Virus record (IMG/VR): IMGVR_UViG_3300021962_000068 | Span: 16,738 to 80,737 of that record | Length of the DNA: 64,000 nucleotides | DNA from: a virus | Reading direction: 5' to 3' (one strand) | Shown here: positions 1-64,000 of the stretch, one piece after another | Numbering within the stretch: position 1 is the first letter of the stretch | Layout: each line of letters starts with the position of its first letter | Translations under genes and position numbers: made by a program | Notes under the pieces: generated by a model | Databases searched by the model: none | What the model was told of the DNA's origin: nothing | What the model saw: only the letters and a program-made list of their open reading frames with translations

Positions 1-285
1 AATCTTTTAGGTGCAATGGATGCTCAAGACGAGATCCTAAACCGTGGCATCCAAGCCAATATTTTCATGCTGGTACATGATTCTATTGTTGCGCTAGTAA
101 AAGATAGTGATGTAGACGAGTACTGTGAGTTACTAAAAGCCTGTACACAAAAAGATCGTGGCTGTGGTATTCTTGGACACCCAATTGGTGTAGACCAAGA
201 AGTCGGACAAGACTATAGCTTTGGAAAGTTTGAAAAAGTTTACGGTTTACAAAACGGCATTTTAGTAAAAAATGCGGCTGAGTGA
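1..285 (+). CDS. DNA polymerase, family A (C-terminal fragment, gene starts before window)
   Basis: Frame open from base 1; motif C-like MLVHDSIVA; lies just upstream of the conserved ORF and D10 helicase as in T5. Confidence 0.85.
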   Translation, partial: NLLGAMDAQDEILNRGIQANIFMLVHDSIVALVKDSDVDEYCELLKACTQKDRGCGILGHPIGVDQEVGQDYSFGKFEKVYGLQNGILVKNAAE

Positions 286-802
286 TATCAACTTCCCGGT
301 ATACTTATTAGGTAAAGAAGAGCCTATGCAGCACGAAGGCATTGCTTTCTATAGTTTTGTAGAGGACATTGACGATGCTGCGCCAATACTACATTACAAG
401 ATATTGGACGATAAAAATTTACCGGGAAGTTCACTTGCTTTGCGAAGGCTAGAAATCCTAAAAAATAAAGGTCAGCTGTATAAGTTAAAAACTGCCATAT
501 TTTTTATTGGTGATTTACTAAAATTTACTCGTGGCGGTACTTGGTTTATTGATAGCAGTGGTAAGATTTTTGAGTATAAAAAATCTAAGAAAGTGCCACT
601 TATATATAAAAAAATATCTAAACTAATACCAATGCCTGCAGGTGGCGTAATAGTAGAAGTTGAAGGTCTACCTTATAGATTTAAATCACTACTACGACCA
701 GTTGTAGAACAAAAATGGGCTGGATTACTAAAAGTAAATCATGGCTATCTGCTATATGGTTTGTATACTAAACCACTAAAAAATACATACAGAATGATAT
801 GA
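272..802 (+). CDS. Conserved T5-like hypothetical protein between polymerase and D10 helicase
   Basis: 176-aa ORF overlapping both neighbours; FIDSSGKIFEYKK motif; T5-like synteny. Confidence 0.7.
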   Translation: MRLSDINFPVYLLGKEEPMQHEGIAFYSFVEDIDDAAPILHYKILDDKNLPGSSLALRRLEILKNKGQLYKLKTAIFFIGDLLKFTRGGTWFIDSSGKIFEYKKSKKVPLIYKKISKLIPMPAGGVIVEVEGLPYRFKSLLRPVVEQKWAGLLKVNHGYLLYGLYTKPLKNTYRMI

Positions 803-2097
803 CTAAAGCAATACTAAGCAACAGAATATACTTTAAACCTAAAGATGCCAATCATTACAAAGAACTAATTAAAACCTTAACGTATAAAATCGAAGGTAAA
901 CCACGACCCGGTAGCAAGATCAAACCAGTAACTATTATCCGAAACTATAAAAGTTTACCTAATGGTATAATCTCTGTGCCGCAAGGTAGACTTGATCTTG
1001 TTCCTGAAGATTATTTAGTTGAGGATAAGCGTTGTTTTAATGAAGTGCCTTTTCCTGAGCCGCGCTTTCAGCTACGCGATTCACAGCAACCAGTTTACGA
1101 CGAAGTTACAGATACGTGCTTTATTAATGCGCTAGTAGGTTGGGGTAAAACATTTACCGCACTTTGGTTAGCTAAGAAATTTGGTCAAAAGACGCTAGTA
1201 GTTACTCATACGGTGGCACTACGAGATCAGTGGTCAAAAGAAGTAGAAAGTCTTTATGGCATTAAGCCAGGAATAATTGGTGCTGGTGTGTTCGACGTAG
1301 CCGATCATTGTATAGTTGTCGGTAATGTACAAACAGTAACAAAGCTAATTCCTAGAATACACAAAGAATTTGGCACAGTTATCTTAGACGAAGCACACCA
1401 CGTACCTGCAGATACTTTTTCGCAAATTATTGATGGTATGTATGCACGTTATAGAATTGCGCTTAGTGGCACAATGAAGCGTACTGATGGCAAACACGTT
1501 ATATTCAAAGATTATTTTGGAGACCGTGTTTATAAACCACCACAGTCCCATACTATGAATCCACTAGTAAAACTAGTGCCAAGCGGCGTATTTTTAACAC
1601 ACGGAGCTATTTGGGCTAAAAAGATTAATGATTTGCTTTATAATCAAGACTATCAGGAATTTATTAGTGAAATAGCTAAACGACATATTTTATTAGGTTA
1701 TAGTGTTTTAATAGTTGCAAGTAGAGTTGAATTTCTAGAAAGTATTAAGGAGAATATAGGTGAGACGTGTGTGCTTGTTACTGGCAAAGTCGTTGGAGAT
1801 GACAGAGACAAAAATCTACAGCAAATCGATTCGGGAGAAAAAATGTGCGTTGCTGCAACCACTCGAATCTTTTCAGAAGGAATCTCAATCAATAGACTTA
1901 GCTGCGTTATACTTGCAGAACCAACATCAAACCCAATTACACTTGAGCAAGTAATCGGAAGAATTATGCGACTACATCCTGATAAAAAGGATCCAGTAGT
2001 AATTGACATTCAGTTTAGCGGTGTGGCGGATAGACGGCAAAACAATGCTCGCTTAGCTTTCTATGCCTCAAAAGATTGGCAGGTGGTTAAAGTTTAA
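799..2097 (+). CDS. D10: Superfamily 2 helicase (T5 D10-like)
   Basis: Walker A-like GWGKT, DEAH box, SGT motif III, QVIGRIMR motif VI. Confidence 0.9.
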   Translation: MTKAILSNRIYFKPKDANHYKELIKTLTYKIEGKPRPGSKIKPVTIIRNYKSLPNGIISVPQGRLDLVPEDYLVEDKRCFNEVPFPEPRFQLRDSQQPVYDEVTDTCFINALVGWGKTFTALWLAKKFGQKTLVVTHTVALRDQWSKEVESLYGIKPGIIGAGVFDVADHCIVVGNVQTVTKLIPRIHKEFGTVILDEAHHVPADTFSQIIDGMYARYRIALSGTMKRTDGKHVIFKDYFGDRVYKPPQSHTMNPLVKLVPSGVFLTHGAIWAKKINDLLYNQDYQEFISEIAKRHILLGYSVLIVASRVEFLESIKENIGETCVLVTGKVVGDDRDKNLQQIDSGEKMCVAATTRIFSEGISINRLSCVILAEPTSNPITLEQVIGRIMRLHPDKKDPVVIDIQFSGVADRRQNNARLAFYASKDWQVVKV

Positions 2098-2107
2098 AAA
2101 TTTACAC

Positions 2108-2136
2108 TTGCACGTGCATATCCAATATGCTATAAT
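2108..2136 (+). promoter_or_regulatory. sigma70-type promoter TTGCAC-N17-TATAAT
   Basis: Near-consensus hexamers with 17-bp spacer in intergenic gap. Confidence 0.8.
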
Positions 2137-2148
2137 ATTATTTCTGCA

Positions 2149-2559
2149 TTGATTATGACATTATTTTTTGACATTCAAAAATTAGAGAAACAAGCAAAAG
2201 GTAGTGATCTAAAGTTCTTAGAAATACTTGAGAACCATTATCAAATAAGCAGTTTAAAAAAAGCAAGTTTTAAAAAATTTAAATCAATTAATGGAACTAG
2301 TTATTTACTAAATCCACAAGCTCTATTTACCTTATCTAGATCAATTGATATATCTTATGTAGTTCAGTATGTGCGCTTAGCAGCCAAAAGATTATATAAC
2401 GACTACGCTATGTTTAATGATATAGGTCTAAATATCACATTTTATCCAGATATAGATTTAAATTTGCTAAAATATAACCCACTATTAAAAATTACAAACA
2501 AATATATTTATTTTAAATTCGAGGAAATTTACTATGGCACTAAGCTTCGCAAAGACTAA
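2149..2559 (+). CDS. Hypothetical protein (T5-like, upstream of D11)
   Basis: 136-aa ORF (ATG alternative at 2155) after a promoter and overlapping the D11 start. Confidence 0.65.
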   Translation: MIMTLFFDIQKLEKQAKGSDLKFLEILENHYQISSLKKASFKKFKSINGTSYLLNPQALFTLSRSIDISYVVQYVRLAAKRLYNDYAMFNDIGLNITFYPDIDLNLLKYNPLLKITNKYIYFKFEEIYYGTKLRKD

Positions 2560-3166
2560 AGGTAAAGCAATTAAATCATCTTATGAAAGCTATGAGTACA
2601 AAGATGGAGAAAATACAGTACGTTTAGTTGGTGGCATTCTACCACGATACGTTTACTGGCTAAAAGGCACTAATAACAAAGATATTCCAGTTGAGTGCCT
2701 AGCTTTTAATCGCGATAAAGAAAAATTTGATAATCTAGAAAAAGATCACGTACCTGAGTACTTTCCAGACAAAAAATGTTCTTGGGCATACTCAATTAAC
2801 TGTATCGATCCCAAAGACGGTAAAGTAAAGATCCTAAATCTCAAAAAGAAACTATTTGAGCAGATTCTAACAGCTGCTGAAGATTTAGGTGATCCAACCG
2901 ATCCAGACGAGGGATGGGATATTGTGTTTCGTAGGCAAAAAACTGGCCCACTAACATTCAATGTAGAGTATTCTCTAGCTGTTCTCAAGTGCAAAAAACG
3001 TGCACTTAGTGATGACGAGCGTGAAGCAGTTGAAGCTGCTGAAACCATTGATACTAAAGTTCCACGGGCATCTGCTGATGAAATTAAAGCTGCGCTAGAT
3101 AAAATCACTAGTGGCGCTTCAGAAGAATCAGAAGAAGATATTCCAGAAGAAGCCAAAGATCTATAA
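2534..3166 (+). CDS. D11: Single-stranded DNA-binding protein (T5 D11-like)
   Basis: GENTVRLVGGILPRYVYW and CSWAYSINCID motifs, acidic C-terminal tail, GAGG RBS, synteny. Confidence 0.85.
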   Translation: MALSFAKTKGKAIKSSYESYEYKDGENTVRLVGGILPRYVYWLKGTNNKDIPVECLAFNRDKEKFDNLEKDHVPEYFPDKKCSWAYSINCIDPKDGKVKILNLKKKLFEQILTAAEDLGDPTDPDEGWDIVFRRQKTGPLTFNVEYSLAVLKCKKRALSDDEREAVEAAETIDTKVPRASADEIKAALDKITSGASEESEEDIPEEAKDL

Positions 3167-3171
3167 TATTT

Positions 3172-3204
3172 AGCCCCTTGCCTTAATAAGGTCAGGGGCT
3201 TTTT
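3172..3204 (+). terminator. Intrinsic terminator after D11
   Basis: AGCCCCT..CCTT-AAT-AAGG..AGGGGCT stem followed by T run. Confidence 0.7.
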
Positions 3205-3209
3205 CCACT

Positions 3210-4163
3210 ATGAAGATTTTATTTACAGCTGACATTCATATTAAGCTCGGGCAAAAAAGTGTACCAGTTGCTTGGGCTAAGAATAGATATGCACTGCTAT
3301 TCAAAAATCTGCAAGACATTCAAGAAAATTGTGATATATTTATTGTTGGTGGAGACACATTTGATAGAATCCCAACAATCGAAGAATTAGAATTATTTTT
3401 TGAGTTTGTAGCTGGTTGTAAAATTCCTACTTATATTTATAGTGGGAATCACGAGGCTTTAAAGAAAAATACTACTTTTTTAACTAATTTAAAATCTACA
3501 GTAAACTTACTAAATAAAAAAGTATCAATAGTTGACACACTAACTACTATTGAAGGAATAGATTTTATACCTTATAATAAATTAAAAGAGTGGGTTCAGG
3601 ATAGCATATTGCTAGAAGCAAATAGTAAAATATTATGCACTCATGTACGTGGAGAAATTTTACCTCATGTTAAACCTGAAATTGACTTAGAGCTGTTAAA
3701 AGATTGGGATATAGTATTAGCAGGTGATTTACATAGCTATGAGAACTCTCAGTTAAATATTTTATATCCAGGTAGTCCAGTAACTACTAGCTTTCATAGA
3801 AATAAAGTTGAAACTGGAGTAATTGTACTAGACAGTGAAACACTAAAACATGAATGGATTAAACTAGAACTACCACAGCTTATTCGTAAAACAATTCAAG
3901 TCGGCGATACACCGCAAGCAACAGACTATGACCTAACAGTATACGAAGTTGAAGGTGATATTAGCGAACTAGGGGCTTTAGTAGATTCAGAATTAATTGA
4001 TAAGAAAATCTTGAAAAAAGAGAGTGATACTGCGCTTATACTTTCTCAAGAAATGTCACTAGCAGAAGAAGTATCAGAATATGCAAAATACATACTTCAA
4101 CTAAATGAAGATGTAATTGAACAAATACTAGACGAATTAAACAATAATATAAGTAGGATATAG
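3210..4163 (+). CDS. D12: SbcD/Mre11-like metallophosphoesterase nuclease (T5 D12-like)
   Basis: DIH, GDTFD, GNHE, GDLH, YPGS motifs. Confidence 0.9.
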   Translation: MKILFTADIHIKLGQKSVPVAWAKNRYALLFKNLQDIQENCDIFIVGGDTFDRIPTIEELELFFEFVAGCKIPTYIYSGNHEALKKNTTFLTNLKSTVNLLNKKVSIVDTLTTIEGIDFIPYNKLKEWVQDSILLEANSKILCTHVRGEILPHVKPEIDLELLKDWDIVLAGDLHSYENSQLNILYPGSPVTTSFHRNKVETGVIVLDSETLKHEWIKLELPQLIRKTIQVGDTPQATDYDLTVYEVEGDISELGALVDSELIDKKILKKESDTALILSQEMSLAEEVSEYAKYILQLNEDVIEQILDELNNNISRI

Positions 4164-4165
4164 TT

Positions 4166-4399
4166 ATGACAGATAAAGAAATTATTGTATGGTCAAAGAA
4201 TAATTGTCCTGCTTGTACAACAGTAAAAAATTGGTTATCTAGCAAGGGATTTGTATTCGAAGAGCGAAACATAGACGGTCCCGTTTGGTCTAAACTAGAC
4301 TTATTTAAAGATATACCAACAGCTAGAAGCGTACCCCAAACTGTAGTAAATGGAACAGTATTTATGGGTTTAGACGAATTGAGGAAGCATCTTGATTGA
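4166..4399 (+). CDS. Glutaredoxin/NrdH-like redoxin
   Basis: CPAC active site, SVPQ cis-Pro motif, 77 aa. Confidence 0.85.
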   Translation: MTDKEIIVWSKNNCPACTTVKNWLSSKGFVFEERNIDGPVWSKLDLFKDIPTARSVPQTVVNGTVFMGLDELRKHLD

Positions 4400-6185
4400 G
4401 CTAAAAACATTGGAATGGGGCAATTTATTCTCTTATGGTGATAATAATAAAATAGAGCTTAATAAAAGTCCACTAACTCAAATAGTTGGTGGTAACGGTA
4501 ACGGAAAAAGTTCTATTGCCCTAATTTTAGAAGAAGTTTTATATAATAAAAACTCAAAAGGAATTAAAAAGTCTGATATTCTTAACAGAAACTCTAAAGC
4601 TAAATCTTATTGGATTAAACTAGAGTTTGAAAAAGAAGGTAATACTTATTTAATTCATACTACTCGTGGTAGTTCCCAAACTGTAAAACTTTTAAAAAAT
4701 GGTACAGATATTAGTAGCCATACTGCTACTAGCACTTACTCTATAATTCAAGATTTATTAGGATGCGATCACAAGACTTTTACACAAATTGTTTATCAGT
4801 CCAGTAGTGCTAGTTTAGAATTTCTTACCGCTACTGATAGTAACCGTAAAAAGTTTTTGATTGAATTATTAAACTTAAGTAGATATGTAGAGGCTGGTGA
4901 AACTTTTAAAAGTTTAGTAAAAGAACTAAATGAAAAAGTAACTGCAACTAATAGTAAAATATCAACGATTAATAGTTGGATTGATAAGTACAGTAAAACA
5001 GACTTATCCTATAAAACTATAGAAGAAGTACCAGAACTACCCAAAGATCTAGTAGAAGTTTTGCAAGATCTTAAAAATAAACTAAAAGACATTGATGAGA
5101 TAAATAAAAAGCGTTCTCAAAATAAAGTTTATAAAGACGCTCGCGACAGTATAGAACTAACAATGGATCTTGAAGAGCCTACAGAGGATCTATCAGAGCT
5201 TCAAGCACAAGAAGGCGCACTTAATAAATCTATAGAGGATGCTACAGCATTTATTAAAAAGCTAAATAAACTAGGATCACACTGTCCAACTTGTGAACAA
5301 GAAGTAAATACAGGTACAGTGGCTTCTTTTATTTCAGAAAATAACAATGTAATTGAAGTTAGTACAAAAGAACTACAAGTAGTAAAAGCAACGATTAGTA
5401 ATATTAAAACGCAGCAACGTAAGTGGGACGCTGAACAAAAGAAAGTTAGAGAGTATGAAAAATATCACTCGCTATACGATCCCACTATACCAGAAGAATT
5501 ATTAGATATTGATGAACTAAATAGCGAAATCAATACAAAAAATAATGAGCTCGCCAGCATAGAAGATATTATTAAGACAAAAACGGATAAAAATAATAAG
5601 GCATTTGCACATAATGCAAAAATCGATCTTATTAAAACACAGTTAGACGATCAAAAGTCTGAATTAGCAGCACTGACCCTAGAACTCGAAAGTTATAACA
5701 AAAGATTAAATATTTTACAAATTTTAGTAAAAACATTTAGTTCAACAGGACTAATTGCTTATAAAATTGAATGTTTAATTAAAGACTTAGAGGATACTAC
5801 AAATAACTACTTAACAGAATTAAGTAGTGGTAGGTTTCAAATCACTTTTAGAGTAGAAAGTGACAAACTTAATGTTATTATTACTGATAATGGTAAAGAG
5901 ATAGAAATATCAGCATTAAGTAGTGGAGAACGCGCAAGGGTTAATGCAGCCGCTCTATTGGGTATTAGAAAGCTAATGCAAAGTATTTCTAATAATAGAA
6001 TTAATTTATTGATTCTTGATGAAACTATCGAAAACTTAGATATAGAAGGCAAAGAAAAATTAGTAGAAGTACTCCTACAAGAAGATTTCTTAAATACTTT
6101 CTTAATAAGTCACAGTTTCTCACACCCGTTACTAGAGCGTGTTTATGTTTCCAAATCAAATAACGAGTCAAAAATAGAGAGCTAA
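4392..6185 (+). CDS. D13: SbcC/Rad50-like ATPase (T5 D13-like)
   Basis: Walker A GNGNGKSS, coiled coil with CPTC zinc hook, LSSGE signature, LLILDE Walker B. Confidence 0.92.
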   Translation: MIELKTLEWGNLFSYGDNNKIELNKSPLTQIVGGNGNGKSSIALILEEVLYNKNSKGIKKSDILNRNSKAKSYWIKLEFEKEGNTYLIHTTRGSSQTVKLLKNGTDISSHTATSTYSIIQDLLGCDHKTFTQIVYQSSSASLEFLTATDSNRKKFLIELLNLSRYVEAGETFKSLVKELNEKVTATNSKISTINSWIDKYSKTDLSYKTIEEVPELPKDLVEVLQDLKNKLKDIDEINKKRSQNKVYKDARDSIELTMDLEEPTEDLSELQAQEGALNKSIEDATAFIKKLNKLGSHCPTCEQEVNTGTVASFISENNNVIEVSTKELQVVKATISNIKTQQRKWDAEQKKVREYEKYHSLYDPTIPEELLDIDELNSEINTKNNELASIEDIIKTKTDKNNKAFAHNAKIDLIKTQLDDQKSELAALTLELESYNKRLNILQILVKTFSSTGLIAYKIECLIKDLEDTTNNYLTELSSGRFQITFRVESDKLNVIITDNGKEIEISALSSGERARVNAAALLGIRKLMQSISNNRINLLILDETIENLDIEGKEKLVEVLLQEDFLNTFLISHSFSHPLLERVYVSKSNNESKIES

Positions 6186-6186
6186 T

Positions 6187-6639
6187 ATGGTCGATAGCCG
6201 TGAAAAAGGTAGTAGAGCTGAAACGGCTGTTCGTAAACTTCTTAAACAAAAAACAGGTTTAAATTGGGAGCGGACACCGGGAAGTGGTGCTTTAAATGAA
6301 AAGCATAAACTAAAAGGTGATATTTATATCCCTGATGCTAAAAATGTTTATTGTGTGGAAGTAAAACATTACAAAGACGATCATTTTAATAGTTCTTTGT
6401 TTACAGGAAAAACTCCACAACTTATTATTTGGTGGGAACAAGCAGTTAGACAAGGACTACAAACAGATCGTAAACCTCTATTAATATTTAAATTTGATAG
6501 AAGTAAGCTGTTTGTAGCCTTTCAAGATATGCCTACTAGTAGCTATAGATACGCATTTCTCAATATTGAGAATCATGAGTTCTATATTGCACTACTAGAG
6601 GATTTTTTAGAGTTTGAAAATCCAAAATTTGTAACTTGA
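6187..6639 (+). CDS. D14: PD-(D/E)XK nuclease / putative Holliday junction resolvase (T5 D14-like)
   Basis: SREKGSRAE, RTPGSGA, GD..VEVKH motifs; synteny. Confidence 0.85.
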   Translation: MVDSREKGSRAETAVRKLLKQKTGLNWERTPGSGALNEKHKLKGDIYIPDAKNVYCVEVKHYKDDHFNSSLFTGKTPQLIIWWEQAVRQGLQTDRKPLLIFKFDRSKLFVAFQDMPTSSYRYAFLNIENHEFYIALLEDFLEFENPKFVT

Positions 6640-6664
6640 AATTTTTTGGATTATGTAGTATAAT
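6636..6664 (+). promoter_or_regulatory. sigma70-type promoter TTGAAA-N17-TATAAT
   Basis: Near-consensus hexamers directly upstream of D15. Confidence 0.75.
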
Positions 6665-6688
6665 ATATGATTCAAAAAGTAAATAAAA

Positions 6689-7543
6689 ATGACTAAAAAA
6701 TTCAACGAATTAACAGAAGCTAACAATACTTTGATGATTGTTGACGGGCTCAACCTTGCATTTAGATGGAAACATAGTGGTGCAACAGAGTTTGTTGATG
6801 ACTATATCAAGACTGTTGAAAGTCTAAAAAAGAGTTATAAAGCTCGCTGGGTAGTAGTTGCCTGTGATAAAGGTAGCAGCGAGTATAGAAAGTCACTATA
6901 TCCAGACTATAAACAAAATAGAAAAGATAAATTCGAGTTACAAACCGAAGAAGATAAAGTTAAGTTTGAATTATTCTTTGAAGAATTTCAAAATACACTA
7001 GATAAGATTGAACAAGACTCTAAATATATTCTATTCAGATTTAATAAAGTAGAGGCGGACGATATTGCTGCTTTTATTGTAAAAAATAAAAAGACTTTTC
7101 CAGCTGTAGATGACATTGTACTAATATCTAGTGATAAAGACTGGGATCTTTTAATTAGTGATAATGTTATGCGTTTTAGTTATGTTACCAGAAAAGAAGT
7201 TTCGGTAGATAACTGGAGCACACACTACGACTGCGAACCTGAAGACTATATTAGTATTAAGTGTTTACAAGGTGATAGTGGCGATAATATTCCAGGCGTT
7301 CCCGGTATTGGTCCTAAAAAAGCATCTGCACTTGTAAAAGAGTATGGATCTACTTATGATATTATTGCTAATATACCAATTCAAAGTAAATATAAATATA
7401 TTCAATCACTAAATGAGTTTGGAGCAGATAATCTGCTTCGTAACTATAGGCTAATGGATCTTTTAGAGTTTTGCGACGAAGCTCTGGGACCCGATAACTG
7501 TAATGCAATACAACAACAGCTCGAGGAAAAATTAAATGTATAA
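6689..7543 (+). CDS. D15: 5'-3' flap endonuclease (T5 D15-like)
   Basis: LMIVDGLNLAFR, EADD, SSDKD, GDSGDNIPGVPGIGPK H3TH motif. Confidence 0.93.
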   Translation: MTKKFNELTEANNTLMIVDGLNLAFRWKHSGATEFVDDYIKTVESLKKSYKARWVVVACDKGSSEYRKSLYPDYKQNRKDKFELQTEEDKVKFELFFEEFQNTLDKIEQDSKYILFRFNKVEADDIAAFIVKNKKTFPAVDDIVLISSDKDWDLLISDNVMRFSYVTRKEVSVDNWSTHYDCEPEDYISIKCLQGDSGDNIPGVPGIGPKKASALVKEYGSTYDIIANIPIQSKYKYIQSLNEFGADNLLRNYRLMDLLEFCDEALGPDNCNAIQQQLEEKLNV

Positions 7544-8024
7544 TCAAGCAGTAGAAGTGCCAACGAACTATAGTCCGGTGCTTTTATATACCAGTGAATC
7601 TCCAGAATTGGCTCCAGTTAGAGCACATCCTTCAGACGCAGGGCTAGATCTAAGAGCTAAACTAGAGTATTTCATCAATCCACATCAGAGAGTTATGGTA
7701 GGCACAGGAATTAGTGTAATGATTCCTTTTGGTTATGTTGGCCTACTATTCGCAAGAAGCTCTCTTAGTAAAAAAGGACTGATACTTGCTAATTCGGTAG
7801 GTGTAATTGATAGTGATTATAGAGGCGAAATAATGGCTCCTCTTATTTTCACTCCAGTATCAGACGAACAGAATTACGCTCACATTGAAAAGTATGAGCG
7901 TATTGTACAACTAGTAATTACACCAATTCAGCTAGCTATACCTGTTGCTCATAGAGGAACAAAAGAACAGTGGTTTAATACTGCGAGAGGAAGCGAGGGC
8001 TTTGGTAGCACAGGAAAAATTTAA
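7536..8024 (+). CDS. dut: Trimeric dUTPase
   Basis: AGLDL, ARSS, GVIDSDYRGE, RGSEGFGSTG motifs. Confidence 0.95.
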   Translation: MYNQAVEVPTNYSPVLLYTSESPELAPVRAHPSDAGLDLRAKLEYFINPHQRVMVGTGISVMIPFGYVGLLFARSSLSKKGLILANSVGVIDSDYRGEIMAPLIFTPVSDEQNYAHIEKYERIVQLVITPIQLAIPVAHRGTKEQWFNTARGSEGFGSTGKI

Positions 8025-8026
8025 TT

Positions 8027-9928
8027 ATGCAAGATACTATTTACGAAACTTTTATAGCAAAATCACGATATGCTCGCTATCTAGAAACTGAGCACAGACG
8101 AGAAAATTGGCATGAAACAGTAGCACGCTACTTTGATTTTATGCAGCAGCATTTAAAAAATAAACACGACTATACCCCTGATCCAGCACTAGTAGCAAAG
8201 CTACAAGCAGCTGTAGAGGCTAAAGAAGTTTTACCCAGCATGCGGTCAATTATGACAGCGGGTGAAGCACTAGATCGTGATAATACTGCGGGTTATAACT
8301 GTAGTTATATTCCAGTAGACGATCCTAAATCGTTTGATGAAGCAATGTATATTCTTATGTGTGGTACTGGCGTTGGTTTCTCAGTAGAACGTCAATATAT
8401 TTGTAAACTACCTGAAGTACCTAATAAGATTTATGAGAGTAACACAACTATCCATGTTCACGATTCAAAGGAAGGTTGGTCCAAAGCGTTGCGCCAATTG
8501 ATAGCACTGCTATATGCTGGCGAAGCACCGCAGTGGGATATTTCAAAAGTACGTCCAAGCGGTGCACGTTTAAAAATCTTTGGCGGACGTGCGTCGGGAC
8601 CCGAACCACTAGTAGACTTATTTAAGTTTGTGGTAAAAATCTTTAAAACTGCACAAGGTCGCAGGCTAACTAGCTTAGAGTGTCACGATATTATGTGTAA
8701 GATTGGAGAAGTTGTTGTTGTAGGTGGTGTACGTAGATCGGCTATGATTTCACTATCAAATCTTAGTGATGATCGTATGAGACACGCTAAAGCAGGTGCA
8801 TGGTGGGAGCAAAATGGGCAGAGAGCTCTTGCCAATAATAGTGCTTGTTATACTGAACGTCCCGAAGTAGGCGTATTTATGCAAGAATGGCTTGCACTAT
8901 ACGAATCTAAGAGTGGAGAGCGTGGTATTTTTAATCGCGAAGCAGCCCAGAAAGTAGCAGCGAAAAATGGACGTCGTAATACAGATTGGGATTTTGGTAC
9001 AAATCCTTGTTCGGAAATTATTTTACGTCCTTATCAATTTTGTAATCTCACTAGCGTGGCGGTTAGGGCTGGAGACACTGTTGATATGGTCAGAGAAAAA
9101 TCGAAAATGGCTGCGATTTTGGGAACGTGGCAAGCAACGCTAACCAACTTTCCTTACTTACGCGATGTATGGCAGCACAATACAGAAGAAGAACGTTTAC
9201 TTGGCGTATCAATGACAGGAGCACTAGATAATGCACTATTTAATAACCCTGATGATCCTGAGCTGCCCCAGCGTCTCGAATCAATCAGAGATGCCGCAGT
9301 CACCCAAAATAAAATCACCGCCGCTGAAATTGGCATTTCACAAAGTGTTGCCGTTACAGCAATCAAGCCTGAAGGTACAGTATCTCAGTTAACAGATACT
9401 GCAAGTGGACTACATACTAGACATAGCCCGTACTATATTCGCAGAGTTCGTGGTGATGTAAAAGATCCACTAACACAGTTTATGATTCGTGCTGGCGTAC
9501 CCAGCGAGCCTTGCGTAATGAAGCCAGATACTACAGTAGTATTTAGTTTTGCTAAACGTGCTCCTACTGGTGCGCTGGTGCGTGATGGTTTAACCGCGAT
9601 TCAACATCTTAAACTATGGCTAATGTTTCAACGTCACTACTGTGAGCACAAACCTAGTGTTACTATTAGTGTTAGCGAACGTGAATGGCCTGCAGTAGGT
9701 GCTTTTGTTTGGGAGCACTTTGATGAAATGAGCGGTGTTAGTTTTCTGCCTTATGATGGTGGAAGTTATCGCCAAGCACCTTATGAAGAGTGTACTGAAG
9801 AACAATACCAAGAACTATTAGCTAAAATTCCAGACGACTTAGACTGGGATACTATTATTGAAGATACAGATAATGTAGAAGGAGTGCAAAACTTAGCGTG
9901 TACCGCTGACGGATGCGAAATTATTTAA
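8027..9928 (+). CDS. nrdJ: Class II (adenosylcobalamin-dependent) ribonucleotide reductase
   Basis: YNCS, VVGGVRRSA, TNPCSEI, KPEGTVSQL and C-terminal CTADGCEI; no beta-subunit gene follows. Confidence 0.9.
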   Translation: MQDTIYETFIAKSRYARYLETEHRRENWHETVARYFDFMQQHLKNKHDYTPDPALVAKLQAAVEAKEVLPSMRSIMTAGEALDRDNTAGYNCSYIPVDDPKSFDEAMYILMCGTGVGFSVERQYICKLPEVPNKIYESNTTIHVHDSKEGWSKALRQLIALLYAGEAPQWDISKVRPSGARLKIFGGRASGPEPLVDLFKFVVKIFKTAQGRRLTSLECHDIMCKIGEVVVVGGVRRSAMISLSNLSDDRMRHAKAGAWWEQNGQRALANNSACYTERPEVGVFMQEWLALYESKSGERGIFNREAAQKVAAKNGRRNTDWDFGTNPCSEIILRPYQFCNLTSVAVRAGDTVDMVREKSKMAAILGTWQATLTNFPYLRDVWQHNTEEERLLGVSMTGALDNALFNNPDDPELPQRLESIRDAAVTQNKITAAEIGISQSVAVTAIKPEGTVSQLTDTASGLHTRHSPYYIRRVRGDVKDPLTQFMIRAGVPSEPCVMKPDTTVVFSFAKRAPTGALVRDGLTAIQHLKLWLMFQRHYCEHKPSVTISVSEREWPAVGAFVWEHFDEMSGVSFLPYDGGSYRQAPYEECTEEQYQELLAKIPDDLDWDTIIEDTDNVEGVQNLACTADGCEII

Positions 9929-10078
9929 ATGAATAAAATAACAGTTGAAATTACAATAGACCAATTAAATTTAATTATAGCAGGATTAGAAAGCAATACA
10001 AAATCTCTAATTACTAATCTTGTACAACAAGCTCAACCACAAATAGCTCAGCAACAAGCAGAAGCTACGAGTGAATAA
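9929..10078 (+). CDS. Small hypothetical protein (49 aa, MNKITVEITIDQLNLIIAGLE...)
   Basis: ATG immediately after the nrdJ stop; ends at the terminator; below the ORF-track size cut-off. Confidence 0.6.
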   Translation: MNKITVEITIDQLNLIIAGLESNTKSLITNLVQQAQPQIAQQQAEATSE

Positions 10079-10113
10079 AAAAAGCCCAGTAGAACATCTA
10101 CTGGGCTTTTTTT
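10077..10113. terminator. Bidirectional intrinsic terminator between converging early and late operons
   Basis: A-run-GCCCAGTAGA-ACA-TCTACTGGGC-T-run perfect inverted repeat. Confidence 0.92.
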
Positions 10114-10909
10114 ACGTCCAAAAGTTATAATTTTTATTTTTTGTAGGAATACCGGTACTTTGATAATGCACATCGCAAAATAGCATAAATAAACGAGGAG
10201 CACTAGTATTATTAGTGTGTAATTTAGTTCTTACTACTATTAAACCATCTGTTTCAATTTGATTGGTGTCTAAGTGAGTAGCATCACCGCCGGCTACAGT
10301 TAGCTTTGTTTCACTAATATGATGGGTTAATGGTGTGGTATTAGCTACTTCACTGACTTGTAGTAGTTTTGCTTCACTATTAAATGCTTGTTGCTGGTAA
10401 CCTTTAGCATATGTACTAGCAAATTCCCAAGTGACTAGACTATTAGGCTGAACACCAAGACTAGTATGCAACCAATGAACATGAATGTATAAGTCGGTGC
10501 CTGGTGCGTAGTCGTGCGGAATATGAAATTGATGATAGCTTTTATCTCCTACTTTAAACTGATAAGCGTGAATATCAGTTACAAATTCAGTAAATGTAGG
10601 CGATTCATTTGCAGGTCCAGTATAAGGAATAGTAGGACTAAGTAGGTCGTGCCATCCAAACTGTGGATTGTCAATATTTAACTTAATACCATCAAACTTT
10701 TGGTTAGAAACTACTGGTTGATAGTAGTTAAATTCGCTAGGATCTTGTCGTGGCTCTTGATTCTTGTACTTATCAAGTAGTGTGCCATCAACACGATCTA
10801 AAAAATCATCAGCAAATCCAAGTGTTACTGATCCGTAAGGTGGAATAACATATAAGCCAACAGTCAGTGTAGTATTAGTACGATTGACATATTTATAAAC
10901 ATCTGTCAT
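10112..10909 (-). CDS. Hypothetical protein, possibly virion-associated
   Basis: 265-aa ORF with AGGAAG RBS; last gene of late operon; beta-rich composition. Confidence 0.6.
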   Translation of the reverse strand: MTDVYKYVNRTNTTLTVGLYVIPPYGSVTLGFADDFLDRVDGTLLDKYKNQEPRQDPSEFNYYQPVVSNQKFDGIKLNIDNPQFGWHDLLSPTIPYTGPANESPTFTEFVTDIHAYQFKVGDKSYHQFHIPHDYAPGTDLYIHVHWLHTSLGVQPNSLVTWEFASTYAKGYQQQAFNSEAKLLQVSEVANTTPLTHHISETKLTVAGGDATHLDTNQIETDGLIVVRTKLHTNNTSAPRLFMLFCDVHYQSTGIPTKNKNYNFWT

Positions 10910-10919
10910 TTTTACTTCC

Positions 10920-11606
10920 TTAGTAGTCTTTGTAGGCTATAATTATTTCTTTGCATAACCTACTGCGAACAATGTCGTCGTCTAAAAATCTTACCGTTTC
11001 AACACCGTTTATTTTTTGTAATCTATAAAGAGCATCGTCTAAACCACTATCTTTAATATCGCACTGATAATCATCGCCGCTAAGTATAATTTTACAATTT
11101 TTACCTATACGGCTAAGCAACATTTTAAACTCAGTTTTAGTCATGTTTTGTACTTCATCAACTAAAACAACACAGTTTTCAAAAGTTAAACCACGCATAA
11201 ATCCAAGTGGTTTAGGTTGTATAGATCCATTTTTTAGTGCATACTCATAAAACCCTTTGCCAAGCGTTTTAGTAAATACACTATCAAAAGGTTCTAAGTA
11301 TGGCAAATATTTTTCTTCTAGAGTACCAGGTAAATACCCTAAACTTTTGCCGACTTCAACATTAGGTCTAGTAAGATAAATTTTCTCTACTTTTCGGTGA
11401 AATAACTGGCTTGCTGCATATGCGGCTGCTACATATGTTTTACCTGTTCCAGCACTGCCTATTCCAAATATAATATCATTATTATATATAGCTTCTAAAT
11501 ATGTTTCTTGTATATAATTAAGTGGTCTAACTTCCCTAAAATCAACATATTGCTCTGTTGTCTGCATTTTAGTACGTCTTACTTTTTTACCACTATTTGT
11601 AGCCAT
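10920..11606 (-). CDS. phoH: PhoH-like ATPase
   Basis: GSAGTGKT, LTRP, GYLPG, FMRGLTF, DEVQN, GDDYQCD, DIVRS motifs. Confidence 0.95.
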   Translation of the reverse strand: MATNSGKKVRRTKMQTTEQYVDFREVRPLNYIQETYLEAIYNNDIIFGIGSAGTGKTYVAAAYAASQLFHRKVEKIYLTRPNVEVGKSLGYLPGTLEEKYLPYLEPFDSVFTKTLGKGFYEYALKNGSIQPKPLGFMRGLTFENCVVLVDEVQNMTKTEFKMLLSRIGKNCKIILSGDDYQCDIKDSGLDDALYRLQKINGVETVRFLDDDIVRSRLCKEIIIAYKDY

Positions 11607-11618
11607 ATAGTTCCTTAT

Positions 11619-12098
11619 CTAAGCTAGTAATAATAAGGATTCAGCTTCTCTACGACGAGTAAGGCCTCGCAAAACTCTACCAGCAGCCTTGTTCCATTTT
11701 TTAATCTCGGTAGCAGCTTCATTCCAATTTTTTTCATCTACTCGTTTTTTAAGAGTAGATATTCTATAATTACCAAGACCGCAATTGTAAGCAAAACTTA
11801 CAATTGCAGCAATTTTTTGAGGTTTTTCGTCTAACAGCCCAGGACTTAGTTTTAATACACCACTTAAAAAATAAGTAACGTGTTCACTTAGCGCGTGTTC
11901 TGCTTGTTGTAGTGTCCACACCGTATCTTTGCGTATATCCGGTCCAGTACTGCCCCAACCTATAGTCCAAGGCTTGCCACCTGTACCTGGGTCAGGATAA
12001 GCAGCACAGCCTCCATTGGGTAGTCTACGATGATAACCTTCAAAAGGTTTTATTAAGACATTTTTGGTAATTTCTACAGCTTCTTCTAAATTGGTCAT
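11619..12098 (-). CDS. Endolysin, GH24 phage lysozyme
   Basis: FEG...YPDPG..WTIGWG catalytic region, SFAYNCG, GLTRRREAE. Confidence 0.92.
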   Translation of the reverse strand: MTNLEEAVEITKNVLIKPFEGYHRRLPNGGCAAYPDPGTGGKPWTIGWGSTGPDIRKDTVWTLQQAEHALSEHVTYFLSGVLKLSPGLLDEKPQKIAAIVSFAYNCGLGNYRISTLKKRVDEKNWNEAATEIKKWNKAAGRVLRGLTRRREAESLLLLA

Positions 12099-12103
12099 AA
12101 CAA

Positions 12104-12598
12104 CTATTTACCTGTAGTTTTTTCATATTTTTCAATAGAGCGACCAACAAACCAAAAAGTAAGAATCATATTTAGCATACCAAAATCTTCTACAGTCCAA
12201 CTATTTTTTACTATTTCTATCCAAGGAACACCCATAATATATGCTGTATACATTACTGTTACTTTGTATAGAATATACAATCCAAATAGTAGATAAGTAA
12301 TCATTGGTCTTACAAGTGCGCTTAGTGCTGCTACCCACTTATAGCTGGCTTCACTTGTTTTTCGCTGTTCTACAAAAGCTTCTTTAATTGCATCTAGTTG
12401 GGCAACACTATGATCTACATAACGCTCTTCTACACGAAACTCACCCCGCATTTTTTCTAGGTCAGTTTGTAGGTTAAACATTTGTAATTCGTGTTGACGT
12501 TCGTTCTTTTTATCAAAGAACTTTAATACTTCAGGTGCTAAACGAAAAATACCACCAAAAAGTGATCCAATTATACCACTTCCTAAAAATTCTAGCAT
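12104..12598 (-). CDS. Putative holin-like membrane protein
   Basis: Start at 12598 after AAGGAG RBS; hydrophobic segments, ALVRPMITY and FWFVGRS motifs; directly upstream of lysozyme. Confidence 0.65.
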   Translation of the reverse strand: MLEFLGSGIIGSLFGGIFRLAPEVLKFFDKKNERQHELQMFNLQTDLEKMRGEFRVEERYVDHSVAQLDAIKEAFVEQRKTSEASYKWVAALSALVRPMITYLLFGLYILYKVTVMYTAYIMGVPWIEIVKNSWTVEDFGMLNMILTFWFVGRSIEKYEKTTGK

Positions 12599-12608
12599 TT
12601 GTACTCCT

Positions 12609-13115
12609 TTATGGTTGAACCGGCCACTGAATAGCAAACGGATCTTGTTGTTGTGTAAGGTCCCTTAATGCTTGACGATATTGAGCCCAAGCAGTATTTA
12701 TAGCTACACTAGTATCAGCAGCACGAATAGACATCCAGTCGGTGTCTTTTAACATCTGATCTCTTTGTTGTCTAATATTTATCCACTGCTCTTCACTACG
12801 TCTAGCTAGATAAGCTTCTTCATGCTGAGCTTTTGTGGTTACATTACCCTCTTCGTCTGTCGTATCGGAGAACATATCTACAACATCGTACTTCTCTACC
12901 CAGTTACCATTGGCGTCTTGTTCAACACCATTACGACGCACTGTTTTGAGAGGATCGGTGTTGGAAGGTTGAGGTGAAGCCATTACTGGATCTACACCTA
13001 AAAAATCAAATACTGAATCGTTCCAGACTTTAGGTAACGATGTATTGGGATTACGACGGCGTAACTCACCTTGTGAGACTAGTTCGCCGGATTCTCTAAT
13101 TCTAAATTCTGCCAT
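12609..13115 (-). CDS. Tail fibre assembly chaperone-like protein
   Basis: C-terminal IRQQRDQMLKDTDW...WAQYRQALRDLTQQ...WP motif. Confidence 0.8.
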   Translation of the reverse strand: MAEFRIRESGELVSQGELRRRNPNTSLPKVWNDSVFDFLGVDPVMASPQPSNTDPLKTVRRNGVEQDANGNWVEKYDVVDMFSDTTDEEGNVTTKAQHEEAYLARRSEEQWINIRQQRDQMLKDTDWMSIRAADTSVAINTAWAQYRQALRDLTQQQDPFAIQWPVQP

Positions 13116-13167
13116 TTTTAACTCCTTGAATAGTCGGTTTAGTAGATTGAAATTCTCTACTGTTTAT

Positions 13168-13764
13168 TTATGCTATGGCTAAGTAGATGTAAGTTGCACT
13201 GGACACATTAACGTTTGTGGCAGCTACCTGATTTACGATAAACCCTGAAGATACCGGGTCAACGGAATCGTCTGTGGTGACTTCAGCGGCATTAGTATTT
13301 AGACTTAGATGTGGATCGTTAGCCGATACAATACCTCGAGCTGTATCCCAAACGTACCAGTCGCCAGTCGAATCCGTGCGCTTGATTAGAACGAACCTCG
13401 CCCCTGACGTAAACCCGCAGTTAATGGTTTGATTAGTACCATTACCGGTGTATGAGCCGACTTTTGAAATACCGGGGAGCGTGGCGAATAGGTATGTCAC
13501 GTAGTTTTCAGCACTGGTATTCATACCAAAACCGATGGTGCTATCAGCAGTAAACGTAGAGGAACTAACTGAAAAACTGTCTCCTTGTTTTGCTGTGGTT
13601 TCATTAAGTCTTAAAAACCCCGTCATGGTGGATGCTATCCCATTACCCTGAAACACTGTCCAGCCTCGGGTAGACCTCGACTTATTAATTAAAAGTTCCG
13701 GTATAACACCAAGATTGTGGTTGATTACTTGCGTACCGGGACCATTACCCGTATAACAAACCAC
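13168..13764 (-). CDS. C-terminal half of putative virion adhesin (continues the upstream ORF in the -1 frame)
   Basis: The frame extends upstream as YINYFFKRAPGFFDVVCYTGNG, matching WTFRKAPKFFDVVTWTGN in the upstream ORF; the GTG start has no RBS. Confidence 0.7.
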   Translation of the reverse strand: MVCYTGNGPGTQVINHNLGVIPELLINKSRSTRGWTVFQGNGIASTMTGFLRLNETTAKQGDSFSVSSSTFTADSTIGFGMNTSAENYVTYLFATLPGISKVGSYTGNGTNQTINCGFTSGARFVLIKRTDSTGDWYVWDTARGIVSANDPHLSLNTNAAEVTTDDSVDPVSSGFIVNQVAATNVNVSSATYIYLAIA

Positions 13765-13817
13765 ATCGAAGAAGCCGGGGGCGCGTTTGAAGAAATAGTT
13801 GATATATAAAATCGTAT

Positions 13818-15134
13818 CTATATTACAAAAACCAACCCATCCGCCCCTATTACCACCCCGTCCATTACATCGAATTGTGTGAGGGACGTTAAGCCGGTAC
13901 CGCTTGTACTCCCAGAGGATTCTGCGTCTGTGGAAGAATAACCCCCATAGGTATTAGTAAGCAGAAACTTTTTAGCGCCTCGCAATCTGTCGTGGAAAGC
14001 GTTGAGAGGGTAGGATGTGTGGTTTCTACCTCGGGTCATTACCATGTCAGTCGTGACCCCTGTTCCCGTCAACGCCGTGGTCGCCCCATTCCCTGTGCGA
14101 GCAATCTGACCAAACACCTCCGTAGCGCTCTCCGGCGGCTTCATCGGGCGGCGGATGGCGATGTAGATGTAGGTGTTACTAGGAGACGCTGCAAACTTGA
14201 AACCAGTTGCGGTTAAATCAGTTTCTGACTCTGTGCCTTCGGCTCCAGAGGTATTCGCTAATAACTTACGATTTGCTGAATCTACGGTTAGACCACGCAT
14301 TGAATCTAAAATTTCCCAGTTTGTTCCTGACCCTGTATTTTTATACATAATCCACTGCGGCTCATACCCTAGATTCACCGTAGCGTTACCACTACCATCC
14401 GTCGTAAACGACCCACACGAAATCACATTATCCGTGCCTGACTCACCAAATCCACCGGCGTTGTGGGCGAAGAGGTAGGCAACGTAAGATGTGCTGCTGG
14501 CATTTACGCCAGAATCTACACCCAGAGAAAACACTGTTGAAGTTGGGTCTGTGTTGTTCCAATACGGTGAGGTGTCAACTACGTTTGTCAGATTAAGTCG
14601 CAAAGCTCCAGTATTGCCAACGCTGCGATGATACACATACCAACTGCCAGCACCGTCTGTGCTTTTAACGATAATACAGCCGGGAACGGAGCCAAGATTG
14701 TGCGAGATTGTCCTCGCTGTCATGTTCCCCGTCCACGTCACCACATCAAAAAACTTCGGAGCCTTGCGGAAGGTCCATGAGGCGTAAGTTGTTCCAGAGT
14801 TATTGTGGTTAATGGAAGAATCTAATGTAAAACCTGTTGTGTTAAATGCTGTGTAATTTGTTAAAGGGCCTTGTTGTGAGATAGTATCATTGGTCGTTAA
14901 CCAATAATCACTACCCCTTTCGGTGTCTGTAATGCGGTGTCCATATGTGCTTGCTGACCTTTCTTTAGTCCAAACCAACCCACCTTCACCCGCGAGGTCA
15001 ATCCCGTTGGTGATGGTCTGGGTGCTGCTGTTGCCGGTATAAAGGTAGGTCGAAAAAACGTCCTCGACGTATAGCGCAGAACCAGCAGCACCCGCGTTCC
15101 CCGCAGCGGCTTGAAGTATTTTAGCTAATGTCAT
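13818..15134 (-). CDS. Putative virion adhesin/tail-fibre tip protein, N-terminal part
   Basis: True start MTLAKILQAAAG overlaps the upstream fibre stop (ATGA); repeated YTGN/FDVVTWTGN-HNLG units typical of aquatic phage virion proteins. Confidence 0.7.
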   Translation of the reverse strand: MTLAKILQAAAGNAGAAGSALYVEDVFSTYLYTGNSSTQTITNGIDLAGEGGLVWTKERSASTYGHRITDTERGSDYWLTTNDTISQQGPLTNYTAFNTTGFTLDSSINHNNSGTTYASWTFRKAPKFFDVVTWTGNMTARTISHNLGSVPGCIIVKSTDGAGSWYVYHRSVGNTGALRLNLTNVVDTSPYWNNTDPTSTVFSLGVDSGVNASSTSYVAYLFAHNAGGFGESGTDNVISCGSFTTDGSGNATVNLGYEPQWIMYKNTGSGTNWEILDSMRGLTVDSANRKLLANTSGAEGTESETDLTATGFKFAASPSNTYIYIAIRRPMKPPESATEVFGQIARTGNGATTALTGTGVTTDMVMTRGRNHTSYPLNAFHDRLRGAKKFLLTNTYGGYSSTDAESSGSTSGTGLTSLTQFDVMDGVVIGADGLVFVI

Positions 15135-18100
15135 GCTGCGCTTCCTACATATGCTCCGAAAAGAGTGCTGCCAATTTTCCAAAATATTAAAGTATCGTCT
15201 GCAGTTAAAGTTGGTGCAGTATTGCCTGCTGAAGTTACCCAAGTAATTGTAGGCCAATTAATTGTATAAGTTGATCCGCCTGTTAATCGTAAAGTAACGC
15301 TTTGACCCGTTGATAAATTATCTGTAAAAGTTATAGTTCCAGCAGCGTATACATATACAATTGTTCCTAAACTTGATAATAATGATAAGGTACCACTACT
15401 AGCAAGACCTGCTACACCTTCGGTAAATCCTCCGGTTGCTGTTACTGCTCCTGTAATTGCAGTATTAGAATAGATATTTACTGTACCTGTTGATCCACTC
15501 ACACTTGAACCGATGTTAATATTAGTAATGGAACCAGATGCTCCACTTCCGCCTATATTAATGGTTTTTGTAACACCACTAGCATTTGCACCTGTAGCAA
15601 TATTAAGCGTATGAGCAGATGCAGACCTATCAATGGTCATAGTTCCAGTAGTAGCTGTGCCGCCTAGTGTAAATACTCCACTCGATAAACCGGTTGCTAT
15701 ATTAAATGCACCACTAGAAGTACTTGTACCTACAGATAATGTACTGCTGCCGCTTTGACCATTAAATGTTGGTGCATATGCTGCTCCAAAATATGCAGCA
15801 CCCAATTGACGAATTTCACCGTTAACTTTTAAGTTTCTATTAACAATTAAGCTATTTTTAATAGAGCATAATTGCGATTCAACGGAAAACTTATTTCCTG
15901 TAAATTTAGTTGTTGCGGAATTAATTGTTAGTTCAAAAACTCGGTCGGTATTATAATCTGATACCCATGCTTTACCTACCGCTTCATTAACATACAGTCC
16001 ACTCATGCCACCTATAGTATATAATGTAGTTTCATCTGGTTGCACATAATATAAGTTTACATAATCATTAAAACTTGCAGTTGCAACACTCCAAGGTGTT
16101 GACATTGTAAATTCTGCGATTCTATTATATGTTGTTCCTGCAACCCAAAATTTAGTGCCATCAGAACTAAAAGATAAGGCTTGCGGGCCGGTTTCATATG
16201 CACTAATTGAATACACCGTTGAATATGTAGCAGTGGAAATATCCCAAGCTGTTGATAAATTATATTCATTTACATCATCACCGGAGGTGCCTATAACATA
16301 CATTTTTGTGCCGTCTGGTTTAAAATAAACGGCATTGGGATCTGATTCTTGAGATGTAACTGTAAATGTTCTTGTGTATGATGCAGATGTAATATCCCAT
16401 GCTGAAGAAAGAGTATATTGATAAATGTTATCCCCAGTTGTACCTGCTACATACATTTCTGTTCCGTCTGGTTTAAAATCTAAACCATATGGTGAGCCTT
16501 CTTGAGATGCTATTGAAAATACTACAGGAGAACCAGCAGTAGATACTGACCATGCTGTGCTTAATGTATATTGTGTAATATCATTTCCTGAATTACCAAC
16601 AATATACATTTTTGTACCATCGGAACTAAATGCTAAATCTCTTGGCTCACTCTCATCTGCTGCTACTGAGAAATTATCGCTTACATACCAGGATTCAATT
16701 CCAGTAGCTGCTTCAATAGAACCTTGAGCACCTATTACAGATAAACTTCCTGCATCAATTTGACCTGCTACCCCTAGTTTACCAGCAACATATCCATTTT
16801 GCCCTAGATATAGATTTCCAGTTTTTAATACAACATTGTTTGTATTGCCACTATCGCCACGAATTTCAAATCCGTCTTTAGCTGACCAATAATTTGTTAG
16901 TGTTTCATTTGTGCTGTCATTATAATATAAAATAGCATCATCATTACCAAAACCTATGCTTGTTGCAAATTTTGGATTTAATGTCCAGTTAGCAATCGTT
17001 GTGGTTGTTACTGCTGTTGATGCTGGTTGATAATAGGATCCTTGTTGCCCGTCTAATGTGTCAGCATCTAAGCCAGAACCAGAACCATCATTATTAGAAG
17101 TCCAATAGGTACCGCTGTATCCATCTATATTTGTGGCTGTGGTGGCGTTACCAGATAAACTGCCGCTAAATGTCGTTGCAGATAGAACACCTGCCCGCGA
17201 AAAATCAAATGATCCTGTAGTAACGGAGTCTGTAACTAATATTGAAAACTCTTTAGGATTCGAGGATGTCGATACTGAAATAAGTCTATTGCCGCTTGCG
17301 TTCCCATAAAACGATACATATTGGCTTGCGCTCCTCCCAAACTTCGTGAGAGTCGGGATCGTGCCATCCGCACTTTCATTCGACGCAATCAGCCCATTAG
17401 TAAATGTTGTTACGCCAGATATCGTTTGCGTTGTGTTTGTATAAACACCATTTGTTACTGTACTTGCGTTACCAGCAATATTCATTGACTGGCCCGACAG
17501 TAATGCCGCCGCTGCCGCTGGTGTGTATCCACGCCCAAAACTATCGGTTCCGTTTGTACCCGTGAAGGTCCCCATGCCAGAGGCAAGAGCATTTGCAGGT
17601 AACGGAAAAGTCCCTGCCGCGGTGAAATAAACAGCATATATGTACCCGTTGGCATCTCGCGCCACGACCTTACTTGCTGTCGCCGTGGTAGTCGCATCAA
17701 CTGCCCATGTTGTTGCCGCAGAGCCGTTGAAGTTGCTGCCTGTCAGGTATGAACCACGAGTGAGCGTTGCACTTGTTGCACTTGCTGTGGTAGCTGTCGC
17801 AGCGTTGCCGGTAATGCTAATGCCCCACGTGCCGGAAGCACCTGTGCCTGTTAGTGTGGGGGCGTAGGAGTTGTAGTTATCCGAGCGAAGAACCGTGTTC
17901 CCTTTGTAACTAAATGTATTTAAGTCAGCGTAAAGTGTGGTCGTCCATGTGATTGGGTCGCCAGCGGATTTACCTACCCCACTTGCTGAACGAGTGAAAA
18001 AAGCACCTCCAGCACCACCATTGTTAGCAGTGAGGCTCGCGGCCGCTGCATCTTCATTCCCGTTGGTAAAAGTGGGAGAGTTGCCCCCAAAAGTATTCCA

Positions 18101-20848
18101 ATACCAGTGAATACGACCTGTACCATCCTGTTGCATCCAAGCTGAGTTACCGCTGGCTGTAGTGCGGTTAATGTAGTTATCGACGGTTGTTGTACCGGTA
18201 ACAGATAACGTACTAGAGAAAGATCCTGTTGTTGCGTTAACCGTACCGCCAGATTGGTTGGTAGCGGTAGTGGCTGTCGTGGCGTTGCCGCTCAAGCTCG
18301 CAGTAATAGTTCCTGCCGAGAAATTTCCTGATGCGTCACGCGCCACAACCTTGGAGGCTGTGTTGGCCGAGGTTGCATCTACAGCAATTGTTGGGCTCCA
18401 ACCTTCACCTGCTGTACCAGTAACTAAAATATAACTACCGGCGGTATTACCAGCAACATAGTTACCAGTTGTGTCTGTACCTAATGCAACTGAGTTAGCT
18501 GCTACTGTAGCAGTTAATGTTACGTTAGCACTACCGTCAATAGATACGCTACCTGTTAGGTCACCGCCTAAAGTGATTGTACGACCAGTGGCCCAAGCAT
18601 TTGCTGTACTTGCATTACCAATTAAATCACCGCGGAAATTAGTAGCTTGAATGTCTCCCAATGTTCCACTGAATACTTCAGATGAATTAGTTGCATCAGG
18701 TATGAATGTTAAGTAACCTGTACTATCATCAAATCCAAAGAAGCCGACTTTAGCTGCTGTACCATTGTGCCAACGGAATTCAACACCGCGATCTTTGTTA
18801 TCATCAACTGTTGGAGCAGTATCGCCTCCTAATGTTAATATTGGGTCGTCTAATGTAACTATTGTACTATTAACTGTAGTTGTTGTGCCATTAACTGTTA
18901 GGTTACCACCAACTGCTAGTTCACCTGCAATAGTAACCTTACCAGCACTATCAATTCGCACTCGCTCAGTCGGCGTACTAGCACCATCAGCGGTGGTAGA
19001 GAATACCAACCGTCCCGGCATATCGTTTGTGCCGGGGGTGCCGTCTACTTCAGCCTCAATCCTTGCTGCACGAACAAAAGACGTTCCATCAGAACCTTGA
19101 AAATCCAACAATCCCAAGCGGTCATTAATGGCAACAATACCGCCTGTTTGAGTCCCAACAGTACCAGACTTGGATTTTGCAAATACGATTCCGCCAGCAA
19201 CAGATGTTCCGCTTGTTGACCAATTTGAGATAGCAAAAGTTGAATTGTTTGCACCAGAAGTAGAGGCGTATTGAAGTCTTGTTGATGCAGCCGTTCCTGT
19301 TTGTGGACTGATAACATCAAAAGTGGTGGTGTTGCCAAAAATAGTATTTCCTGATGAGTCAATCACAACCGGGGTCGAATCAGGGTTCGCTGAATCTTCA
19401 ACCACCAGCGCATTACCAGCACCAGTCTGGGTGATTCGCAGCGCGTCGGATGAGCTATTGACACCGATTGCAACATTGCCAGCAATCGCATTGGCATCTT
19501 GATATGCCAGATTTCCAAGATACTGGTTCAGCGGGATTTCGTTTGGTGCGGTGCCGAGGTCGTATTGGCTAACTACAAGGTACTGAGTTCCGCCGACTGT
19601 TTCGCTGATCGTGCCATCCACCACCAGCTTGGAACTGTTGGTGTTTATGGTGCTTGTGCCGTCACGCACGAACACTGTGCCAGAGGAGTCAATGCGAATT
19701 CTCTCGGTCGGCGTATTCGCGCCATCAGCGGTTGTACTGAATACAAGCCTTCCCGGCATATCGTTCGTGCCGGGGGTGCCGTCTACGGCTGCTTGGATTG
19801 CCGCCCCGTATGCGTAGGTTGCGCCATCGTCACCAAGAAAACTCAACTGCCCAAGAACATCGTTGTTTTGAACAATGCCGGTGCCGTTTATGGTCGTTGC
19901 TCGTGATTTATAAAATAACGTCGGAGCCGACGACACATCATTGCTAAATCTTGCTTGTACAAATCCAGAAGTGCTTCCAGACGTACCTAAAATCTGAAAA
20001 GAGTTGGTTACTCCATTAAGAATGGAGTTTGCAGAAGTAAAACCAATAACAACTTTTCCGTTTCCATCAATCACAACCGGCGTCGAATCAGGATTCGCTG
20101 AATCCTCCACCATCAGCGCATTGCCTGTCCCGGTTTGGGTGATCCGCAGGGCGTCGCTGCTGGAGTTGACGCTGATAACAGAGGGGCCTTCCGTATTTAA
20201 TGTAGTAAACGAGCCAGTTGATGGAGTTATAGCCCCAATAGGTGTAGAATTAATTGAAGCAGCACTAAAAGATCCACTTAAATTTAAAGTATTTGACCAG
20301 GTAGCGTCTATACCGTTAGTAGTTAGTACTTCACCTGCGTGATTAGTCCTGTCTGGAACAAAGTCGTAACCATCAATTGTAGTAGTAACATTTCTCCAAT
20401 TTAATATTTCGATCAAATCATCTAAATTTGCAGGAGATGTTAGTACCACTGTATCATTAACTATGCTAAAATCATTATTAGTTAATTTAATTCCATTTAA
20501 ATATACGTCAACAGTACTACTAGGGCTAGGCACACTAAAAGTGGTCTGGCTAGCTGTAGCAGTATATGCATATTTAGTATATATTGCATATGCATACAAT
20601 GAATCATTATTTACCCAGCTTGCAGTAGTACCGTCAGTAGACAGTACTTTGCCACTATTATTAGTTTGGTCTGGTAAAAAAGCCTCAGTCTGACTAATAC
20701 TTGGAAAATAGTTAAGTGTATTAGTATTAGTTCTAAAATATAGTTTACCATCATTATAATTTATAGCTAATTCACCGTATTCTAAATTATTAGGATCTGG
20801 CTCTAATCCACTAACACTAGATTTTTTTAGTTTAATAACTGTTGACAT
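15131..20848 (-). CDS. Large mosaic tail fibre protein (1905 aa)
   Basis: N-terminal IKLKKS..GELAIN..GKLY anchor-like segment, G/T/S/A-rich fibre repeats, DADTLDG motif, beta-propeller-like PDGTKMYV repeats. Confidence 0.8.
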   Translation of the reverse strand: MSTVIKLKKSSVSGLEPDPNNLEYGELAINYNDGKLYFRTNTNTLNYFPSISQTEAFLPDQTNNSGKVLSTDGTTASWVNNDSLYAYAIYTKYAYTATASQTTFSVPSPSSTVDVYLNGIKLTNNDFSIVNDTVVLTSPANLDDLIEILNWRNVTTTIDGYDFVPDRTNHAGEVLTTNGIDATWSNTLNLSGSFSAASINSTPIGAITPSTGSFTTLNTEGPSVISVNSSSDALRITQTGTGNALMVEDSANPDSTPVVIDGNGKVVIGFTSANSILNGVTNSFQILGTSGSTSGFVQARFSNDVSSAPTLFYKSRATTINGTGIVQNNDVLGQLSFLGDDGATYAYGAAIQAAVDGTPGTNDMPGRLVFSTTADGANTPTERIRIDSSGTVFVRDGTSTINTNSSKLVVDGTISETVGGTQYLVVSQYDLGTAPNEIPLNQYLGNLAYQDANAIAGNVAIGVNSSSDALRITQTGAGNALVVEDSANPDSTPVVIDSSGNTIFGNTTTFDVISPQTGTAASTRLQYASTSGANNSTFAISNWSTSGTSVAGGIVFAKSKSGTVGTQTGGIVAINDRLGLLDFQGSDGTSFVRAARIEAEVDGTPGTNDMPGRLVFSTTADGASTPTERVRIDSAGKVTIAGELAVGGNLTVNGTTTTVNSTIVTLDDPILTLGGDTAPTVDDNKDRGVEFRWHNGTAAKVGFFGFDDSTGYLTFIPDATNSSEVFSGTLGDIQATNFRGDLIGNASTANAWATGRTITLGGDLTGSVSIDGSANVTLTATVAANSVALGTDTTGNYVAGNTAGSYILVTGTAGEGWSPTIAVDATSANTASKVVARDASGNFSAGTITASLSGNATTATTATNQSGGTVNATTGSFSSTLSVTGTTTVDNYINRTTASGNSAWMQQDGTGRIHWYWNTFGGNSPTFTNGNEDAAAASLTANNGGAGGAFFTRSASGVGKSAGDPITWTTTLYADLNTFSYKGNTVLRSDNYNSYAPTLTGTGASGTWGISITGNAATATTASATSATLTRGSYLTGSNFNGSAATTWAVDATTTATASKVVARDANGYIYAVYFTAAGTFPLPANALASGMGTFTGTNGTDSFGRGYTPAAAAALLSGQSMNIAGNASTVTNGVYTNTTQTISGVTTFTNGLIASNESADGTIPTLTKFGRSASQYVSFYGNASGNRLISVSTSSNPKEFSILVTDSVTTGSFDFSRAGVLSATTFSGSLSGNATTATNIDGYSGTYWTSNNDGSGSGLDADTLDGQQGSYYQPASTAVTTTTIANWTLNPKFATSIGFGNDDAILYYNDSTNETLTNYWSAKDGFEIRGDSGNTNNVVLKTGNLYLGQNGYVAGKLGVAGQIDAGSLSVIGAQGSIEAATGIESWYVSDNFSVAADESEPRDLAFSSDGTKMYIVGNSGNDITQYTLSTAWSVSTAGSPVVFSIASQEGSPYGLDFKPDGTEMYVAGTTGDNIYQYTLSSAWDITSASYTRTFTVTSQESDPNAVYFKPDGTKMYVIGTSGDDVNEYNLSTAWDISTATYSTVYSISAYETGPQALSFSSDGTKFWVAGTTYNRIAEFTMSTPWSVATASFNDYVNLYYVQPDETTLYTIGGMSGLYVNEAVGKAWVSDYNTDRVFELTINSATTKFTGNKFSVESQLCSIKNSLIVNRNLKVNGEIRQLGAAYFGAAYAPTFNGQSGSSTLSVGTSTSSGAFNIATGLSSGVFTLGGTATTGTMTIDRSASAHTLNIATGANASGVTKTINIGGSGASGSITNINIGSSVSGSTGTVNIYSNTAITGAVTATGGFTEGVAGLASSGTLSLLSSLGTIVYVYAAGTITFTDNLSTGQSVTLRLTGGSTYTINWPTITWVTSAGNTAPTLTADDTLIFWKIGSTLFGAYVGSAA

Positions 20849-20901
20849 ATTTTTTCCTAAAAAGGTAGTATAAACAGCCTAAAAAGACTGCTAATAAAAA
20901 A

Positions 20902-22662
20902 TCAGAATGTGCCGCCATCAACAGTATTTGACCAGTAGGGGTTACCTGTTGAATCTTGATATAATATACTACCATTAATGGTAGAACCAGCAGTAATACC
21001 AAGAGCACTAGTGCCATTGCCATATAATAAACCGCGGGCAGTAACTGAAGTTAAACCGGTTCCGCCATATGGTACACCAACTGTATTTGCGTTCCAAGTA
21101 CCTTGTGTAACAGTACCTAGAGTTACAATAGTAGCCTGACCAGCATAAGTATTAGCAATATCTATGGAGTCGGCATTAATTGTAATTCTATTTGCAGTAC
21201 CACCTACAGCTAGTACTCCATTTGTTAAGGTTAAACCTGCACCACTTACTGTAGACTTTAGTTGAAGTTGATCAGTAGATATTTCAATACCGCCAGTTGC
21301 AGATACTCCTATATCTAATACACCATCAGTTAAGCTTAAACCTGCACCAGCTACTGTAGATTTAAGCTGAAGTGCATCACTAACTATTTCAATTCCGCCA
21401 GTTGCAGCTACTTGTACGTCAAGAGTATTTCCAGTTTTGGTAAGTGCTGCGCCTGCAACAATTTGACCCGCACCAGAAAATTGAGTAAATATTAAACTAT
21501 CGGTACCAACGGTTAGAGGTGCATCAGAAGTAATAACATAACCATTATCACCATTTAAAGTACCTTGTTCAACAAATAAGAATAGTCCTGGAGATACTTC
21601 GTTTGGTTCGTCAGCATCAGAACTACGAGACCACGCACCTGCTGCAACAACGTAAATACCATTTTGTGAAGTAGTAGTCTGATCTTTAACTAAAACTCGG
21701 TCACCAACAATTAATTCTACAGCATCAATAGTTTGTGTACCTGATAGGGTAATATTTGCTGTTGTTGCTGCACGAACAGATTGTTTAACATCTAGACCTG
21801 CACGAGCTGCATCAACATAAGCTTTTGTTGCAGCATCTTGAGCATCTGTAGGATCCGCAAGACCAGTAATCCTATTAGAACCCATTGCTAAATTATTAGT
21901 TAAAGATATACCTGCAAAAGTTGGTGTAGAACTAGAATCAATATCTATTGTAACAGTATTATTACTTACAGTAGAAACAATACTAGCACCTCCAACAAAT
22001 GTTAATGTATCTGTTAATAAAGCAACAGCATCAGTACCTGTATCACCAGCAATATTTAAATTAGAAGCAACAGAAGCTGTAGATGCTGCTGTTACTTGTC
22101 CCTGCTCATTAATTGTCAGTACAGGAATAGCAGTTGCAGAACCATAAGTAGCAGCATTAACGCCTGTAGCAGTGATAGAAATTGTAGAAGTATTAGCATT
22201 ATCATCTATAGCTACTGTAATTCCTGTACCAGCAGTTATAGCTCCACCGACTGTATCGTAAATATATTCGGCAATAGAAGTTGCACTATCGTCAATATAA
22301 AGATTACTAATTACAGTTTTACCTACTCCATTCGGTGTAATATTTAAATTACCATTAGTATCTGTTGTAGAGATAGTATTGCCGTTTAATTGTAAATTAT
22401 CAATCAATAAGTTATCAATTTTTGAATAACTATCAACTATAATCGCCGCACTAGCTGTTAGTGTTCCTGGCGTATGATTTAAATAGTCAGTATATAGTTT
22501 ACCACCAATTGCTGCAATATTATCTGCTTCGCCAGGGGTAGTCTCAGTACCATAACCTATATATAATTTATTAGAAGCCCATGAATAGGCTAACTCACCA
22601 GATGCTAAAGTATTAGGCGCTACCGTAGTACCTGATTTTTTGATTTTAATAACAGAAGCCAT
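20902..22662 (-). CDS. Tail/whisker fibre-like structural protein
   Basis: Similar N-terminal IKIKKS..GELAY..KLY segment; DAATKAYVD and GDRVLVKDQ..NGIYVV motifs; ends DGGTF. Confidence 0.75.
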   Translation of the reverse strand: MASVIKIKKSGTTVAPNTLASGELAYSWASNKLYIGYGTETTPGEADNIAAIGGKLYTDYLNHTPGTLTASAAIIVDSYSKIDNLLIDNLQLNGNTISTTDTNGNLNITPNGVGKTVISNLYIDDSATSIAEYIYDTVGGAITAGTGITVAIDDNANTSTISITATGVNAATYGSATAIPVLTINEQGQVTAASTASVASNLNIAGDTGTDAVALLTDTLTFVGGASIVSTVSNNTVTIDIDSSSTPTFAGISLTNNLAMGSNRITGLADPTDAQDAATKAYVDAARAGLDVKQSVRAATTANITLSGTQTIDAVELIVGDRVLVKDQTTTSQNGIYVVAAGAWSRSSDADEPNEVSPGLFLFVEQGTLNGDNGYVITSDAPLTVGTDSLIFTQFSGAGQIVAGAALTKTGNTLDVQVAATGGIEIVSDALQLKSTVAGAGLSLTDGVLDIGVSATGGIEISTDQLQLKSTVSGAGLTLTNGVLAVGGTANRITINADSIDIANTYAGQATIVTLGTVTQGTWNANTVGVPYGGTGLTSVTARGLLYGNGTSALGITAGSTINGSILYQDSTGNPYWSNTVDGGTF

Positions 22663-22675
22663 TTTTTCCCCTTAG

Positions 22676-23041
22676 TTAGAAAAAGCCTGCGCTAATTATT
22701 TGTTCTTGTAAATTATTAGTCGCTGCCCAGGTATCACTTGATGAGTTATAAATAAGTGTAGCGCCATTAACTAACTGTGATAGATCAGCACTTAGTATTT
22801 TTGTGGCTGATGTATTAGTAGCTGTCCATTTACTAGTATTATTACTATATAAAAGAGTTGAACCATCACTAATTTGTGATATATCAATATCTAAAGCAGT
22901 ATTTATAGTATTAATTCCTCTGGGCCCCATTGCACCAGATAGAATTATTTTATCAGTTGTACCGGTACTAACAATAACTGTATTAGTACTATCGACTATA
23001 ATATTATTATTTACAGTATTGTCTACTACAATAGCACTCAT
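22676..23041 (-). CDS. Hypothetical virion-associated protein
   Basis: Two GxTLxY..xW repeats; translationally coupled in late operon. Confidence 0.6.
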   Translation of the reverse strand: MSAIVVDNTVNNNIIVDSTNTVIVSTGTTDKIILSGAMGPRGINTINTALDIDISQISDGSTLLYSNNTSKWTATNTSATKILSADLSQLVNGATLIYNSSSDTWAATNNLQEQIISAGFF

Positions 23042-23631
23042 CTTGTCACCTCTTTTTCAAGTACTATGACTCCACCAGCTAAGTTTGTTACATCATTAGT
23101 AACAGTATTAATTAACTCTAGGTCATAAACTGCAGAATTAAAATCAAAATCTTCAGTTACGGTATCTTGAATAACAATAGTTATTGTAGAATAAGCCTGA
23201 TCTATCTCAACCCCACCATTAGCAGTAGTAAGGCTATATAAAACAGCGTCAGATTTAAGTTTAGATCTAATCTGCATTCTACCAGTAAGATTTGCTAAAT
23301 TAACTGGTTGGTTAAATTCGACTACACCGCCCGAGGTATAAGCGGTGTATCCTAAAGAATTTATTTGATTTATAGTTATTGTATCTGCAGTAGCATTGGT
23401 AACAATATGATAAGTATCGTTACTATTAATCTCTTTCATACCAGATACATTTGTTACTTTTACCCTCCATCCCACAGGAATATTATGAGACGGAGCTGTT
23501 ATAACTATAGGGGCACTTTTGGCAATATTTGTAATGGGTACATATACTTTTGTACTTGATTCCCACCTTAAAACTTGCCTATAAGTACTGCCTTGAACTA
23601 TAGTTAAATTTAATTTAACTGGTGAAGTCAT
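23038..23631 (-). CDS. Hypothetical structural (baseplate/fibre adaptor-like) protein
   Basis: NLTIVQGSTY...RMQIR...AVYDLEL pattern; located upstream of the fibre genes. Confidence 0.6.
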   Translation of the reverse strand: MTSPVKLNLTIVQGSTYRQVLRWESSTKVYVPITNIAKSAPIVITAPSHNIPVGWRVKVTNVSGMKEINSNDTYHIVTNATADTITINQINSLGYTAYTSGGVVEFNQPVNLANLTGRMQIRSKLKSDAVLYSLTTANGGVEIDQAYSTITIVIQDTVTEDFDFNSAVYDLELINTVTNDVTNLAGGVIVLEKEVTR

Positions 23632-23977
23632 CTGGATTTTCCTTAAAATCTTTATGCTTATTAAGTAAGCTCTGCAATCTAGATACCTCTGAACTGAGAT
23701 TGAATACTTGATGATGCAATTCGTTATTTTCTATGGATAAATTTCTTAATTCTTTATTAAGAGTAATTATCTCTAATTGCAACTTATTTAATTCTTCAGC
23801 CAGTAATCTATTTTGTTGACCTACTCTGTCAAGTTCTGTATGCATTAAACTTACAACAGAGTTTTCTGCTGAAGTTATCACCCAGTGTTTTATTAGTTTT
23901 TGAATACCAAGAACAATACCGCCTAAAGCAATAATTCCTGCGGTAATCTCTGTTGCAAAAGAGGTTGCATTATCCAT
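23615..23977 (-). CDS. Membrane-anchored coiled-coil protein
   Basis: N-terminal hydrophobic helix followed by heptad repeats; GAGG RBS. Confidence 0.6.
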   Translation of the reverse strand: MDNATSFATEITAGIIALGGIVLGIQKLIKHWVITSAENSVVSLMHTELDRVGQQNRLLAEELNKLQLEIITLNKELRNLSIENNELHHQVFNLSSEVSRLQSLLNKHKDFKENPDDFTS

Positions 23978-24077
23978 AAAATCCTCGGTCTTACAGCTGT
24001 ATACCCAGTAGAGTATACTATTAAGTTACAAAAGTACGCAAAGATAAAAATCCATGCGTACTTTTTGATGTTAGTCT

Positions 24078-24106
24078 ATTATATCACAAAAGGTATGTTT
24101 GTGCAA
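24078..24106 (-). promoter_or_regulatory. Late sigma70-type promoter TTGCAC-N17-TATAAT
   Basis: Consensus spacing with TG extension, in an intergenic gap. Confidence 0.8.
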
Positions 24107-24150
24107 GTTGAAAAAATAGAAACCCTATTTTAGTATATTTTATGTTTTTA

Positions 24151-24495
24151 TTAGTTTTCACTACTACCTATATCAATTGGTTTATAATTATCACGATTTT
24201 CTGCTGTTTGCATATAAAGTGAATATAGTAATTGATATAAATAAGTTTGACCTACTATAACTCCAGTTTTTTCACCAGTTTGTGGATCACGTAATTCAAT
24301 CCCATCTTGCGGATTAAAATATGCTGTTACAGAGCCAGCATCTGTACTAATAATTTTTTCATTTATACTTACAGCATCTTCTTCTATAAATAGTGCTGTT
24401 TTAGGTAGAGAAGAATGTGCTGGATTATCTATAATTACTTTTTTTGCACGTCGCCAACTAGTTCCTGTACCCGTTATTTCTTTATAGTTTGCCAT
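24151..24495 (-). CDS. Hypothetical protein associated with fibre module
   Basis: 114-aa ORF with AAGGA RBS. Confidence 0.6.
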   Translation of the reverse strand: MANYKEITGTGTSWRRAKKVIIDNPAHSSLPKTALFIEEDAVSINEKIISTDAGSVTAYFNPQDGIELRDPQTGEKTGVIVGQTYLYQLLYSLYMQTAENRDNYKPIDIGSSEN

Positions 24496-24503
24496 TGTTT
24501 TCC

Positions 24504-26339
24504 TTATAGATATTGGTTATAAAAAATTTCAGTATATTGTATTTGATTTCCTTCTAATACAAATCTAAGTTGGAAGTCATATGCTTGAGAAGTTGCCACT
24601 ATAGGAGGACGTACTTGAGTCTCTGGACTAGCACCATTATTTGCACCAACAGTAACTGGACTCAAAGCTCCACCTGTCCACCCACTCCAAGGCCCCCCTA
24701 CTTGTCTCAGATTATACTGAGTATCAAAAGTTCTGCTTGTTGGCCAAACCTGAGTACTAGTAATTGTAGCATAAATAGTTCTGGTAACTCCAGGTGCGTT
24801 AGTTCCAGCTACCCTTGCACTTACCCCTGTTACAGATACGGTTGCACTATTATTTAAACTTTGACTGGTTGTGCTCGTCCAACCAGTTCCTTGATAGGTA
24901 ATTTGAAAATCTATATTTTGAGGATTGTCTCCGGGGTCGCTTCTAAAATAAACGCTATTACCTGTCCAAAATGCTGGTATACTAATATCATTAGCGGATC
25001 CATTATAAATTGTGGTACTCCAAGTTGAAGTGCCACTAGCACGTTGTTGCCAAAATACTTGAATTGTGCGATCAAGAGGGTATGCAGCTACACTGGTTAC
25101 ATATGCTGCTAGTGCATCGTTATTAGCTGCATAAATAGGAGCACCATTTTGTATAGTTAGAGTATTGGCCCAAAAAGCAGTTCCACTAGTGCTATTAAGA
25201 CGAAAAGTCCAAGTGGTAGTTTCATCGGCTTCAGTTGAACTGTCTTGTTTTGCACTAAAGTAGGTAGTAAGATAGTTACTTGTTAGCTCTACTTCACCAG
25301 TAGTTGTAATACCAGTTCCGTCTAGGTAAATTATCCAATCAGCAGTAAGAGCAGTGCCAGTAATACTATAAAATATTGAGGCAGCTCCGTGCGGAACATA
25401 TTCACTTAAAATTTCGCGTAGCGTATACTCACTTTCTCTTATAGTAGTAGGCGACCATGCAACTGCTACTACAGGCATACGATAGAGTGTAATACTTGGA
25501 CTAGTACCTAGGAGAGCTCCACCAGCGTTATCTAATCTAAATTTTACAAGTACACTTTTATCTATACTAATTGTATTAGTACCGTCCCAGTTTGTTGATC
25601 TAACTGTTAATTGAACTTGTCCTCCACTACCTGTAATTGTTCCGGTTAAGCTAGTGGGTGCATCAATATCAGCACTGGTTAATGTAGCACCGCTAGTATC
25701 TGTGTATACTTCATAGTAAATTGTAGCACCGTCTAAACCACTATATGTCATGGTAACAACACTGGCTCTGTAAGCAGTATCTAAATTTGCATAACGATAT
25801 ATTGTGTCGCGGCTTAGGGTAGGAGTAGTAGTAGTGTACTTATCTGTTACAGTAACTTGATTTGTAGTACCTACTGCATTAGTTCTAGCACTATCGCTAT
25901 AAAATGTTACATCAAAAGTTCCTGGTCCTTCGTAATTACTGTCTAAAACGGGGCTAAATGTGGCAGTTGGCCAAACGCCTAAATAGCTTTCATAGTCTAT
26001 TTGTCCTTGATAAATATTAAAATCTGAATTATCAAGATTATTATAGTTAGTAAGTTTCCAATAAAGTATAGGATAAAGATTTGGATTTGCGTCCGTAATA
26101 GTAATAGTTATGGTACTTTGTTCCTGTACAGTAGAGGGAGTTAGTGTTGCAGTAACATTTGTAACTAGGGTTTTACCTCGCAAATCATTCATGCTTATTT
26201 GACCACTGCTGGGCACGCCGGTTGTGCCGGCAGGCACATAAGCGCCGCCGGCATAGTATTCATTTAAGCCAATAGGATTGGAACCACCAAATTCAGCCTG
26301 AATATCGGTCATAGCAATAGTTCCGGTTGGAGTAGTCAT
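24504..26339 (-). CDS. Putative fibre-tip adhesin / receptor-binding protein
   Basis: N-terminal TGTIAMTDIQAEFGGSNPIGLNEYY..SGQISMNDLRGK segment typical of proteins following S74-chaperoned fibres; Ig-like remainder. Confidence 0.6.
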   Translation of the reverse strand: MTTPTGTIAMTDIQAEFGGSNPIGLNEYYAGGAYVPAGTTGVPSSGQISMNDLRGKTLVTNVTATLTPSTVQEQSTITITITDANPNLYPILYWKLTNYNNLDNSDFNIYQGQIDYESYLGVWPTATFSPVLDSNYEGPGTFDVTFYSDSARTNAVGTTNQVTVTDKYTTTTPTLSRDTIYRYANLDTAYRASVVTMTYSGLDGATIYYEVYTDTSGATLTSADIDAPTSLTGTITGSGGQVQLTVRSTNWDGTNTISIDKSVLVKFRLDNAGGALLGTSPSITLYRMPVVAVAWSPTTIRESEYTLREILSEYVPHGAASIFYSITGTALTADWIIYLDGTGITTTGEVELTSNYLTTYFSAKQDSSTEADETTTWTFRLNSTSGTAFWANTLTIQNGAPIYAANNDALAAYVTSVAAYPLDRTIQVFWQQRASGTSTWSTTIYNGSANDISIPAFWTGNSVYFRSDPGDNPQNIDFQITYQGTGWTSTTSQSLNNSATVSVTGVSARVAGTNAPGVTRTIYATITSTQVWPTSRTFDTQYNLRQVGGPWSGWTGGALSPVTVGANNGASPETQVRPPIVATSQAYDFQLRFVLEGNQIQYTEIFYNQYL

Positions 26340-29300
26340 CTAGTTCTCCTATCCAGTTCTTTAATAGCCTCTATTAAAAGTGGAATTAATTTCTCATAGT
26401 TTACAGCAAGCGTTCCGTCTTTACGAGTAATAACAGCTTCTGGTAGGACTTTTTCAACTTCTTGAGCTATTACACCTATATCGTGTTTTTTAATTAAATC
26501 TGGATGTTCTTTGTGTTGATTATTGTCTAAGTATTCTTGTTTCCAATCGTACTCATACCCACCAAGCTGTGTTAATTTTTCAAGGGGATTGATTAGTTTA
26601 GTAATATTTTCTTTTAAATTAATGTCACTAGTTTGGTATGCTATAACGTTTTGATAAGAAACAATATTTTGGTCTGCGGTAATAGTTCCGGTTATAGTCA
26701 TATTTCCAGCTATACTCATAGCTCCAATAAAATGTGAGTTGCCTTCTGCATATATCGCATATCCACCATATGTCTGGATATTTATGGCATGAACTGCTTT
26801 GCCATTACTTGACTCTGCTTTTAAACCTGTTCCACCAGAACCTGGTATAGTGAGAGGGGTTCCAGGCCCAGAGGCGATGGCGTGCACTCCTATACCTACG
26901 TTATATCCATTAGTATTAAGTGGATTTTGGCTTACTATACCACGTACTCCTTCTACTATAAGGACTGAGCTCACAGGATAAGTTTCTAAATTATTACCAA
27001 GATATCCTACTACACCTATTCCGCCAGGTGATGTACTATCGCCTCCTTGTCCCGCTACTCCAATATTTGCCAGTTTGTTAAAGTTTACATCGCACCCTAC
27101 CGCAAAGGCTTGATAGTTAATACCGGTTCCGCTACCATTAATTACCACATTTCCACGAGCAAAAAATCCGTCGGCAAATACGCTACCATTAGCTTTTGAT
27201 AAATAGTACCCTGCTGTGCCCCAAGTACCAGATTGAGTAATTACAGGCGGAGAACTGCCATTCCAGTTATCACTACGAATATCTTGAAATACACTAGCAG
27301 CAGTTGGTACTGACCACACTGTTGTTAATTGTGGAACTCCGTCTACCGGAACACTATTATTATTAACCCTACCATAACTGTACCATACTATAGTTCCAAC
27401 AGTAGGATTTATAGCAGTAGTTACGGCCGTCCAACCAGAAGGAATTGCAGTATTTGTAGTATTTGCCGGAGTTGATGGGGCTGCCGCAGTTTGGGACAGT
27501 AATATATAAATTATTTTAGTATTAATGCCAAGTAAACCGTTAGTACCATTAGTACCATCAGTACCATCAGTACCATTTAGTCCTGGTAGACCTTGTATAC
27601 CCTGTATACCTTGTTGTCCTTGTAAACCTTGTTTGCTTTTACTAATACTATAACCTATAGAGTAAACAACGCTATTATAAGTAGCTGTAACTGTAAAGCT
27701 CTCTGTATTACTCGTCCAGCTAGTACCACTAAGAGTTATAGCTCCTGCAGCACTAACAGTTAGTGTTAGCCCATTTTTAGTTGTTGTACCAGCATAGGTA
27801 ACTCCAGTAGTTAATAACACTCCGCCTTTATATAGCTTAATACTATTACCTGTGGGTAGTGTATAACCAGTACCGTCATTAGCAGCAGCTACGACGTCTG
27901 CATCATATACTAAATCAATTAAGATTGCATCAGTACCTGCCTTGCTTTTACTAATAGTATATTGAGCAGTATAAGTAATACTACTATAAGTAGCTGTAAC
28001 TGTAAAGCTCTCGGTATCACTCGTCCAGCTAGTACCACTAAGAGTTATAGCCCCGGTACCTGAATCAACAGTTAGTGTTAGTCCATTTTTAGTTGCTGTA
28101 CCAGCATAAGTAACTCCAGTAGTTAATAACACTCCGCCTCTATATAGCTTAATACTATTACCTGTAGGTAGTGCGTAACCAGTACCGTCATTAGCAGCAG
28201 CTATAACATCAGTTTCTGATACTAAATCTATTATTACAGCATCTTTACCGTCTCTAGTTTTAGTAAACAGCATTTTTCTGCTTAGCTGTACATTACCACT
28301 AGGAGTAGTAATGGTAGCAGTAAAAGTAAATTCAGCACTATTTGCACTAAAACTGGTACCACTAATAGTTATAATTCCAGCATTAGTAATACTAGCAGTT
28401 AAACCACTTAAACTAGTTGGAGTAACACTAAAACTAACCTCGGGTTCTGGCGAGCTATCAAGGGGCCAAGCAGTTGTCCCGTATACGTCGGTTCCACGAA
28501 CAACAGCCATACTTCCGCTTACTGGCAGTTGGCCCCCATAAATAGTACCACTACTATTAGCAGTTAGGGTTCTTGATTCATTTGTAATACCCGCTTGGTA
28601 ACTGTCATCACCTTCGGCTATTGAGTAAAGTGTTAGCTGATCAAATGCTGTTACACCACCAGTTCCGGTCGCAACAACCTTTACAAGTTTAGAAGCAACT
28701 GGCGCAAAACTATTTAAAATTAAAGTGTCTATAGTTACGTCTGTTTGCAGTACGTCATCAACATACCAAGCAAAAACGGCATTAGGAATATTAATTTCTG
28801 TAGCTGTAAGTGTTGTTGTGCTAGGATATGGTGTTCCAGTATTTTTTGGTTGCACAAATACTTGAGGTTCTGCTGCAAGTCTTACTATAGGTGCACTAGC
28901 ACCATCAATAGATTTATTAAGTGTAATAGTTTTGCGTACTTCTACAGTACCAACAGTAAAGCTATAAGTAACTTCAGCAAAAGCTTCTGTAATACTATTA
29001 ATAGTAATAACACCAGTAGTAGAATTAATACTACTGGTCATTCCCGTCTCACTGCCAGTGACTTTATCATAAACCACCGCTGGAGTACTTGTACTGCTTA
29101 ATTGTTGAATACCTTGAAATACACCAGTAGTTATAGTTATAGGAAACTGTCCAGCTATGGGCGTACCTGTACTATCACAACTAATAGTTTGATTTTCATT
29201 ACTTAAACCAACAGCAATAGTATCACTGCCTTCTGCGATATGATACACGCTAAAAACATCAAACGCTTGCGTTCCGCCTGTACCACTTACATCAACTTGA

Positions 29301-30844
29301 ACCTTTTTTGCACCAACATCGTCAAAGAAAGGTATTGCATAAGTGGAACTATTAGTTCCTACGGCAACACCATCTACTGTCCATGAATATTCGGGATTAG
29401 TAATATTACTTACTGTTGCAGTTAGTGTTATGTCACCACTATTGGGTGGAATAGTACCACCATTATTTTTTAGTGTAACAAAAGCTAGTCGTGGAGCAGT
29501 AATACTCACCGCTGGAGCACTGGCGCCAACGACACCTTCTTTTGACTTTGCAAAACTTTGTACTACTCTTTGACTTCCTTCTACTCCACTTGTAGTTCTA
29601 TAAAGAATAACATATTCAATATATGCACTATCAGCAGTCATAGTCGCATGAGTATCAAAATTTATAAAATCAGATCCAATAGTAGGGGTCGGGTCCGGAA
29701 TAATATTAATAGGATTAATTTCAAATATGTTCCAGCTACCAAAAGTTTCGTAAGGAGAGGTTGAGTCTACTGGTAAATAGGTATTACCTTGTTTTACTTT
29801 AATTGTAGTGCCGCTTCCCGCATAGTTATCCTCGACTGTAGCTCCATTATTAGCAGCAGGAATTACATGAGCACTATTACTTAGTTCAACAGTAATCTGC
29901 TCAGTACCATCATTAATTCTATAAATAGTAAAACTATCACTAACTGTGCCAATAGTTGCTGTTACTACTACTGCACCAACTGTAACGCCAAGAGCACTAA
30001 ATTGAGCACCTGTAATAGTAATCTGATTACCAGCTTGAGTAAAACTTACACTACCTAAACTAACACCTGCTCTAGTATACGCTTCAGCAGTAAATACAGG
30101 TGTGCCTGTAATATTTTTTAGTGCAGCTGTAAGTACTGTTTGAGAGGTTTCAGGAGTTGTGGCAAATTCATCTTTAAATACAAAATCTATATTAGTTGCA
30201 CTAAGTTGAATTAGTGGAGCACTTGCTCCTGCAACTCCACGATAAACATTCCAAACCTGCTCAACCTCAATACCATCATAAACAGCTAAAAATGTTACGC
30301 TGCCACTGTTTTGGGTCATGCCGGTGCAACTATAAACACCTGTTGTCTCATCTATAGTTGCACCACTTAAGTGATAAACTGAGCCAGTTTTTATACTGTA
30401 AACAGGACCATTGCCGGTTACATCCTGACTCAAACTATAAACTTTAAAAGTACCTGTAGCAAGCGAAAAATCACCACCCGTACCATCTGGTTGGGTAGCT
30501 ATGCCCGTAGGGTCATTTGTTAAGTAACCATATACTCTAACATTTTCATCATAAACTAGTGCTGTTAATTCTTGGGAAACAGTAAAATTACTTGGCTCAA
30601 TAGCGCTAATAAATGCATACTTTACATAGTACCTAGTATTTGGCTCTAAGTTTGATATAGTAATAGAAAGTCCCATACCATCAAATACTGGATTTAATTG
30701 TGTATGATTGAATCCATTGGTAGTAGAAATCCACACCTTAACACCGACGAGATCATCACGAATATCGTCGGTTCTAATAAGGTCGTATGGAGTATCTAAA
30801 ATTAGGTGTAGTGCTTTTATACCGGGATATAAGTTTGCTGCCAT
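26336..30844 (-). CDS. Tail fibre with Ig-like repeats, collagen-like stretch and C-terminal intramolecular chaperone (peptidase S74)
   Basis: SDINLKENI..GVIAQEVEKVLPEAV..VNYEKLIPLLIEAIKEL; GxQ/GTD triplets; follows the tail tip gene. Confidence 0.85.
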   Translation of the reverse strand: MAANLYPGIKALHLILDTPYDLIRTDDIRDDLVGVKVWISTTNGFNHTQLNPVFDGMGLSITISNLEPNTRYYVKYAFISAIEPSNFTVSQELTALVYDENVRVYGYLTNDPTGIATQPDGTGGDFSLATGTFKVYSLSQDVTGNGPVYSIKTGSVYHLSGATIDETTGVYSCTGMTQNSGSVTFLAVYDGIEVEQVWNVYRGVAGASAPLIQLSATNIDFVFKDEFATTPETSQTVLTAALKNITGTPVFTAEAYTRAGVSLGSVSFTQAGNQITITGAQFSALGVTVGAVVVTATIGTVSDSFTIYRINDGTEQITVELSNSAHVIPAANNGATVEDNYAGSGTTIKVKQGNTYLPVDSTSPYETFGSWNIFEINPINIIPDPTPTIGSDFINFDTHATMTADSAYIEYVILYRTTSGVEGSQRVVQSFAKSKEGVVGASAPAVSITAPRLAFVTLKNNGGTIPPNSGDITLTATVSNITNPEYSWTVDGVAVGTNSSTYAIPFFDDVGAKKVQVDVSGTGGTQAFDVFSVYHIAEGSDTIAVGLSNENQTISCDSTGTPIAGQFPITITTGVFQGIQQLSSTSTPAVVYDKVTGSETGMTSSINSTTGVITINSITEAFAEVTYSFTVGTVEVRKTITLNKSIDGASAPIVRLAAEPQVFVQPKNTGTPYPSTTTLTATEINIPNAVFAWYVDDVLQTDVTIDTLILNSFAPVASKLVKVVATGTGGVTAFDQLTLYSIAEGDDSYQAGITNESRTLTANSSGTIYGGQLPVSGSMAVVRGTDVYGTTAWPLDSSPEPEVSFSVTPTSLSGLTASITNAGIITISGTSFSANSAEFTFTATITTPSGNVQLSRKMLFTKTRDGKDAVIIDLVSETDVIAAANDGTGYALPTGNSIKLYRGGVLLTTGVTYAGTATKNGLTLTVDSGTGAITLSGTSWTSDTESFTVTATYSSITYTAQYTISKSKAGTDAILIDLVYDADVVAAANDGTGYTLPTGNSIKLYKGGVLLTTGVTYAGTTTKNGLTLTVSAAGAITLSGTSWTSNTESFTVTATYNSVVYSIGYSISKSKQGLQGQQGIQGIQGLPGLNGTDGTDGTNGTNGLLGINTKIIYILLSQTAAAPSTPANTTNTAIPSGWTAVTTAINPTVGTIVWYSYGRVNNNSVPVDGVPQLTTVWSVPTAASVFQDIRSDNWNGSSPPVITQSGTWGTAGYYLSKANGSVFADGFFARGNVVINGSGTGINYQAFAVGCDVNFNKLANIGVAGQGGDSTSPGGIGVVGYLGNNLETYPVSSVLIVEGVRGIVSQNPLNTNGYNVGIGVHAIASGPGTPLTIPGSGGTGLKAESSNGKAVHAINIQTYGGYAIYAEGNSHFIGAMSIAGNMTITGTITADQNIVSYQNVIAYQTSDINLKENITKLINPLEKLTQLGGYEYDWKQEYLDNNQHKEHPDLIKKHDIGVIAQEVEKVLPEAVITRKDGTLAVNYEKLIPLLIEAIKELDRRTR
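27633..28249. repeat. Tandem ~305-bp duplication encoding two near-identical ~103-aa domains
   Basis: 27633-27937 and 27942-28249 align with long identical runs. Confidence 0.9.
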
Positions 30845-30853
30845 ATTATTCCT

Positions 30854-33800
30854 TTATTGAATTGTCTTAATAACAATTGTACCTAGAGCACTTTCTGCGC
30901 TATATTCATTATTTCTATTTACCCTTCTGCAAGCTACTCTATAAGTTACACCTTGTGCAGAAATTCTTGGATTAGCTTGCTTTAATAGATCAAACCTTGC
31001 TTGAGTTTGGGTTCGTTGAACATCTATTTTATTTGTTACATTAGGCGTTATATCCCAAAAATCTTCTGTTCCAGTATCGCGATACAGTCTATACTCATAA
31101 CATAAAAAGTCATTGGGTTCGTTACCATAAGTAGACAAATCTGCTACTATATAAGTATTTTCTAAATCTAGTGTAATAGATTCAACAATTGATGGTTCTA
31201 TTCCACCTGCTCCAGCTGTAAAAGTATACTCTGAACTCCAGGGACCAAAACTAGTATTATTAGAATTAGTATATCTTGCTCGTACTTTATAAATCTCGTA
31301 GGTTTTAAGACCTGTAAAAGTATATGTACCTAAATTTTTATTTATAATATAAGTATTTGCCGAAGCAACACTAGTAAATAGTTCACTGCCAAGCGCTATT
31401 TCAAATTGTACAAGTTCAGCGTTTTTACTTAATCCAGTAGGGTTAGTAAAACTTAAAGTAGCAGCTGTTTGATAGATGCCTGTAGAAATTTCTTGACTAG
31501 TTCCTCGTTCACTAATTATATTTACTATATTTGGTGCACTATTTATAGTACTATTGATAATTGTATTACTAATGGTAGTTATATCAGCATCATAAACTAG
31601 TTCACCTTCTAAATTAGCAGTATATATTTCCGGACTATAGTCTACCAATGTTAGTTTTGCACTGTTATTTGTACTAGGTTCTACTTTTAGTACTATTAAT
31701 TCATGACTTTCACTTCCTAGTTCACCAACTAGTACAAGATTATCTGTTTCAACTTCAATTGGTAGTGCTGAGGTTAAGGTAATTTCGTCATAGTAACCAC
31801 TTTGATTCACAGTAGTAATAGTTTTACTTACACTACCATCATTAGTACTAGAAATACTATTTGTACGAATTAGAATACTATATGTTCGACCAGTTTCTAA
31901 ATAAACTTCATTATTTAAAGTAATAGCTGTGCCTGTATTATCAATTGATTTAATTCTTCCGCTTCCAACGCCCCATAAAGGAACATCGTGTGTTACGCGA
32001 ACTAGATCACCGCGACTACATACCAAATACTCAAAGTCAGTATTAAAAGTATATTGTTCTGGCCTTAGTTTTATTTGAGCAAGATGCCATCTAGCTAAAT
32101 GAATTGCTTGTGCTTCGTTTGTAACTCCAGGTAGTTGCAGTTCTTCGTATATTTCAGCATTACTACTATTATAACCATAATTATACACATGAATTTCTTT
32201 AGTTTGATAAGCATTATTTTCATCAGGAAAAGTAACTCTAAAAGCATGAGGCAGTATGGGTAATATTTTTGTAGATTCAAATCCCCAGCTGTTATGTGGA
32301 GTAAAATGTTGTACAACGTACTCACGAGGCTTATCAACTACTACGCTCCACTTACCATCTACTAGTGCAGGGCTGGCTTTACCTGCCGCACATATACTGC
32401 GTAGTGTATCCATTATACTTTGAGTAGAAGTTAGTACACTATTATAAGTTAATCTAGGCTTTAATACTGTGCTAGTACCGGGAACATAAGTTACGGTATC
32501 GCAGTATTCATGCCAATTTTGTAGTGCTATTAAATCTATTTTTGAAGGAACATCTGCTTCAGAAATATTATATGCATTAGCAGGATGTGTTAAAATATAT
32601 CTAAATAAACTAGCAGGATTATTAGTAGCTCTAACTGTCCATTCGCTTGAAGCTCTATCCCAATCTAAACAAACTGTTTGAACTAGTGCATTAATACCCT
32701 CTACTTGTCCATTGACTTTATTAGAGCTTTGTACATTAACTACAGTTCTGGCTAGTTTTCCACGTGGTAATTGTCTGAGCGGGGGCTTACTAGTATCATA
32801 CGCAACCATACTATATAAATTAACTTTATGATACTTACGAAACTGTGGTCTATCTTCTGCATCTAGAATTTCTTCTCTGTCATTATTAACCCGTCGTACA
32901 CGAACTGCATACTGTCTGGGCGGTAGGTCTTTTATTGAATACACATAATTAAATGCATCTTTCCATTTAGGAAAGTATCCACCAGTACCAACTGTAATAA
33001 TGTTATTTAATCCTGCATATTGATTACTAGTAGTTCCTTTAACTAGAGTTATCTTACAGGCTATTCCTTTTTCATATCTAACATTATTACCAACTAGCTG
33101 CAATGAATGAGTGCCTGTTTGTAAGTATAAGCTAACTGATACAGTACTACGTCCACCATTTTTTGGTAAACTAAGGGCTCTTCTGCCGTCAATAAATATA
33201 CTGCCATAGTCGTCACAAGCACCTTCTATGTTATATAAAGCACTTTCTGTAACTGTAAAATAAACTGTTTCGGATTCAAAAATATCTCCACCACCAGATG
33301 CCCAGATTCCGCTGGTTTTTAGTAATTCAGACCAATTATCACTTACTGGACCGGTTAAGGTAGTATTAGGTATACTATTTGTAGCAGTATCAAAAACTGG
33401 TACTATTTTTGCTTCAGTTATAGTAGGTTCTTGAGCATTGTATATTTTTCCGCCAGTAATTTCAATTTTAGTGGACGCAGCATACTTAGTAGTAGGTATA
33501 CTTTCTGAATCATAAATTGTTGTAGTATTATCAGTATAAGTTAATACTAGTCCAGTTGAGGACCAGTTATTTAAATAGCTTTGTTCGCTTGAAAGTACGT
33601 ATCCACCAGTACTTAAACAAATTCTATAAATAGGTATAAAACCAACTGGAACAATGGGCAATCTAGCCCAAGTTCTTTCATTGCCTAATAATTCTTGATA
33701 GCTTGTACCCGCATAATAATTATTTATAAATTCTTGAGAAGGGTCAGCGGTTAAACTATGTGTTACAGCGCCTTGAAATACTTCAATACCTCCGCCTTGC

Positions 33801-35350
33801 TTAACGCATATATCATAAAATCTATAACTTGTATGTGGTACACTTATGGTAGTATCTCCACTAGCTTCTTCTGTATACCACGCCGGCGGTGCTGTTAAAA
33901 CTTTGCTAAAACTTATAATGCTGTTATCACCATTACCAGAAGAAAATACTGCGCTATTATCCCAAATCCACTCACCTTGTTGATTTTTTTCAGATGTAGT
34001 TTGTATTTCTATAACTGCAGTGGTTTCGTTTACTTTACCGGCGTCTCTTCCAGCAACAACTAACTCTCTCATGCCCTCTGGAAAATTAAAAACAATATCA
34101 ATTCTATCAATACTGTTTTGAGTAAATGTTACTTCTCTCCAAGGATTACCGTCTGTACTATTATTAACTAGTAATTTAAGTTCTGGAGCCGTTTGCTCTA
34201 CATCTGAGGGATATCTTTCATTAAATTTTTTAACTTCAACTGAATCTTCTTCTTCACTACCACATAAAGTTATAGGTAGTGGTACACTATCGGGTAAATC
34301 TTCAAAATATGCTTTATTTAATTCAACAGTACCTGCACAAATATCATCAATTTCTAGTGGGCCGAATCCCCAAATAATTAAAAGATTAATTATATTAGAA
34401 TTTGTTAGTGTTTCGGTATATGGTACAGCACCAAGAATACCCGTATATCTTATTTTTCCTAAAACTACAGGAATGGCTCCAAATTTATTCATTTGGTTAC
34501 CGGCACCATTGAATAAATTTAAACTTTCTGGTGAGCCGGGATCCGGCTGTTGTTGTGGTGGGCGAATTGGAGCAATAGCATCAACTAGTGCCATACCCAC
34601 TAGTGTTACTCCTAATTTTGCAACAGTAAATCCTATACCTGTGCCTACTCCGGGTATCATTCCTGCAAGTTGTGGGGCTGCAGCAACTACTGCAAGCATT
34701 AGTATCATTCTAAGAGGATTATCTCCTGTTGGTACTACCTTATATCCTATTTTTTGTCCTGCTTCTAGTACAGTTGTAGACCACTTATCCTGTGGAATAC
34801 CAATACCATCAACTACTATTACAAGTTTAGTAGCCAATTTTTTGCTAATTTTATATTTTGTGTGTACAAAATCAACAAAATTTTGTACTGTAGTGCCCGC
34901 AACAGTCCACTCATGAATAATACCAGTTTTTAATGGGTGGGGTGCACCTACTACTTCTACGGTTTGACTAGTATGTTTAAAAAATCCAACGAATCGTTTT
35001 TTCCACTGTGAGCTTTGTAATGAGTCAATTACACTATCTTTACCTTCACGGCTATGTAAAAATTTATTATTACCAATATAAATGCCAACGTGTTGCGGTT
35101 CACCATAGATATTAAATAAGCATAGATCGCCAACTACAGGACTAGTAGTTTCTAACCAATTATTTTTATAACTATTAATTAAACCATGAACTACTGGATC
35201 TCTACTACCTGCGTATAGTTCGGCATAGCTTGGTAATTCAATGCCTAGTTCCTGTGCATAGTATAGACGAGCCAATCCCCAGCAGTCTATTCCCGTGCTG
35301 TCTCTACCGTTTTCTAGATAAGGTAATCCAATATATTTATCGTATGTCAT
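30854..35350 (-). CDS. Central tail tip protein: NlpC/P60 domain fused to lambda gpI-like and gpJ-like domains
   Basis: GIDCWGL..HVGIY..FLHS at the N-terminus; IPVVLG, TNNPA, GDLVRVTHD J-like motifs. Confidence 0.85.
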   Translation of the reverse strand: MTYDKYIGLPYLENGRDSTGIDCWGLARLYYAQELGIELPSYAELYAGSRDPVVHGLINSYKNNWLETTSPVVGDLCLFNIYGEPQHVGIYIGNNKFLHSREGKDSVIDSLQSSQWKKRFVGFFKHTSQTVEVVGAPHPLKTGIIHEWTVAGTTVQNFVDFVHTKYKISKKLATKLVIVVDGIGIPQDKWSTTVLEAGQKIGYKVVPTGDNPLRMILMLAVVAAAPQLAGMIPGVGTGIGFTVAKLGVTLVGMALVDAIAPIRPPQQQPDPGSPESLNLFNGAGNQMNKFGAIPVVLGKIRYTGILGAVPYTETLTNSNIINLLIIWGFGPLEIDDICAGTVELNKAYFEDLPDSVPLPITLCGSEEEDSVEVKKFNERYPSDVEQTAPELKLLVNNSTDGNPWREVTFTQNSIDRIDIVFNFPEGMRELVVAGRDAGKVNETTAVIEIQTTSEKNQQGEWIWDNSAVFSSGNGDNSIISFSKVLTAPPAWYTEEASGDTTISVPHTSYRFYDICVKQGGGIEVFQGAVTHSLTADPSQEFINNYYAGTSYQELLGNERTWARLPIVPVGFIPIYRICLSTGGYVLSSEQSYLNNWSSTGLVLTYTDNTTTIYDSESIPTTKYAASTKIEITGGKIYNAQEPTITEAKIVPVFDTATNSIPNTTLTGPVSDNWSELLKTSGIWASGGGDIFESETVYFTVTESALYNIEGACDDYGSIFIDGRRALSLPKNGGRSTVSVSLYLQTGTHSLQLVGNNVRYEKGIACKITLVKGTTSNQYAGLNNIITVGTGGYFPKWKDAFNYVYSIKDLPPRQYAVRVRRVNNDREEILDAEDRPQFRKYHKVNLYSMVAYDTSKPPLRQLPRGKLARTVVNVQSSNKVNGQVEGINALVQTVCLDWDRASSEWTVRATNNPASLFRYILTHPANAYNISEADVPSKIDLIALQNWHEYCDTVTYVPGTSTVLKPRLTYNSVLTSTQSIMDTLRSICAAGKASPALVDGKWSVVVDKPREYVVQHFTPHNSWGFESTKILPILPHAFRVTFPDENNAYQTKEIHVYNYGYNSSNAEIYEELQLPGVTNEAQAIHLARWHLAQIKLRPEQYTFNTDFEYLVCSRGDLVRVTHDVPLWGVGSGRIKSIDNTGTAITLNNEVYLETGRTYSILIRTNSISSTNDGSVSKTITTVNQSGYYDEITLTSALPIEVETDNLVLVGELGSESHELIVLKVEPSTNNSAKLTLVDYSPEIYTANLEGELVYDADITTISNTIINSTINSAPNIVNIISERGTSQEISTGIYQTAATLSFTNPTGLSKNAELVQFEIALGSELFTSVASANTYIINKNLGTYTFTGLKTYEIYKVRARYTNSNNTSFGPWSSEYTFTAGAGGIEPSIVESITLDLENTYIVADLSTYGNEPNDFLCYEYRLYRDTGTEDFWDITPNVTNKIDVQRTQTQARFDLLKQANPRISAQGVTYRVACRRVNRNNEYSAESALGTIVIKTIQ

Positions 35351-35874
35351 TAGAATAGTCCTGGAAAATATTTTGGGGTAAAATTATAACTAGGAAAAGG
35401 TTCGCGATTATAGTTAATTAGACTTAATGAAAGAGTAATTGAATTAATATTATATGTAGCACTTACAATATAAAATCCAGTAAATTCTGCTTCTACATAA
35501 TCTGGACTACCACTTAGAACTAATTCAATATTTATAGGGGTAGCAGTAGTTAAACTTGAACGAATTAATTCAATAGCTTCTCGAGTTACATAATTTAATA
35601 CAATACTACAGTCTCCGACACCAGAATCATCTTCATTCGGAAGAGTAATTTCTAGAGGTAAGTATACATAGTCATTTCCACGACTAGTTACCCCATATAT
35701 AACTTCTTGATCTGTTGTCGACGCCAAACGGCCCGTAAAACCATTGGCTAGTCTTACGGGCTGTGCAGGCTGTGTAGGATCTGTAATAGTAAGTAAAGTT
35801 ATTAGCTGCTCATCAGTTTCCTGAGAAAACATTGCTCTAATAGCATTTGGACTTAGTGTAGTTAATCGACTCAT
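35350..35874 (-). CDS. Minor tail protein (DUF1833/gpL-like)
   Basis: LLTITDP..VRLAN, YLPLEITLP, EPFP..FTPKYFPGLF; position before NlpC/P60. Confidence 0.75.
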   Translation of the reverse strand: MSRLTTLSPNAIRAMFSQETDEQLITLLTITDPTQPAQPVRLANGFTGRLASTTDQEVIYGVTSRGNDYVYLPLEITLPNEDDSGVGDCSIVLNYVTREAIELIRSSLTTATPINIELVLSGSPDYVEAEFTGFYIVSATYNINSITLSLSLINYNREPFPSYNFTPKYFPGLF

Positions 35875-36245
35875 GGTAATATTTCAAATTGTGTACTTAC
35901 TGTCCAATATCCTGGAGCTAAGTAGGTTAAGTCATAGTGCTTATCACCTTGCGGAATTACTCGTACTTCTATATAAGCGGCATTAGGATCTGTTGGATAC
36001 CTAGGATTCCTAAAATTAAATCTTAGTACACCTTTTAAAGTGTTTTCTACAAAATCTTCAAAAATGGCTACTTCACTAGTAGTCATAATAAATGAAAGAT
36101 TTAAGTTGCGTGCAGTCTTACTTCTAAAACGTTGTTTGGCGGGGCCACTGTCTGTTTGACTGCGTATAACATTTACGCCACCAGATTCTGTATAACCTTT
36201 TTGGGGTGTTTGAGGAAGTGTAAGGGGCCAAGTAGGAATAGGCAT
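35871..36245 (-). CDS. Distal/minor tail protein (gpM-like)
   Basis: WPLTLPQ..VIRSQTDSGPAKQR motif; directly after tape measure. Confidence 0.75.
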   Translation of the reverse strand: MPIPTWPLTLPQTPQKGYTESGGVNVIRSQTDSGPAKQRFRSKTARNLNLSFIMTTSEVAIFEDFVENTLKGVLRFNFRNPRYPTDPNAAYIEVRVIPQGDKHYDLTYLAPGYWTVSTQFEILP

Positions 36246-36246
36246 A

Positions 36247-39200
36247 TTATCTCCTTATAGTTGAAGGTTTGGTGCCATAACTTGATCCCATGGCTCTTTG
36301 CATTGGACTATTAGTTCTGGCTACTTCACTTGCAACCATTTCACCAACAATAACTTCAATTTTACGATTTCCACTACTGTCAGTAGTTTCTTTAGTTTCT
36401 GTTTTAGCTCCACTAAAGTTATTTACAACTACTTCTACGTTTTGAGATTGAGTGTTTTGAGCAGTTACTCCTAGTCTGCCGCTATTGTCACGAGTTAGTG
36501 GCATGATAGCTTCAGGGCCTGCTTCACCCATGAGACCGGTGCCGTTGGCGAACTTGAATAGTGTAGGTTGTGAAACAACTGAATTTGTAAACAAACCTCC
36601 CATTCCAAACTTCTTAACTCCCGCATCATATGCTGCACCTTTAGCCGTTATAGCACCAAGAGAGATATTAGTATTAGCTTGGTTAGTTAAATTAGCTAAA
36701 TTAGCACCCTGAGCCATACCATCAAAACCATATGGCGTAATTCCTAAAGCTGTAGCTAAGAAATTACCAAACATGCTCGCACCGCCTTCTTTACCACCAC
36801 TACCTCCAACTAATTTCTGCATTTGTAAACGTATGGTTAGCCTAATAAAATCGCTAATCATTGAGTCTACTAAGTCTTTGAAATTAAACTTACCAGTTTT
36901 AGCAAAATCAGCAATAGCATCGCCCAATTTTTCAAAAGACTGGGATGCAAGATCAGCATACTTCTTTTGTTGATCGGAAACGGAACCCGTTAATCTAGCA
37001 TTCTCAATTTTAGCTGCTGTGCTCTCTTTAATAGCCTTTGTAGCATTTTCAGCTGCAACACTTTCTCTTAACCAAGCTTCTTCAGCAGCTTTTGTAGAAT
37101 CAAGAGACATATTAGGATCTTTTTCTAACGCTTCTTGATATTTGCGTTGTGCTGTATTAATTTTATTTTGTAAATCTTCTTGAGCTCTGCTTTGTTCTAA
37201 TCTAGCTTGCTCAATAGTATAGAGCATAGTTTTATCTTGGATTTCTTGTTCACTGTATCTACTCAGCCCTGCTAAAGTATCAAATCTTGATTTATCTGCA
37301 GTGAGTCGGGCATCTTCTAAGCTACGTTGTGACTGTAATAAGGCTAATCTAGTTTCTTCTTTACGATTAATTTCTGCGTAACGTTGATCAATTTCTTTTA
37401 GTCGTTCTGCTTCTTTTTGTTTTAGTTCTAGTAATTCTTTTTCGCTCTTTCTTCTAGCATCATAACGAACTAAAATTTCTTGCTGTAGTGTATTATTTTG
37501 TTTATAAGACTCTAGTAGTTGCCCACTTATACCGAATTCTTTTGCTGCTGCTTCCAGTGCTGCACTGTTAACTGATTGTGCTGCTAATTTTCGTCTATCT
37601 TTTTCAGTAGTTTTATCAAAGATTTCAGCTTCTACTTTATTAATAGCCTGTAGTTTTTCTAATTCACTGGTATAATTATTTATAGAAATTATATCAAGTT
37701 TTTGCTTATCTTGATTTAATCTAAAAATTTCTTCTTCAGTTTTTCTAATTTCTATATTGGCTTTAGCCAGTAATTCCTGATTAGCTAAACGTACTTTTGC
37801 TACTTTGTCACTATTTTCAAATTCTTGGCGCTGTGCTCGCGCGGCGGCAGTAGCAACAACACTTTGAAAGGTAGAACTAGCAAGTGCGGCTTGCTTTACT
37901 AGATCAGGTGCTCCCGAAAAAGCATTATTTCCACCAACAAAATCAATACCCGCAGGCGCTTGTGCTACATTACCAGTACTAACTATTTTTAAACCCTGCT
38001 GTAACAAAGCAACTCTTGCATCTAGTACTTGTTGCGAAAAGTTTATATCTTGCTCTAGTGTGCGGATACGATCAGCAACTTCTGCTTGACGATCCGCCGG
38101 TCTACTTTTTAACGATTCTAATAGTTGCTCTTTTTGTACTATACTATTTTGCTCTAGTACAAGTGAGTTTTGTTCTATTGATTTTATTAAGTTTATGGTT
38201 TGATCTAGTTGCTGTTTTTGTAGTTGATTTTCTTTAATTGCTATGTCGTATTCTAGAAATGCTTTTGGTAGTTCTTCTTGTACTAATCCTACTAAACCTT
38301 TTTTGAGAACTAAGTTAGCTTTTTCATACGAAGCACTTAAAGCTATTTCTATTGTTTTGGCAAACTGTTGTGCACTAGAAGCTTGTTGTGCCCCTATCTT
38401 TTTATAAACTTCTCTTACTTTATCGTCTATAGTTTTAGTATTAAATAGCTCAATACTGGCTAGTTGAGTCTTATCTTTTTCAATTGTTTCTTTTAGATCT
38501 TTCCACGCACTTAGGTCTGCTGCAGTGCTTATCCCAGATGTAAGAGTTGTTTGTTGTGCTTCTTCTTCTGCTTGTCTGATTCTTTTATTGTATTCTTCTT
38601 CATTTTTTAATATTACTTCACGTAATTTACTAGCTGTAGTAAGAGAAGAATTTCTTTGATCGTATAACTCATTAATTTCTTTTTGTACGTCTAATAGTGC
38701 ATTAACAGTATCGGGACCAAACTTTTTAGCAAGATCAGTACTATTTACTAGCTTTCTGAACTCGTCTAAATTATCAGCACCTTTGGCTAATTCTTTATTT
38801 AAATCATTAACATTCTTAAAACCTTGCATAGCCCATTTAGCTATGCCTGTACTAGGCAGTAAACTAGTTACTATTCCACTAGCTATTTTAGCAGTTTCTG
38901 TTAGCTGATCATTAAAGGCTTTAGTTTCTTCTGTAGCACCTTTAAATTGAGTTGCAATACTTTTTTGAATATCTGATAATTTTACTAATGTTTCAGGTGA
39001 AGCACCCTTTATAGCCTGATTAAATTCCTCAATACTGCTAGTAGCACTAATATTTAATGCTTCAGATGCTTCTTCCTTAAATTTATATAAAAATTTAGTA
39101 TTAGATTCTAGTAATTTAAATGCGACTCCAACAGATTCAATAGATTTAACAGCTAGTTCAGCTTGGGTTCCGAAGCCAAAAAAGTTTTGTACTGCTTCTG

Positions 39201-41133
39201 CGGCTTTATACAACCAATTACCGCTACTTAATTCAGCAGTAGCTTTTTTAGTAACCTCGTCAAAAGATTCTGATAAGGTAAATAGTGCATTTGAAGCAGC
39301 GTAAGCTCCTTCTACTGTTCTTTGTGTTCCACGAGAACCATAGTACTCTAATGTTAAGTTTGCTGCTCTGACCGCTTCAGTTTGTTGTTCAAATGCTTTT
39401 TTAGTTGCTTCAATCGCCTCACTATTACCTCTTATTTTTTCATAAACAGTGGCAAGTATAGGAGCTACCAAGCTAAAAACAGCAATATAAGGACCAAGAG
39501 CACTTAATGCTGTACCGATAGCATTACCGATAGTAACAAATGCACCAGCGCCAACTATTCTAAGTTTATTAAATAAGCCAGATGTTTTAGATGTTTCTTC
39601 CTTAGTTTTAGAAAATCCAGCCATTAAGCCGCCTTCTTCTGCAGCTTTTGAAATATCACTTAAAGATTGTGCCCGTAGAGCACGTTCCTCAGCTCTTTTA
39701 GCTATTTGAATTCGTTGCCACTCTTCACTAAACCTTTTAACGGGCTTATCACTAACTGTTTGTACTTTTTCTTCTCTAATAGCTAAATCAGCTTTAAGTT
39801 TACCCTGCTTATAAACTAAGTCAGCGCGTTGTTTTTCTAAAGCTAAAATTTCTGTTAAAGCTCTTTTTTCGTCCTCTAGCCTTGCTAAATTTTTGGCTTT
39901 GCCACTATCAATTTGTTTTTGTATAGTTTTAATTCTAGAGTCAATAGCCGCTGTTTGCTTAGGATCTAAAGGTTCTGTACTAGATATTACTTCTTTTATA
40001 TTTTTACCGGTGCCTGTAAACGATCTTCCTAGGTCTTTTCTAGTTGAAGCTATCTTTCTATCAATACCCGCTAACTCATTAGTATACTCTTCTCCTTGCT
40101 TACGCAGTGCAGGTATATCAAATAACTTTTCATGTCTAGCAACAAACGATTCACCAAACTTAGTGGCTAAATCTCTAGCAGCTTGGGCAGAATCTTTTGC
40201 AGTTTCTTGTAAATTCTGTCTCCAGCTAGTTACAGCTGGAATTGCTTGTTTTAATAATAATCCTGCTATACCAGCAATTACAGTCGTTAATCCAATAGGG
40301 CTTTCACTTAGTAATCTAGCTATTGGTGCTATTACAGTATTTATTGCCGATAAACCAACTTGAGCAATATCTTTAAAACTTGCTAGTAGCTTTTGATAAG
40401 GATTAGTTTCAATGTTAATTTCTGAAAACTTTTTATTGCCTTCTTCTAGTACGGCTACTGCGAACGCTTGCCTACGCTCAAAGTCGGTAAGTTGACTGCT
40501 TGCTTTACCTATTTTTAAAGCATAAGCATCTACTGCTGGTTCAATCTTAGTAAATATTCCAAGTTCATCTAAGAGTTCAGGCTCTAGTTTAGTGATACCG
40601 CGACTAAGCCTACTTACTGCGTCACTTAAGTCTACACCTAGTGCTTGAGATGCTTTTGTAGCTACTGAAGCAATTTTTAATGTTTGATCGACACCTAAAC
40701 CAGCAGATGTAGCTTTAGTTACTGCTTGTGCAGCTTCGCGAAAACTAATAGCACCTTGTGTTATTTCGGCGAATCTTTTACTTAAGCCACCTAAGGCTAC
40801 ACCGCTAACGGCACCAAGCTGATCCATACCACGAATCATGTTTGTAGTATCCATGGCATTACTAAGTGCGGAAAAGGCGGCTTGTGCAGCAAATAAGTTA
40901 GCAGCAAAAGTAGCGTAAAGACGGACTAAACCGCCAAGACCTTGGGATTGTTTGGCAAAATCTCTTCCTGCCGCTCCAGTACCTACTGCACTGCGGGCAA
41001 CGCCATACTCTTTATTTAGAACTTTTGAACGTTCTAACTCAGAGTTCAATCCTTCAGCATCTTTTCGACGCTGACGCATTGTATTACCTTGATCTCTCAC
41101 AGAGAGATTAATATCGATTTGATTACCTGCCAT
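36247..41133 (-). CDS. Tape measure protein
   Basis: 1628 aa, helical Ala/Lys/Glu-rich; T5 pb2-like N-terminus (KLEPELLDELGI); C-terminal GLMGEAGPEAIMPL. Confidence 0.92.
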   Translation of the reverse strand: MAGNQIDINLSVRDQGNTMRQRRKDAEGLNSELERSKVLNKEYGVARSAVGTGAAGRDFAKQSQGLGGLVRLYATFAANLFAAQAAFSALSNAMDTTNMIRGMDQLGAVSGVALGGLSKRFAEITQGAISFREAAQAVTKATSAGLGVDQTLKIASVATKASQALGVDLSDAVSRLSRGITKLEPELLDELGIFTKIEPAVDAYALKIGKASSQLTDFERRQAFAVAVLEEGNKKFSEINIETNPYQKLLASFKDIAQVGLSAINTVIAPIARLLSESPIGLTTVIAGIAGLLLKQAIPAVTSWRQNLQETAKDSAQAARDLATKFGESFVARHEKLFDIPALRKQGEEYTNELAGIDRKIASTRKDLGRSFTGTGKNIKEVISSTEPLDPKQTAAIDSRIKTIQKQIDSGKAKNLARLEDEKRALTEILALEKQRADLVYKQGKLKADLAIREEKVQTVSDKPVKRFSEEWQRIQIAKRAEERALRAQSLSDISKAAEEGGLMAGFSKTKEETSKTSGLFNKLRIVGAGAFVTIGNAIGTALSALGPYIAVFSLVAPILATVYEKIRGNSEAIEATKKAFEQQTEAVRAANLTLEYYGSRGTQRTVEGAYAASNALFTLSESFDEVTKKATAELSSGNWLYKAAEAVQNFFGFGTQAELAVKSIESVGVAFKLLESNTKFLYKFKEEASEALNISATSSIEEFNQAIKGASPETLVKLSDIQKSIATQFKGATEETKAFNDQLTETAKIASGIVTSLLPSTGIAKWAMQGFKNVNDLNKELAKGADNLDEFRKLVNSTDLAKKFGPDTVNALLDVQKEINELYDQRNSSLTTASKLREVILKNEEEYNKRIRQAEEEAQQTTLTSGISTAADLSAWKDLKETIEKDKTQLASIELFNTKTIDDKVREVYKKIGAQQASSAQQFAKTIEIALSASYEKANLVLKKGLVGLVQEELPKAFLEYDIAIKENQLQKQQLDQTINLIKSIEQNSLVLEQNSIVQKEQLLESLKSRPADRQAEVADRIRTLEQDINFSQQVLDARVALLQQGLKIVSTGNVAQAPAGIDFVGGNNAFSGAPDLVKQAALASSTFQSVVATAAARAQRQEFENSDKVAKVRLANQELLAKANIEIRKTEEEIFRLNQDKQKLDIISINNYTSELEKLQAINKVEAEIFDKTTEKDRRKLAAQSVNSAALEAAAKEFGISGQLLESYKQNNTLQQEILVRYDARRKSEKELLELKQKEAERLKEIDQRYAEINRKEETRLALLQSQRSLEDARLTADKSRFDTLAGLSRYSEQEIQDKTMLYTIEQARLEQSRAQEDLQNKINTAQRKYQEALEKDPNMSLDSTKAAEEAWLRESVAAENATKAIKESTAAKIENARLTGSVSDQQKKYADLASQSFEKLGDAIADFAKTGKFNFKDLVDSMISDFIRLTIRLQMQKLVGGSGGKEGGASMFGNFLATALGITPYGFDGMAQGANLANLTNQANTNISLGAITAKGAAYDAGVKKFGMGGLFTNSVVSQPTLFKFANGTGLMGEAGPEAIMPLTRDNSGRLGVTAQNTQSQNVEVVVNNFSGAKTETKETTDSSGNRKIEVIVGEMVASEVARTNSPMQRAMGSSYGTKPSTIRR

Positions 41134-41174
41134 AAACCCTCCAGGGGTAATAAATTTTTGCTAAAGTTTTGATT

Positions 41175-41203
41175 ATTATAACACAAGGGTTTAAATTTGT
41201 CAA
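41175..41203 (-). promoter_or_regulatory. Late promoter TTGACA-N17-TATAAT upstream of tape measure gene
   Basis: Perfect consensus. Confidence 0.88.
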
Positions 41204-41220
41204 CCATATTTTTTAACAAC

Positions 41221-41256
41221 AAAATAGCCCGCTGTACCAAGAGCACAACGGGCTTT
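41221..41256 (-). terminator. Intrinsic terminator after tail chaperones
   Basis: AGCCCG..CGGGCT stem followed by T-rich tract on the minus strand. Confidence 0.65.
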
Positions 41257-41258
41257 AA

Positions 41259-41636
41259 CTAAGGAGTTTTGGTTCTTGATATATTAGATGCTCTAATATT
41301 GTCAATCATATTTATTAGAACAAACATGATTTTATATTCGCTTTCAATAACTTCCCAAAACTCAAATACTTGTTTAATATTGGTTAAATCTTTGCCCATA
41401 TAAGCACCAGACATAGAATCCCATCTATCTCGAAGATAAGAGTAGATTTCTATAGCTGTCTGGGCTTGATATGGTAAATCTGAAACTTCTACTGGAATCT
41501 CATCTTCAACAGGTTCGGTTCCCATCATTTCGCACATTTCTAAATAGTGCTCTTTTGTTACACCACCAACAGATATATTACCTATATAATTTTCTAATTG
41601 TTTTTCTAAATCTGTTAGTTGTTGTTCGAAAAATTT
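41259..41636 (-). CDS. Tail assembly chaperone C-terminal extension (gpGT-like), reached by -1 frameshift
   Basis: The -1 frame is open from slippery A AAT TTT (41636-41630) through FEQQLTDLEK...MCEMMG to the stop at 41259. Confidence 0.8.
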   Translation of the reverse strand, partial: KFFEQQLTDLEKQLENYIGNISVGGVTKEHYLEMCEMMGTEPVEDEIPVEVSDLPYQAQTAIEIYSYLRDRWDSMSGAYMGKDLTNIKQVFEFWEVIESEYKIMFVLINMIDNIRASNISRTKTP

Positions 41637-42025
41637 GCTAAGTCAGCAACTTTCTCAGTTACAAAAGCGTCAAAATCAGAACTGTTCTTCATTAGATACA
41701 AAGCATTTTCTTCTGAGTATGCTAGCTCGTCCTCTAGGTCTAAACCTTCTAGATCTACGGGGGCTAGTTTATCTACATAAGCAAACTTAAGTCCACTCCA
41801 ACCTTTTACTGCATTTTCTACATACAGTTTTAAGAAAGTATCTTCATCAAATTCTTCGGTTGGTTGACGATTTTTATATACAGTTTTTGTTGCTTTTTTT
41901 CTAATACTTATCAAGGTCTCGCGACTGATAAAGTTTAGGGAAAGTTTAAAATCTGGGTAACCAGGATACTCTACTTGTACACTTTTTGATGCAACAAGTA
42001 GATTCTTTAGTGAAACTGTTGACAT
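41615..42025 (-). CDS. Tail assembly chaperone (gpG-like)
   Basis: Between major tail and tape measure genes; VKGWSGLK motif; slippery site before its stop. Confidence 0.85.
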   Translation of the reverse strand: MSTVSLKNLLVASKSVQVEYPGYPDFKLSLNFISRETLISIRKKATKTVYKNRQPTEEFDEDTFLKLYVENAVKGWSGLKFAYVDKLAPVDLEGLDLEDELAYSEENALYLMKNSSDFDAFVTEKVADLANFSNNN

Positions 42026-42042
42026 TTAATTCCTTTTAATTA

Positions 42043-43203
42043 TTAAGCATTTGGTGAATAGTAAGTAACTACTAGTTCGTTAGTTTGCTCAACGTCAAAC
42101 TCACTTGCACCACTATTCCAGCCTTGAGCTGTAAAGTTAATAGTAGTTGAAATTACTGATTCACTAGAGATTGTTGGGATTTGCACACTGGTATGTGGCA
42201 TATCAAAGTGGATGCGTAGTGGAGCTGCTGCGCCACCGCCAAGATAAATATTTAAGTCCCAATTTGGTTCTGTAGTATTATCAGCATCTACTAGTAGTTG
42301 GCTCATTAGAGGGCCAGTATTTCCTGCACCAGTTTTTAAGTAGGCTGTTAGTGAACCACTAACTGCACGAGTACCGGTAAAGTATGTAATAGGCTTATTA
42401 ACAATACCAAGATTAGCTGGTGTTAGATAAGTAACATTATTAGAAATAGTAATGCTACCACCAGTTAGAGGAATGTTATAAATAGTACCTGCTCCACCCT
42501 TTTGTATAGTAACAGCACTTAATTTATTAGCTAAGTAATGTGCTGCAACATCTTTGGCTTTACAAGAACCAGTATAAGAACCACTTAAAGAACTAACTCC
42601 AGCAACTGGTGTGCCAATAACTAAGTCAGTACCACGACCGGTTAGTTTAGCTGCTCTACCTGTCCACTGAATAGTTGCAATTGCATCAATACCAAAATCA
42701 ATTGTAGCTTGGTCTAAAACACAGTTTTCTAATACATATGTATCATTATCAACTGCCATTAGTAGTACAAATTTTTCTAGTTGGTGCTTATCGCTGTTAT
42801 TCCAGTTAACAGAAGCATTACTTACGCCATCTACGCCATCTGACCAGCCGCTGCCATCATCAGATGAAAGAGCACCCCAAAGAACGCCTTCTTCAGCACC
42901 AATATCTTGACCGCCAACAGTAGCTTTAGTAGGTCTCATGTATGTACTAAAACTAAACTCAACTGGATCTAGTGCTGTATTAAATGTACGCTGACCACGA
43001 ATAGGTTCGTTGCCAGACTCATTTAGTGTGATGGTGTCGCTAGTAGTATTTTGTGAAAAACTAAATCCATCTAGGATTTGAATTTCGTATGCCGTTGTGT
43101 CATCAAGGGTTGGGGAACCTAATAGTTCTCCAGTAACTTGATTAACTGCAGCGGCACCTTTTACTAAAACCATCTTAGTATTACGAATTAGATTAACTGC
43201 CAT
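42043..43203 (-). CDS. Major tail tube protein (T5 pb6-like)
   Basis: NLIRNT, EIQILDGFSFSQ, FNTALDPVEFSFSTYMRP, FTGTRAVSGSLTAYL. Confidence 0.88.
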   Translation of the reverse strand: MAVNLIRNTKMVLVKGAAAVNQVTGELLGSPTLDDTTAYEIQILDGFSFSQNTTSDTITLNESGNEPIRGQRTFNTALDPVEFSFSTYMRPTKATVGGQDIGAEEGVLWGALSSDDGSGWSDGVDGVSNASVNWNNSDKHQLEKFVLLMAVDNDTYVLENCVLDQATIDFGIDAIATIQWTGRAAKLTGRGTDLVIGTPVAGVSSLSGSYTGSCKAKDVAAHYLANKLSAVTIQKGGAGTIYNIPLTGGSITISNNVTYLTPANLGIVNKPITYFTGTRAVSGSLTAYLKTGAGNTGPLMSQLLVDADNTTEPNWDLNIYLGGGAAAPLRIHFDMPHTSVQIPTISSESVISTTINFTAQGWNSGASEFDVEQTNELVVTYYSPNA

Positions 43204-43258
43204 AGTTATTCCTTTTATGTATTAAATAGTCGCCTATTTAGCTAGATATTTATCTGCG

Positions 43259-43711
43259 TTAATAATTGACTGTGTTTATTGGATATCGGACCTGAACACT
43301 TATTTCACCGACTCCATATGGTGATAATACTCCTTCATCCGTTACTATACTAGTTATTAGTATTTCTGTAGTATCAGAAGAATTATCTGTGTCGTATACG
43401 AGGTTTCTATTTTTGTCGATACACTTTTCTATATCTGACAGTAACATCTCTAATTCTTCTTGAGATTCTTCACCTTTTACATATACTTTAATTCCAATAT
43501 TTAGAAAGCCCCAAGCAAACTGGCTTGGATGGTACTCTCTAACTTCTGAGCCGGGGCTCATATAAATTGATGGAAAATCGTTAATTTCGTCCCAAAATTT
43601 TAACTTTGGATAACTATTATTATAGATATTGGTTTGATAACCATTAGTTCCATCAATCTCTTTTAACTTTTCGGCTAAAGCCTTAATAATACTTGTTCTT
43701 TTAGTACTCAT
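43259..43711 (-). CDS. Tail terminator protein (T5 p142-like)
   Basis: KFWDEINDFP, ITSIVTDEGVLSPYGVGEI; synteny. Confidence 0.8.
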   Translation of the reverse strand: MSTKRTSIIKALAEKLKEIDGTNGYQTNIYNNSYPKLKFWDEINDFPSIYMSPGSEVREYHPSQFAWGFLNIGIKVYVKGEESQEELEMLLSDIEKCIDKNRNLVYDTDNSSDTTEILITSIVTDEGVLSPYGVGEISVQVRYPINTVNY

Positions 43712-45303
43712 ACTAAGACCGCCCGCATTCTATTTGCTACCTGTTGGGAAGCAAGTTCTCTTATTGATTTAGATATTAGTAGTCTAGGACTACGTGTACC
43801 TGGAGACCCTTGTTTAAATCCTGGTTCAAAAGTTTGATAAGGATTACGCATATAGGTATAAAAAGCAGTTATCATGCCTTCACGACTTTGCGACATTTTA
43901 GTAACTTTAACGCTTTCAGCAAATCTACCGCTTTGTAAGTTTAGAATATCTCGCCTACTGCCGTCGCCCATGTTCTCTTTAATTTTTTGAGATAAACTCA
44001 TATTAATTAAATTTTGCAATTTAACTAAACTTGGTAATCCTTGCGCTTTAAAATTTATTGAGGAGCTGCTAGGTTTTATACCTACGACTTTTTTACCAGG
44101 TTTAATTATACCAGATAGCGTAGATACTTTTTCTTTTACTGTATTTCTACTTTTTCTTGAAGTAGTAGCTTTAAACGAAGTTACGCGCTCTCCGGCAATG
44201 GTTTTTAAAATTACATTAGTAATATGTTCTTCTAAACTTGGAGAACTTCTACCTTTTAATACTAGTCTACCTAACTTAGACCCCGCACTAGTAAAAGCTT
44301 GTGCTAGTTTGTTTAGTGTAGCCCTATTGACGCCATAAGGAGAGTTTTTTTCAAGAGTTGAACCACGTAGTTGATTTAATACGCTATTTTCAAATTTAAC
44401 TATATTACCACCAAAAGATACAAAGATTTTTACAAAAGAATCAGAAAAATCTTTTGTGATAGTAATGTATTCTTCAACCTGTCTTGATGTATTTATAAAA
44501 TCTTCTGTAGCAAGCATTGCTTTTTTAGCTTTAGCTTCTACCGATCCTTCGCTCTGCATTACATCAAAAATTATAGATACTATTTTTGGAGAATTAAAAC
44601 TTAAAGTTATATTACCTTCTGCATCCGTACTTCCAACCGCAGTATGTCCATAGTCTAGTAGTTTTCCAACGGAGTCTATATCTGTATTTAGACCTCTTAC
44701 TGCAATTAGACCTTCTAAAGAATTAGATAGTGCGTTAGACCAACCTTTATTACTAGCTAATAAATCAAAGGTTGGAAATATATAGAAACTGGCTTGGCTA
44801 CTTGATAGATCTGATAAAAATAAAACTTTATCAAAAATATTTTTAAACTGTTTAATAACTAAGTTAGGGTTTTCCGCACCTACTGTAGCTATAGATTTAA
44901 CTTTTTCTTGTAATACTTTACTATTTGTAGAGGTACTAATACCTTTTAAGTAACTTTCTGCACTTTTAATAGTATCTAGTATAAGATCTATTTCTGCATT
45001 AGTTAGTTTTTTTGCTCTGTTTTTATTTGAAGATGCAAATTCTTCCCCAATAAACTCACTAATAGAAGATTCTAAATTAGTATATTTCTGGAGCTCTCTT
45101 TTTATATTATTATAGTCTATAACAAATAAAGTTGGAAATGTAGCATCAACTACACTTCTAAAAGATAAGTTTTTTCGCTCGTATAATCTTTCGTCTCTGT
45201 AGGACAGACCCTGCTTAACATAAGTACCTATACTTTCTAACAAGTTAGGAGCTAGATTCTGTACAAATTCTGGTGCAGCATAAGTTATTTTACCTGCTGC
45301 CAT
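43708..45303 (-). CDS. Tail completion protein (T5 p143-like C-terminus) with long N-terminal region
   Basis: C-terminal LNLQSGRFAESVKV..YTYMRNPYQTFE..RSPRLLISKSIRE; synteny. Confidence 0.65.
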   Translation of the reverse strand: MAAGKITYAAPEFVQNLAPNLLESIGTYVKQGLSYRDERLYERKNLSFRSVVDATFPTLFVIDYNNIKRELQKYTNLESSISEFIGEEFASSNKNRAKKLTNAEIDLILDTIKSAESYLKGISTSTNSKVLQEKVKSIATVGAENPNLVIKQFKNIFDKVLFLSDLSSSQASFYIFPTFDLLASNKGWSNALSNSLEGLIAVRGLNTDIDSVGKLLDYGHTAVGSTDAEGNITLSFNSPKIVSIIFDVMQSEGSVEAKAKKAMLATEDFINTSRQVEEYITITKDFSDSFVKIFVSFGGNIVKFENSVLNQLRGSTLEKNSPYGVNRATLNKLAQAFTSAGSKLGRLVLKGRSSPSLEEHITNVILKTIAGERVTSFKATTSRKSRNTVKEKVSTLSGIIKPGKKVVGIKPSSSSINFKAQGLPSLVKLQNLINMSLSQKIKENMGDGSRRDILNLQSGRFAESVKVTKMSQSREGMITAFYTYMRNPYQTFEPGFKQGSPGTRSPRLLISKSIRELASQQVANRMRAVLV

Positions 45304-45305
45304 AT

Positions 45306-45875
45306 TTAATCCCAGCTAGCTTTATAGAGGTTAAGTACGCGAGCAATATGACTAGGAAATTGTGCACTGGTCATATACTCAAGCTGTAAGCTACCACTTG
45401 ATGTAGTTTTTTGCATATGCGAAATTGCATCGCTTTTCATGTAAAAAACCATTAAGTCTAAAACTGCTAATTTTAAATCTTGAGGTATTGTTTCATATCC
45501 AGCAAAATAAGATACTTTATAACCATTAATCTTTTTTGTAAACCCTGAACTAGATAAACTCTGCAAGGTTTGATTTTCTTCATCGAAAGCGTAGTTTACG
45601 TATTCTTCCATGTCTGTGTAGTCTTGACCATAATTTTCACTGGTTTCAAAACTAATAATACGCACAACTGGATATTCTTTAAAGTAGTATGTAGAGCTAC
45701 CGCCACTAAAATACTCAGTTTTAGCCTCATCTAGATGGTCATTAAATCTTCTGCCACAAAAGCTCTTTACTAGCTCACTAACTTTTGGAATTAATGAGTC
45801 GATTATGGCGTCCTGATTTTCGCTATTAATTCCAACATATGCTTTATATTCTTGTCTTGTAATTAAATCGGCCAT
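45306..45875 (-). CDS. Head completion / head-tail connector (T5 p144-like)
   Basis: LITRQEYKAYVG, SYFAGYETIPQDLKLA, FPSHIARVLNLY. Confidence 0.8.
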   Translation of the reverse strand: MADLITRQEYKAYVGINSENQDAIIDSLIPKVSELVKSFCGRRFNDHLDEAKTEYFSGGSSTYYFKEYPVVRIISFETSENYGQDYTDMEEYVNYAFDEENQTLQSLSSSGFTKKINGYKVSYFAGYETIPQDLKLAVLDLMVFYMKSDAISHMQKTTSSGSLQLEYMTSAQFPSHIARVLNLYKASWD

Positions 45876-45926
45876 TTTACGACTCCTTGTTATCTTTTTA
45901 TAGATACTCGTAAAAGTACCTATAAA

Positions 45927-45953
45927 AAGATAGGGAGATTTACTCCCTATCTT
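45927..45953 (-). terminator. Intrinsic terminator after major capsid gene
   Basis: AAGATAGGGAG-N5-CTCCCTATCTT followed by T run on the minus strand. Confidence 0.75.
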
Positions 45954-45967
45954 AAACCTAATTTAGA

Positions 45968-47887
45968 TTAGGCAACCCAACGTAGAACTGAAAGACCAGC
46001 ACCATGATTGGTGGTGATCTGAGTCATGCCAGTGCGTAAGGAAGCAACTAGTACACGACGCTGAGTTTCGACTAGCTCTTGAGTGTCGAAACGTAGACCA
46101 CGCTGATTACCAACTAAGAAGTTACCTGGGGCAACTGCGATAACAGCAGCTTCGCCGTCAGCTTTAGTGTTGAAAGAAGCTGAAACGATAACTGGAGTGT
46201 TACCAACTGAACCAACTTGACCAGTGATTAAAGTGGCTTGTGCACCAACTTTATCCATTGTTTGGAAAGTGGTATCGTCTAGTAGGTCATAGTAAGCCTC
46301 GGTAGAAACGATATAAGCCATTTCAGCAGGATCTAGACCCCAATAGCCCATATCACGACGTAGGTTACGTAGCATTGATACAGTGATCTTGTCGGCATTA
46401 GAAATGTCGGCAGTAACAGTTGAAGCAGCATCATAAGAAGCTAAACCAGCAACTGGATCAGCACCTGCGCCAGCACCTAATAGGAATGCCTTGTCAACTG
46501 ACTTGGCAACGCGACGAACCATTGCGTCACGAACGATTGGTAGAAGAACTAGTAGTGCGTCTTCTTCCTCTTCGTAGTTTAGGTACTCACGAGTAGCAAC
46601 TTTATAAGCGTTTAGTGTGATTTCGCTTAGTTGATGAGTTTGAGCAGCACCAGCACTGTTTGCGGTACCAAACTGAGCGTTAGTTACCCAAGTGGCATCG
46701 CCAGCTTCTGGGTTGACTGGAATAGTCATAACGTTAGTTTGCATTGTAATGTTACGCATTAATGGTGACACTACTAAACGACGGCGAACCTCGTTTTCCA
46801 TATTCATGGAAACTTCTAGTTCCCAAGTAGCGCTTGGTACGTGTGGGCCAGCTTTTTCAATAATTGAACGACCGTAGTTGGTTGACTCAATTGACTTCTG
46901 AGCAATCTTGCTTAGTAGAACAGCGCTTTCACGCTCGGTGTAAGTTGAGCCTTCGCCTTTGTTGTCAGCAAATTGCATTTTTGATGCTTGAATTTTAGCA
47001 AGCTCATCAGCTTTTTCTTTGATAGCAGCTTCTAGACCAGCTAGAACAGACTTGCTCTCAGCTGACTGCTCTTCTAGGCGCTTGGTGACTTCTTCTAGAA
47101 GACGCTCTGCACCGGTATCAACTGTCTTAACAGTAGCTTCGACGGTTGACTTGATTTTGCTTTCTAGTTCAGCTTGAGCGGCTTGAGCAGCTTTTTCTTG
47201 TGCTTCTTTAGCAGCCTGTGCTTCTAGAATTGATTTAGTTGCCTCTGCGGCAGCTTGCTTAGCTGTAGAAGCTAGCATCTCTTGTAGTTCTTTTGGATCC
47301 ATGTTCCATTCCTTTTTTGTTTCGCTCTTTGCTTCCTTAGAGGACTCTAGCCCTTTAGCTGTTTCGCCTTCGGGTGCAAATTGCTTTTTAAATTGCATAA
47401 TATCATCAGCATCGTCAAATGCCTTTGAAAGACTAAAAAGTGTATTTTGATTAGCTGGTACACTTACTACACTAATCTCAATAAGTTCAAGTTCTTTAAC
47501 TGTAAAAATTTCTGATGCGGCATCGTATGCTGCATCTTTTACTCTAAAACCAACGCTGAAAGCGGTTAGTACACCATCTTTAATTAAACCGAAATACTCT
47601 GCAGCAGCTGAAATTCGTGCTTTAATCCAAAGACCTTTGCTATCTACTTTATGTTCCACCATTCGGCCAATAGGATCTTCATGATCGTGAAAGGCTAGAA
47701 TAATAGGATTTTTTAAGTAGTTATCCATTCCACGTTTCCACACCTGAGGAGGAATAACGTCGCCTACTCTATCTGTATCCATAGTGGAGGCATAGCCTTC
47801 AATATAGATAGAATTTGCTTCATCGGGGGTTGGATCTTCTTTGAGACTAAACGCACTATTAATATATAGTACTTTATTTTTGTCCAT
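45968..47887 (-). CDS. Prohead protease fused in frame to HK97-fold major capsid protein (internal start probable at 47302)
   Basis: N-terminal IEGYAST..NPIILAFH..FSVGF..EISVVSVPANQ protease; then coiled-coil scaffold and capsid domain; internal AAGGAA RBS before Met196. Confidence 0.9.
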   Translation of the reverse strand: MDKNKVLYINSAFSLKEDPTPDEANSIYIEGYASTMDTDRVGDVIPPQVWKRGMDNYLKNPIILAFHDHEDPIGRMVEHKVDSKGLWIKARISAAAEYFGLIKDGVLTAFSVGFRVKDAAYDAASEIFTVKELELIEISVVSVPANQNTLFSLSKAFDDADDIMQFKKQFAPEGETAKGLESSKEAKSETKKEWNMDPKELQEMLASTAKQAAAEATKSILEAQAAKEAQEKAAQAAQAELESKIKSTVEATVKTVDTGAERLLEEVTKRLEEQSAESKSVLAGLEAAIKEKADELAKIQASKMQFADNKGEGSTYTERESAVLLSKIAQKSIESTNYGRSIIEKAGPHVPSATWELEVSMNMENEVRRRLVVSPLMRNITMQTNVMTIPVNPEAGDATWVTNAQFGTANSAGAAQTHQLSEITLNAYKVATREYLNYEEEEDALLVLLPIVRDAMVRRVAKSVDKAFLLGAGAGADPVAGLASYDAASTVTADISNADKITVSMLRNLRRDMGYWGLDPAEMAYIVSTEAYYDLLDDTTFQTMDKVGAQATLITGQVGSVGNTPVIVSASFNTKADGEAAVIAVAPGNFLVGNQRGLRFDTQELVETQRRVLVASLRTGMTQITTNHGAGLSVLRWVA

Positions 47888-47896
47888 AATCTCCTC

Positions 47897-49078
47897 TTAC
47901 TCAGTTTTAGGTGGAGCCCCACCTTCACTGGGATTTGCTGCTGAACCAGCAATATTTGCAGGAATCCTAACTGTGTCGTTTCCTTCCAGTTCGGGATACC
48001 TAAGTTCAACCCTGGCTTCATTTGGTGTCAAAATACCTGCATTTACTAGTGTAGAATGGTATGAAGCTAAGTCCTTGAGTTCAGGTTGCAAGGCGCTAAC
48101 TTGGTTGGTTATGGGGCTGACGTCATAACCAAAGTATCTCTCTACAGCAGAGACAAATTTTGTAATAATTGGAATAATTGTTTCTAAGTAAAATAGTCTT
48201 AAATTAGGAGTTATATTAGCATTGTTGCCACCGTCTAGTAAAATAGGCGGGACTCCTAATGCTTTTAGTATTTTAGAGTCATGAGTTTTGATTGAAGTAT
48301 CAAAATCCATTTCTTTGAAACTATCAATAATCGAGCCATATGGTTTTAAGCCGCTGTCTAAAATCATAGGACGGCGTGCACCATTTTTAGCTGAATACTT
48401 TTGCATCCAATTTTGAATAGTTTTTTCTTTTGCTACTTGTGAAAGTGTATTATCACTAGTAATAATTAAACTTGAAACTGCACCGTTTTCAAAGAACTGC
48501 TCTTGAAAAGTTTGCATTTTATACATAATAGCAATGTTACGATCAGCACCTTTTAAACGCGAATCTCCGCGGTAAATGCTGCGCGAGCTTAAGTCTTTGA
48601 TGTGTATAATTTCTTGAGGCTTAAACGTAACTGTTTTATTATAATTATACTGCTTAACAAAAGTTTTAGCATCTGGTTCAATTACTACTGAAGCACTAGG
48701 CAAGTGGTAAAGATGCACACCATCCCAGTAAATAAATATATTTCCTTCTAGGATAAAATCCGTAAATATATTTGTGCGAAAATCTTGTGCGCTTTGATAA
48801 GGGTTAGGAGCATAGTTAAGTAGCGTATTCAAAGTTTTTTGTCTAACGCCGCCAACTGTTCCTTCTGTTTTCTTATCTTTAATATCGTAATCAAGGGAGC
48901 TGCAAGCACTAACAAGCATATTAACACCACGATTAACTACTTCTAACTTTTCAAACGCTTGTTGATAGTTAATAGTTTGTGTGGTACCTTGATCTAATCC
49001 TTGTTCGTATTGTATTTCTTCTTGAGCTGGGTTTAATTTTTCGCGAACCCAACCCTTAAAATCTTTTATCAAGGCCAT
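47897..49078 (-). CDS. Portal protein
   Basis: PNPYQS, GNIFIY, EIIHIKD, FFENGA, LGVPPILL, GILTPNEAR. Confidence 0.93.
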   Translation of the reverse strand: MALIKDFKGWVREKLNPAQEEIQYEQGLDQGTTQTINYQQAFEKLEVVNRGVNMLVSACSSLDYDIKDKKTEGTVGGVRQKTLNTLLNYAPNPYQSAQDFRTNIFTDFILEGNIFIYWDGVHLYHLPSASVVIEPDAKTFVKQYNYNKTVTFKPQEIIHIKDLSSRSIYRGDSRLKGADRNIAIMYKMQTFQEQFFENGAVSSLIITSDNTLSQVAKEKTIQNWMQKYSAKNGARRPMILDSGLKPYGSIIDSFKEMDFDTSIKTHDSKILKALGVPPILLDGGNNANITPNLRLFYLETIIPIITKFVSAVERYFGYDVSPITNQVSALQPELKDLASYHSTLVNAGILTPNEARVELRYPELEGNDTVRIPANIAGSAANPSEGGAPPKTE

Positions 49079-49087
49079 AGGGACCCC

Positions 49088-49525
49088 TTAGTAAAATTGG
49101 CTAAAACTCCCCGGTAGCGCTGCTGCTTTTTCGCTGTACAGCTCATCTGGATCGTACTTAGCTCGTTGACGCTCAATCCACTGACCTTGACGACTGGCTG
49201 AATAATTTGACGGAGCTTTACCATAAACGCCATGCAGTTTGACATGATGGTGGTTACATAAGGTATAAACACAATCATAGATCTCGTGATGATGGGTTTC
49301 AATAAATTCGTCTCGAACAGCTAAAATGCCTGCATCTGTTGAAATATCATAATTCTTAGATTTAGCCCAGGCATTGAGTAGTAAGGTAATTGAATGAGTA
49401 TGATGTAATTCTAGGTCTTCGGTGGTATTACAGATATAACAGTGGTCTTTTTTCTCGTAGGCTGCTTTAGCCTTATCTCGAATCCACTTTACTGCTATGC
49501 GTTTATTATCTGTGTTTTTTGCCAC
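49088..49525 (-). CDS. HNH endonuclease (T5-like, between terminase and portal)
   Basis: CYIC..LELHH..TLCNHHHVKLH; synteny. Confidence 0.85.
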   Translation of the reverse strand: MAKNTDNKRIAVKWIRDKAKAAYEKKDHCYICNTTEDLELHHTHSITLLLNAWAKSKNYDISTDAGILAVRDEFIETHHHEIYDCVYTLCNHHHVKLHGVYGKAPSNYSASRQGQWIERQRAKYDPDELYSEKAAALPGSFSQFY

Positions 49526-49550
49526 TTGAAACTCCCACGAATTTTGAACT

Positions 49551-49579
49551 ATTATAGCATGTTGATGACAAAATGTCCA
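49551..49579 (-). promoter_or_regulatory. Late promoter TGGACA-N17-TATAAT for the head operon
   Basis: Near-consensus with TG extension in an intergenic gap. Confidence 0.7.
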
Positions 49580-49596
49580 GTCAATTTTTTTATGAC

Positions 49597-50895
49597 CTAT
49601 ATAGTATAGGTATATATCGCATATCTGAGAGCATCAGCAATGTGCGAATGAATATCGTGCAGTGGTTTTTCTTGGATTAACTGTTCAGATTTATTCCACT
49701 GATACTGGTCAAACATAGCCATAGTATGCTTACAACGAGGATCTACTAGTATGCGGTCTTGTTCAACTAGAGTTTGTAAGTAAGCAATACCCTCTAAAAC
49801 CTGTTTTTTACCACGAATAGTAGCAATATTGTACTGGTAAGCTAAGTCCGATGCAAACTGTGCTCCTGCCGAATCTATAAAAATAGCATCTATGCCCCAG
49901 CGATCTATTAGTTGTTGAAAACGTTCAGCATGAGTTTTTGTAGTAGCTTCCGCTTCCAAGTACTCGTCTACAATCCAAAACTTGTCTTGGTTAGCTAAGT
50001 AAGCAACAACTACAAAAGCCGTAGGATCGCGATAGCCAGGGTCTAGTCCAGCAAAGAACTCACAGCCGTCCTCAATCTCAAAATCGCGTATTTGCTCGGA
50101 TTTTAGCTGATAAATCTGTCCTTCAAAGCTAGAGAACGAAGCCATGTACTCTTGCTCAAATTCTTGCTTTGACATTGATCGGCGAGCTTCGGCTACATCG
50201 GAAGCTTGCATACGTGGGTTCTCTAAATAGTCTGCTTGTAGTGAAATCCACTCAGGATAAGCACTATCAAACCCACGATTCCAAAAGGTAGAAAACCAAT
50301 TATTTTTTCCACGAGGTGTTGAAATAAAAATGGCTTTTGCACCAGGGCGATCTAGGGTTGGACGAAGCGAGACATTAAAAGCGGCTTCACCATCACGGCC
50401 TAGTGCAGCCTCATCAAATATAATAAGGTCGTACGATCTGCCCACTGCCGAATCAACTGTTGAGAGAGAGCCCATGCGAATAGTTGAACCATTTTCCAAC
50501 TCGATAACCTTATCTTTTGCATTATCACGAGCAACTTCTAGGTCAAAGTGTTTAATGAATCCACGCTGTAGTTCAAAGCTAATAGAACTAAGGGTATAGT
50601 TGGGAGACATGATAAGCACATTACACTTCGGTATAAGAGTAATAAGCTGACCAATTACATTAGCTATAAAAGTTTTGCCTAGTCTGCGTGAAAGTGCGGC
50701 GCAAATAAAACGGTACTTGGGATCGTTAACTGCGTTGATTAATGCAATTTGGGGACGGTTTAGTTGATTATAAACAGACTCTCCGCCCACAGTTAATAAT
50801 TTTAAATAATTTTGTATGGGCAATTTAATAAAACGTGATTGAGCCGGGTATTCCACTAGCTCTTCACATTCAACAGGTCTACTCACTACCAGCAT
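49597..50895 (-). CDS. terL: Terminase large subunit
   Basis: SRRLGKT Walker A, IIFDEAA Walker B, ISTPRG, GLDPG and HIADALRY nuclease motifs; ATG at 50895 with AAGGA RBS. Confidence 0.95.
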   Translation of the reverse strand: MLVVSRPVECEELVEYPAQSRFIKLPIQNYLKLLTVGGESVYNQLNRPQIALINAVNDPKYRFICAALSRRLGKTFIANVIGQLITLIPKCNVLIMSPNYTLSSISFELQRGFIKHFDLEVARDNAKDKVIELENGSTIRMGSLSTVDSAVGRSYDLIIFDEAALGRDGEAAFNVSLRPTLDRPGAKAIFISTPRGKNNWFSTFWNRGFDSAYPEWISLQADYLENPRMQASDVAEARRSMSKQEFEQEYMASFSSFEGQIYQLKSEQIRDFEIEDGCEFFAGLDPGYRDPTAFVVVAYLANQDKFWIVDEYLEAEATTKTHAERFQQLIDRWGIDAIFIDSAGAQFASDLAYQYNIATIRGKKQVLEGIAYLQTLVEQDRILVDPRCKHTMAMFDQYQWNKSEQLIQEKPLHDIHSHIADALRYAIYTYTI

Positions 50896-51349
50896 TAATA
50901 ATCCTTTCAATTAAGTTGCCGTAGTTTGAGCCGCCTACACCATCATTAATTTGTACGTTAACTTGATTTTTGATATGTCCACCACGAAGTTTTTCTAGTT
51001 GAATTTGTTTATCCATATACTCCATAGTCATTTTGTGTGAGAGTGCTAAAATTTCTGTTATATCTTTATTTGATCCAATTCCAGCCTCGTCTAATTCTTG
51101 AAATTTCTTTTGGATAATCATATCCATTGCTTGACGCATTTTGTGACGATTATTAAAGCCTATGTCAAAAAATACGTTATCTAAATAAGCTTTAATTTCT
51201 CGACGGTCTAATACTTCGGCTACCATTTCAGTTGGTAGTCCCAGTTCTTCGCACACTTTAGGAATTGACTGCAGTTGAAGATAGTAGTTAGCAATTTCTA
51301 GTGATTCCGGCGATATAGTGAGCGCTTCCGCAGGATGCTCATTATTCAT
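50879..51349 (-). CDS. terS: Terminase small subunit
   Basis: ISPESLEIANYYL HTH-like N-terminus; overlaps the terL start as in T5. Confidence 0.8.
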   Translation of the reverse strand: MNNEHPAEALTISPESLEIANYYLQLQSIPKVCEELGLPTEMVAEVLDRREIKAYLDNVFFDIGFNNRHKMRQAMDMIIQKKFQELDEAGIGSNKDITEILALSHKMTMEYMDKQIQLEKLRGGHIKNQVNVQINDGVGGSNYGNLIERIINAGSE

Positions 51350-51367
51350 TTAATCCTCTCTATATGG

Positions 51368-51394
51368 AAACAAGGGGGTATAGCCCCCTGTTCT
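51368..51394 (-). terminator. Probable terminator after the distal fibre module
   Basis: AGGGGG-loop-CCCCCT stem followed by TGTTT on the minus strand. Confidence 0.55.
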
Positions 51395-51398
51395 AAAT

Positions 51399-51626
51399 TT
51401 AATTTACTAGTTCACTAGCAACTTCTGGTTTTGTTTCTAATGCTTTTTTCAGCATACCAAAAAAGGCATCGCGTCCAACCTGTAATTGATCTACATTAAA
51501 TCTCGCGGATGCAAGTTTGCGATCTAAATCAGCAACATGGTTTACTAGTACCTGCTGTTGTTGTGTCATGTCTTCAAATTGATACTCAACATCATCAATT
51601 GTAATGGGGGTTTTTGTATTTGCCAT
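51399..51626 (-). CDS. Small hypothetical protein (fibre-associated, coiled coil)
   Basis: 75-aa ORF with AGGA RBS. Confidence 0.6.
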   Translation of the reverse strand: MANTKTPITIDDVEYQFEDMTQQQQVLVNHVADLDRKLASARFNVDQLQVGRDAFFGMLKKALETKPEVASELVN

Positions 51627-51661
51627 TATAATTTTATTCCTATATTATATAAAAGTTAAAG

Positions 51662-51961
51662 TTAATTCCAAGGAACGCCAATAATTGGCTCGTTCTTTTG
51701 GTTTTCGATTTGTCCTAGGACATCCTTATTTATACCATCTACATCAATCGAATTAAACACCCACTGTAAAACTAAATCTTCTGTTAGTTGGTCAAAGGGT
51801 ATAAAATCTTCAGAAGTAGCATCGTATTTAAAAGCTGTAGAGCCGTTTAGTGATCCGGTAAAGTTATCCTCTACAGCGCTGCAATTCCATGCAGCAACAA
51901 TTACACCGCCATCTGTTTGATTGCGTTGTAAATTAGTAATTTTCCAAATTGTAGTACTCAT
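51662..51961 (-). CDS. Small fibre-associated hypothetical protein
   Basis: WKITNL..FIPFDQLTEDLVLQWV..GVPW pattern seen downstream of phage fibres. Confidence 0.6.
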   Translation of the reverse strand: MSTTIWKITNLQRNQTDGGVIVAAWNCSAVEDNFTGSLNGSTAFKYDATSEDFIPFDQLTEDLVLQWVFNSIDVDGINKDVLGQIENQKNEPIIGVPWN

Positions 51962-51982
51962 ACTGAGTTTCCTTATTAATAT

Positions 51983-54900
51983 TCACGAAAAAAAGTTTAA
52001 AAAATTACCTGAAGGAATATAAAAAATCCAACCAGTATTATTTCCAATATCTATATTTCCGTTTGTTAAATATGCTTGCCACGTTGCACTACCCGTTGCG
52101 TTGTTGTCTCGGATTGAGCAGTAGTTTAAAGATACTGTGCCACTATTTTTAGACAGTGTTGCACGATTTCCTGCTGTACTACTATTAATAGTAACTAAAC
52201 TTCCATTTATTCCTGATAGTGAGAAATTAGAAACTGTTTGAGTAGTTCCAGAAGCCAGTGTTACAGTTGTTGGTCTAGTTGTATTAGTAATGTCATTAAA
52301 AGTATTACTACCACTAATTGTCAAGGCACCTGCCCCGCCTTGATTTAAGCTGCAATTGTAAGTTGACCCGCCGCCGACAAAAGTTTTTGCACTAGCGGAA
52401 GTAAGAGAGATTTTACCGGTTCCTGTACCTGCAGTAGTAGTAAATCCAGAAGGTACTGCATTATTCCATACAGTAGCACCACTGCTAGAAAGATTTAAAG
52501 TTCCACCATTAAAAGTAATATTTTTGGTGCCTGTAGCTGTTGCAAATGTACCAATATTTAATGTTTGACCATTTAAATCTAATGTTCCATTTGTTAAAGT
52601 TAGTAATCGAGTTGAGCCAATTGTTGTTGTACCTAAAAGTCTTACTGTACCACCTACACCATTAACGTTAATAGGAAAATCTAGAGTTTTACCATTAGTA
52701 GTTATATCTTGAGTACCCGATGTACCTCTAAATAAAACTGTAGAACTACTGGCTGCAAGAGTTTGAGTACTTGATAGGGTAAGACTACCATAAATAGTTA
52801 TTCCACCCATGGTTAATTGGTTAGAGTATCCTGAACAATTAATATCTTTAAAATAGCCATTAAATGATAAATTTTGTGGCGCAGAAACTATATTTATACT
52901 TACAGCATTTGCTTCTGTTGCACCACTGCCAGTTCCATGATTAATGATTGCGGCAACTGTTTCTGAAGAATTTAATTCTATTGTTGGTGTACCTGATAAA
53001 CTAAAATTTGTTAAATTAGTGAAACTCCAATAGGATATCCCTCCACCGTTTGATCCAGTAAAGATTATTTTGCCACTTCCAAAATTAATACTTCTAGTTA
53101 CAGTACTGCTAATTAGACTACTATTAGTAATCGTTAAATTATAATTACCGGCCCCTGAATTAGTTAGATCTAATTCTCCTGTATTAAGATAAATATCAGT
53201 ATCTACTACTGAAGATTGAGTGAGAGATACTTTTCCTTGATATGTTCCATCTAATTTTCCAGCTTGAAAAATTAGAGGAATTTTCCAGCTTGGACCAGTA
53301 AATGAAACTTGAACTGTGCTGGAGAGATTAACAAAATTTATTTTTCCTTGAGATGTGTAACCACCAAGGTCGCCAGTTACTCCCGATCCAGCAAGTACTC
53401 CTCCCATACTAACTAAATATTGTGTGCTAGTAGTAAAAGTAACTGGTAAGGTACGGGAACTCATATCAAGTTTACCAAGACAAAAGGGCCATCCTACACC
53501 AAGAGTGGTTCCGCTTGGGAAAGAATTATTATCTATTACTGCTGTATCTTGTAATAAAGGAAAATTATTTGTTGAACTTACTCCAGACCCTCCAGACCCA
53601 GTACCCCAGCCGTAGCCCCCTGTGGCGTTCCAGTATGTTGGGTTTGCTCCACTATAGTAATAAACTGTTTTTGGTGCCGGAAATGTAATGTTTGAGTTTC
53701 CTCCTCCATCTCCAAGTCTAGTTCCAGACCAAGGAAGAGACCCACTACCTGTTACATTAATATCAAAAAAATCAATATCACCAAGATTATTTGGTTGTCC
53801 GCTTGTCATTGATATTGTTGTTGTAGTTCTAATTAAAGTGTCTGAAGTTATGGTACTACTGCGGAAACGGTCCCCACCTAATATAATTAACCTTCTGTAA
53901 CCATACCCAGAATAAGGAAAGGTAATATATCCGGTAAAATTAACTGTTGTGCCAAAAAAAGAAATAAATTTAGTGCCGCCCTGCCGTTGCGCAGCAAAGT
54001 ATAAGTTATAGAATGTAGTATTAGGTTCTAAAATAAAATCAATATATTCTGTCAAGGAGTTACTACTGCCCCACTGACTAAAAGTAAGATTATAAAATGT
54101 ATGTACTTTATTTATTGATTGAAATAAGATAGCAATACTACCGGTATAAGTACAAGTAATAGTTGAACTTCCAGCATTTAATATTAAATTTGGATTGGTA
54201 AAATTAAGTGCAGTAGTATCGCTTAATACAATAGAAGACCAACTAAGATTAATTTGTGCTGATACTGAACCTGTAGCCTGCAATGTGCCTGCAGTTAGTG
54301 AATAGCCTAAAGTATTAAAAATACCTGAAAAGACTTCAAAAATAGTTGTTCCACAGTTAAAGGCCCCATTAAGTGAATAACTAGAATAAGCATCAGATTT
54401 AATGTCTACAGGGCTGTTTATTTGTGCGTTAGAATAAATAGTATGATTTATCGATGGAGAAAAGTTTCTAAAAGTGATTTGACCAGTGGCACTCCAGCCC
54501 GAAATATAAAGATTCATTGAACCATAAATCGTAAATGTAGGACTGGTACCGTTGATAAACGTATAAGATCCAGTTGATGATGTAATATTATTACAAACCA
54601 AAGCACCTGTACAAGTTATAGTTCCGCCACCTGTATCAAATACAGCATTATCACCGACACCTGGTACCGACGCACCACCAGCACCGCCTGAACTTGTTGA
54701 CCAAACCGCTGTATTAGTGGTATCCCATGTTGCTGTACCACCAACCCAATATCGCGTACTAGGGGGTGATGACGTTAATACAAGTGTTACTGCGGCTCCA
54801 GAACTTGATGTAGATGTTGCACCACCCGTTGGTGCATTAATAACGGTTGTTGAATTTTGTGTTCCCGATACCCATCCAGCGTATACGCCAACATCTGACG

Positions 54901-55453
54901 TACTTCCATCGCTTTTAATAGATACAGATCCCCCAGTTAACGCTGCTGGAACCGTGAATGCACTTCCGGAAGTTCCTTGTGTGCCTGCACCAAGAACAAT
55001 AATTTGTGAGTCAGCTACAGTAGGTGTTGCATTAGCAGGAGTTGCTCTAGACGCATTTGTAATTGTAACAACAGGATAAATCTGATTAAAAGCTGTAGTA
55101 TTTTGCCCTCTCCAGACAAGAACAATAGTTCCACCACCATAAGAAGCACTAGAAGTTCTGGTAGCTGTTATTTGTGTGTCTGGAGTTCCCTGCATTACGG
55201 CAAAGCATACAGTTAAATTAGTGTCCCAACTATCGTTGACATAAGCTGTTTGTATTTCAGTATATATACCAAAAGAATTTCCAGTTACAGTTGGAGCATT
55301 CAGCGATGAGCCACCCGCAGCAGAAACAACGATAACAATATCGCCAGCAGCCGGTGAAGAGGCTATACCTCCGGTTAGTGTTCCGGATAAAGAAATATCA
55401 TAGGATGCCCCTGTGCCTGTTCCAGACGTTTGACCAACAAATTCAAGTGCCAT
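51983..55453 (-). CDS. Large beta-solenoid virion protein, putative receptor-binding protein
   Basis: RYWVGGTATW..WSTSSGGAGGASVP..DNAVFD motif; G/T/S/N-rich beta-helix repeats; 1156 aa. Confidence 0.65.
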   Translation of the reverse strand: MALEFVGQTSGTGTGASYDISLSGTLTGGIASSPAAGDIVIVVSAAGGSSLNAPTVTGNSFGIYTEIQTAYVNDSWDTNLTVCFAVMQGTPDTQITATRTSSASYGGGTIVLVWRGQNTTAFNQIYPVVTITNASRATPANATPTVADSQIIVLGAGTQGTSGSAFTVPAALTGGSVSIKSDGSTSDVGVYAGWVSGTQNSTTVINAPTGGATSTSSSGAAVTLVLTSSPPSTRYWVGGTATWDTTNTAVWSTSSGGAGGASVPGVGDNAVFDTGGGTITCTGALVCNNITSSTGSYTFINGTSPTFTIYGSMNLYISGWSATGQITFRNFSPSINHTIYSNAQINSPVDIKSDAYSSYSLNGAFNCGTTIFEVFSGIFNTLGYSLTAGTLQATGSVSAQINLSWSSIVLSDTTALNFTNPNLILNAGSSTITCTYTGSIAILFQSINKVHTFYNLTFSQWGSSNSLTEYIDFILEPNTTFYNLYFAAQRQGGTKFISFFGTTVNFTGYITFPYSGYGYRRLIILGGDRFRSSTITSDTLIRTTTTISMTSGQPNNLGDIDFFDINVTGSGSLPWSGTRLGDGGGNSNITFPAPKTVYYYSGANPTYWNATGGYGWGTGSGGSGVSSTNNFPLLQDTAVIDNNSFPSGTTLGVGWPFCLGKLDMSSRTLPVTFTTSTQYLVSMGGVLAGSGVTGDLGGYTSQGKINFVNLSSTVQVSFTGPSWKIPLIFQAGKLDGTYQGKVSLTQSSVVDTDIYLNTGELDLTNSGAGNYNLTITNSSLISSTVTRSINFGSGKIIFTGSNGGGISYWSFTNLTNFSLSGTPTIELNSSETVAAIINHGTGSGATEANAVSINIVSAPQNLSFNGYFKDINCSGYSNQLTMGGITIYGSLTLSSTQTLAASSSTVLFRGTSGTQDITTNGKTLDFPINVNGVGGTVRLLGTTTIGSTRLLTLTNGTLDLNGQTLNIGTFATATGTKNITFNGGTLNLSSSGATVWNNAVPSGFTTTAGTGTGKISLTSASAKTFVGGGSTYNCSLNQGGAGALTISGSNTFNDITNTTRPTTVTLASGTTQTVSNFSLSGINGSLVTINSSTAGNRATLSKNSGTVSLNYCSIRDNNATGSATWQAYLTNGNIDIGNNTGWIFYIPSGNFLNFFS

Positions 55454-55455
55454 TT

Positions 55456-55668
55456 TTATTCACCTGTTAAATTTATACTATCAGCAGAACCAGGATCCTC
55501 AACAGTACTATCAAGTATGGGTGGAGGAGAAACAGCAATAATCCACTGATTTATACGGGCTTGTTTAATTGCTTCAATATCTTCATCACTTAAGTTATGA
55601 TTGTCTGGTAGTACTATACTATCTAGAAATTTACCATACTGGTTTTCAAATTCAAAATCAATTTTCAT
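55456..55668 (-). CDS. Small hypothetical protein
   Basis: 70-aa ORF tightly packed between the fibre and adhesin genes. Confidence 0.6.
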   Translation of the reverse strand: MKIDFEFENQYGKFLDSIVLPDNHNLSDEDIEAIKQARINQWIIAVSPPPILDSTVEDPGSADSINLTGE

Positions 55669-55670
55669 AA

Positions 55671-58600
55671 TTATATTTGTGTAGTTACAGCAATAACATC
55701 CCAGGTAACGTTGGCAGCATTATAAATTGCACCAACATATGTTCTTTTACCGGTAGTTGTTACTGCAGGTAAAGAAACTCCAATGGGGGTAAAAATAGCA
55801 TTCCAAGTTATAGCTCGTGATGTATTATTATCTAAGATTCGGAAAAGTAATCTATTTCCGTCTGCAGGCGTTCCGATAGGTGCGTTAATTGTTAGTGCAG
55901 CTGCTTGAGCTGTTAAACAATATTGATCATAGGAAGAAATATCAGGGGTAATAGAAGCTACAGAAGTTGTGGTAAAAACACGAGGATTGATACGAGTTTC
56001 TGTAATTCCACCTGTTGCCACTAGTGAGCCGCTAATATCTACTTTATTAGCCGTTGGGATAGTTGTATCACTTTCTCCATAACCGACTCTAATACCCGAT
56101 GCTACGGTAAGTAAACCGCTGGTTGATAATGCCATAGCACCTTGCGATGGTGCGTGAGCGTTATCTCCCCACCAAAATCCACGAGTATTAGTATTACTAT
56201 TCTGAAAAGTTACCGCCCAGTCATTGAGACCACCATACGTTACTCCGCTCTGAAAGCCCATACCATAAGTAACCTGATCACTATATACAGAATACTTAAC
56301 ACGCTGAGAAGAGGTATCAGTTTTTATATTTCCACCACCAACAGTTATATCACCTGTAGTAGTTAAGTCTACAAATGTTGGAGAGCTAGATGTTAAAACT
56401 GCTTGGTTTAGATAACTATCAAACTGATTGCCGTCCCATAAATCAGCATCTAGTCCGGTACCTGCACCATCATTACCAGTATGCCATATATTACCGTTTG
56501 TACCCCCTAGTGTATATGTTCCAATTAATGTAGCTCCACTATCTGTGCTAATTCCAAAATACATCATAGGTTTTGGATTACTTGATGTAGATACAGAAGT
56601 CATGTAGTTTCCAGCACTACCAGCATGAAACGTCATGTACTGTGATGCGTCTCTACCAAATTTGATTCGGGGGTTTGTAGTAGGTAGATTACTATTAAGT
56701 GACGCTACAAGAACACCATTATTAGTTATTGTACCAGTAAAACTACCATCAACATCACTTCTTAAAAAGCTAGAAGAATCAATACCATCTAGTAAGTCAG
56801 CATCTAATCCCGAACCAGTACCATCATTACCAGCGTGCCAGATTACATTACCACCACCTGTTAAGTCTGCTGAGGTCGACCAATAAGGGTTTCCAGTAGT
56901 ACCAACACCAAACCATCTTTCATGAACGCCTTCTACATTAAAAGACATTCCAACCTGATTTGAAGTTGCTCCTGTTCTACTAATTCTTAGTTGTGAAGCA
57001 TCATTTAGGTTTCTAATTTCTAAATCACCGGTTATTATATCACCAGCTTTATTGACGGGGGTATAGCCTAGTCTAGAAACAATATCTGTATAATAACTTC
57101 CATGTTCTCCATCTAGTAAATCAGCGTCTAATCCCGAACCAGTACCATCATTACCAGCGTGCCAAAGAGTATTACCTTCATAAGTAGGGCTACCAGTATT
57201 TGGTATAACAAGTTTGTCAGTTAAGGTACCCGAATTAGATGTTCTAAATATCAAACGCCCATTTCCAAGGGTGTGTGAAGCACTAGGGTCTTGAGCAGAA
57301 ATTTCAGCAAGTGTATAAGGACTACTTGTTTCATTTCTAAATTGCACCATTGAAATATTTGAGCTACTACTAGCTGTCCTTGCACCACCAATTTTAACTA
57401 ATGCATCTGCACCTGAACCGGTCGTGCTCAGTACTCCAAGCGTAGGGCTACCAGGTTTAGATATTGTTAAATCACCGGTCATTGTATCACCGGATTTGGA
57501 AACTTTAGTAGCTATACTATTAGTAACTGTTGTAGCAAAGTTAGCGTCATCACCTAATGCTGCTGCTAGTTCGTTTAGTGTGTCTAGTGTACTAGGTGCT
57601 GTATCTACTAAGTTAGCAACAGCTGTTTGTACAAACGCTGTTGTAGCTACTGCTGAGCCACTGATATATAATGAGCTGGCATTTAAACTACCATTAACGT
57701 CTAGTGTATAAGCAGGTGAAGCAGTTCCAATACCAACATTTCCTGATCCATCAATAGTCAATCGCACTGTATCATTTGTAGCAACATGATACGGTATATT
57801 AGTGCGGGTGCCCATAACAAATCTTGAAGCAGGAAACGATGACTTTGTGAAAAATGCCGCAGTGTTTGCTTGCGGTAAACCAAAAATAGTTCCGGTATGA
57901 TTTGATCCATACATGCCAAACGATACGTGGCCAGCATCTGCTCTAACTTCAAGTTCAGCACCAACGCCATTTCCTGTAATCGTAGAAGTATTTTGTACAA
58001 CTGCTCTAATATATGTATTAGTATTATCTGTGCTTAAAACGTGTAGCTTTTCAGTGGGCGAGCTAGTACCAATACCTACGTTACCAGCGGAGTCAATGCG
58101 AAGGCGCTCACTACCATTAACAGAAAACGCCATGTAATCGGAAGTGTGATCATAAGTGATTTGCCCCGAACTTGCCGCCGTATCACTAAACAGAATCTTT
58201 TGATTTGATGTAGTCACACCAAGAAACTGCATTCCCATATTTGTTTCGGTACTTTCTATTACAAATTCACCATGGGTTGTAGATGGGCTTGCTCCAGTTG
58301 CTGGCGAATTCCTGACCCGTAAAACTGTTCCTGCAATTTTGTATAAATCTAAAAGGTAATTAGGTATTAAACCAATACCAACATTACCACCACTATCAAT
58401 CCGCATCCGCTCAGTCGGACTTGATGCACCGTCTGGAGTTGTTGAGAACACCAAGCGGCCCGGCATGTCGTTGGTTCCTGGAGTGCCGTCTACTGCTGCG
58501 TAGATCAGAGCGGCATCGACAAAAGACGTACCGTCATGTCCTTGGAAATCAAGTCTGCCTAAATAATCACCTGAGACAACCGAAGTCGGTGCAGCTTCTG

Positions 58601-59030
58601 TTCCACGGGTGCGTTTCAGAGCAAGGCTTGAGGTATATCGTGCCGTTGTTGAGTTTGCGCCAAGTGCGGCAAAAGATGCTACCGTACTACCAGAAGCTGA
58701 GATTTTTGCGACCACGCCGCCGTTATCGTTGGCGGTGCTTAGGGCCGTTGTAGAACCGGCAATTACCGCTCCACTCGCATCAATCACAAACGGCGTAGCA
58801 TCAGGATTCGCTGAATCCTCGACTACTAGTGCATTGCCAGTACCAGTCTGAGTTATGCGTAAGGCATCACTAGACGAGTTTAGGCTGACTACAAATGGAT
58901 CTGTAATCGCTTGTGGAGAGGTAATAATAGGCGAAACTAAAGTTTTATTTGTTAGAGTTTCTGTGCCGGCTAAAGTTGCGGCAAGTGGTGCCTTGTCGGC
59001 AGCGTCTCTGGATTTAGTCATATTATGCAT
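55671..59030 (-). CDS. Tail fibre-like protein (start 59030 or 59021)
   Basis: GNVGIGT repeats, ERLRIDS, TLDTLNELAAALGDD, three WHxGNDG.G.GLDADLxDG units. Confidence 0.8.
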   Translation of the reverse strand: MHNMTKSRDAADKAPLAATLAGTETLTNKTLVSPIITSPQAITDPFVVSLNSSSDALRITQTGTGNALVVEDSANPDATPFVIDASGAVIAGSTTALSTANDNGGVVAKISASGSTVASFAALGANSTTARYTSSLALKRTRGTEAAPTSVVSGDYLGRLDFQGHDGTSFVDAALIYAAVDGTPGTNDMPGRLVFSTTPDGASSPTERMRIDSGGNVGIGLIPNYLLDLYKIAGTVLRVRNSPATGASPSTTHGEFVIESTETNMGMQFLGVTTSNQKILFSDTAASSGQITYDHTSDYMAFSVNGSERLRIDSAGNVGIGTSSPTEKLHVLSTDNTNTYIRAVVQNTSTITGNGVGAELEVRADAGHVSFGMYGSNHTGTIFGLPQANTAAFFTKSSFPASRFVMGTRTNIPYHVATNDTVRLTIDGSGNVGIGTASPAYTLDVNGSLNASSLYISGSAVATTAFVQTAVANLVDTAPSTLDTLNELAAALGDDANFATTVTNSIATKVSKSGDTMTGDLTISKPGSPTLGVLSTTGSGADALVKIGGARTASSSSNISMVQFRNETSSPYTLAEISAQDPSASHTLGNGRLIFRTSNSGTLTDKLVIPNTGSPTYEGNTLWHAGNDGTGSGLDADLLDGEHGSYYTDIVSRLGYTPVNKAGDIITGDLEIRNLNDASQLRISRTGATSNQVGMSFNVEGVHERWFGVGTTGNPYWSTSADLTGGGNVIWHAGNDGTGSGLDADLLDGIDSSSFLRSDVDGSFTGTITNNGVLVASLNSNLPTTNPRIKFGRDASQYMTFHAGSAGNYMTSVSTSSNPKPMMYFGISTDSGATLIGTYTLGGTNGNIWHTGNDGAGTGLDADLWDGNQFDSYLNQAVLTSSSPTFVDLTTTGDITVGGGNIKTDTSSQRVKYSVYSDQVTYGMGFQSGVTYGGLNDWAVTFQNSNTNTRGFWWGDNAHAPSQGAMALSTSGLLTVASGIRVGYGESDTTIPTANKVDISGSLVATGGITETRINPRVFTTTSVASITPDISSYDQYCLTAQAAALTINAPIGTPADGNRLLFRILDNNTSRAITWNAIFTPIGVSLPAVTTTGKRTYVGAIYNAANVTWDVIAVTTQI

Positions 59031-59053
59031 CCATTTTAAAAATGTTTAGTAGT

Positions 59054-59082
59054 ATGATAACACAAGTGACTAAATTTGTAAA
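59054..59082 (-). promoter_or_regulatory. Late promoter TTTACA-N17-TATCAT
   Basis: Spacer closely resembles that of the 41175-41203 promoter; upstream of the first late gene. Confidence 0.65.
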
Positions 59083-59188
59083 GAGTCAAAATTTTTTAGG
59101 TGATAAACGGTGCTTGGCATACAAAATGGTTCTGAAAAAATGCCCAAAGTTGCGCGTGTGGGTGGGCCCCCAGGCGTGTCAATTTTCT

Positions 59189-59241
59189 ATTGTCTCATAA
59201 CCGCCCTGTCCGTGTCAAGGGCCTAGTTCCACTGTGCGGAA
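59189..59241. repeat. Pre-early intergenic cassette, copy 1 (degenerate)
   Basis: CCGTGTCAAG giving minus-strand TTGACA-N18-GACAAT, then TTCC-N7-GGAA at 59227-59241. Confidence 0.7.
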
Positions 59242-59286
59242 ATAGGTATTAACTATACCAAACCGATAACCGATGAAAAAATACAA

Positions 59287-59315
59287 TTGGCAAAGCAATC
59301 TGAATCATGTATAAT
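59287..59315 (+). promoter_or_regulatory. Promoter TTGGCA-N17-TATAAT
   Basis: Near-consensus, upstream of first A2-like gene. Confidence 0.75.
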
Positions 59316-59357
59316 ATCTTTATTGTTCAACGATGCAAACACATAGGAGATCGCATC

Positions 59358-59678
59358 ATGGCCGATAAAGCTGTCAACTACACTTTCGAGCAAACCCAAC
59401 AAGTTATCACCAGCTATAAAGCAGGCGTTCCGGTTGCTGAGATTGCTGCTGCAATGGGCAAGACTGCCCGCTCGATTATTGCAAAACTCTCGCGTGAGGG
59501 AGTTTACCAGAAAAAAGAATACGTCAGCAAGACTGGCGAGCGTCCGGTTAAAAAAGACGTTCAAGCTGATGAGCTTGCTGCACTGTTCGATTTGACGGAA
59601 GCGGAAGCTGATTCGCTCACTAAGGCGAACAAAACTGCGCTTGCGAAAATCCTTGCAAAATCTCGTGCACTAGCGTAA
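59358..59678 (+). CDS. T5 A2-like DNA-binding pre-early protein, paralog 1
   Basis: AGGAG RBS before ATG 59358; NYTFEQT..EIAAAMGKTARSIIAKLSREGVYQK HTH-like segment resembling T5 A2. Confidence 0.7.
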   Translation: MADKAVNYTFEQTQQVITSYKAGVPVAEIAAAMGKTARSIIAKLSREGVYQKKEYVSKTGERPVKKDVQADELAALFDLTEAEADSLTKANKTALAKILAKSRALA

Positions 59679-59689
59679 CATTATGTTTC

Positions 59690-59703
59690 GGGGCTTCGGC
59701 CCC
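59690..59703 (+). other. GGGGC-TTCG-GCCCC tetraloop hairpin without U tract
   Basis: C(UUCG)G loop between two genes; likely RNA stabilising or processing element. Confidence 0.55.
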
Positions 59704-59722
59704 ACTTACTGGAGAAGATACT

Positions 59723-60019
59723 ATGACTGATGCAATGATCCGTGACCTGCAAACTGAACTATGGGATTTTTACAAAGATGTTCACGGCATTCGTCCTCGC
59801 CATTGGACAACTGCCGAATGGGCATCGCTGGATTTCCTGATAGAACAGCGCGCTGTACTGTGCAACATTGTAAACAACATGAGCCCGGAACAAAGGGTTG
59901 AGGAAGGCTGGTATGATAACTACGACGACAGCATGGACGGCGACCATGACTCTGCTCTGGCATCTGCTGGATGGGGCACAGATGAGGATTATGGGCATTT
60001 TGATGACGTAGACTTCTAA
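59723..60019 (+). CDS. Hypothetical protein with acidic C-terminus
   Basis: GGAG RBS; WDFYKDVHGIRPR and MDGDHDSALASAGWGTDEDYG motifs. Confidence 0.75.
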   Translation: MTDAMIRDLQTELWDFYKDVHGIRPRHWTTAEWASLDFLIEQRAVLCNIVNNMSPEQRVEEGWYDNYDDSMDGDHDSALASAGWGTDEDYGHFDDVDF

Positions 60020-60028
60020 GGTTGTCAA

Positions 60029-60176
60029 GCCCTGTTGCTTTTTTGCAACAGGGCGGCGCCAATTATACCATGTATAATTTGGCCGTGTCAAGGGGGTCTT
60101 TCCATCTACTGGAACGTGTTGTTTTTTCGTCTAAGCCTTTTGGCCTATTGACATTCTGTTAGAACAGGCTCATACT
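60029..60176. repeat. Pre-early intergenic cassette, copy 2
   Basis: Hairpin 60029-60054; palindrome ~60058-60083; minus TTGACA(60086-91)-N18-TATAAT(60062-67); TTCC-N7-GGAA 60100-60114; plus TTGACA-N17-CATACT 60148-60176. Confidence 0.85.
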
Positions 60177-60248
60177 ACACACATAGGTTGAGAACTGGAG
60201 CAGATGTCCTGCTAGATTGAACTGAAGATCGACCACCAACCAAACACT

Positions 60249-60659
60249 ATGACAAGCAAATTCAAAAACGTATCAGATGCTAGATTTGCAAAGGCGCTCG
60301 CGTTCTACTTGCAAATCCTGAATCTTGGCAATCGCGTATCGATTGAAATTCTGCCGAAAAACTTACGGCGCGGTCCGGTTGAATCACGCGCTTGGGGCTG
60401 GTGTACTCAGGAAGATCCGCTAACGTATACTGTCGAGATCGATCGCGCACTCGCTCCGCGTAACGTCCTCAAGGTTTTAGCACATGAGCTGGTTCATGTC
60501 AAGCAATACTTTACAGGACGTATGCAAGAGCACGAAGATTCTGTTTATTGGCTAGGCGAGATTTGCGAGCTAGACTATGATGAACAGCCTTGGGAAATCG
60601 AAGCGGCTGCAATGGAATCGGTTATGTATGAAGCATTTTTAGCATGGGAAACAAAATGA
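60249..60659 (+). CDS. Putative zinc metallopeptidase (HEXXH)
   Basis: LAHELVHVKQ and downstream PWEIEA. Confidence 0.75.
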   Translation: MTSKFKNVSDARFAKALAFYLQILNLGNRVSIEILPKNLRRGPVESRAWGWCTQEDPLTYTVEIDRALAPRNVLKVLAHELVHVKQYFTGRMQEHEDSVYWLGEICELDYDEQPWEIEAAAMESVMYEAFLAWETK

Positions 60660-60668
60660 AAATAGATG

Positions 60669-60696
60669 TTGACAAGATCGTTGGTTATGGTATGAT
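60669..60696 (+). promoter_or_regulatory. Promoter TTGACA-N16-TATGAT
   Basis: Consensus -35 and TG-extended -10; spacer one base short. Confidence 0.55.
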
Positions 60697-60741
60697 GTTG
60701 TGTATCGGATGTTTGATTGCACTACTCTATACAGGCACAAT

Positions 60742-60954
60742 ATGAAAACACTATCTTGGCTCGGAACTGTTGCAAGCGTGATTGGTTCGTTTGTTGTCGC
60801 GCTGGGCGCGATGCTGGCAGGGTATAGCTTGTTTATCATCGGTTCCGTGTCCTGGCTGATTGTCGCCACAAAACGCAGGGATTTGTCCCTTGCCGTTCTG
60901 AACGGATTTTTCTTTGCTGCTAACATTATCGGACTGTCAAGGGCAATATTATGA
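60742..60954 (+). CDS. Small multi-pass membrane protein
   Basis: 70 aa from ATG 60742; about three hydrophobic helices. Confidence 0.7.
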   Translation: MKTLSWLGTVASVIGSFVVALGAMLAGYSLFIIGSVSWLIVATKRRDLSLAVLNGFFFAANIIGLSRAIL

Positions 60955-61043
60955 AAGACTATGAATTTGATATGACACTAAACAATTATTGTTTTAGACT
61001 TGGGTTTTTCGTTATAACTTACTTTTTTGTGGCGGCAATATGA
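60951..61043 (+). CDS. Small hydrophobic peptide (30 aa)
   Basis: ATGA overlaps with both neighbours; MKDYEFDMTLNNYCFRLGFFVITYFFVAAI. Confidence 0.45.
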   Translation: MKDYEFDMTLNNYCFRLGFFVITYFFVAAI

Positions 61044-61201
61044 AATACTATATTATTAATATGCTAACATATTCGGCATGGTGGGCCAGCGCAGGCGAAG
61101 CGCGATTATATGCGGCATTTGCCTTACGTCACGAAATGCCATATTTGGTTACTACTGGCCCGGACTCGGCTATGATGATTTCACCTGATGAAATTGCGTA
61201 A
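61040..61201 (+). CDS. Small hypothetical protein (53 aa)
   Basis: ATGA-coupled; ends just before the cassette hairpin. Confidence 0.5.
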   Translation: MKYYIINMLTYSAWWASAGEARLYAAFALRHEMPYLVTTGPDSAMMISPDEIA

Positions 61202-61207
61202 TTAAAA

Positions 61208-61365
61208 GACCGTTGTTTTTTCGCAACGGTCGCGGCGCCAATTTTATCATTAAAATTGCGGCCGTGTCAAGAAAAAAATTGTAACAATTTGTAACTGTTG
61301 TTTTTTCGCACAGTTCCACTAGGCGGAATTTAGGGGTTGACAGTAGCGCACAATTAGATCATACT
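61208..61365. repeat. Pre-early intergenic cassette, copy 3
   Basis: Hairpin 61208-61231; CAATTTTA-N4-TAAAATTG; minus TTGACA(61265-70)-N18-TAAAAT(61241-46); TTCC-N7-GGAA 61314-61328; plus TTGACA-N17-CATACT 61337-61365. Confidence 0.85.
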
Positions 61366-61371
61366 AACAAC

Positions 61372-61488
61372 ATGAAATTCACAGCAAAACAACACCGAAA
61401 ATTTCAAGCCTGGGCTCGGGCTAGGGGCTTGACATTCGCAACCATTGCAGAATATAATTCTGCTATAGCAACATTTTTTGAGGTTTGA
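61372..61488 (+). CDS. Candidate leaderless small protein (38 aa)
   Basis: ATG 7 nt after the -10 box; MKFTAKQHRKFQAWARARGLTFATIAEYNSAIATFFEV. Confidence 0.45.
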   Translation: MKFTAKQHRKFQAWARARGLTFATIAEYNSAIATFFEV

Positions 61489-61491
61489 GCA

Positions 61492-61965
61492 ATGCAAATT
61501 AAGCGTGTTTCGATTTATGACATGGACGGCACGATTGTCGATAGCTTGCACAGGTATCGCACAATCGTTGACGATAATGGCGAACGAATCGACCTAGAAT
61601 ATTGGCGCGAGAATGAATATCGCGCAATGCAAGATAGCTTGCTGCCAATGGCAGAACAATATAAACGCGATATTCAAGATTCAGAATGTTATGTTATTAT
61701 TGCAACTGCTAGGGTTATGAATGAGCCCGATTGGGAATTTGTCGAGCGTAATTTAGGATTGCCTGATTACTTTATATCCCGTCCAAAAGATTCTAATATC
61801 TCAGGCAAAACTCTCAAGATTAATGGTTTGGCAAAATTCTTTAACTTGGTTAATTTCAAGGATGCCGAATTTACATTCTATGAGGATAATATCCAATATC
61901 TCAAAGCGGTTTGCGATAGGTTTAATATTCGAGGCGTATATGTTCCAAGCAAGCAAGGCCATTAA
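61492..61965 (+). CDS. HAD-superfamily phosphatase
   Basis: DMDGT motif I, ATAR motif II, K, YEDN motif IV; GAGG RBS. Confidence 0.85.
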   Translation: MQIKRVSIYDMDGTIVDSLHRYRTIVDDNGERIDLEYWRENEYRAMQDSLLPMAEQYKRDIQDSECYVIIATARVMNEPDWEFVERNLGLPDYFISRPKDSNISGKTLKINGLAKFFNLVNFKDAEFTFYEDNIQYLKAVCDRFNIRGVYVPSKQGH

Positions 61966-62058
61966 AACTGGCAGGGTTATTATCTTGTGTCTTTATTTAT
62001 TATCTAATAAAAAGCTAGAAGATAATATCGAACCTTATTCGAAATGGGAGCGTGATAT

Positions 62059-62313
62059 ATGGGTCACAGCATAATTGGTTATATTGGTGGATTTTTATTG
62101 GCCGTTTGCGGATTACCGCAAGCAATAGAATGTGCGCGTACTGGTCACGCAAACGGCTTAAATTGGATGTTTTTGCTGGCTTGGTTTTTTGGCGAGGTTT
62201 TTATGTTCGCTTATGTTATCCAATCCGGTGATATTCCACTAATAATGAATATCACTTTTAACTTGATACTGGTTATTATTATCTTGCGATATAAAATGCA
62301 TCCACGCGAATAA
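62059..62313 (+). CDS. PQ-loop / SemiSWEET-like membrane protein
   Basis: IGYIGGFLLAVCGLPQA..G..GL..FL, about three TM helices; GGAG RBS. Confidence 0.75.
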   Translation: MGHSIIGYIGGFLLAVCGLPQAIECARTGHANGLNWMFLLAWFFGEVFMFAYVIQSGDIPLIMNITFNLILVIIILRYKMHPRE

Positions 62314-62321
62314 TATAAATT

Positions 62322-62490
62322 GAATATGCCTATTTTTTAGGCATATTCGCGCCAATTTTACTATAGTAAAATTGGCCGTGTCAAGCGCGGCCGCGCGAAC
62401 TGTTCCACCTGTTGGAAATTGTTGTTTGTTAGCCACAATTCCACTAGGCGGAATTTAGGGGTTGACCGCAGCGATATTATGGGCGATAAT
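62322..62490. repeat. Pre-early intergenic cassette, copy 4
   Basis: Hairpin 62322-62348; perfect 26-bp palindrome 62351-62376; minus TTGACA(62379-84)-N18-TAAAAT(62355-60); TTCC-N7-GGAA at 62403 and 62439; plus TTGACC-N17-GATAAT 62462-62490. Confidence 0.88.
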
Positions 62491-62521
62491 ATATCTTTAA
62501 ACGCAACTAAGGAATTGCAAA

Positions 62522-62848
62522 ATGGCTACGAAAACCATTAATTATACTCCGGAACAAACTCTGAAAATCGTTACCGATTATCAATCGGGTATTTCCGTCG
62601 AAACCCTTGCCGAAACTTTTGGCAAAACTACTCGCTCGATTATTGCTAAATTGTCGCGCGAAGGCGTATATCAGAAAAAAGAATATGTTTCAAAAACTGG
62701 CGATAAGCCTGTTAAAAAAGATACTGTAGCTGATGCAATTGGCGCAATTTTGCGACTAACAGAATCAGAAACAGAATCGCTTACAAAAGCTAATAAAACG
62801 GCATTAAATAAAATCTTTAATGCCCTGGCTAATTCTAAGCCGTTGTAA
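62522..62848 (+). CDS. T5 A2-like DNA-binding pre-early protein, paralog 2
   Basis: Shares RSIIAKLSREGVYQKKEYVSKTG and SLTKANKTAL with 59358-59678; AAGGA RBS. Confidence 0.7.
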   Translation: MATKTINYTPEQTLKIVTDYQSGISVETLAETFGKTTRSIIAKLSREGVYQKKEYVSKTGDKPVKKDTVADAIGAILRLTESETESLTKANKTALNKIFNALANSKPL

Positions 62849-62864
62849 ATAAACAACATGGGTA

Positions 62865-62893
62865 TTGACAAAAAATCAATACCCATTTATACT
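62865..62893 (+). promoter_or_regulatory. Promoter TTGACA-N17-TATACT inside an 11-bp inverted repeat
   Basis: ATGGGTATTGA-N7-TCAATACCCAT at 62858-62886 overlaps the -35 and spacer. Confidence 0.7.
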
Positions 62894-62916
62894 TTGTTTT
62901 TTACTTGGATACTTTA

Positions 62917-63612
62917 ATGGCTAAACCACAATATTTTCTGATTGTCGATACCGAAACCACGATTCAAGATACCGTGTTTGATTTTGCTGCGGTACTGGTA
63001 AATCGTCGCGGCGATATCGTCAAGCAATGCGCGGTTATTGTACGCGAATCCCTTAATACTGAATTGTTTTTTGACTCCAATGCAGACTCGCACTTCTCGA
63101 AAAAATCACTTACTCGTCGCCACGATAATTATAATCGTATGCTTGATAATGGTTCGCGTATTATCGCTTCTGCTGCTGCAATTAATCGCTGGCTCGAGCG
63201 TGTTAATACCCAATATAAGCCCGAATTGACTGCATATAATCTTGCTTTCGATTTGACTAAATCTCGTAATACTGGTATTGACCTAGATATTTTTGCAAAG
63301 CGATTTTGCCTTTGGCAATTAGCTGTCGGGCATTTTGCTAAAACCCATAAATACCGCAGATTTGTTTTGCAAAACCACCTATTTAATCCGCCGACTAAAC
63401 ACGGCAATATGACCTACAAAACCAATGCCGAGGTTATGTCGAGTTTTGTTTGCGGCGAAATGTTACCGCCCGAACCGCATACCGCATTGGAAGATATTAT
63501 TCATTATGAATTGCCGATTTTGGTTGCAATTGCCAAACGTGATAACTGGCGCGAGCGTGCTACTAATTATGATTGGCAGCAATTTCAAGTAAAAGATAAC
63601 TTTGGGATTTAA
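62917..63612 (+). CDS. DEDDh (DnaQ-like) 3'-5' exonuclease
   Basis: IVDTET ExoI, AYNLAFD ExoII, HTALED ExoIII; ATG at 62917. Confidence 0.85.
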   Translation: MAKPQYFLIVDTETTIQDTVFDFAAVLVNRRGDIVKQCAVIVRESLNTELFFDSNADSHFSKKSLTRRHDNYNRMLDNGSRIIASAAAINRWLERVNTQYKPELTAYNLAFDLTKSRNTGIDLDIFAKRFCLWQLAVGHFAKTHKYRRFVLQNHLFNPPTKHGNMTYKTNAEVMSSFVCGEMLPPEPHTALEDIIHYELPILVAIAKRDNWRERATNYDWQQFQVKDNFGI

Positions 63613-63940
63613 TATGCAACAATTTATTTTTGATTTAATCCACGAATTAGAAATTCGCAAACCCGTTGATATTAAATTATCAACCCGTCGCTCTAAAATA
63701 TCCGGATTATATGATCCTATATATTCTGATTCGGGCCGGCTAAAATCACATAAGATAACCATTTGGCTAGATAAAGATAATCGCCCATTAAAAACTTTAA
63801 TTGCTCACGAATTAATCCATGCCTGGCAGGAAGAAAATAAAAAGCAGGATATACATGGAGAATCTTTTCGAGATTTGGCGCAATATCTAGAATCTAAATA
63901 TAATATGCGCGATATATTCGATCCTGAATTAGACGATTAA
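63602..63940 (+). CDS. SprT-like zinc metalloprotease (probable ATG 63614)
   Basis: IAHELIHAWQ followed by HGESF. Confidence 0.75.
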   Translation: MGFNMQQFIFDLIHELEIRKPVDIKLSTRRSKISGLYDPIYSDSGRLKSHKITIWLDKDNRPLKTLIAHELIHAWQEENKKQDIHGESFRDLAQYLESKYNMRDIFDPELDD

Positions 63941-63946
63941 TCACAC

Positions 63947-63970
63947 AAAACCCGGTTATTTCCGGGTTTT
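63947..63970. terminator. Bidirectional intrinsic terminator
   Basis: AAAACCCGG-N6-CCGGGTTTT. Confidence 0.75.
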
Positions 63971-64000
63971 ATTTTGCCTATTTTTTAGGCAAAATGGCGC
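63971..64000. repeat. Start of pre-early cassette copy 5 (truncated by window edge)
   Basis: ATTTTGCCTA-TTTTT-TAGGCAAAAT hairpin (same core as 62322-62348) followed by GGCGC. Confidence 0.7.

Follow-up and report, generated by a model that had tools for sequence, protein, structure and literature searches.

The closest known elements to the repeats described here are the PeSL cassettes (promoter-early stem-loops) of T4-type phages (Arbiol et al, 2010, PMC2839356; Comeau et al, 2014, PMC4122927). Like our units, PeSLs combine a stem-loop with a near-perfect sigma-70 promoter, recur many times in plastic regions of small accessory ORFs, and are found at the edges of blocks that vary from one related phage to another, where they have been proposed to act as recombination anchors (PMC2839356, PMC4122927). 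The PeSL promoter faces the next gene and has a 17-bp spacer, whereas the promoter here faces the previous block, has an 18-bp spacer, and sits inside a palindrome followed by GGCGC, with a separate, weaker sense promoter for the next block. PeSL phages are also T4-like, whereas the phage here is T5-like. We found no published description of a backward promoter-hairpin unit of this kind. In phage lambda, the backward promoter pO lies just past the 3' end of an early gene and yields OOP, a short structured antisense RNA that lowers the expression of that gene. The units resemble pO in lying beyond the 3' ends of early genes; in contrast to single-copy OOP with its clear intrinsic terminator, however, there are 6-10 copies per genome, most without a canonical terminator, and some are arranged in tandem with no gene to oppose.

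The stretch we analyzed (the window, 64,000 nt of an 80.7-kb contig) is part of an uncultured marine relative of phage T5. An earlier note, made from the sequence alone, had reported an invariant motif in four intergenic gaps. An exact search of the window and the contig confirmed this: CCGTGTCAAG occurs at 59210, 60083, 61262, and 62376, always on the plus strand and always intergenic, and there are no further copies in the contig. Composition and length predict about 0.1 exact copies; the shuffle expectation of 1.72 refers to matches allowing up to one mismatch. The proposed minus-strand reading, TTGACA followed after 18 bp by a -10 hexamer, was recovered by an independent consensus scan, in which the sites at 60091 (TATAAT), 61270 (TAAAAT), and 62384 (TAAAAT) are among the best in the region, scoring 12, 11, and 11 of 12, with TG preceding the -10 in copies 2 and 3. 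At the level of sequence, the anatomy of the unit on the minus strand holds as a near-consensus sigma-70 promoter: UP-like A-tracts, TTGACA, an 18-bp spacer, TGn, TATAAT or TAAAAT, GGCGC, and a stem-loop. Such a match defines a candidate promoter and does not by itself prove initiation. No RNA sequencing run was found to contain this DNA.

The copies in the window, all on the minus strand, differ in how much of this anatomy they retain. Copy 1 (59189-59219) reads TTGACA-18-GACAAT from 59218 to 59189, with the -35 at 59213-59218 and the -10-like hexamer at 59189-59194; because GCGCC, palindrome, and hairpin are all missing, we regard it as a degenerate relic. A partial second GGCGTGTCAA lies beside it at 59175-59184. 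The promoter of copy 2 (60055-60092) has its -35 TTGACA at 60086-60091, overlapping the CCGTGTCAAG 10-mer at 60083-60092, an 18-bp spacer, TATAAT with TGn at 60062-60067, GGCGCC at 60055-60060, and an imperfect palindrome at 60058-60083. Its hairpin (60029-60054) has a 10-bp stem, GCCCTGTTGC/GCAACAGGGC, and an A6 loop on the minus strand, with no U-tract after it on either strand. Copy 3 (61234-61271) has its -35 at 61265-61270, an 18-bp spacer, TAAAAT with TGn at 61241-61246, and GGCGCC at 61234-61239; in its hairpin (61208-61231) the stem is 8 bp long, and on the minus strand TTTTAATT comes next, which makes the hairpin terminator-like there. In copy 4 (62349-62385) the -35 lies at 62379-62384, the spacer is again 18 bp, TAAAAT is at 62355-62360, and GCGCC is at 62349-62353. 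The perfect 26-bp palindrome claimed for this copy is indeed present (GCCAATTTTACTATAGTAAAATTGGC, 62351-62376), and its hairpin (62322-62348), built on an 11-bp stem, GAATATGCCTA/TAGGCATATTC, carries an AT-rich tail when read on the minus strand. Copy 5 (63947-64000) is truncated where the contig stops: positions 63947-63970 hold a two-way terminator hairpin, which is followed by the unit's own hairpin at 63971-63995, with the same GCCTA-loop-TAGGC apex as copy 4, and by GGCGC at 63996-64000, which closes the window. All four hairpins are thus as described earlier. A contig of another sequencing run, in which the array continues, extends more than 1.1 kb beyond 64000, so the contig end is an assembly break and not a DNA end.

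Between the backward promoter and the sense promoter of the next block we found the operator-like boxes that had been noted earlier, in the form TTCCA-N6-GGAA, at 59227-59241 and further at 60100-60114, 61314-61328, 62403-62417, and 62439-62453. There are five in the four cassettes and one elsewhere, compared with 0.43 expected (eight matches if both strands of two palindromic boxes are counted). A second small hairpin or palindrome lies on the -35 side of copy 3 (61293-61315); its core, ACTGTTGTTTTTTCGCA, is 94% identical to that of the copy 3 hairpin, and related pieces occur at 60116-60132 and 62418-62441. The backward promoter is therefore bracketed. The consensus scan also bore out a predicted sense promoter after each cassette, at 59287-59315 (TTGGCA-17-TATAAT), 60148-60176, 61337-61365, 61429-61458, and 62462-62490. 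Two others, at 60669-60696 and 62865-62893, are internal. Sense promoters follow 40% of units compared with a background of 13%, and their agreement with the consensus is poorer than that of the backward promoters. The plus-strand gene blocks bounded by the units (59358-63940) encode two A2-like DNA-binding paralogs (59358-59678 and 62522-62848; 63% identical to each other), a dmp-like HAD phosphatase (61492-61965), two SprT-like proteins, a PQ-loop membrane protein, an exonuclease-like protein, and small ORFs.

The unit is widespread among related viruses. The pattern TTGACA-N17/18-TAnAAT-N0-3-GGCGC is matched by 169 distinct copies over 55 loci and is present in at least 54 related viral contigs in IMG/VR. 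Loss of the 18-bp spacing in relatives had been named beforehand as an outcome that would refute the idea, but the spacing is kept: the spacer is 18 bp in 157 of the 169 copies. Also conserved are the TG ahead of the -10, A-tracts that precede the -35 hexamer by about 5-7 and 16-20 nt (positions near -42 and -55), and the palindrome across spacer and -10, whose length varies among copies while the -35/-10 spacing stays constant; GGCGC is retained even in 12 units without a palindrome. None of the 55 loci has copies on both strands. Five near-complete genomes of ~100 kb each carry 6-10 copies, on one strand, in a single cluster of 5-8 kb, antisense to small ORFs. In a crude ORF test of 108 listed copies, 71 have co-directional genes on both sides, 16 lack an ORF on one side, and 21 have an opposite-strand call, some of these calls being spurious. 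T5 and three further cultured Demerecviridae lack the unit, and in 185,579 bacterial species genomes the pattern occurs at chance level only, inside coding sequence.

Neighboring proteins are only 40-83% identical to their homologues, and the unit core is nonetheless near-identical across genomes. This bears on the idea that the units have no function of their own and are regulatory debris, spread by recombination or duplication and kept through being embedded in intergenic cassettes. Direct-orientation repeats and the duplicated blocks in the window (two A2-like and two SprT-like genes) would fit this idea, but a conserved core in genomes whose proteins are 40-80% identical, strict orientation, kept spacing, compensatory stem changes, and a spacer that is still palindromic indicate purifying selection, and we consider debris extremely improbable.

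The hairpin that follows GGCGC is conserved as well. It begins 0-8 nt past GGCGC in 127 of 160 copies (143 distinct sequences), and its mean folding energy is -15.7 kcal/mol compared with -7.9 kcal/mol for shuffles. Stems pair in 86 of 90 cells; sliding the partners lowers this to 40-47 of 90. Five pairs show compensatory changes, so the stem covariation anticipated for relatives is found. The GC-rich discriminator proposed between -10 and hairpin fared less well: GGCGC(C) is present there in copies 2-4, but its distance to the -10 slides by 0-3 nt, tracking the outer end of the palindrome. Because this distance is not fixed, the analogy with stringently controlled promoters is weak. In the P1 promoters of rrn operons the spacer is 16 bp long, the -35 departs from consensus, and the discriminator position is fixed. 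The units share with them A-rich, UP-like upstream DNA, strong core hexamers, and a GCGC-rich segment from -10 to start, but have an 18-bp spacer, two consensus hexamers, and a sliding GGCGC.

The earlier claim that no minus-strand gene is served by these promoters is true locally. The same strand, however, carries an adjoining 49-kb block of late genes toward which all window copies point, and the start codon of the tail-fibre gene follows ~160 bp downstream of copy 1. Terminator-like signals on the promoter strand occur within 60-100 nt in only 14-29% of units, so transcripts may be long and would then enter the late block, a point against the boundary reading preferred below. The hairpin RNA itself might be the product: a stable-RNA-style promoter would yield an abundant short RNA carrying a loop that a specific factor recognizes, either for nut/boxB-like antitermination into the late genes or as a small RNA binding a host or phage protein. 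In lambda nut sites the boxB hairpin is read by N, and the put RNA of HK022 is comparable. The units likewise have a promoter-proximal hairpin whose position is tied to the predicted start site and not to the upstream stop codon; apexes are shared within a genome and different between genomes, one subclade keeps a constant 12-nt loop, CAAAAGTATTCA, on four different covarying stems, and the units face a same-strand late block in the window and four relatives. Unlike nut and put, there are many copies and not two, neither a boxA-like motif nor an N-like protein was identified, and loop orientation is not kept in other subclades. Indeed, in relatives with a GTGTTGC/GCAACAC stem the loop on a given strand is A-rich in some and T-rich in others, which disfavors loop-specific RNA reading there; moreover, the late block has TGnTATAAT promoters of its own and the hairpin has no Rfam match. 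We think this explanation quite unlikely.

GGCGC and hairpin could instead form a site for a phage nickase like the one in T5, or serve another DNA-end or packaging function, with the likeness to a promoter secondary. The major nicks of T5 fall at R/GCGCRGG on one strand only (PMC3517423; AY543070 annotation), and we located matches in T5 at 9748, 22336, 39746, 78573, and 121279. The units resemble these sites in having a purine before the GCGC core, in lying all on one strand, in the hairpin that follows directly (a GC-rich one does so at the T5 nick at 9748), and in belonging to a related phage lineage; the persistence of GGCGC in the 12 palindrome-less units would fit as well. The flanking consensus is not common to the units, however: the RGG after GCGC is unmet in the window (GCGCCGC, GCGCCGC, GCGCGAA) and the GTAAY found 30-35 nt upstream of T5 nicks is absent. 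T5 sites are dispersed along the genome and lack promoter hexamers. Genome-wide, GGCGC is not an unusual sequence, the contig end at TG/GCGC stems from assembly, and nicking would not account for a complete set of consensus -35, TGn, and -10 elements held at constant spacing. We consider a nick site very unlikely.

Our preferred reading, to which we give a probability of roughly 45%, is that the units are genuine host sigma-70 promoters set backward at the ends of early-gene blocks, acting as boundary elements and recombination anchors. Host RNA polymerase would bind very tightly through the UP-like A-tracts, TTGACA, TGn, and TATAAT, and transcription would start in or beside GGCGC, on the strand opposite the genes, running straight into the stable stem-loop. 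Head-on polymerases and the short hairpin-capped antisense RNA may then halt or weaken transcription that runs out of the upstream block, and each block would rely on a weaker sense promoter of its own. In keeping with a boundary role, canonical sense-strand terminators lie within 100 nt of only 24% of block ends. The backward promoter is probably switchable, given that its spacer and -10 are self-complementary and that palindromes flank it; a phage or host protein, or extrusion driven by supercoiling, would work the switch, which would let early genes be throttled. Since elongating polymerases usually dislodge promoter-bound ones, a head-on stop is, to our knowledge, not an established terminator mechanism.

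Of 141 spacings between units, 12 are tandem arrangements of under 200 nt that enclose no gene, and these suit a self-contained unit better than a gene-specific brake. They would also suit very high-affinity binding sites for host proteins on the first-expressed DNA, where bound sigma-70 polymerase (other host proteins in relatives) coats, anchors, paces, or protects the DNA or titrates factors and the RNA product is irrelevant. Every recognition element is at consensus, and such elements together with a GC-rich start region favor tight polymerase binding and slow escape; the backward sites are also nearer consensus than the gene-serving promoters. In relatives, an exact parS (TGTTTCACGTGAAACA) lies 24-68 nt past GGCGC; on the opposite side, at 34-75 nt, comes a sigma-54 consensus (TGGCACGATTCTTGC), frequently as two copies. 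First-injected T5 DNA similarly holds arrays of host DnaA boxes (Davison, bioRxiv 10.1101/866236), but no DnaA-box cluster was found in the relatives, and the window cassettes lack both parS and sigma-54 motifs. Furthermore, 6-10 sites per genome are too few to titrate thousands of polymerases, and stem covariation points to a folded nucleic acid and not to a duplex binding site. We therefore judge docking or titration unlikely.

Returning to the backward boundary promoter, the ~40-bp core recurs 6-10 times in direct orientation, and the unit may therefore be a homologous-recombination anchor that shuffles blocks. Gene-block order differs among genomes, with units at the block boundaries. Breakpoints of high-identity matches fall within 100 nt of units in 35% of cases compared with 19% for random positions; since this baseline is not other intergenic gaps, the enrichment may reflect only ordinary phage mosaicism. 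Two observations support the anchor idea, which the earlier note had raised: the shuffling of block order, and a strain variant, seen in an independent run of 2024, whose sequence diverges from position 62396, 11 nt past the motif.

The window comes from an IMG/VR viral contig of 80.7 kb (estimated completeness 77%) and makes up its right-hand 64 kb. The same DNA is carried by marine and estuary metagenomes, and none of the runs listed for it is an RNA run. A megablast search of cultured phages returned no close DNA relative. The protease-capsid protein and a dmp-like phosphatase are only 32-37% identical to their nearest counterparts in cultured Demerecviridae (T5-like phages), which argues that the source is a distant, uncultured T5-like phage. 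Along the contig, plus-strand genes give way to a 49-kb late block on the minus strand and then to small plus-strand genes that run from 59.2 kb to the end. These small genes encode two SprT-like proteins, a dmp-like HAD phosphatase, a PQ-loop membrane protein, an exonuclease-like protein, and two A2-like DNA-binding paralogs (59358-59678 and 62522-62848) that are 63% identical to each other and match T5 A2 weakly (E = 0.003). Synteny and the weak similarity to T5 dmp and A2 suggest that this is a pre-early cluster; relatives carry two to three A2-like genes per genome (50 members in 20 genomes). The last bases of the window are TG/GCGC, and a contig from another run extends more than 1.1 kb further, so the contig end is an assembly break rather than a physical end or a nick. 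In a contig from another run, X2, a third A2-like stretch lies about 0.9 kb beyond the window end, past 64000.

Within this cluster, the 10-mer CCGTGTCAAG, described in the earlier note as a repeated motif, is present in four exact copies (59210, 60083, 61262, and 62376), all on the plus strand and all intergenic. The note had also read these copies as minus-strand promoters. This reading holds for copies 2-4, where TTGACA is followed after 18 bp by TATAAT, TAAAAT, and TAAAAT, respectively; they score 12, 11, and 11 of 12 against the sigma-70 consensus, with a spacer inside the accepted 16-19 bp range, and are among the best consensus matches of the region. A single base separates the -10 hexamer from GGCGC(C), and an 8-11 bp stem-loop begins 0-2 bases later. 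Copy 1 keeps the -35 hexamer and the spacing, has GACAAT at the -10 position, and lacks GCGCC, palindrome, and hairpin; of copy 5, only the hairpin (63971-63995) and GGCGC lie before the contig end. The units start 10-62 nt past the stop codons of the upstream ORFs. The surrounding intergenic cassettes contain the sense promoters that had been proposed, as well as the operator-like boxes: TTCCA-N6-GGAA occurs five times in four cassettes and once elsewhere, compared to 0.43 expected. The hexamer GGCGCC itself is neither avoided nor enriched (4 sites vs 3.6 expected). Cassette 3 also has a direct repeat, TTGTAAC-AAT-TTGTAAC (61279-61295), between its backward and sense promoters, and the same box is found in three related loci (L019, L052, and L038).

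The pattern GCGCCAATT-N18-CCGTGTCAAG was found in 54 IMG/VR contigs. A broader search that omits the 10-mer (TTGACA-N17/18-TAnAAT-N0-3-GGCGC) yielded 169 distinct copies at 55 loci, and the 18-bp spacing on which the note had remarked is kept in 157 of them. The relatives' copies also conserve a TG ahead of the -10 and A-tracts at roughly -42 and -55, some 5-7 and 16-20 nt before the -35 hexamer, a position that would suit an UP element. At none of the 55 loci do copies lie on both strands. In each of five near-complete genomes of about 100 kb, 6-10 copies sit on one strand in a single 5-8 kb cluster, opposite small ORFs, between the late block and an ORF-poor stretch. The unit was not found in T5, Vibrio phage D254, Eos, or Kamaji, even with one mismatch allowed, and 185,579 bacterial species genomes (596 Gb) gave four pattern matches, about the number expected by chance; the two that we read both fall inside coding sequence, without the AT palindrome and with no tRNA nearby.

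From genome to genome, the proteins that flank the units share 40-83% identity, yet the core of the unit is near-identical, which shows that the core is under selection. This conservation pattern contradicts the view that the units are functionless repeats, a view that we find hardly credible. A full consensus recognition set at fixed spacing is hard to explain other than by selection for binding of sigma-70 polymerase, and on this ground we read the units as backward promoters that the host enzyme would bind and start from. The unit is real, strongly conserved, and apparently undescribed; the literature that we searched on backward consensus-promoter arrays in T5-like phages contained no description of them.

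The promoter is embedded in a second conserved feature. The spacer mirrors the -10 hexamer, with at least 10 of 14 mirrored positions in 128 of 169 copies compared to 5 of 845 shuffled spacers. The two main palindrome types, AATTATAT-N3-ATATAATT and AAAATTAT-N5-ATAATTTT, differ by 2 bp in overall length, whereas the -35 to -10 distance is constant at 18 bp in both. Palindrome length thus varies while promoter spacing is fixed, indicating that self-complementarity is kept rather than the geometry of a fixed dimer site; a fixed dimeric repressor on arms that shift by 2 bp is unlikely. GGCGC lies 0, 1, 2, or 3 nt from the -10 in 6, 70, 15, and 78 copies, respectively; the distance varies because GGCGC tracks the outer end of the palindrome, yet GGCGC is also retained in the 12 copies without a palindrome. 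In promoters of the rrn P1 type, the spacer is short (16 bp) and a GC-rich discriminator adjoins the -10 at a constant position. The earlier proposal that GGCGC is a discriminator is weakened by its variable position, and a stringently controlled promoter of the rrn P1 type fits neither the 0-3 nt gap nor the 18-bp spacer. The opposite end of the contig, before the window (positions 1-90), starts with TTGGCGCCAA, a GGCGCC palindrome outside the cluster, adjoining a sense promoter, TTGTCA-17-TGnTATAAT.

GGCGC also recalls the nicks of T5, which occur on one strand only at the consensus R/GCGCRGG (PMC3517423). The units do carry R-GCGC on one strand, as a T5-type nick site would, but the RGG extension is missing in the window, the flanks are unlike those of T5 and lack its upstream GTAAY, the sites in T5 lie scattered, and nicking would not call for promoter hexamers; we consider a nick site very unlikely. 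On the minus strand of T5 (AY543070), the nick consensus matches at 9748, 22336, 39746, and 78573 (loci L059 and L065-L067 of our comparison set). All four matches have GTAAY 30-35 nt 5' of the nick, and a further match at 107523 does not. We take the four to be the classical major-nick map positions of T5 (only 9748 was seen annotated), and 107523 not to be one. The T5 nick signal may have GTAAY as its second, hitherto missing part.

Of 160 copies (143 distinct sequences), 127 have a hairpin that starts 0-8 nt beyond GGCGC; the mean folding energy is -15.7 kcal/mol compared to -7.9 for shuffles. The note had observed that the stems differ while their pairing is kept, and a gapless alignment of nine copies sharing one register bears this out: 86 of 90 cells pair, compared to 40-47 of 90 with slid partners, and compensatory changes occur at five pairs around a constant 12-nt loop, CAAAAGTATTCA. 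The copies of one genome share their hairpin apexes, which are different in other genomes. In the window, two of four hairpins are terminator-like on the minus strand. Across the family, terminator-like signals on the promoter strand lie within 60 nt in 23 of 168 units and within 100 nt in 48 (29%); on the sense strand, 41 of 168 (24%) have one within 100 nt; the background for both strands is 6.5%. Mean T counts in the 8 nt after the stem are 2.1 and 1.5. Intrinsic (Rho-independent) terminators have a GC-containing stem with an immediate U-tract; signals of this kind occur in a minority of units, and the hairpins are mostly not canonical terminators. No match to known RNA families reaches the gathering score. 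Some hairpins resemble Fur boxes, but a loose motif scan was uninformative (92 matches, mostly far from units).

The constant loop on covarying stems would fit the idea that the hairpin RNA is what the unit is there to produce, perhaps as a nut-like signal to polymerases bound for the late block on the same strand. Other subclades flip the loop orientation, however, and the late block has promoters of its own, leaving this idea distinctly unlikely. These late promoters have TGnTATAAT, a -35 that varies, and a start region rich in A (AATCAAAACT is an example). They lie on the minus strand at 59082-59054, just upstream of the tail-fibre gene, and at 49579, 41203, and 24105. Their existence also weakens a late-gene promoter role for the units. 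The late promoters form a class of their own, unlike either the GGCGC class or the sense early promoters.

Every gene block has its own predicted sense promoter behind a unit. They are poorer consensus matches than the backward promoters; 40% reach 10 of 13, compared to 13% of background. Three quarters of block ends lack a canonical terminator, and the hairpin and backward promoter are the only thing conserved there. Together, the weaker sense promoters, the rare terminators, and the conservation of the unit alone at block ends lead us to read it as a block-boundary element. Its action would rely on head-on transcription together with an antisense RNA capped by the hairpin; it would probably be switchable via its palindromes and would double as a recombination anchor. 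We give this reading, in which polymerase binding, initiation, and effect are all inferred, a probability of roughly 45%. At every block boundary, an uncultured clade of 54 IMG/VR contigs has its best host-type promoters facing backward, with spacing, palindrome, and covarying hairpin kept under clear selection. To our knowledge, the timing and shut-off of the first-expressed genes in T5-like phages are still unexplained. If the units fire, they would give early genes a built-in antisense or collision brake and an insulator, a ready-made part for synthetic insulation.

Sites for other host factors adjoin the units in relatives. Exact copies of the bacterial parS consensus, TGTTTCACGTGAAACA, lie 24-68 nt beyond GGCGC, on the transcribed side of the backward promoters (L009:1186-1201, L009:2949-2964, L027:944-959, and L027:1820-1835, numbered by locus of the comparison set), whereas the 553 kb that we searched should contain about 0.001 such sites by chance; near-exact copies are found in L008, L011, L025, and L052. 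The gene strand carries the sigma-54 -24/-12 consensus, TGGCACGATTCTTGC, 34-75 nt away on the -35 side of the backward promoters; it is often doubled at a distance of 26 nt, with 22 matches compared to about 1 expected (L008:11675, L024:553, L026:2003 and 2029, L034:4033, L036:13110, L039:7180 and 7206, L042:8365 and 8390, L043:9434 and 9460, L045:9025, and L048:5459). These boxes may be sigma-54 promoters for the next block or binding sites only.

Such neighbors, and the tandem units that have no gene between them, favor an array that docks or decoys host proteins. Neither parS nor sigma-54 boxes occur in the cassettes of this window. We regard such an array as unlikely. In its fullest form, which we consider somewhat less likely still, the first-expressed end would be a programmable docking array, each unit being a consensus site for host sigma-70 polymerase and the neighboring palindromes in relatives being ParB (parS) and sigma-54 sites, so that host proteins, not transcripts, would set the pace of DNA entry, protect the DNA, or keep the early region silent. 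It would be a dispersed counterpart of the T5 injection-stop region, where paired DnaA boxes lie within large inverted repeats on the first-injected DNA (Davison, 10.1101/866236). A T5-like injection-stop DnaA array itself can be set aside: relatives have no TTWTNCACA cluster, with 0-4 scattered matches per locus, and the unit pattern is missing from T5. If the units only bind polymerase, they would be host-factor docking elements of a new kind on the entering DNA. Whether firing or binding, they would also explain the shuffling of accessory early genes in the clade.

The order and grouping of the gene families (A2-like, dmp-like, exonuclease-like, PQ-loop, SprT-like, and others) vary by genome, and units lie where the blocks meet. 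Among described elements, the PeSL cassettes of T4-type phages come closest; in them, a stem-loop and a near-perfect sigma-70 promoter border shuffled ORFs (PMC2839356, PMC4122927). Our units likewise join a stem-loop to a near-consensus promoter and are repeated at block borders in plastic regions. The PeSL promoter, however, reads into the downstream ORF, whereas all units oppose the flanking genes; because this defining direction differs, we do not class them as PeSLs but treat them as a variant of promoter/stem-loop boundary cassettes. Lambda pO/OOP works similarly: its promoter faces backward at an early gene's 3' end, as do the units in the window, but it is single and terminated. OOP-type RNAs are short, with a defined terminator, and overlap the 3' end of the gene; a minority of units carry a terminator-like signal.

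Ends of high-identity matches between loci fall within 100 nt of units in 35% of cases, compared to 19% for a control of random positions rather than of other intergenic gaps. An independent 2024 marine run, X4, contains one contig, a strain variant, that is identical to the window through 62395, 11 nt past the copy 4 motif, and then diverges sharply, with 22 base differences and four indels over 133 nt (62396-62528). Within this variable stretch fall the boxes and the sense promoter, as well as the start of the A2-like gene; another X4 contig agrees with the window throughout.
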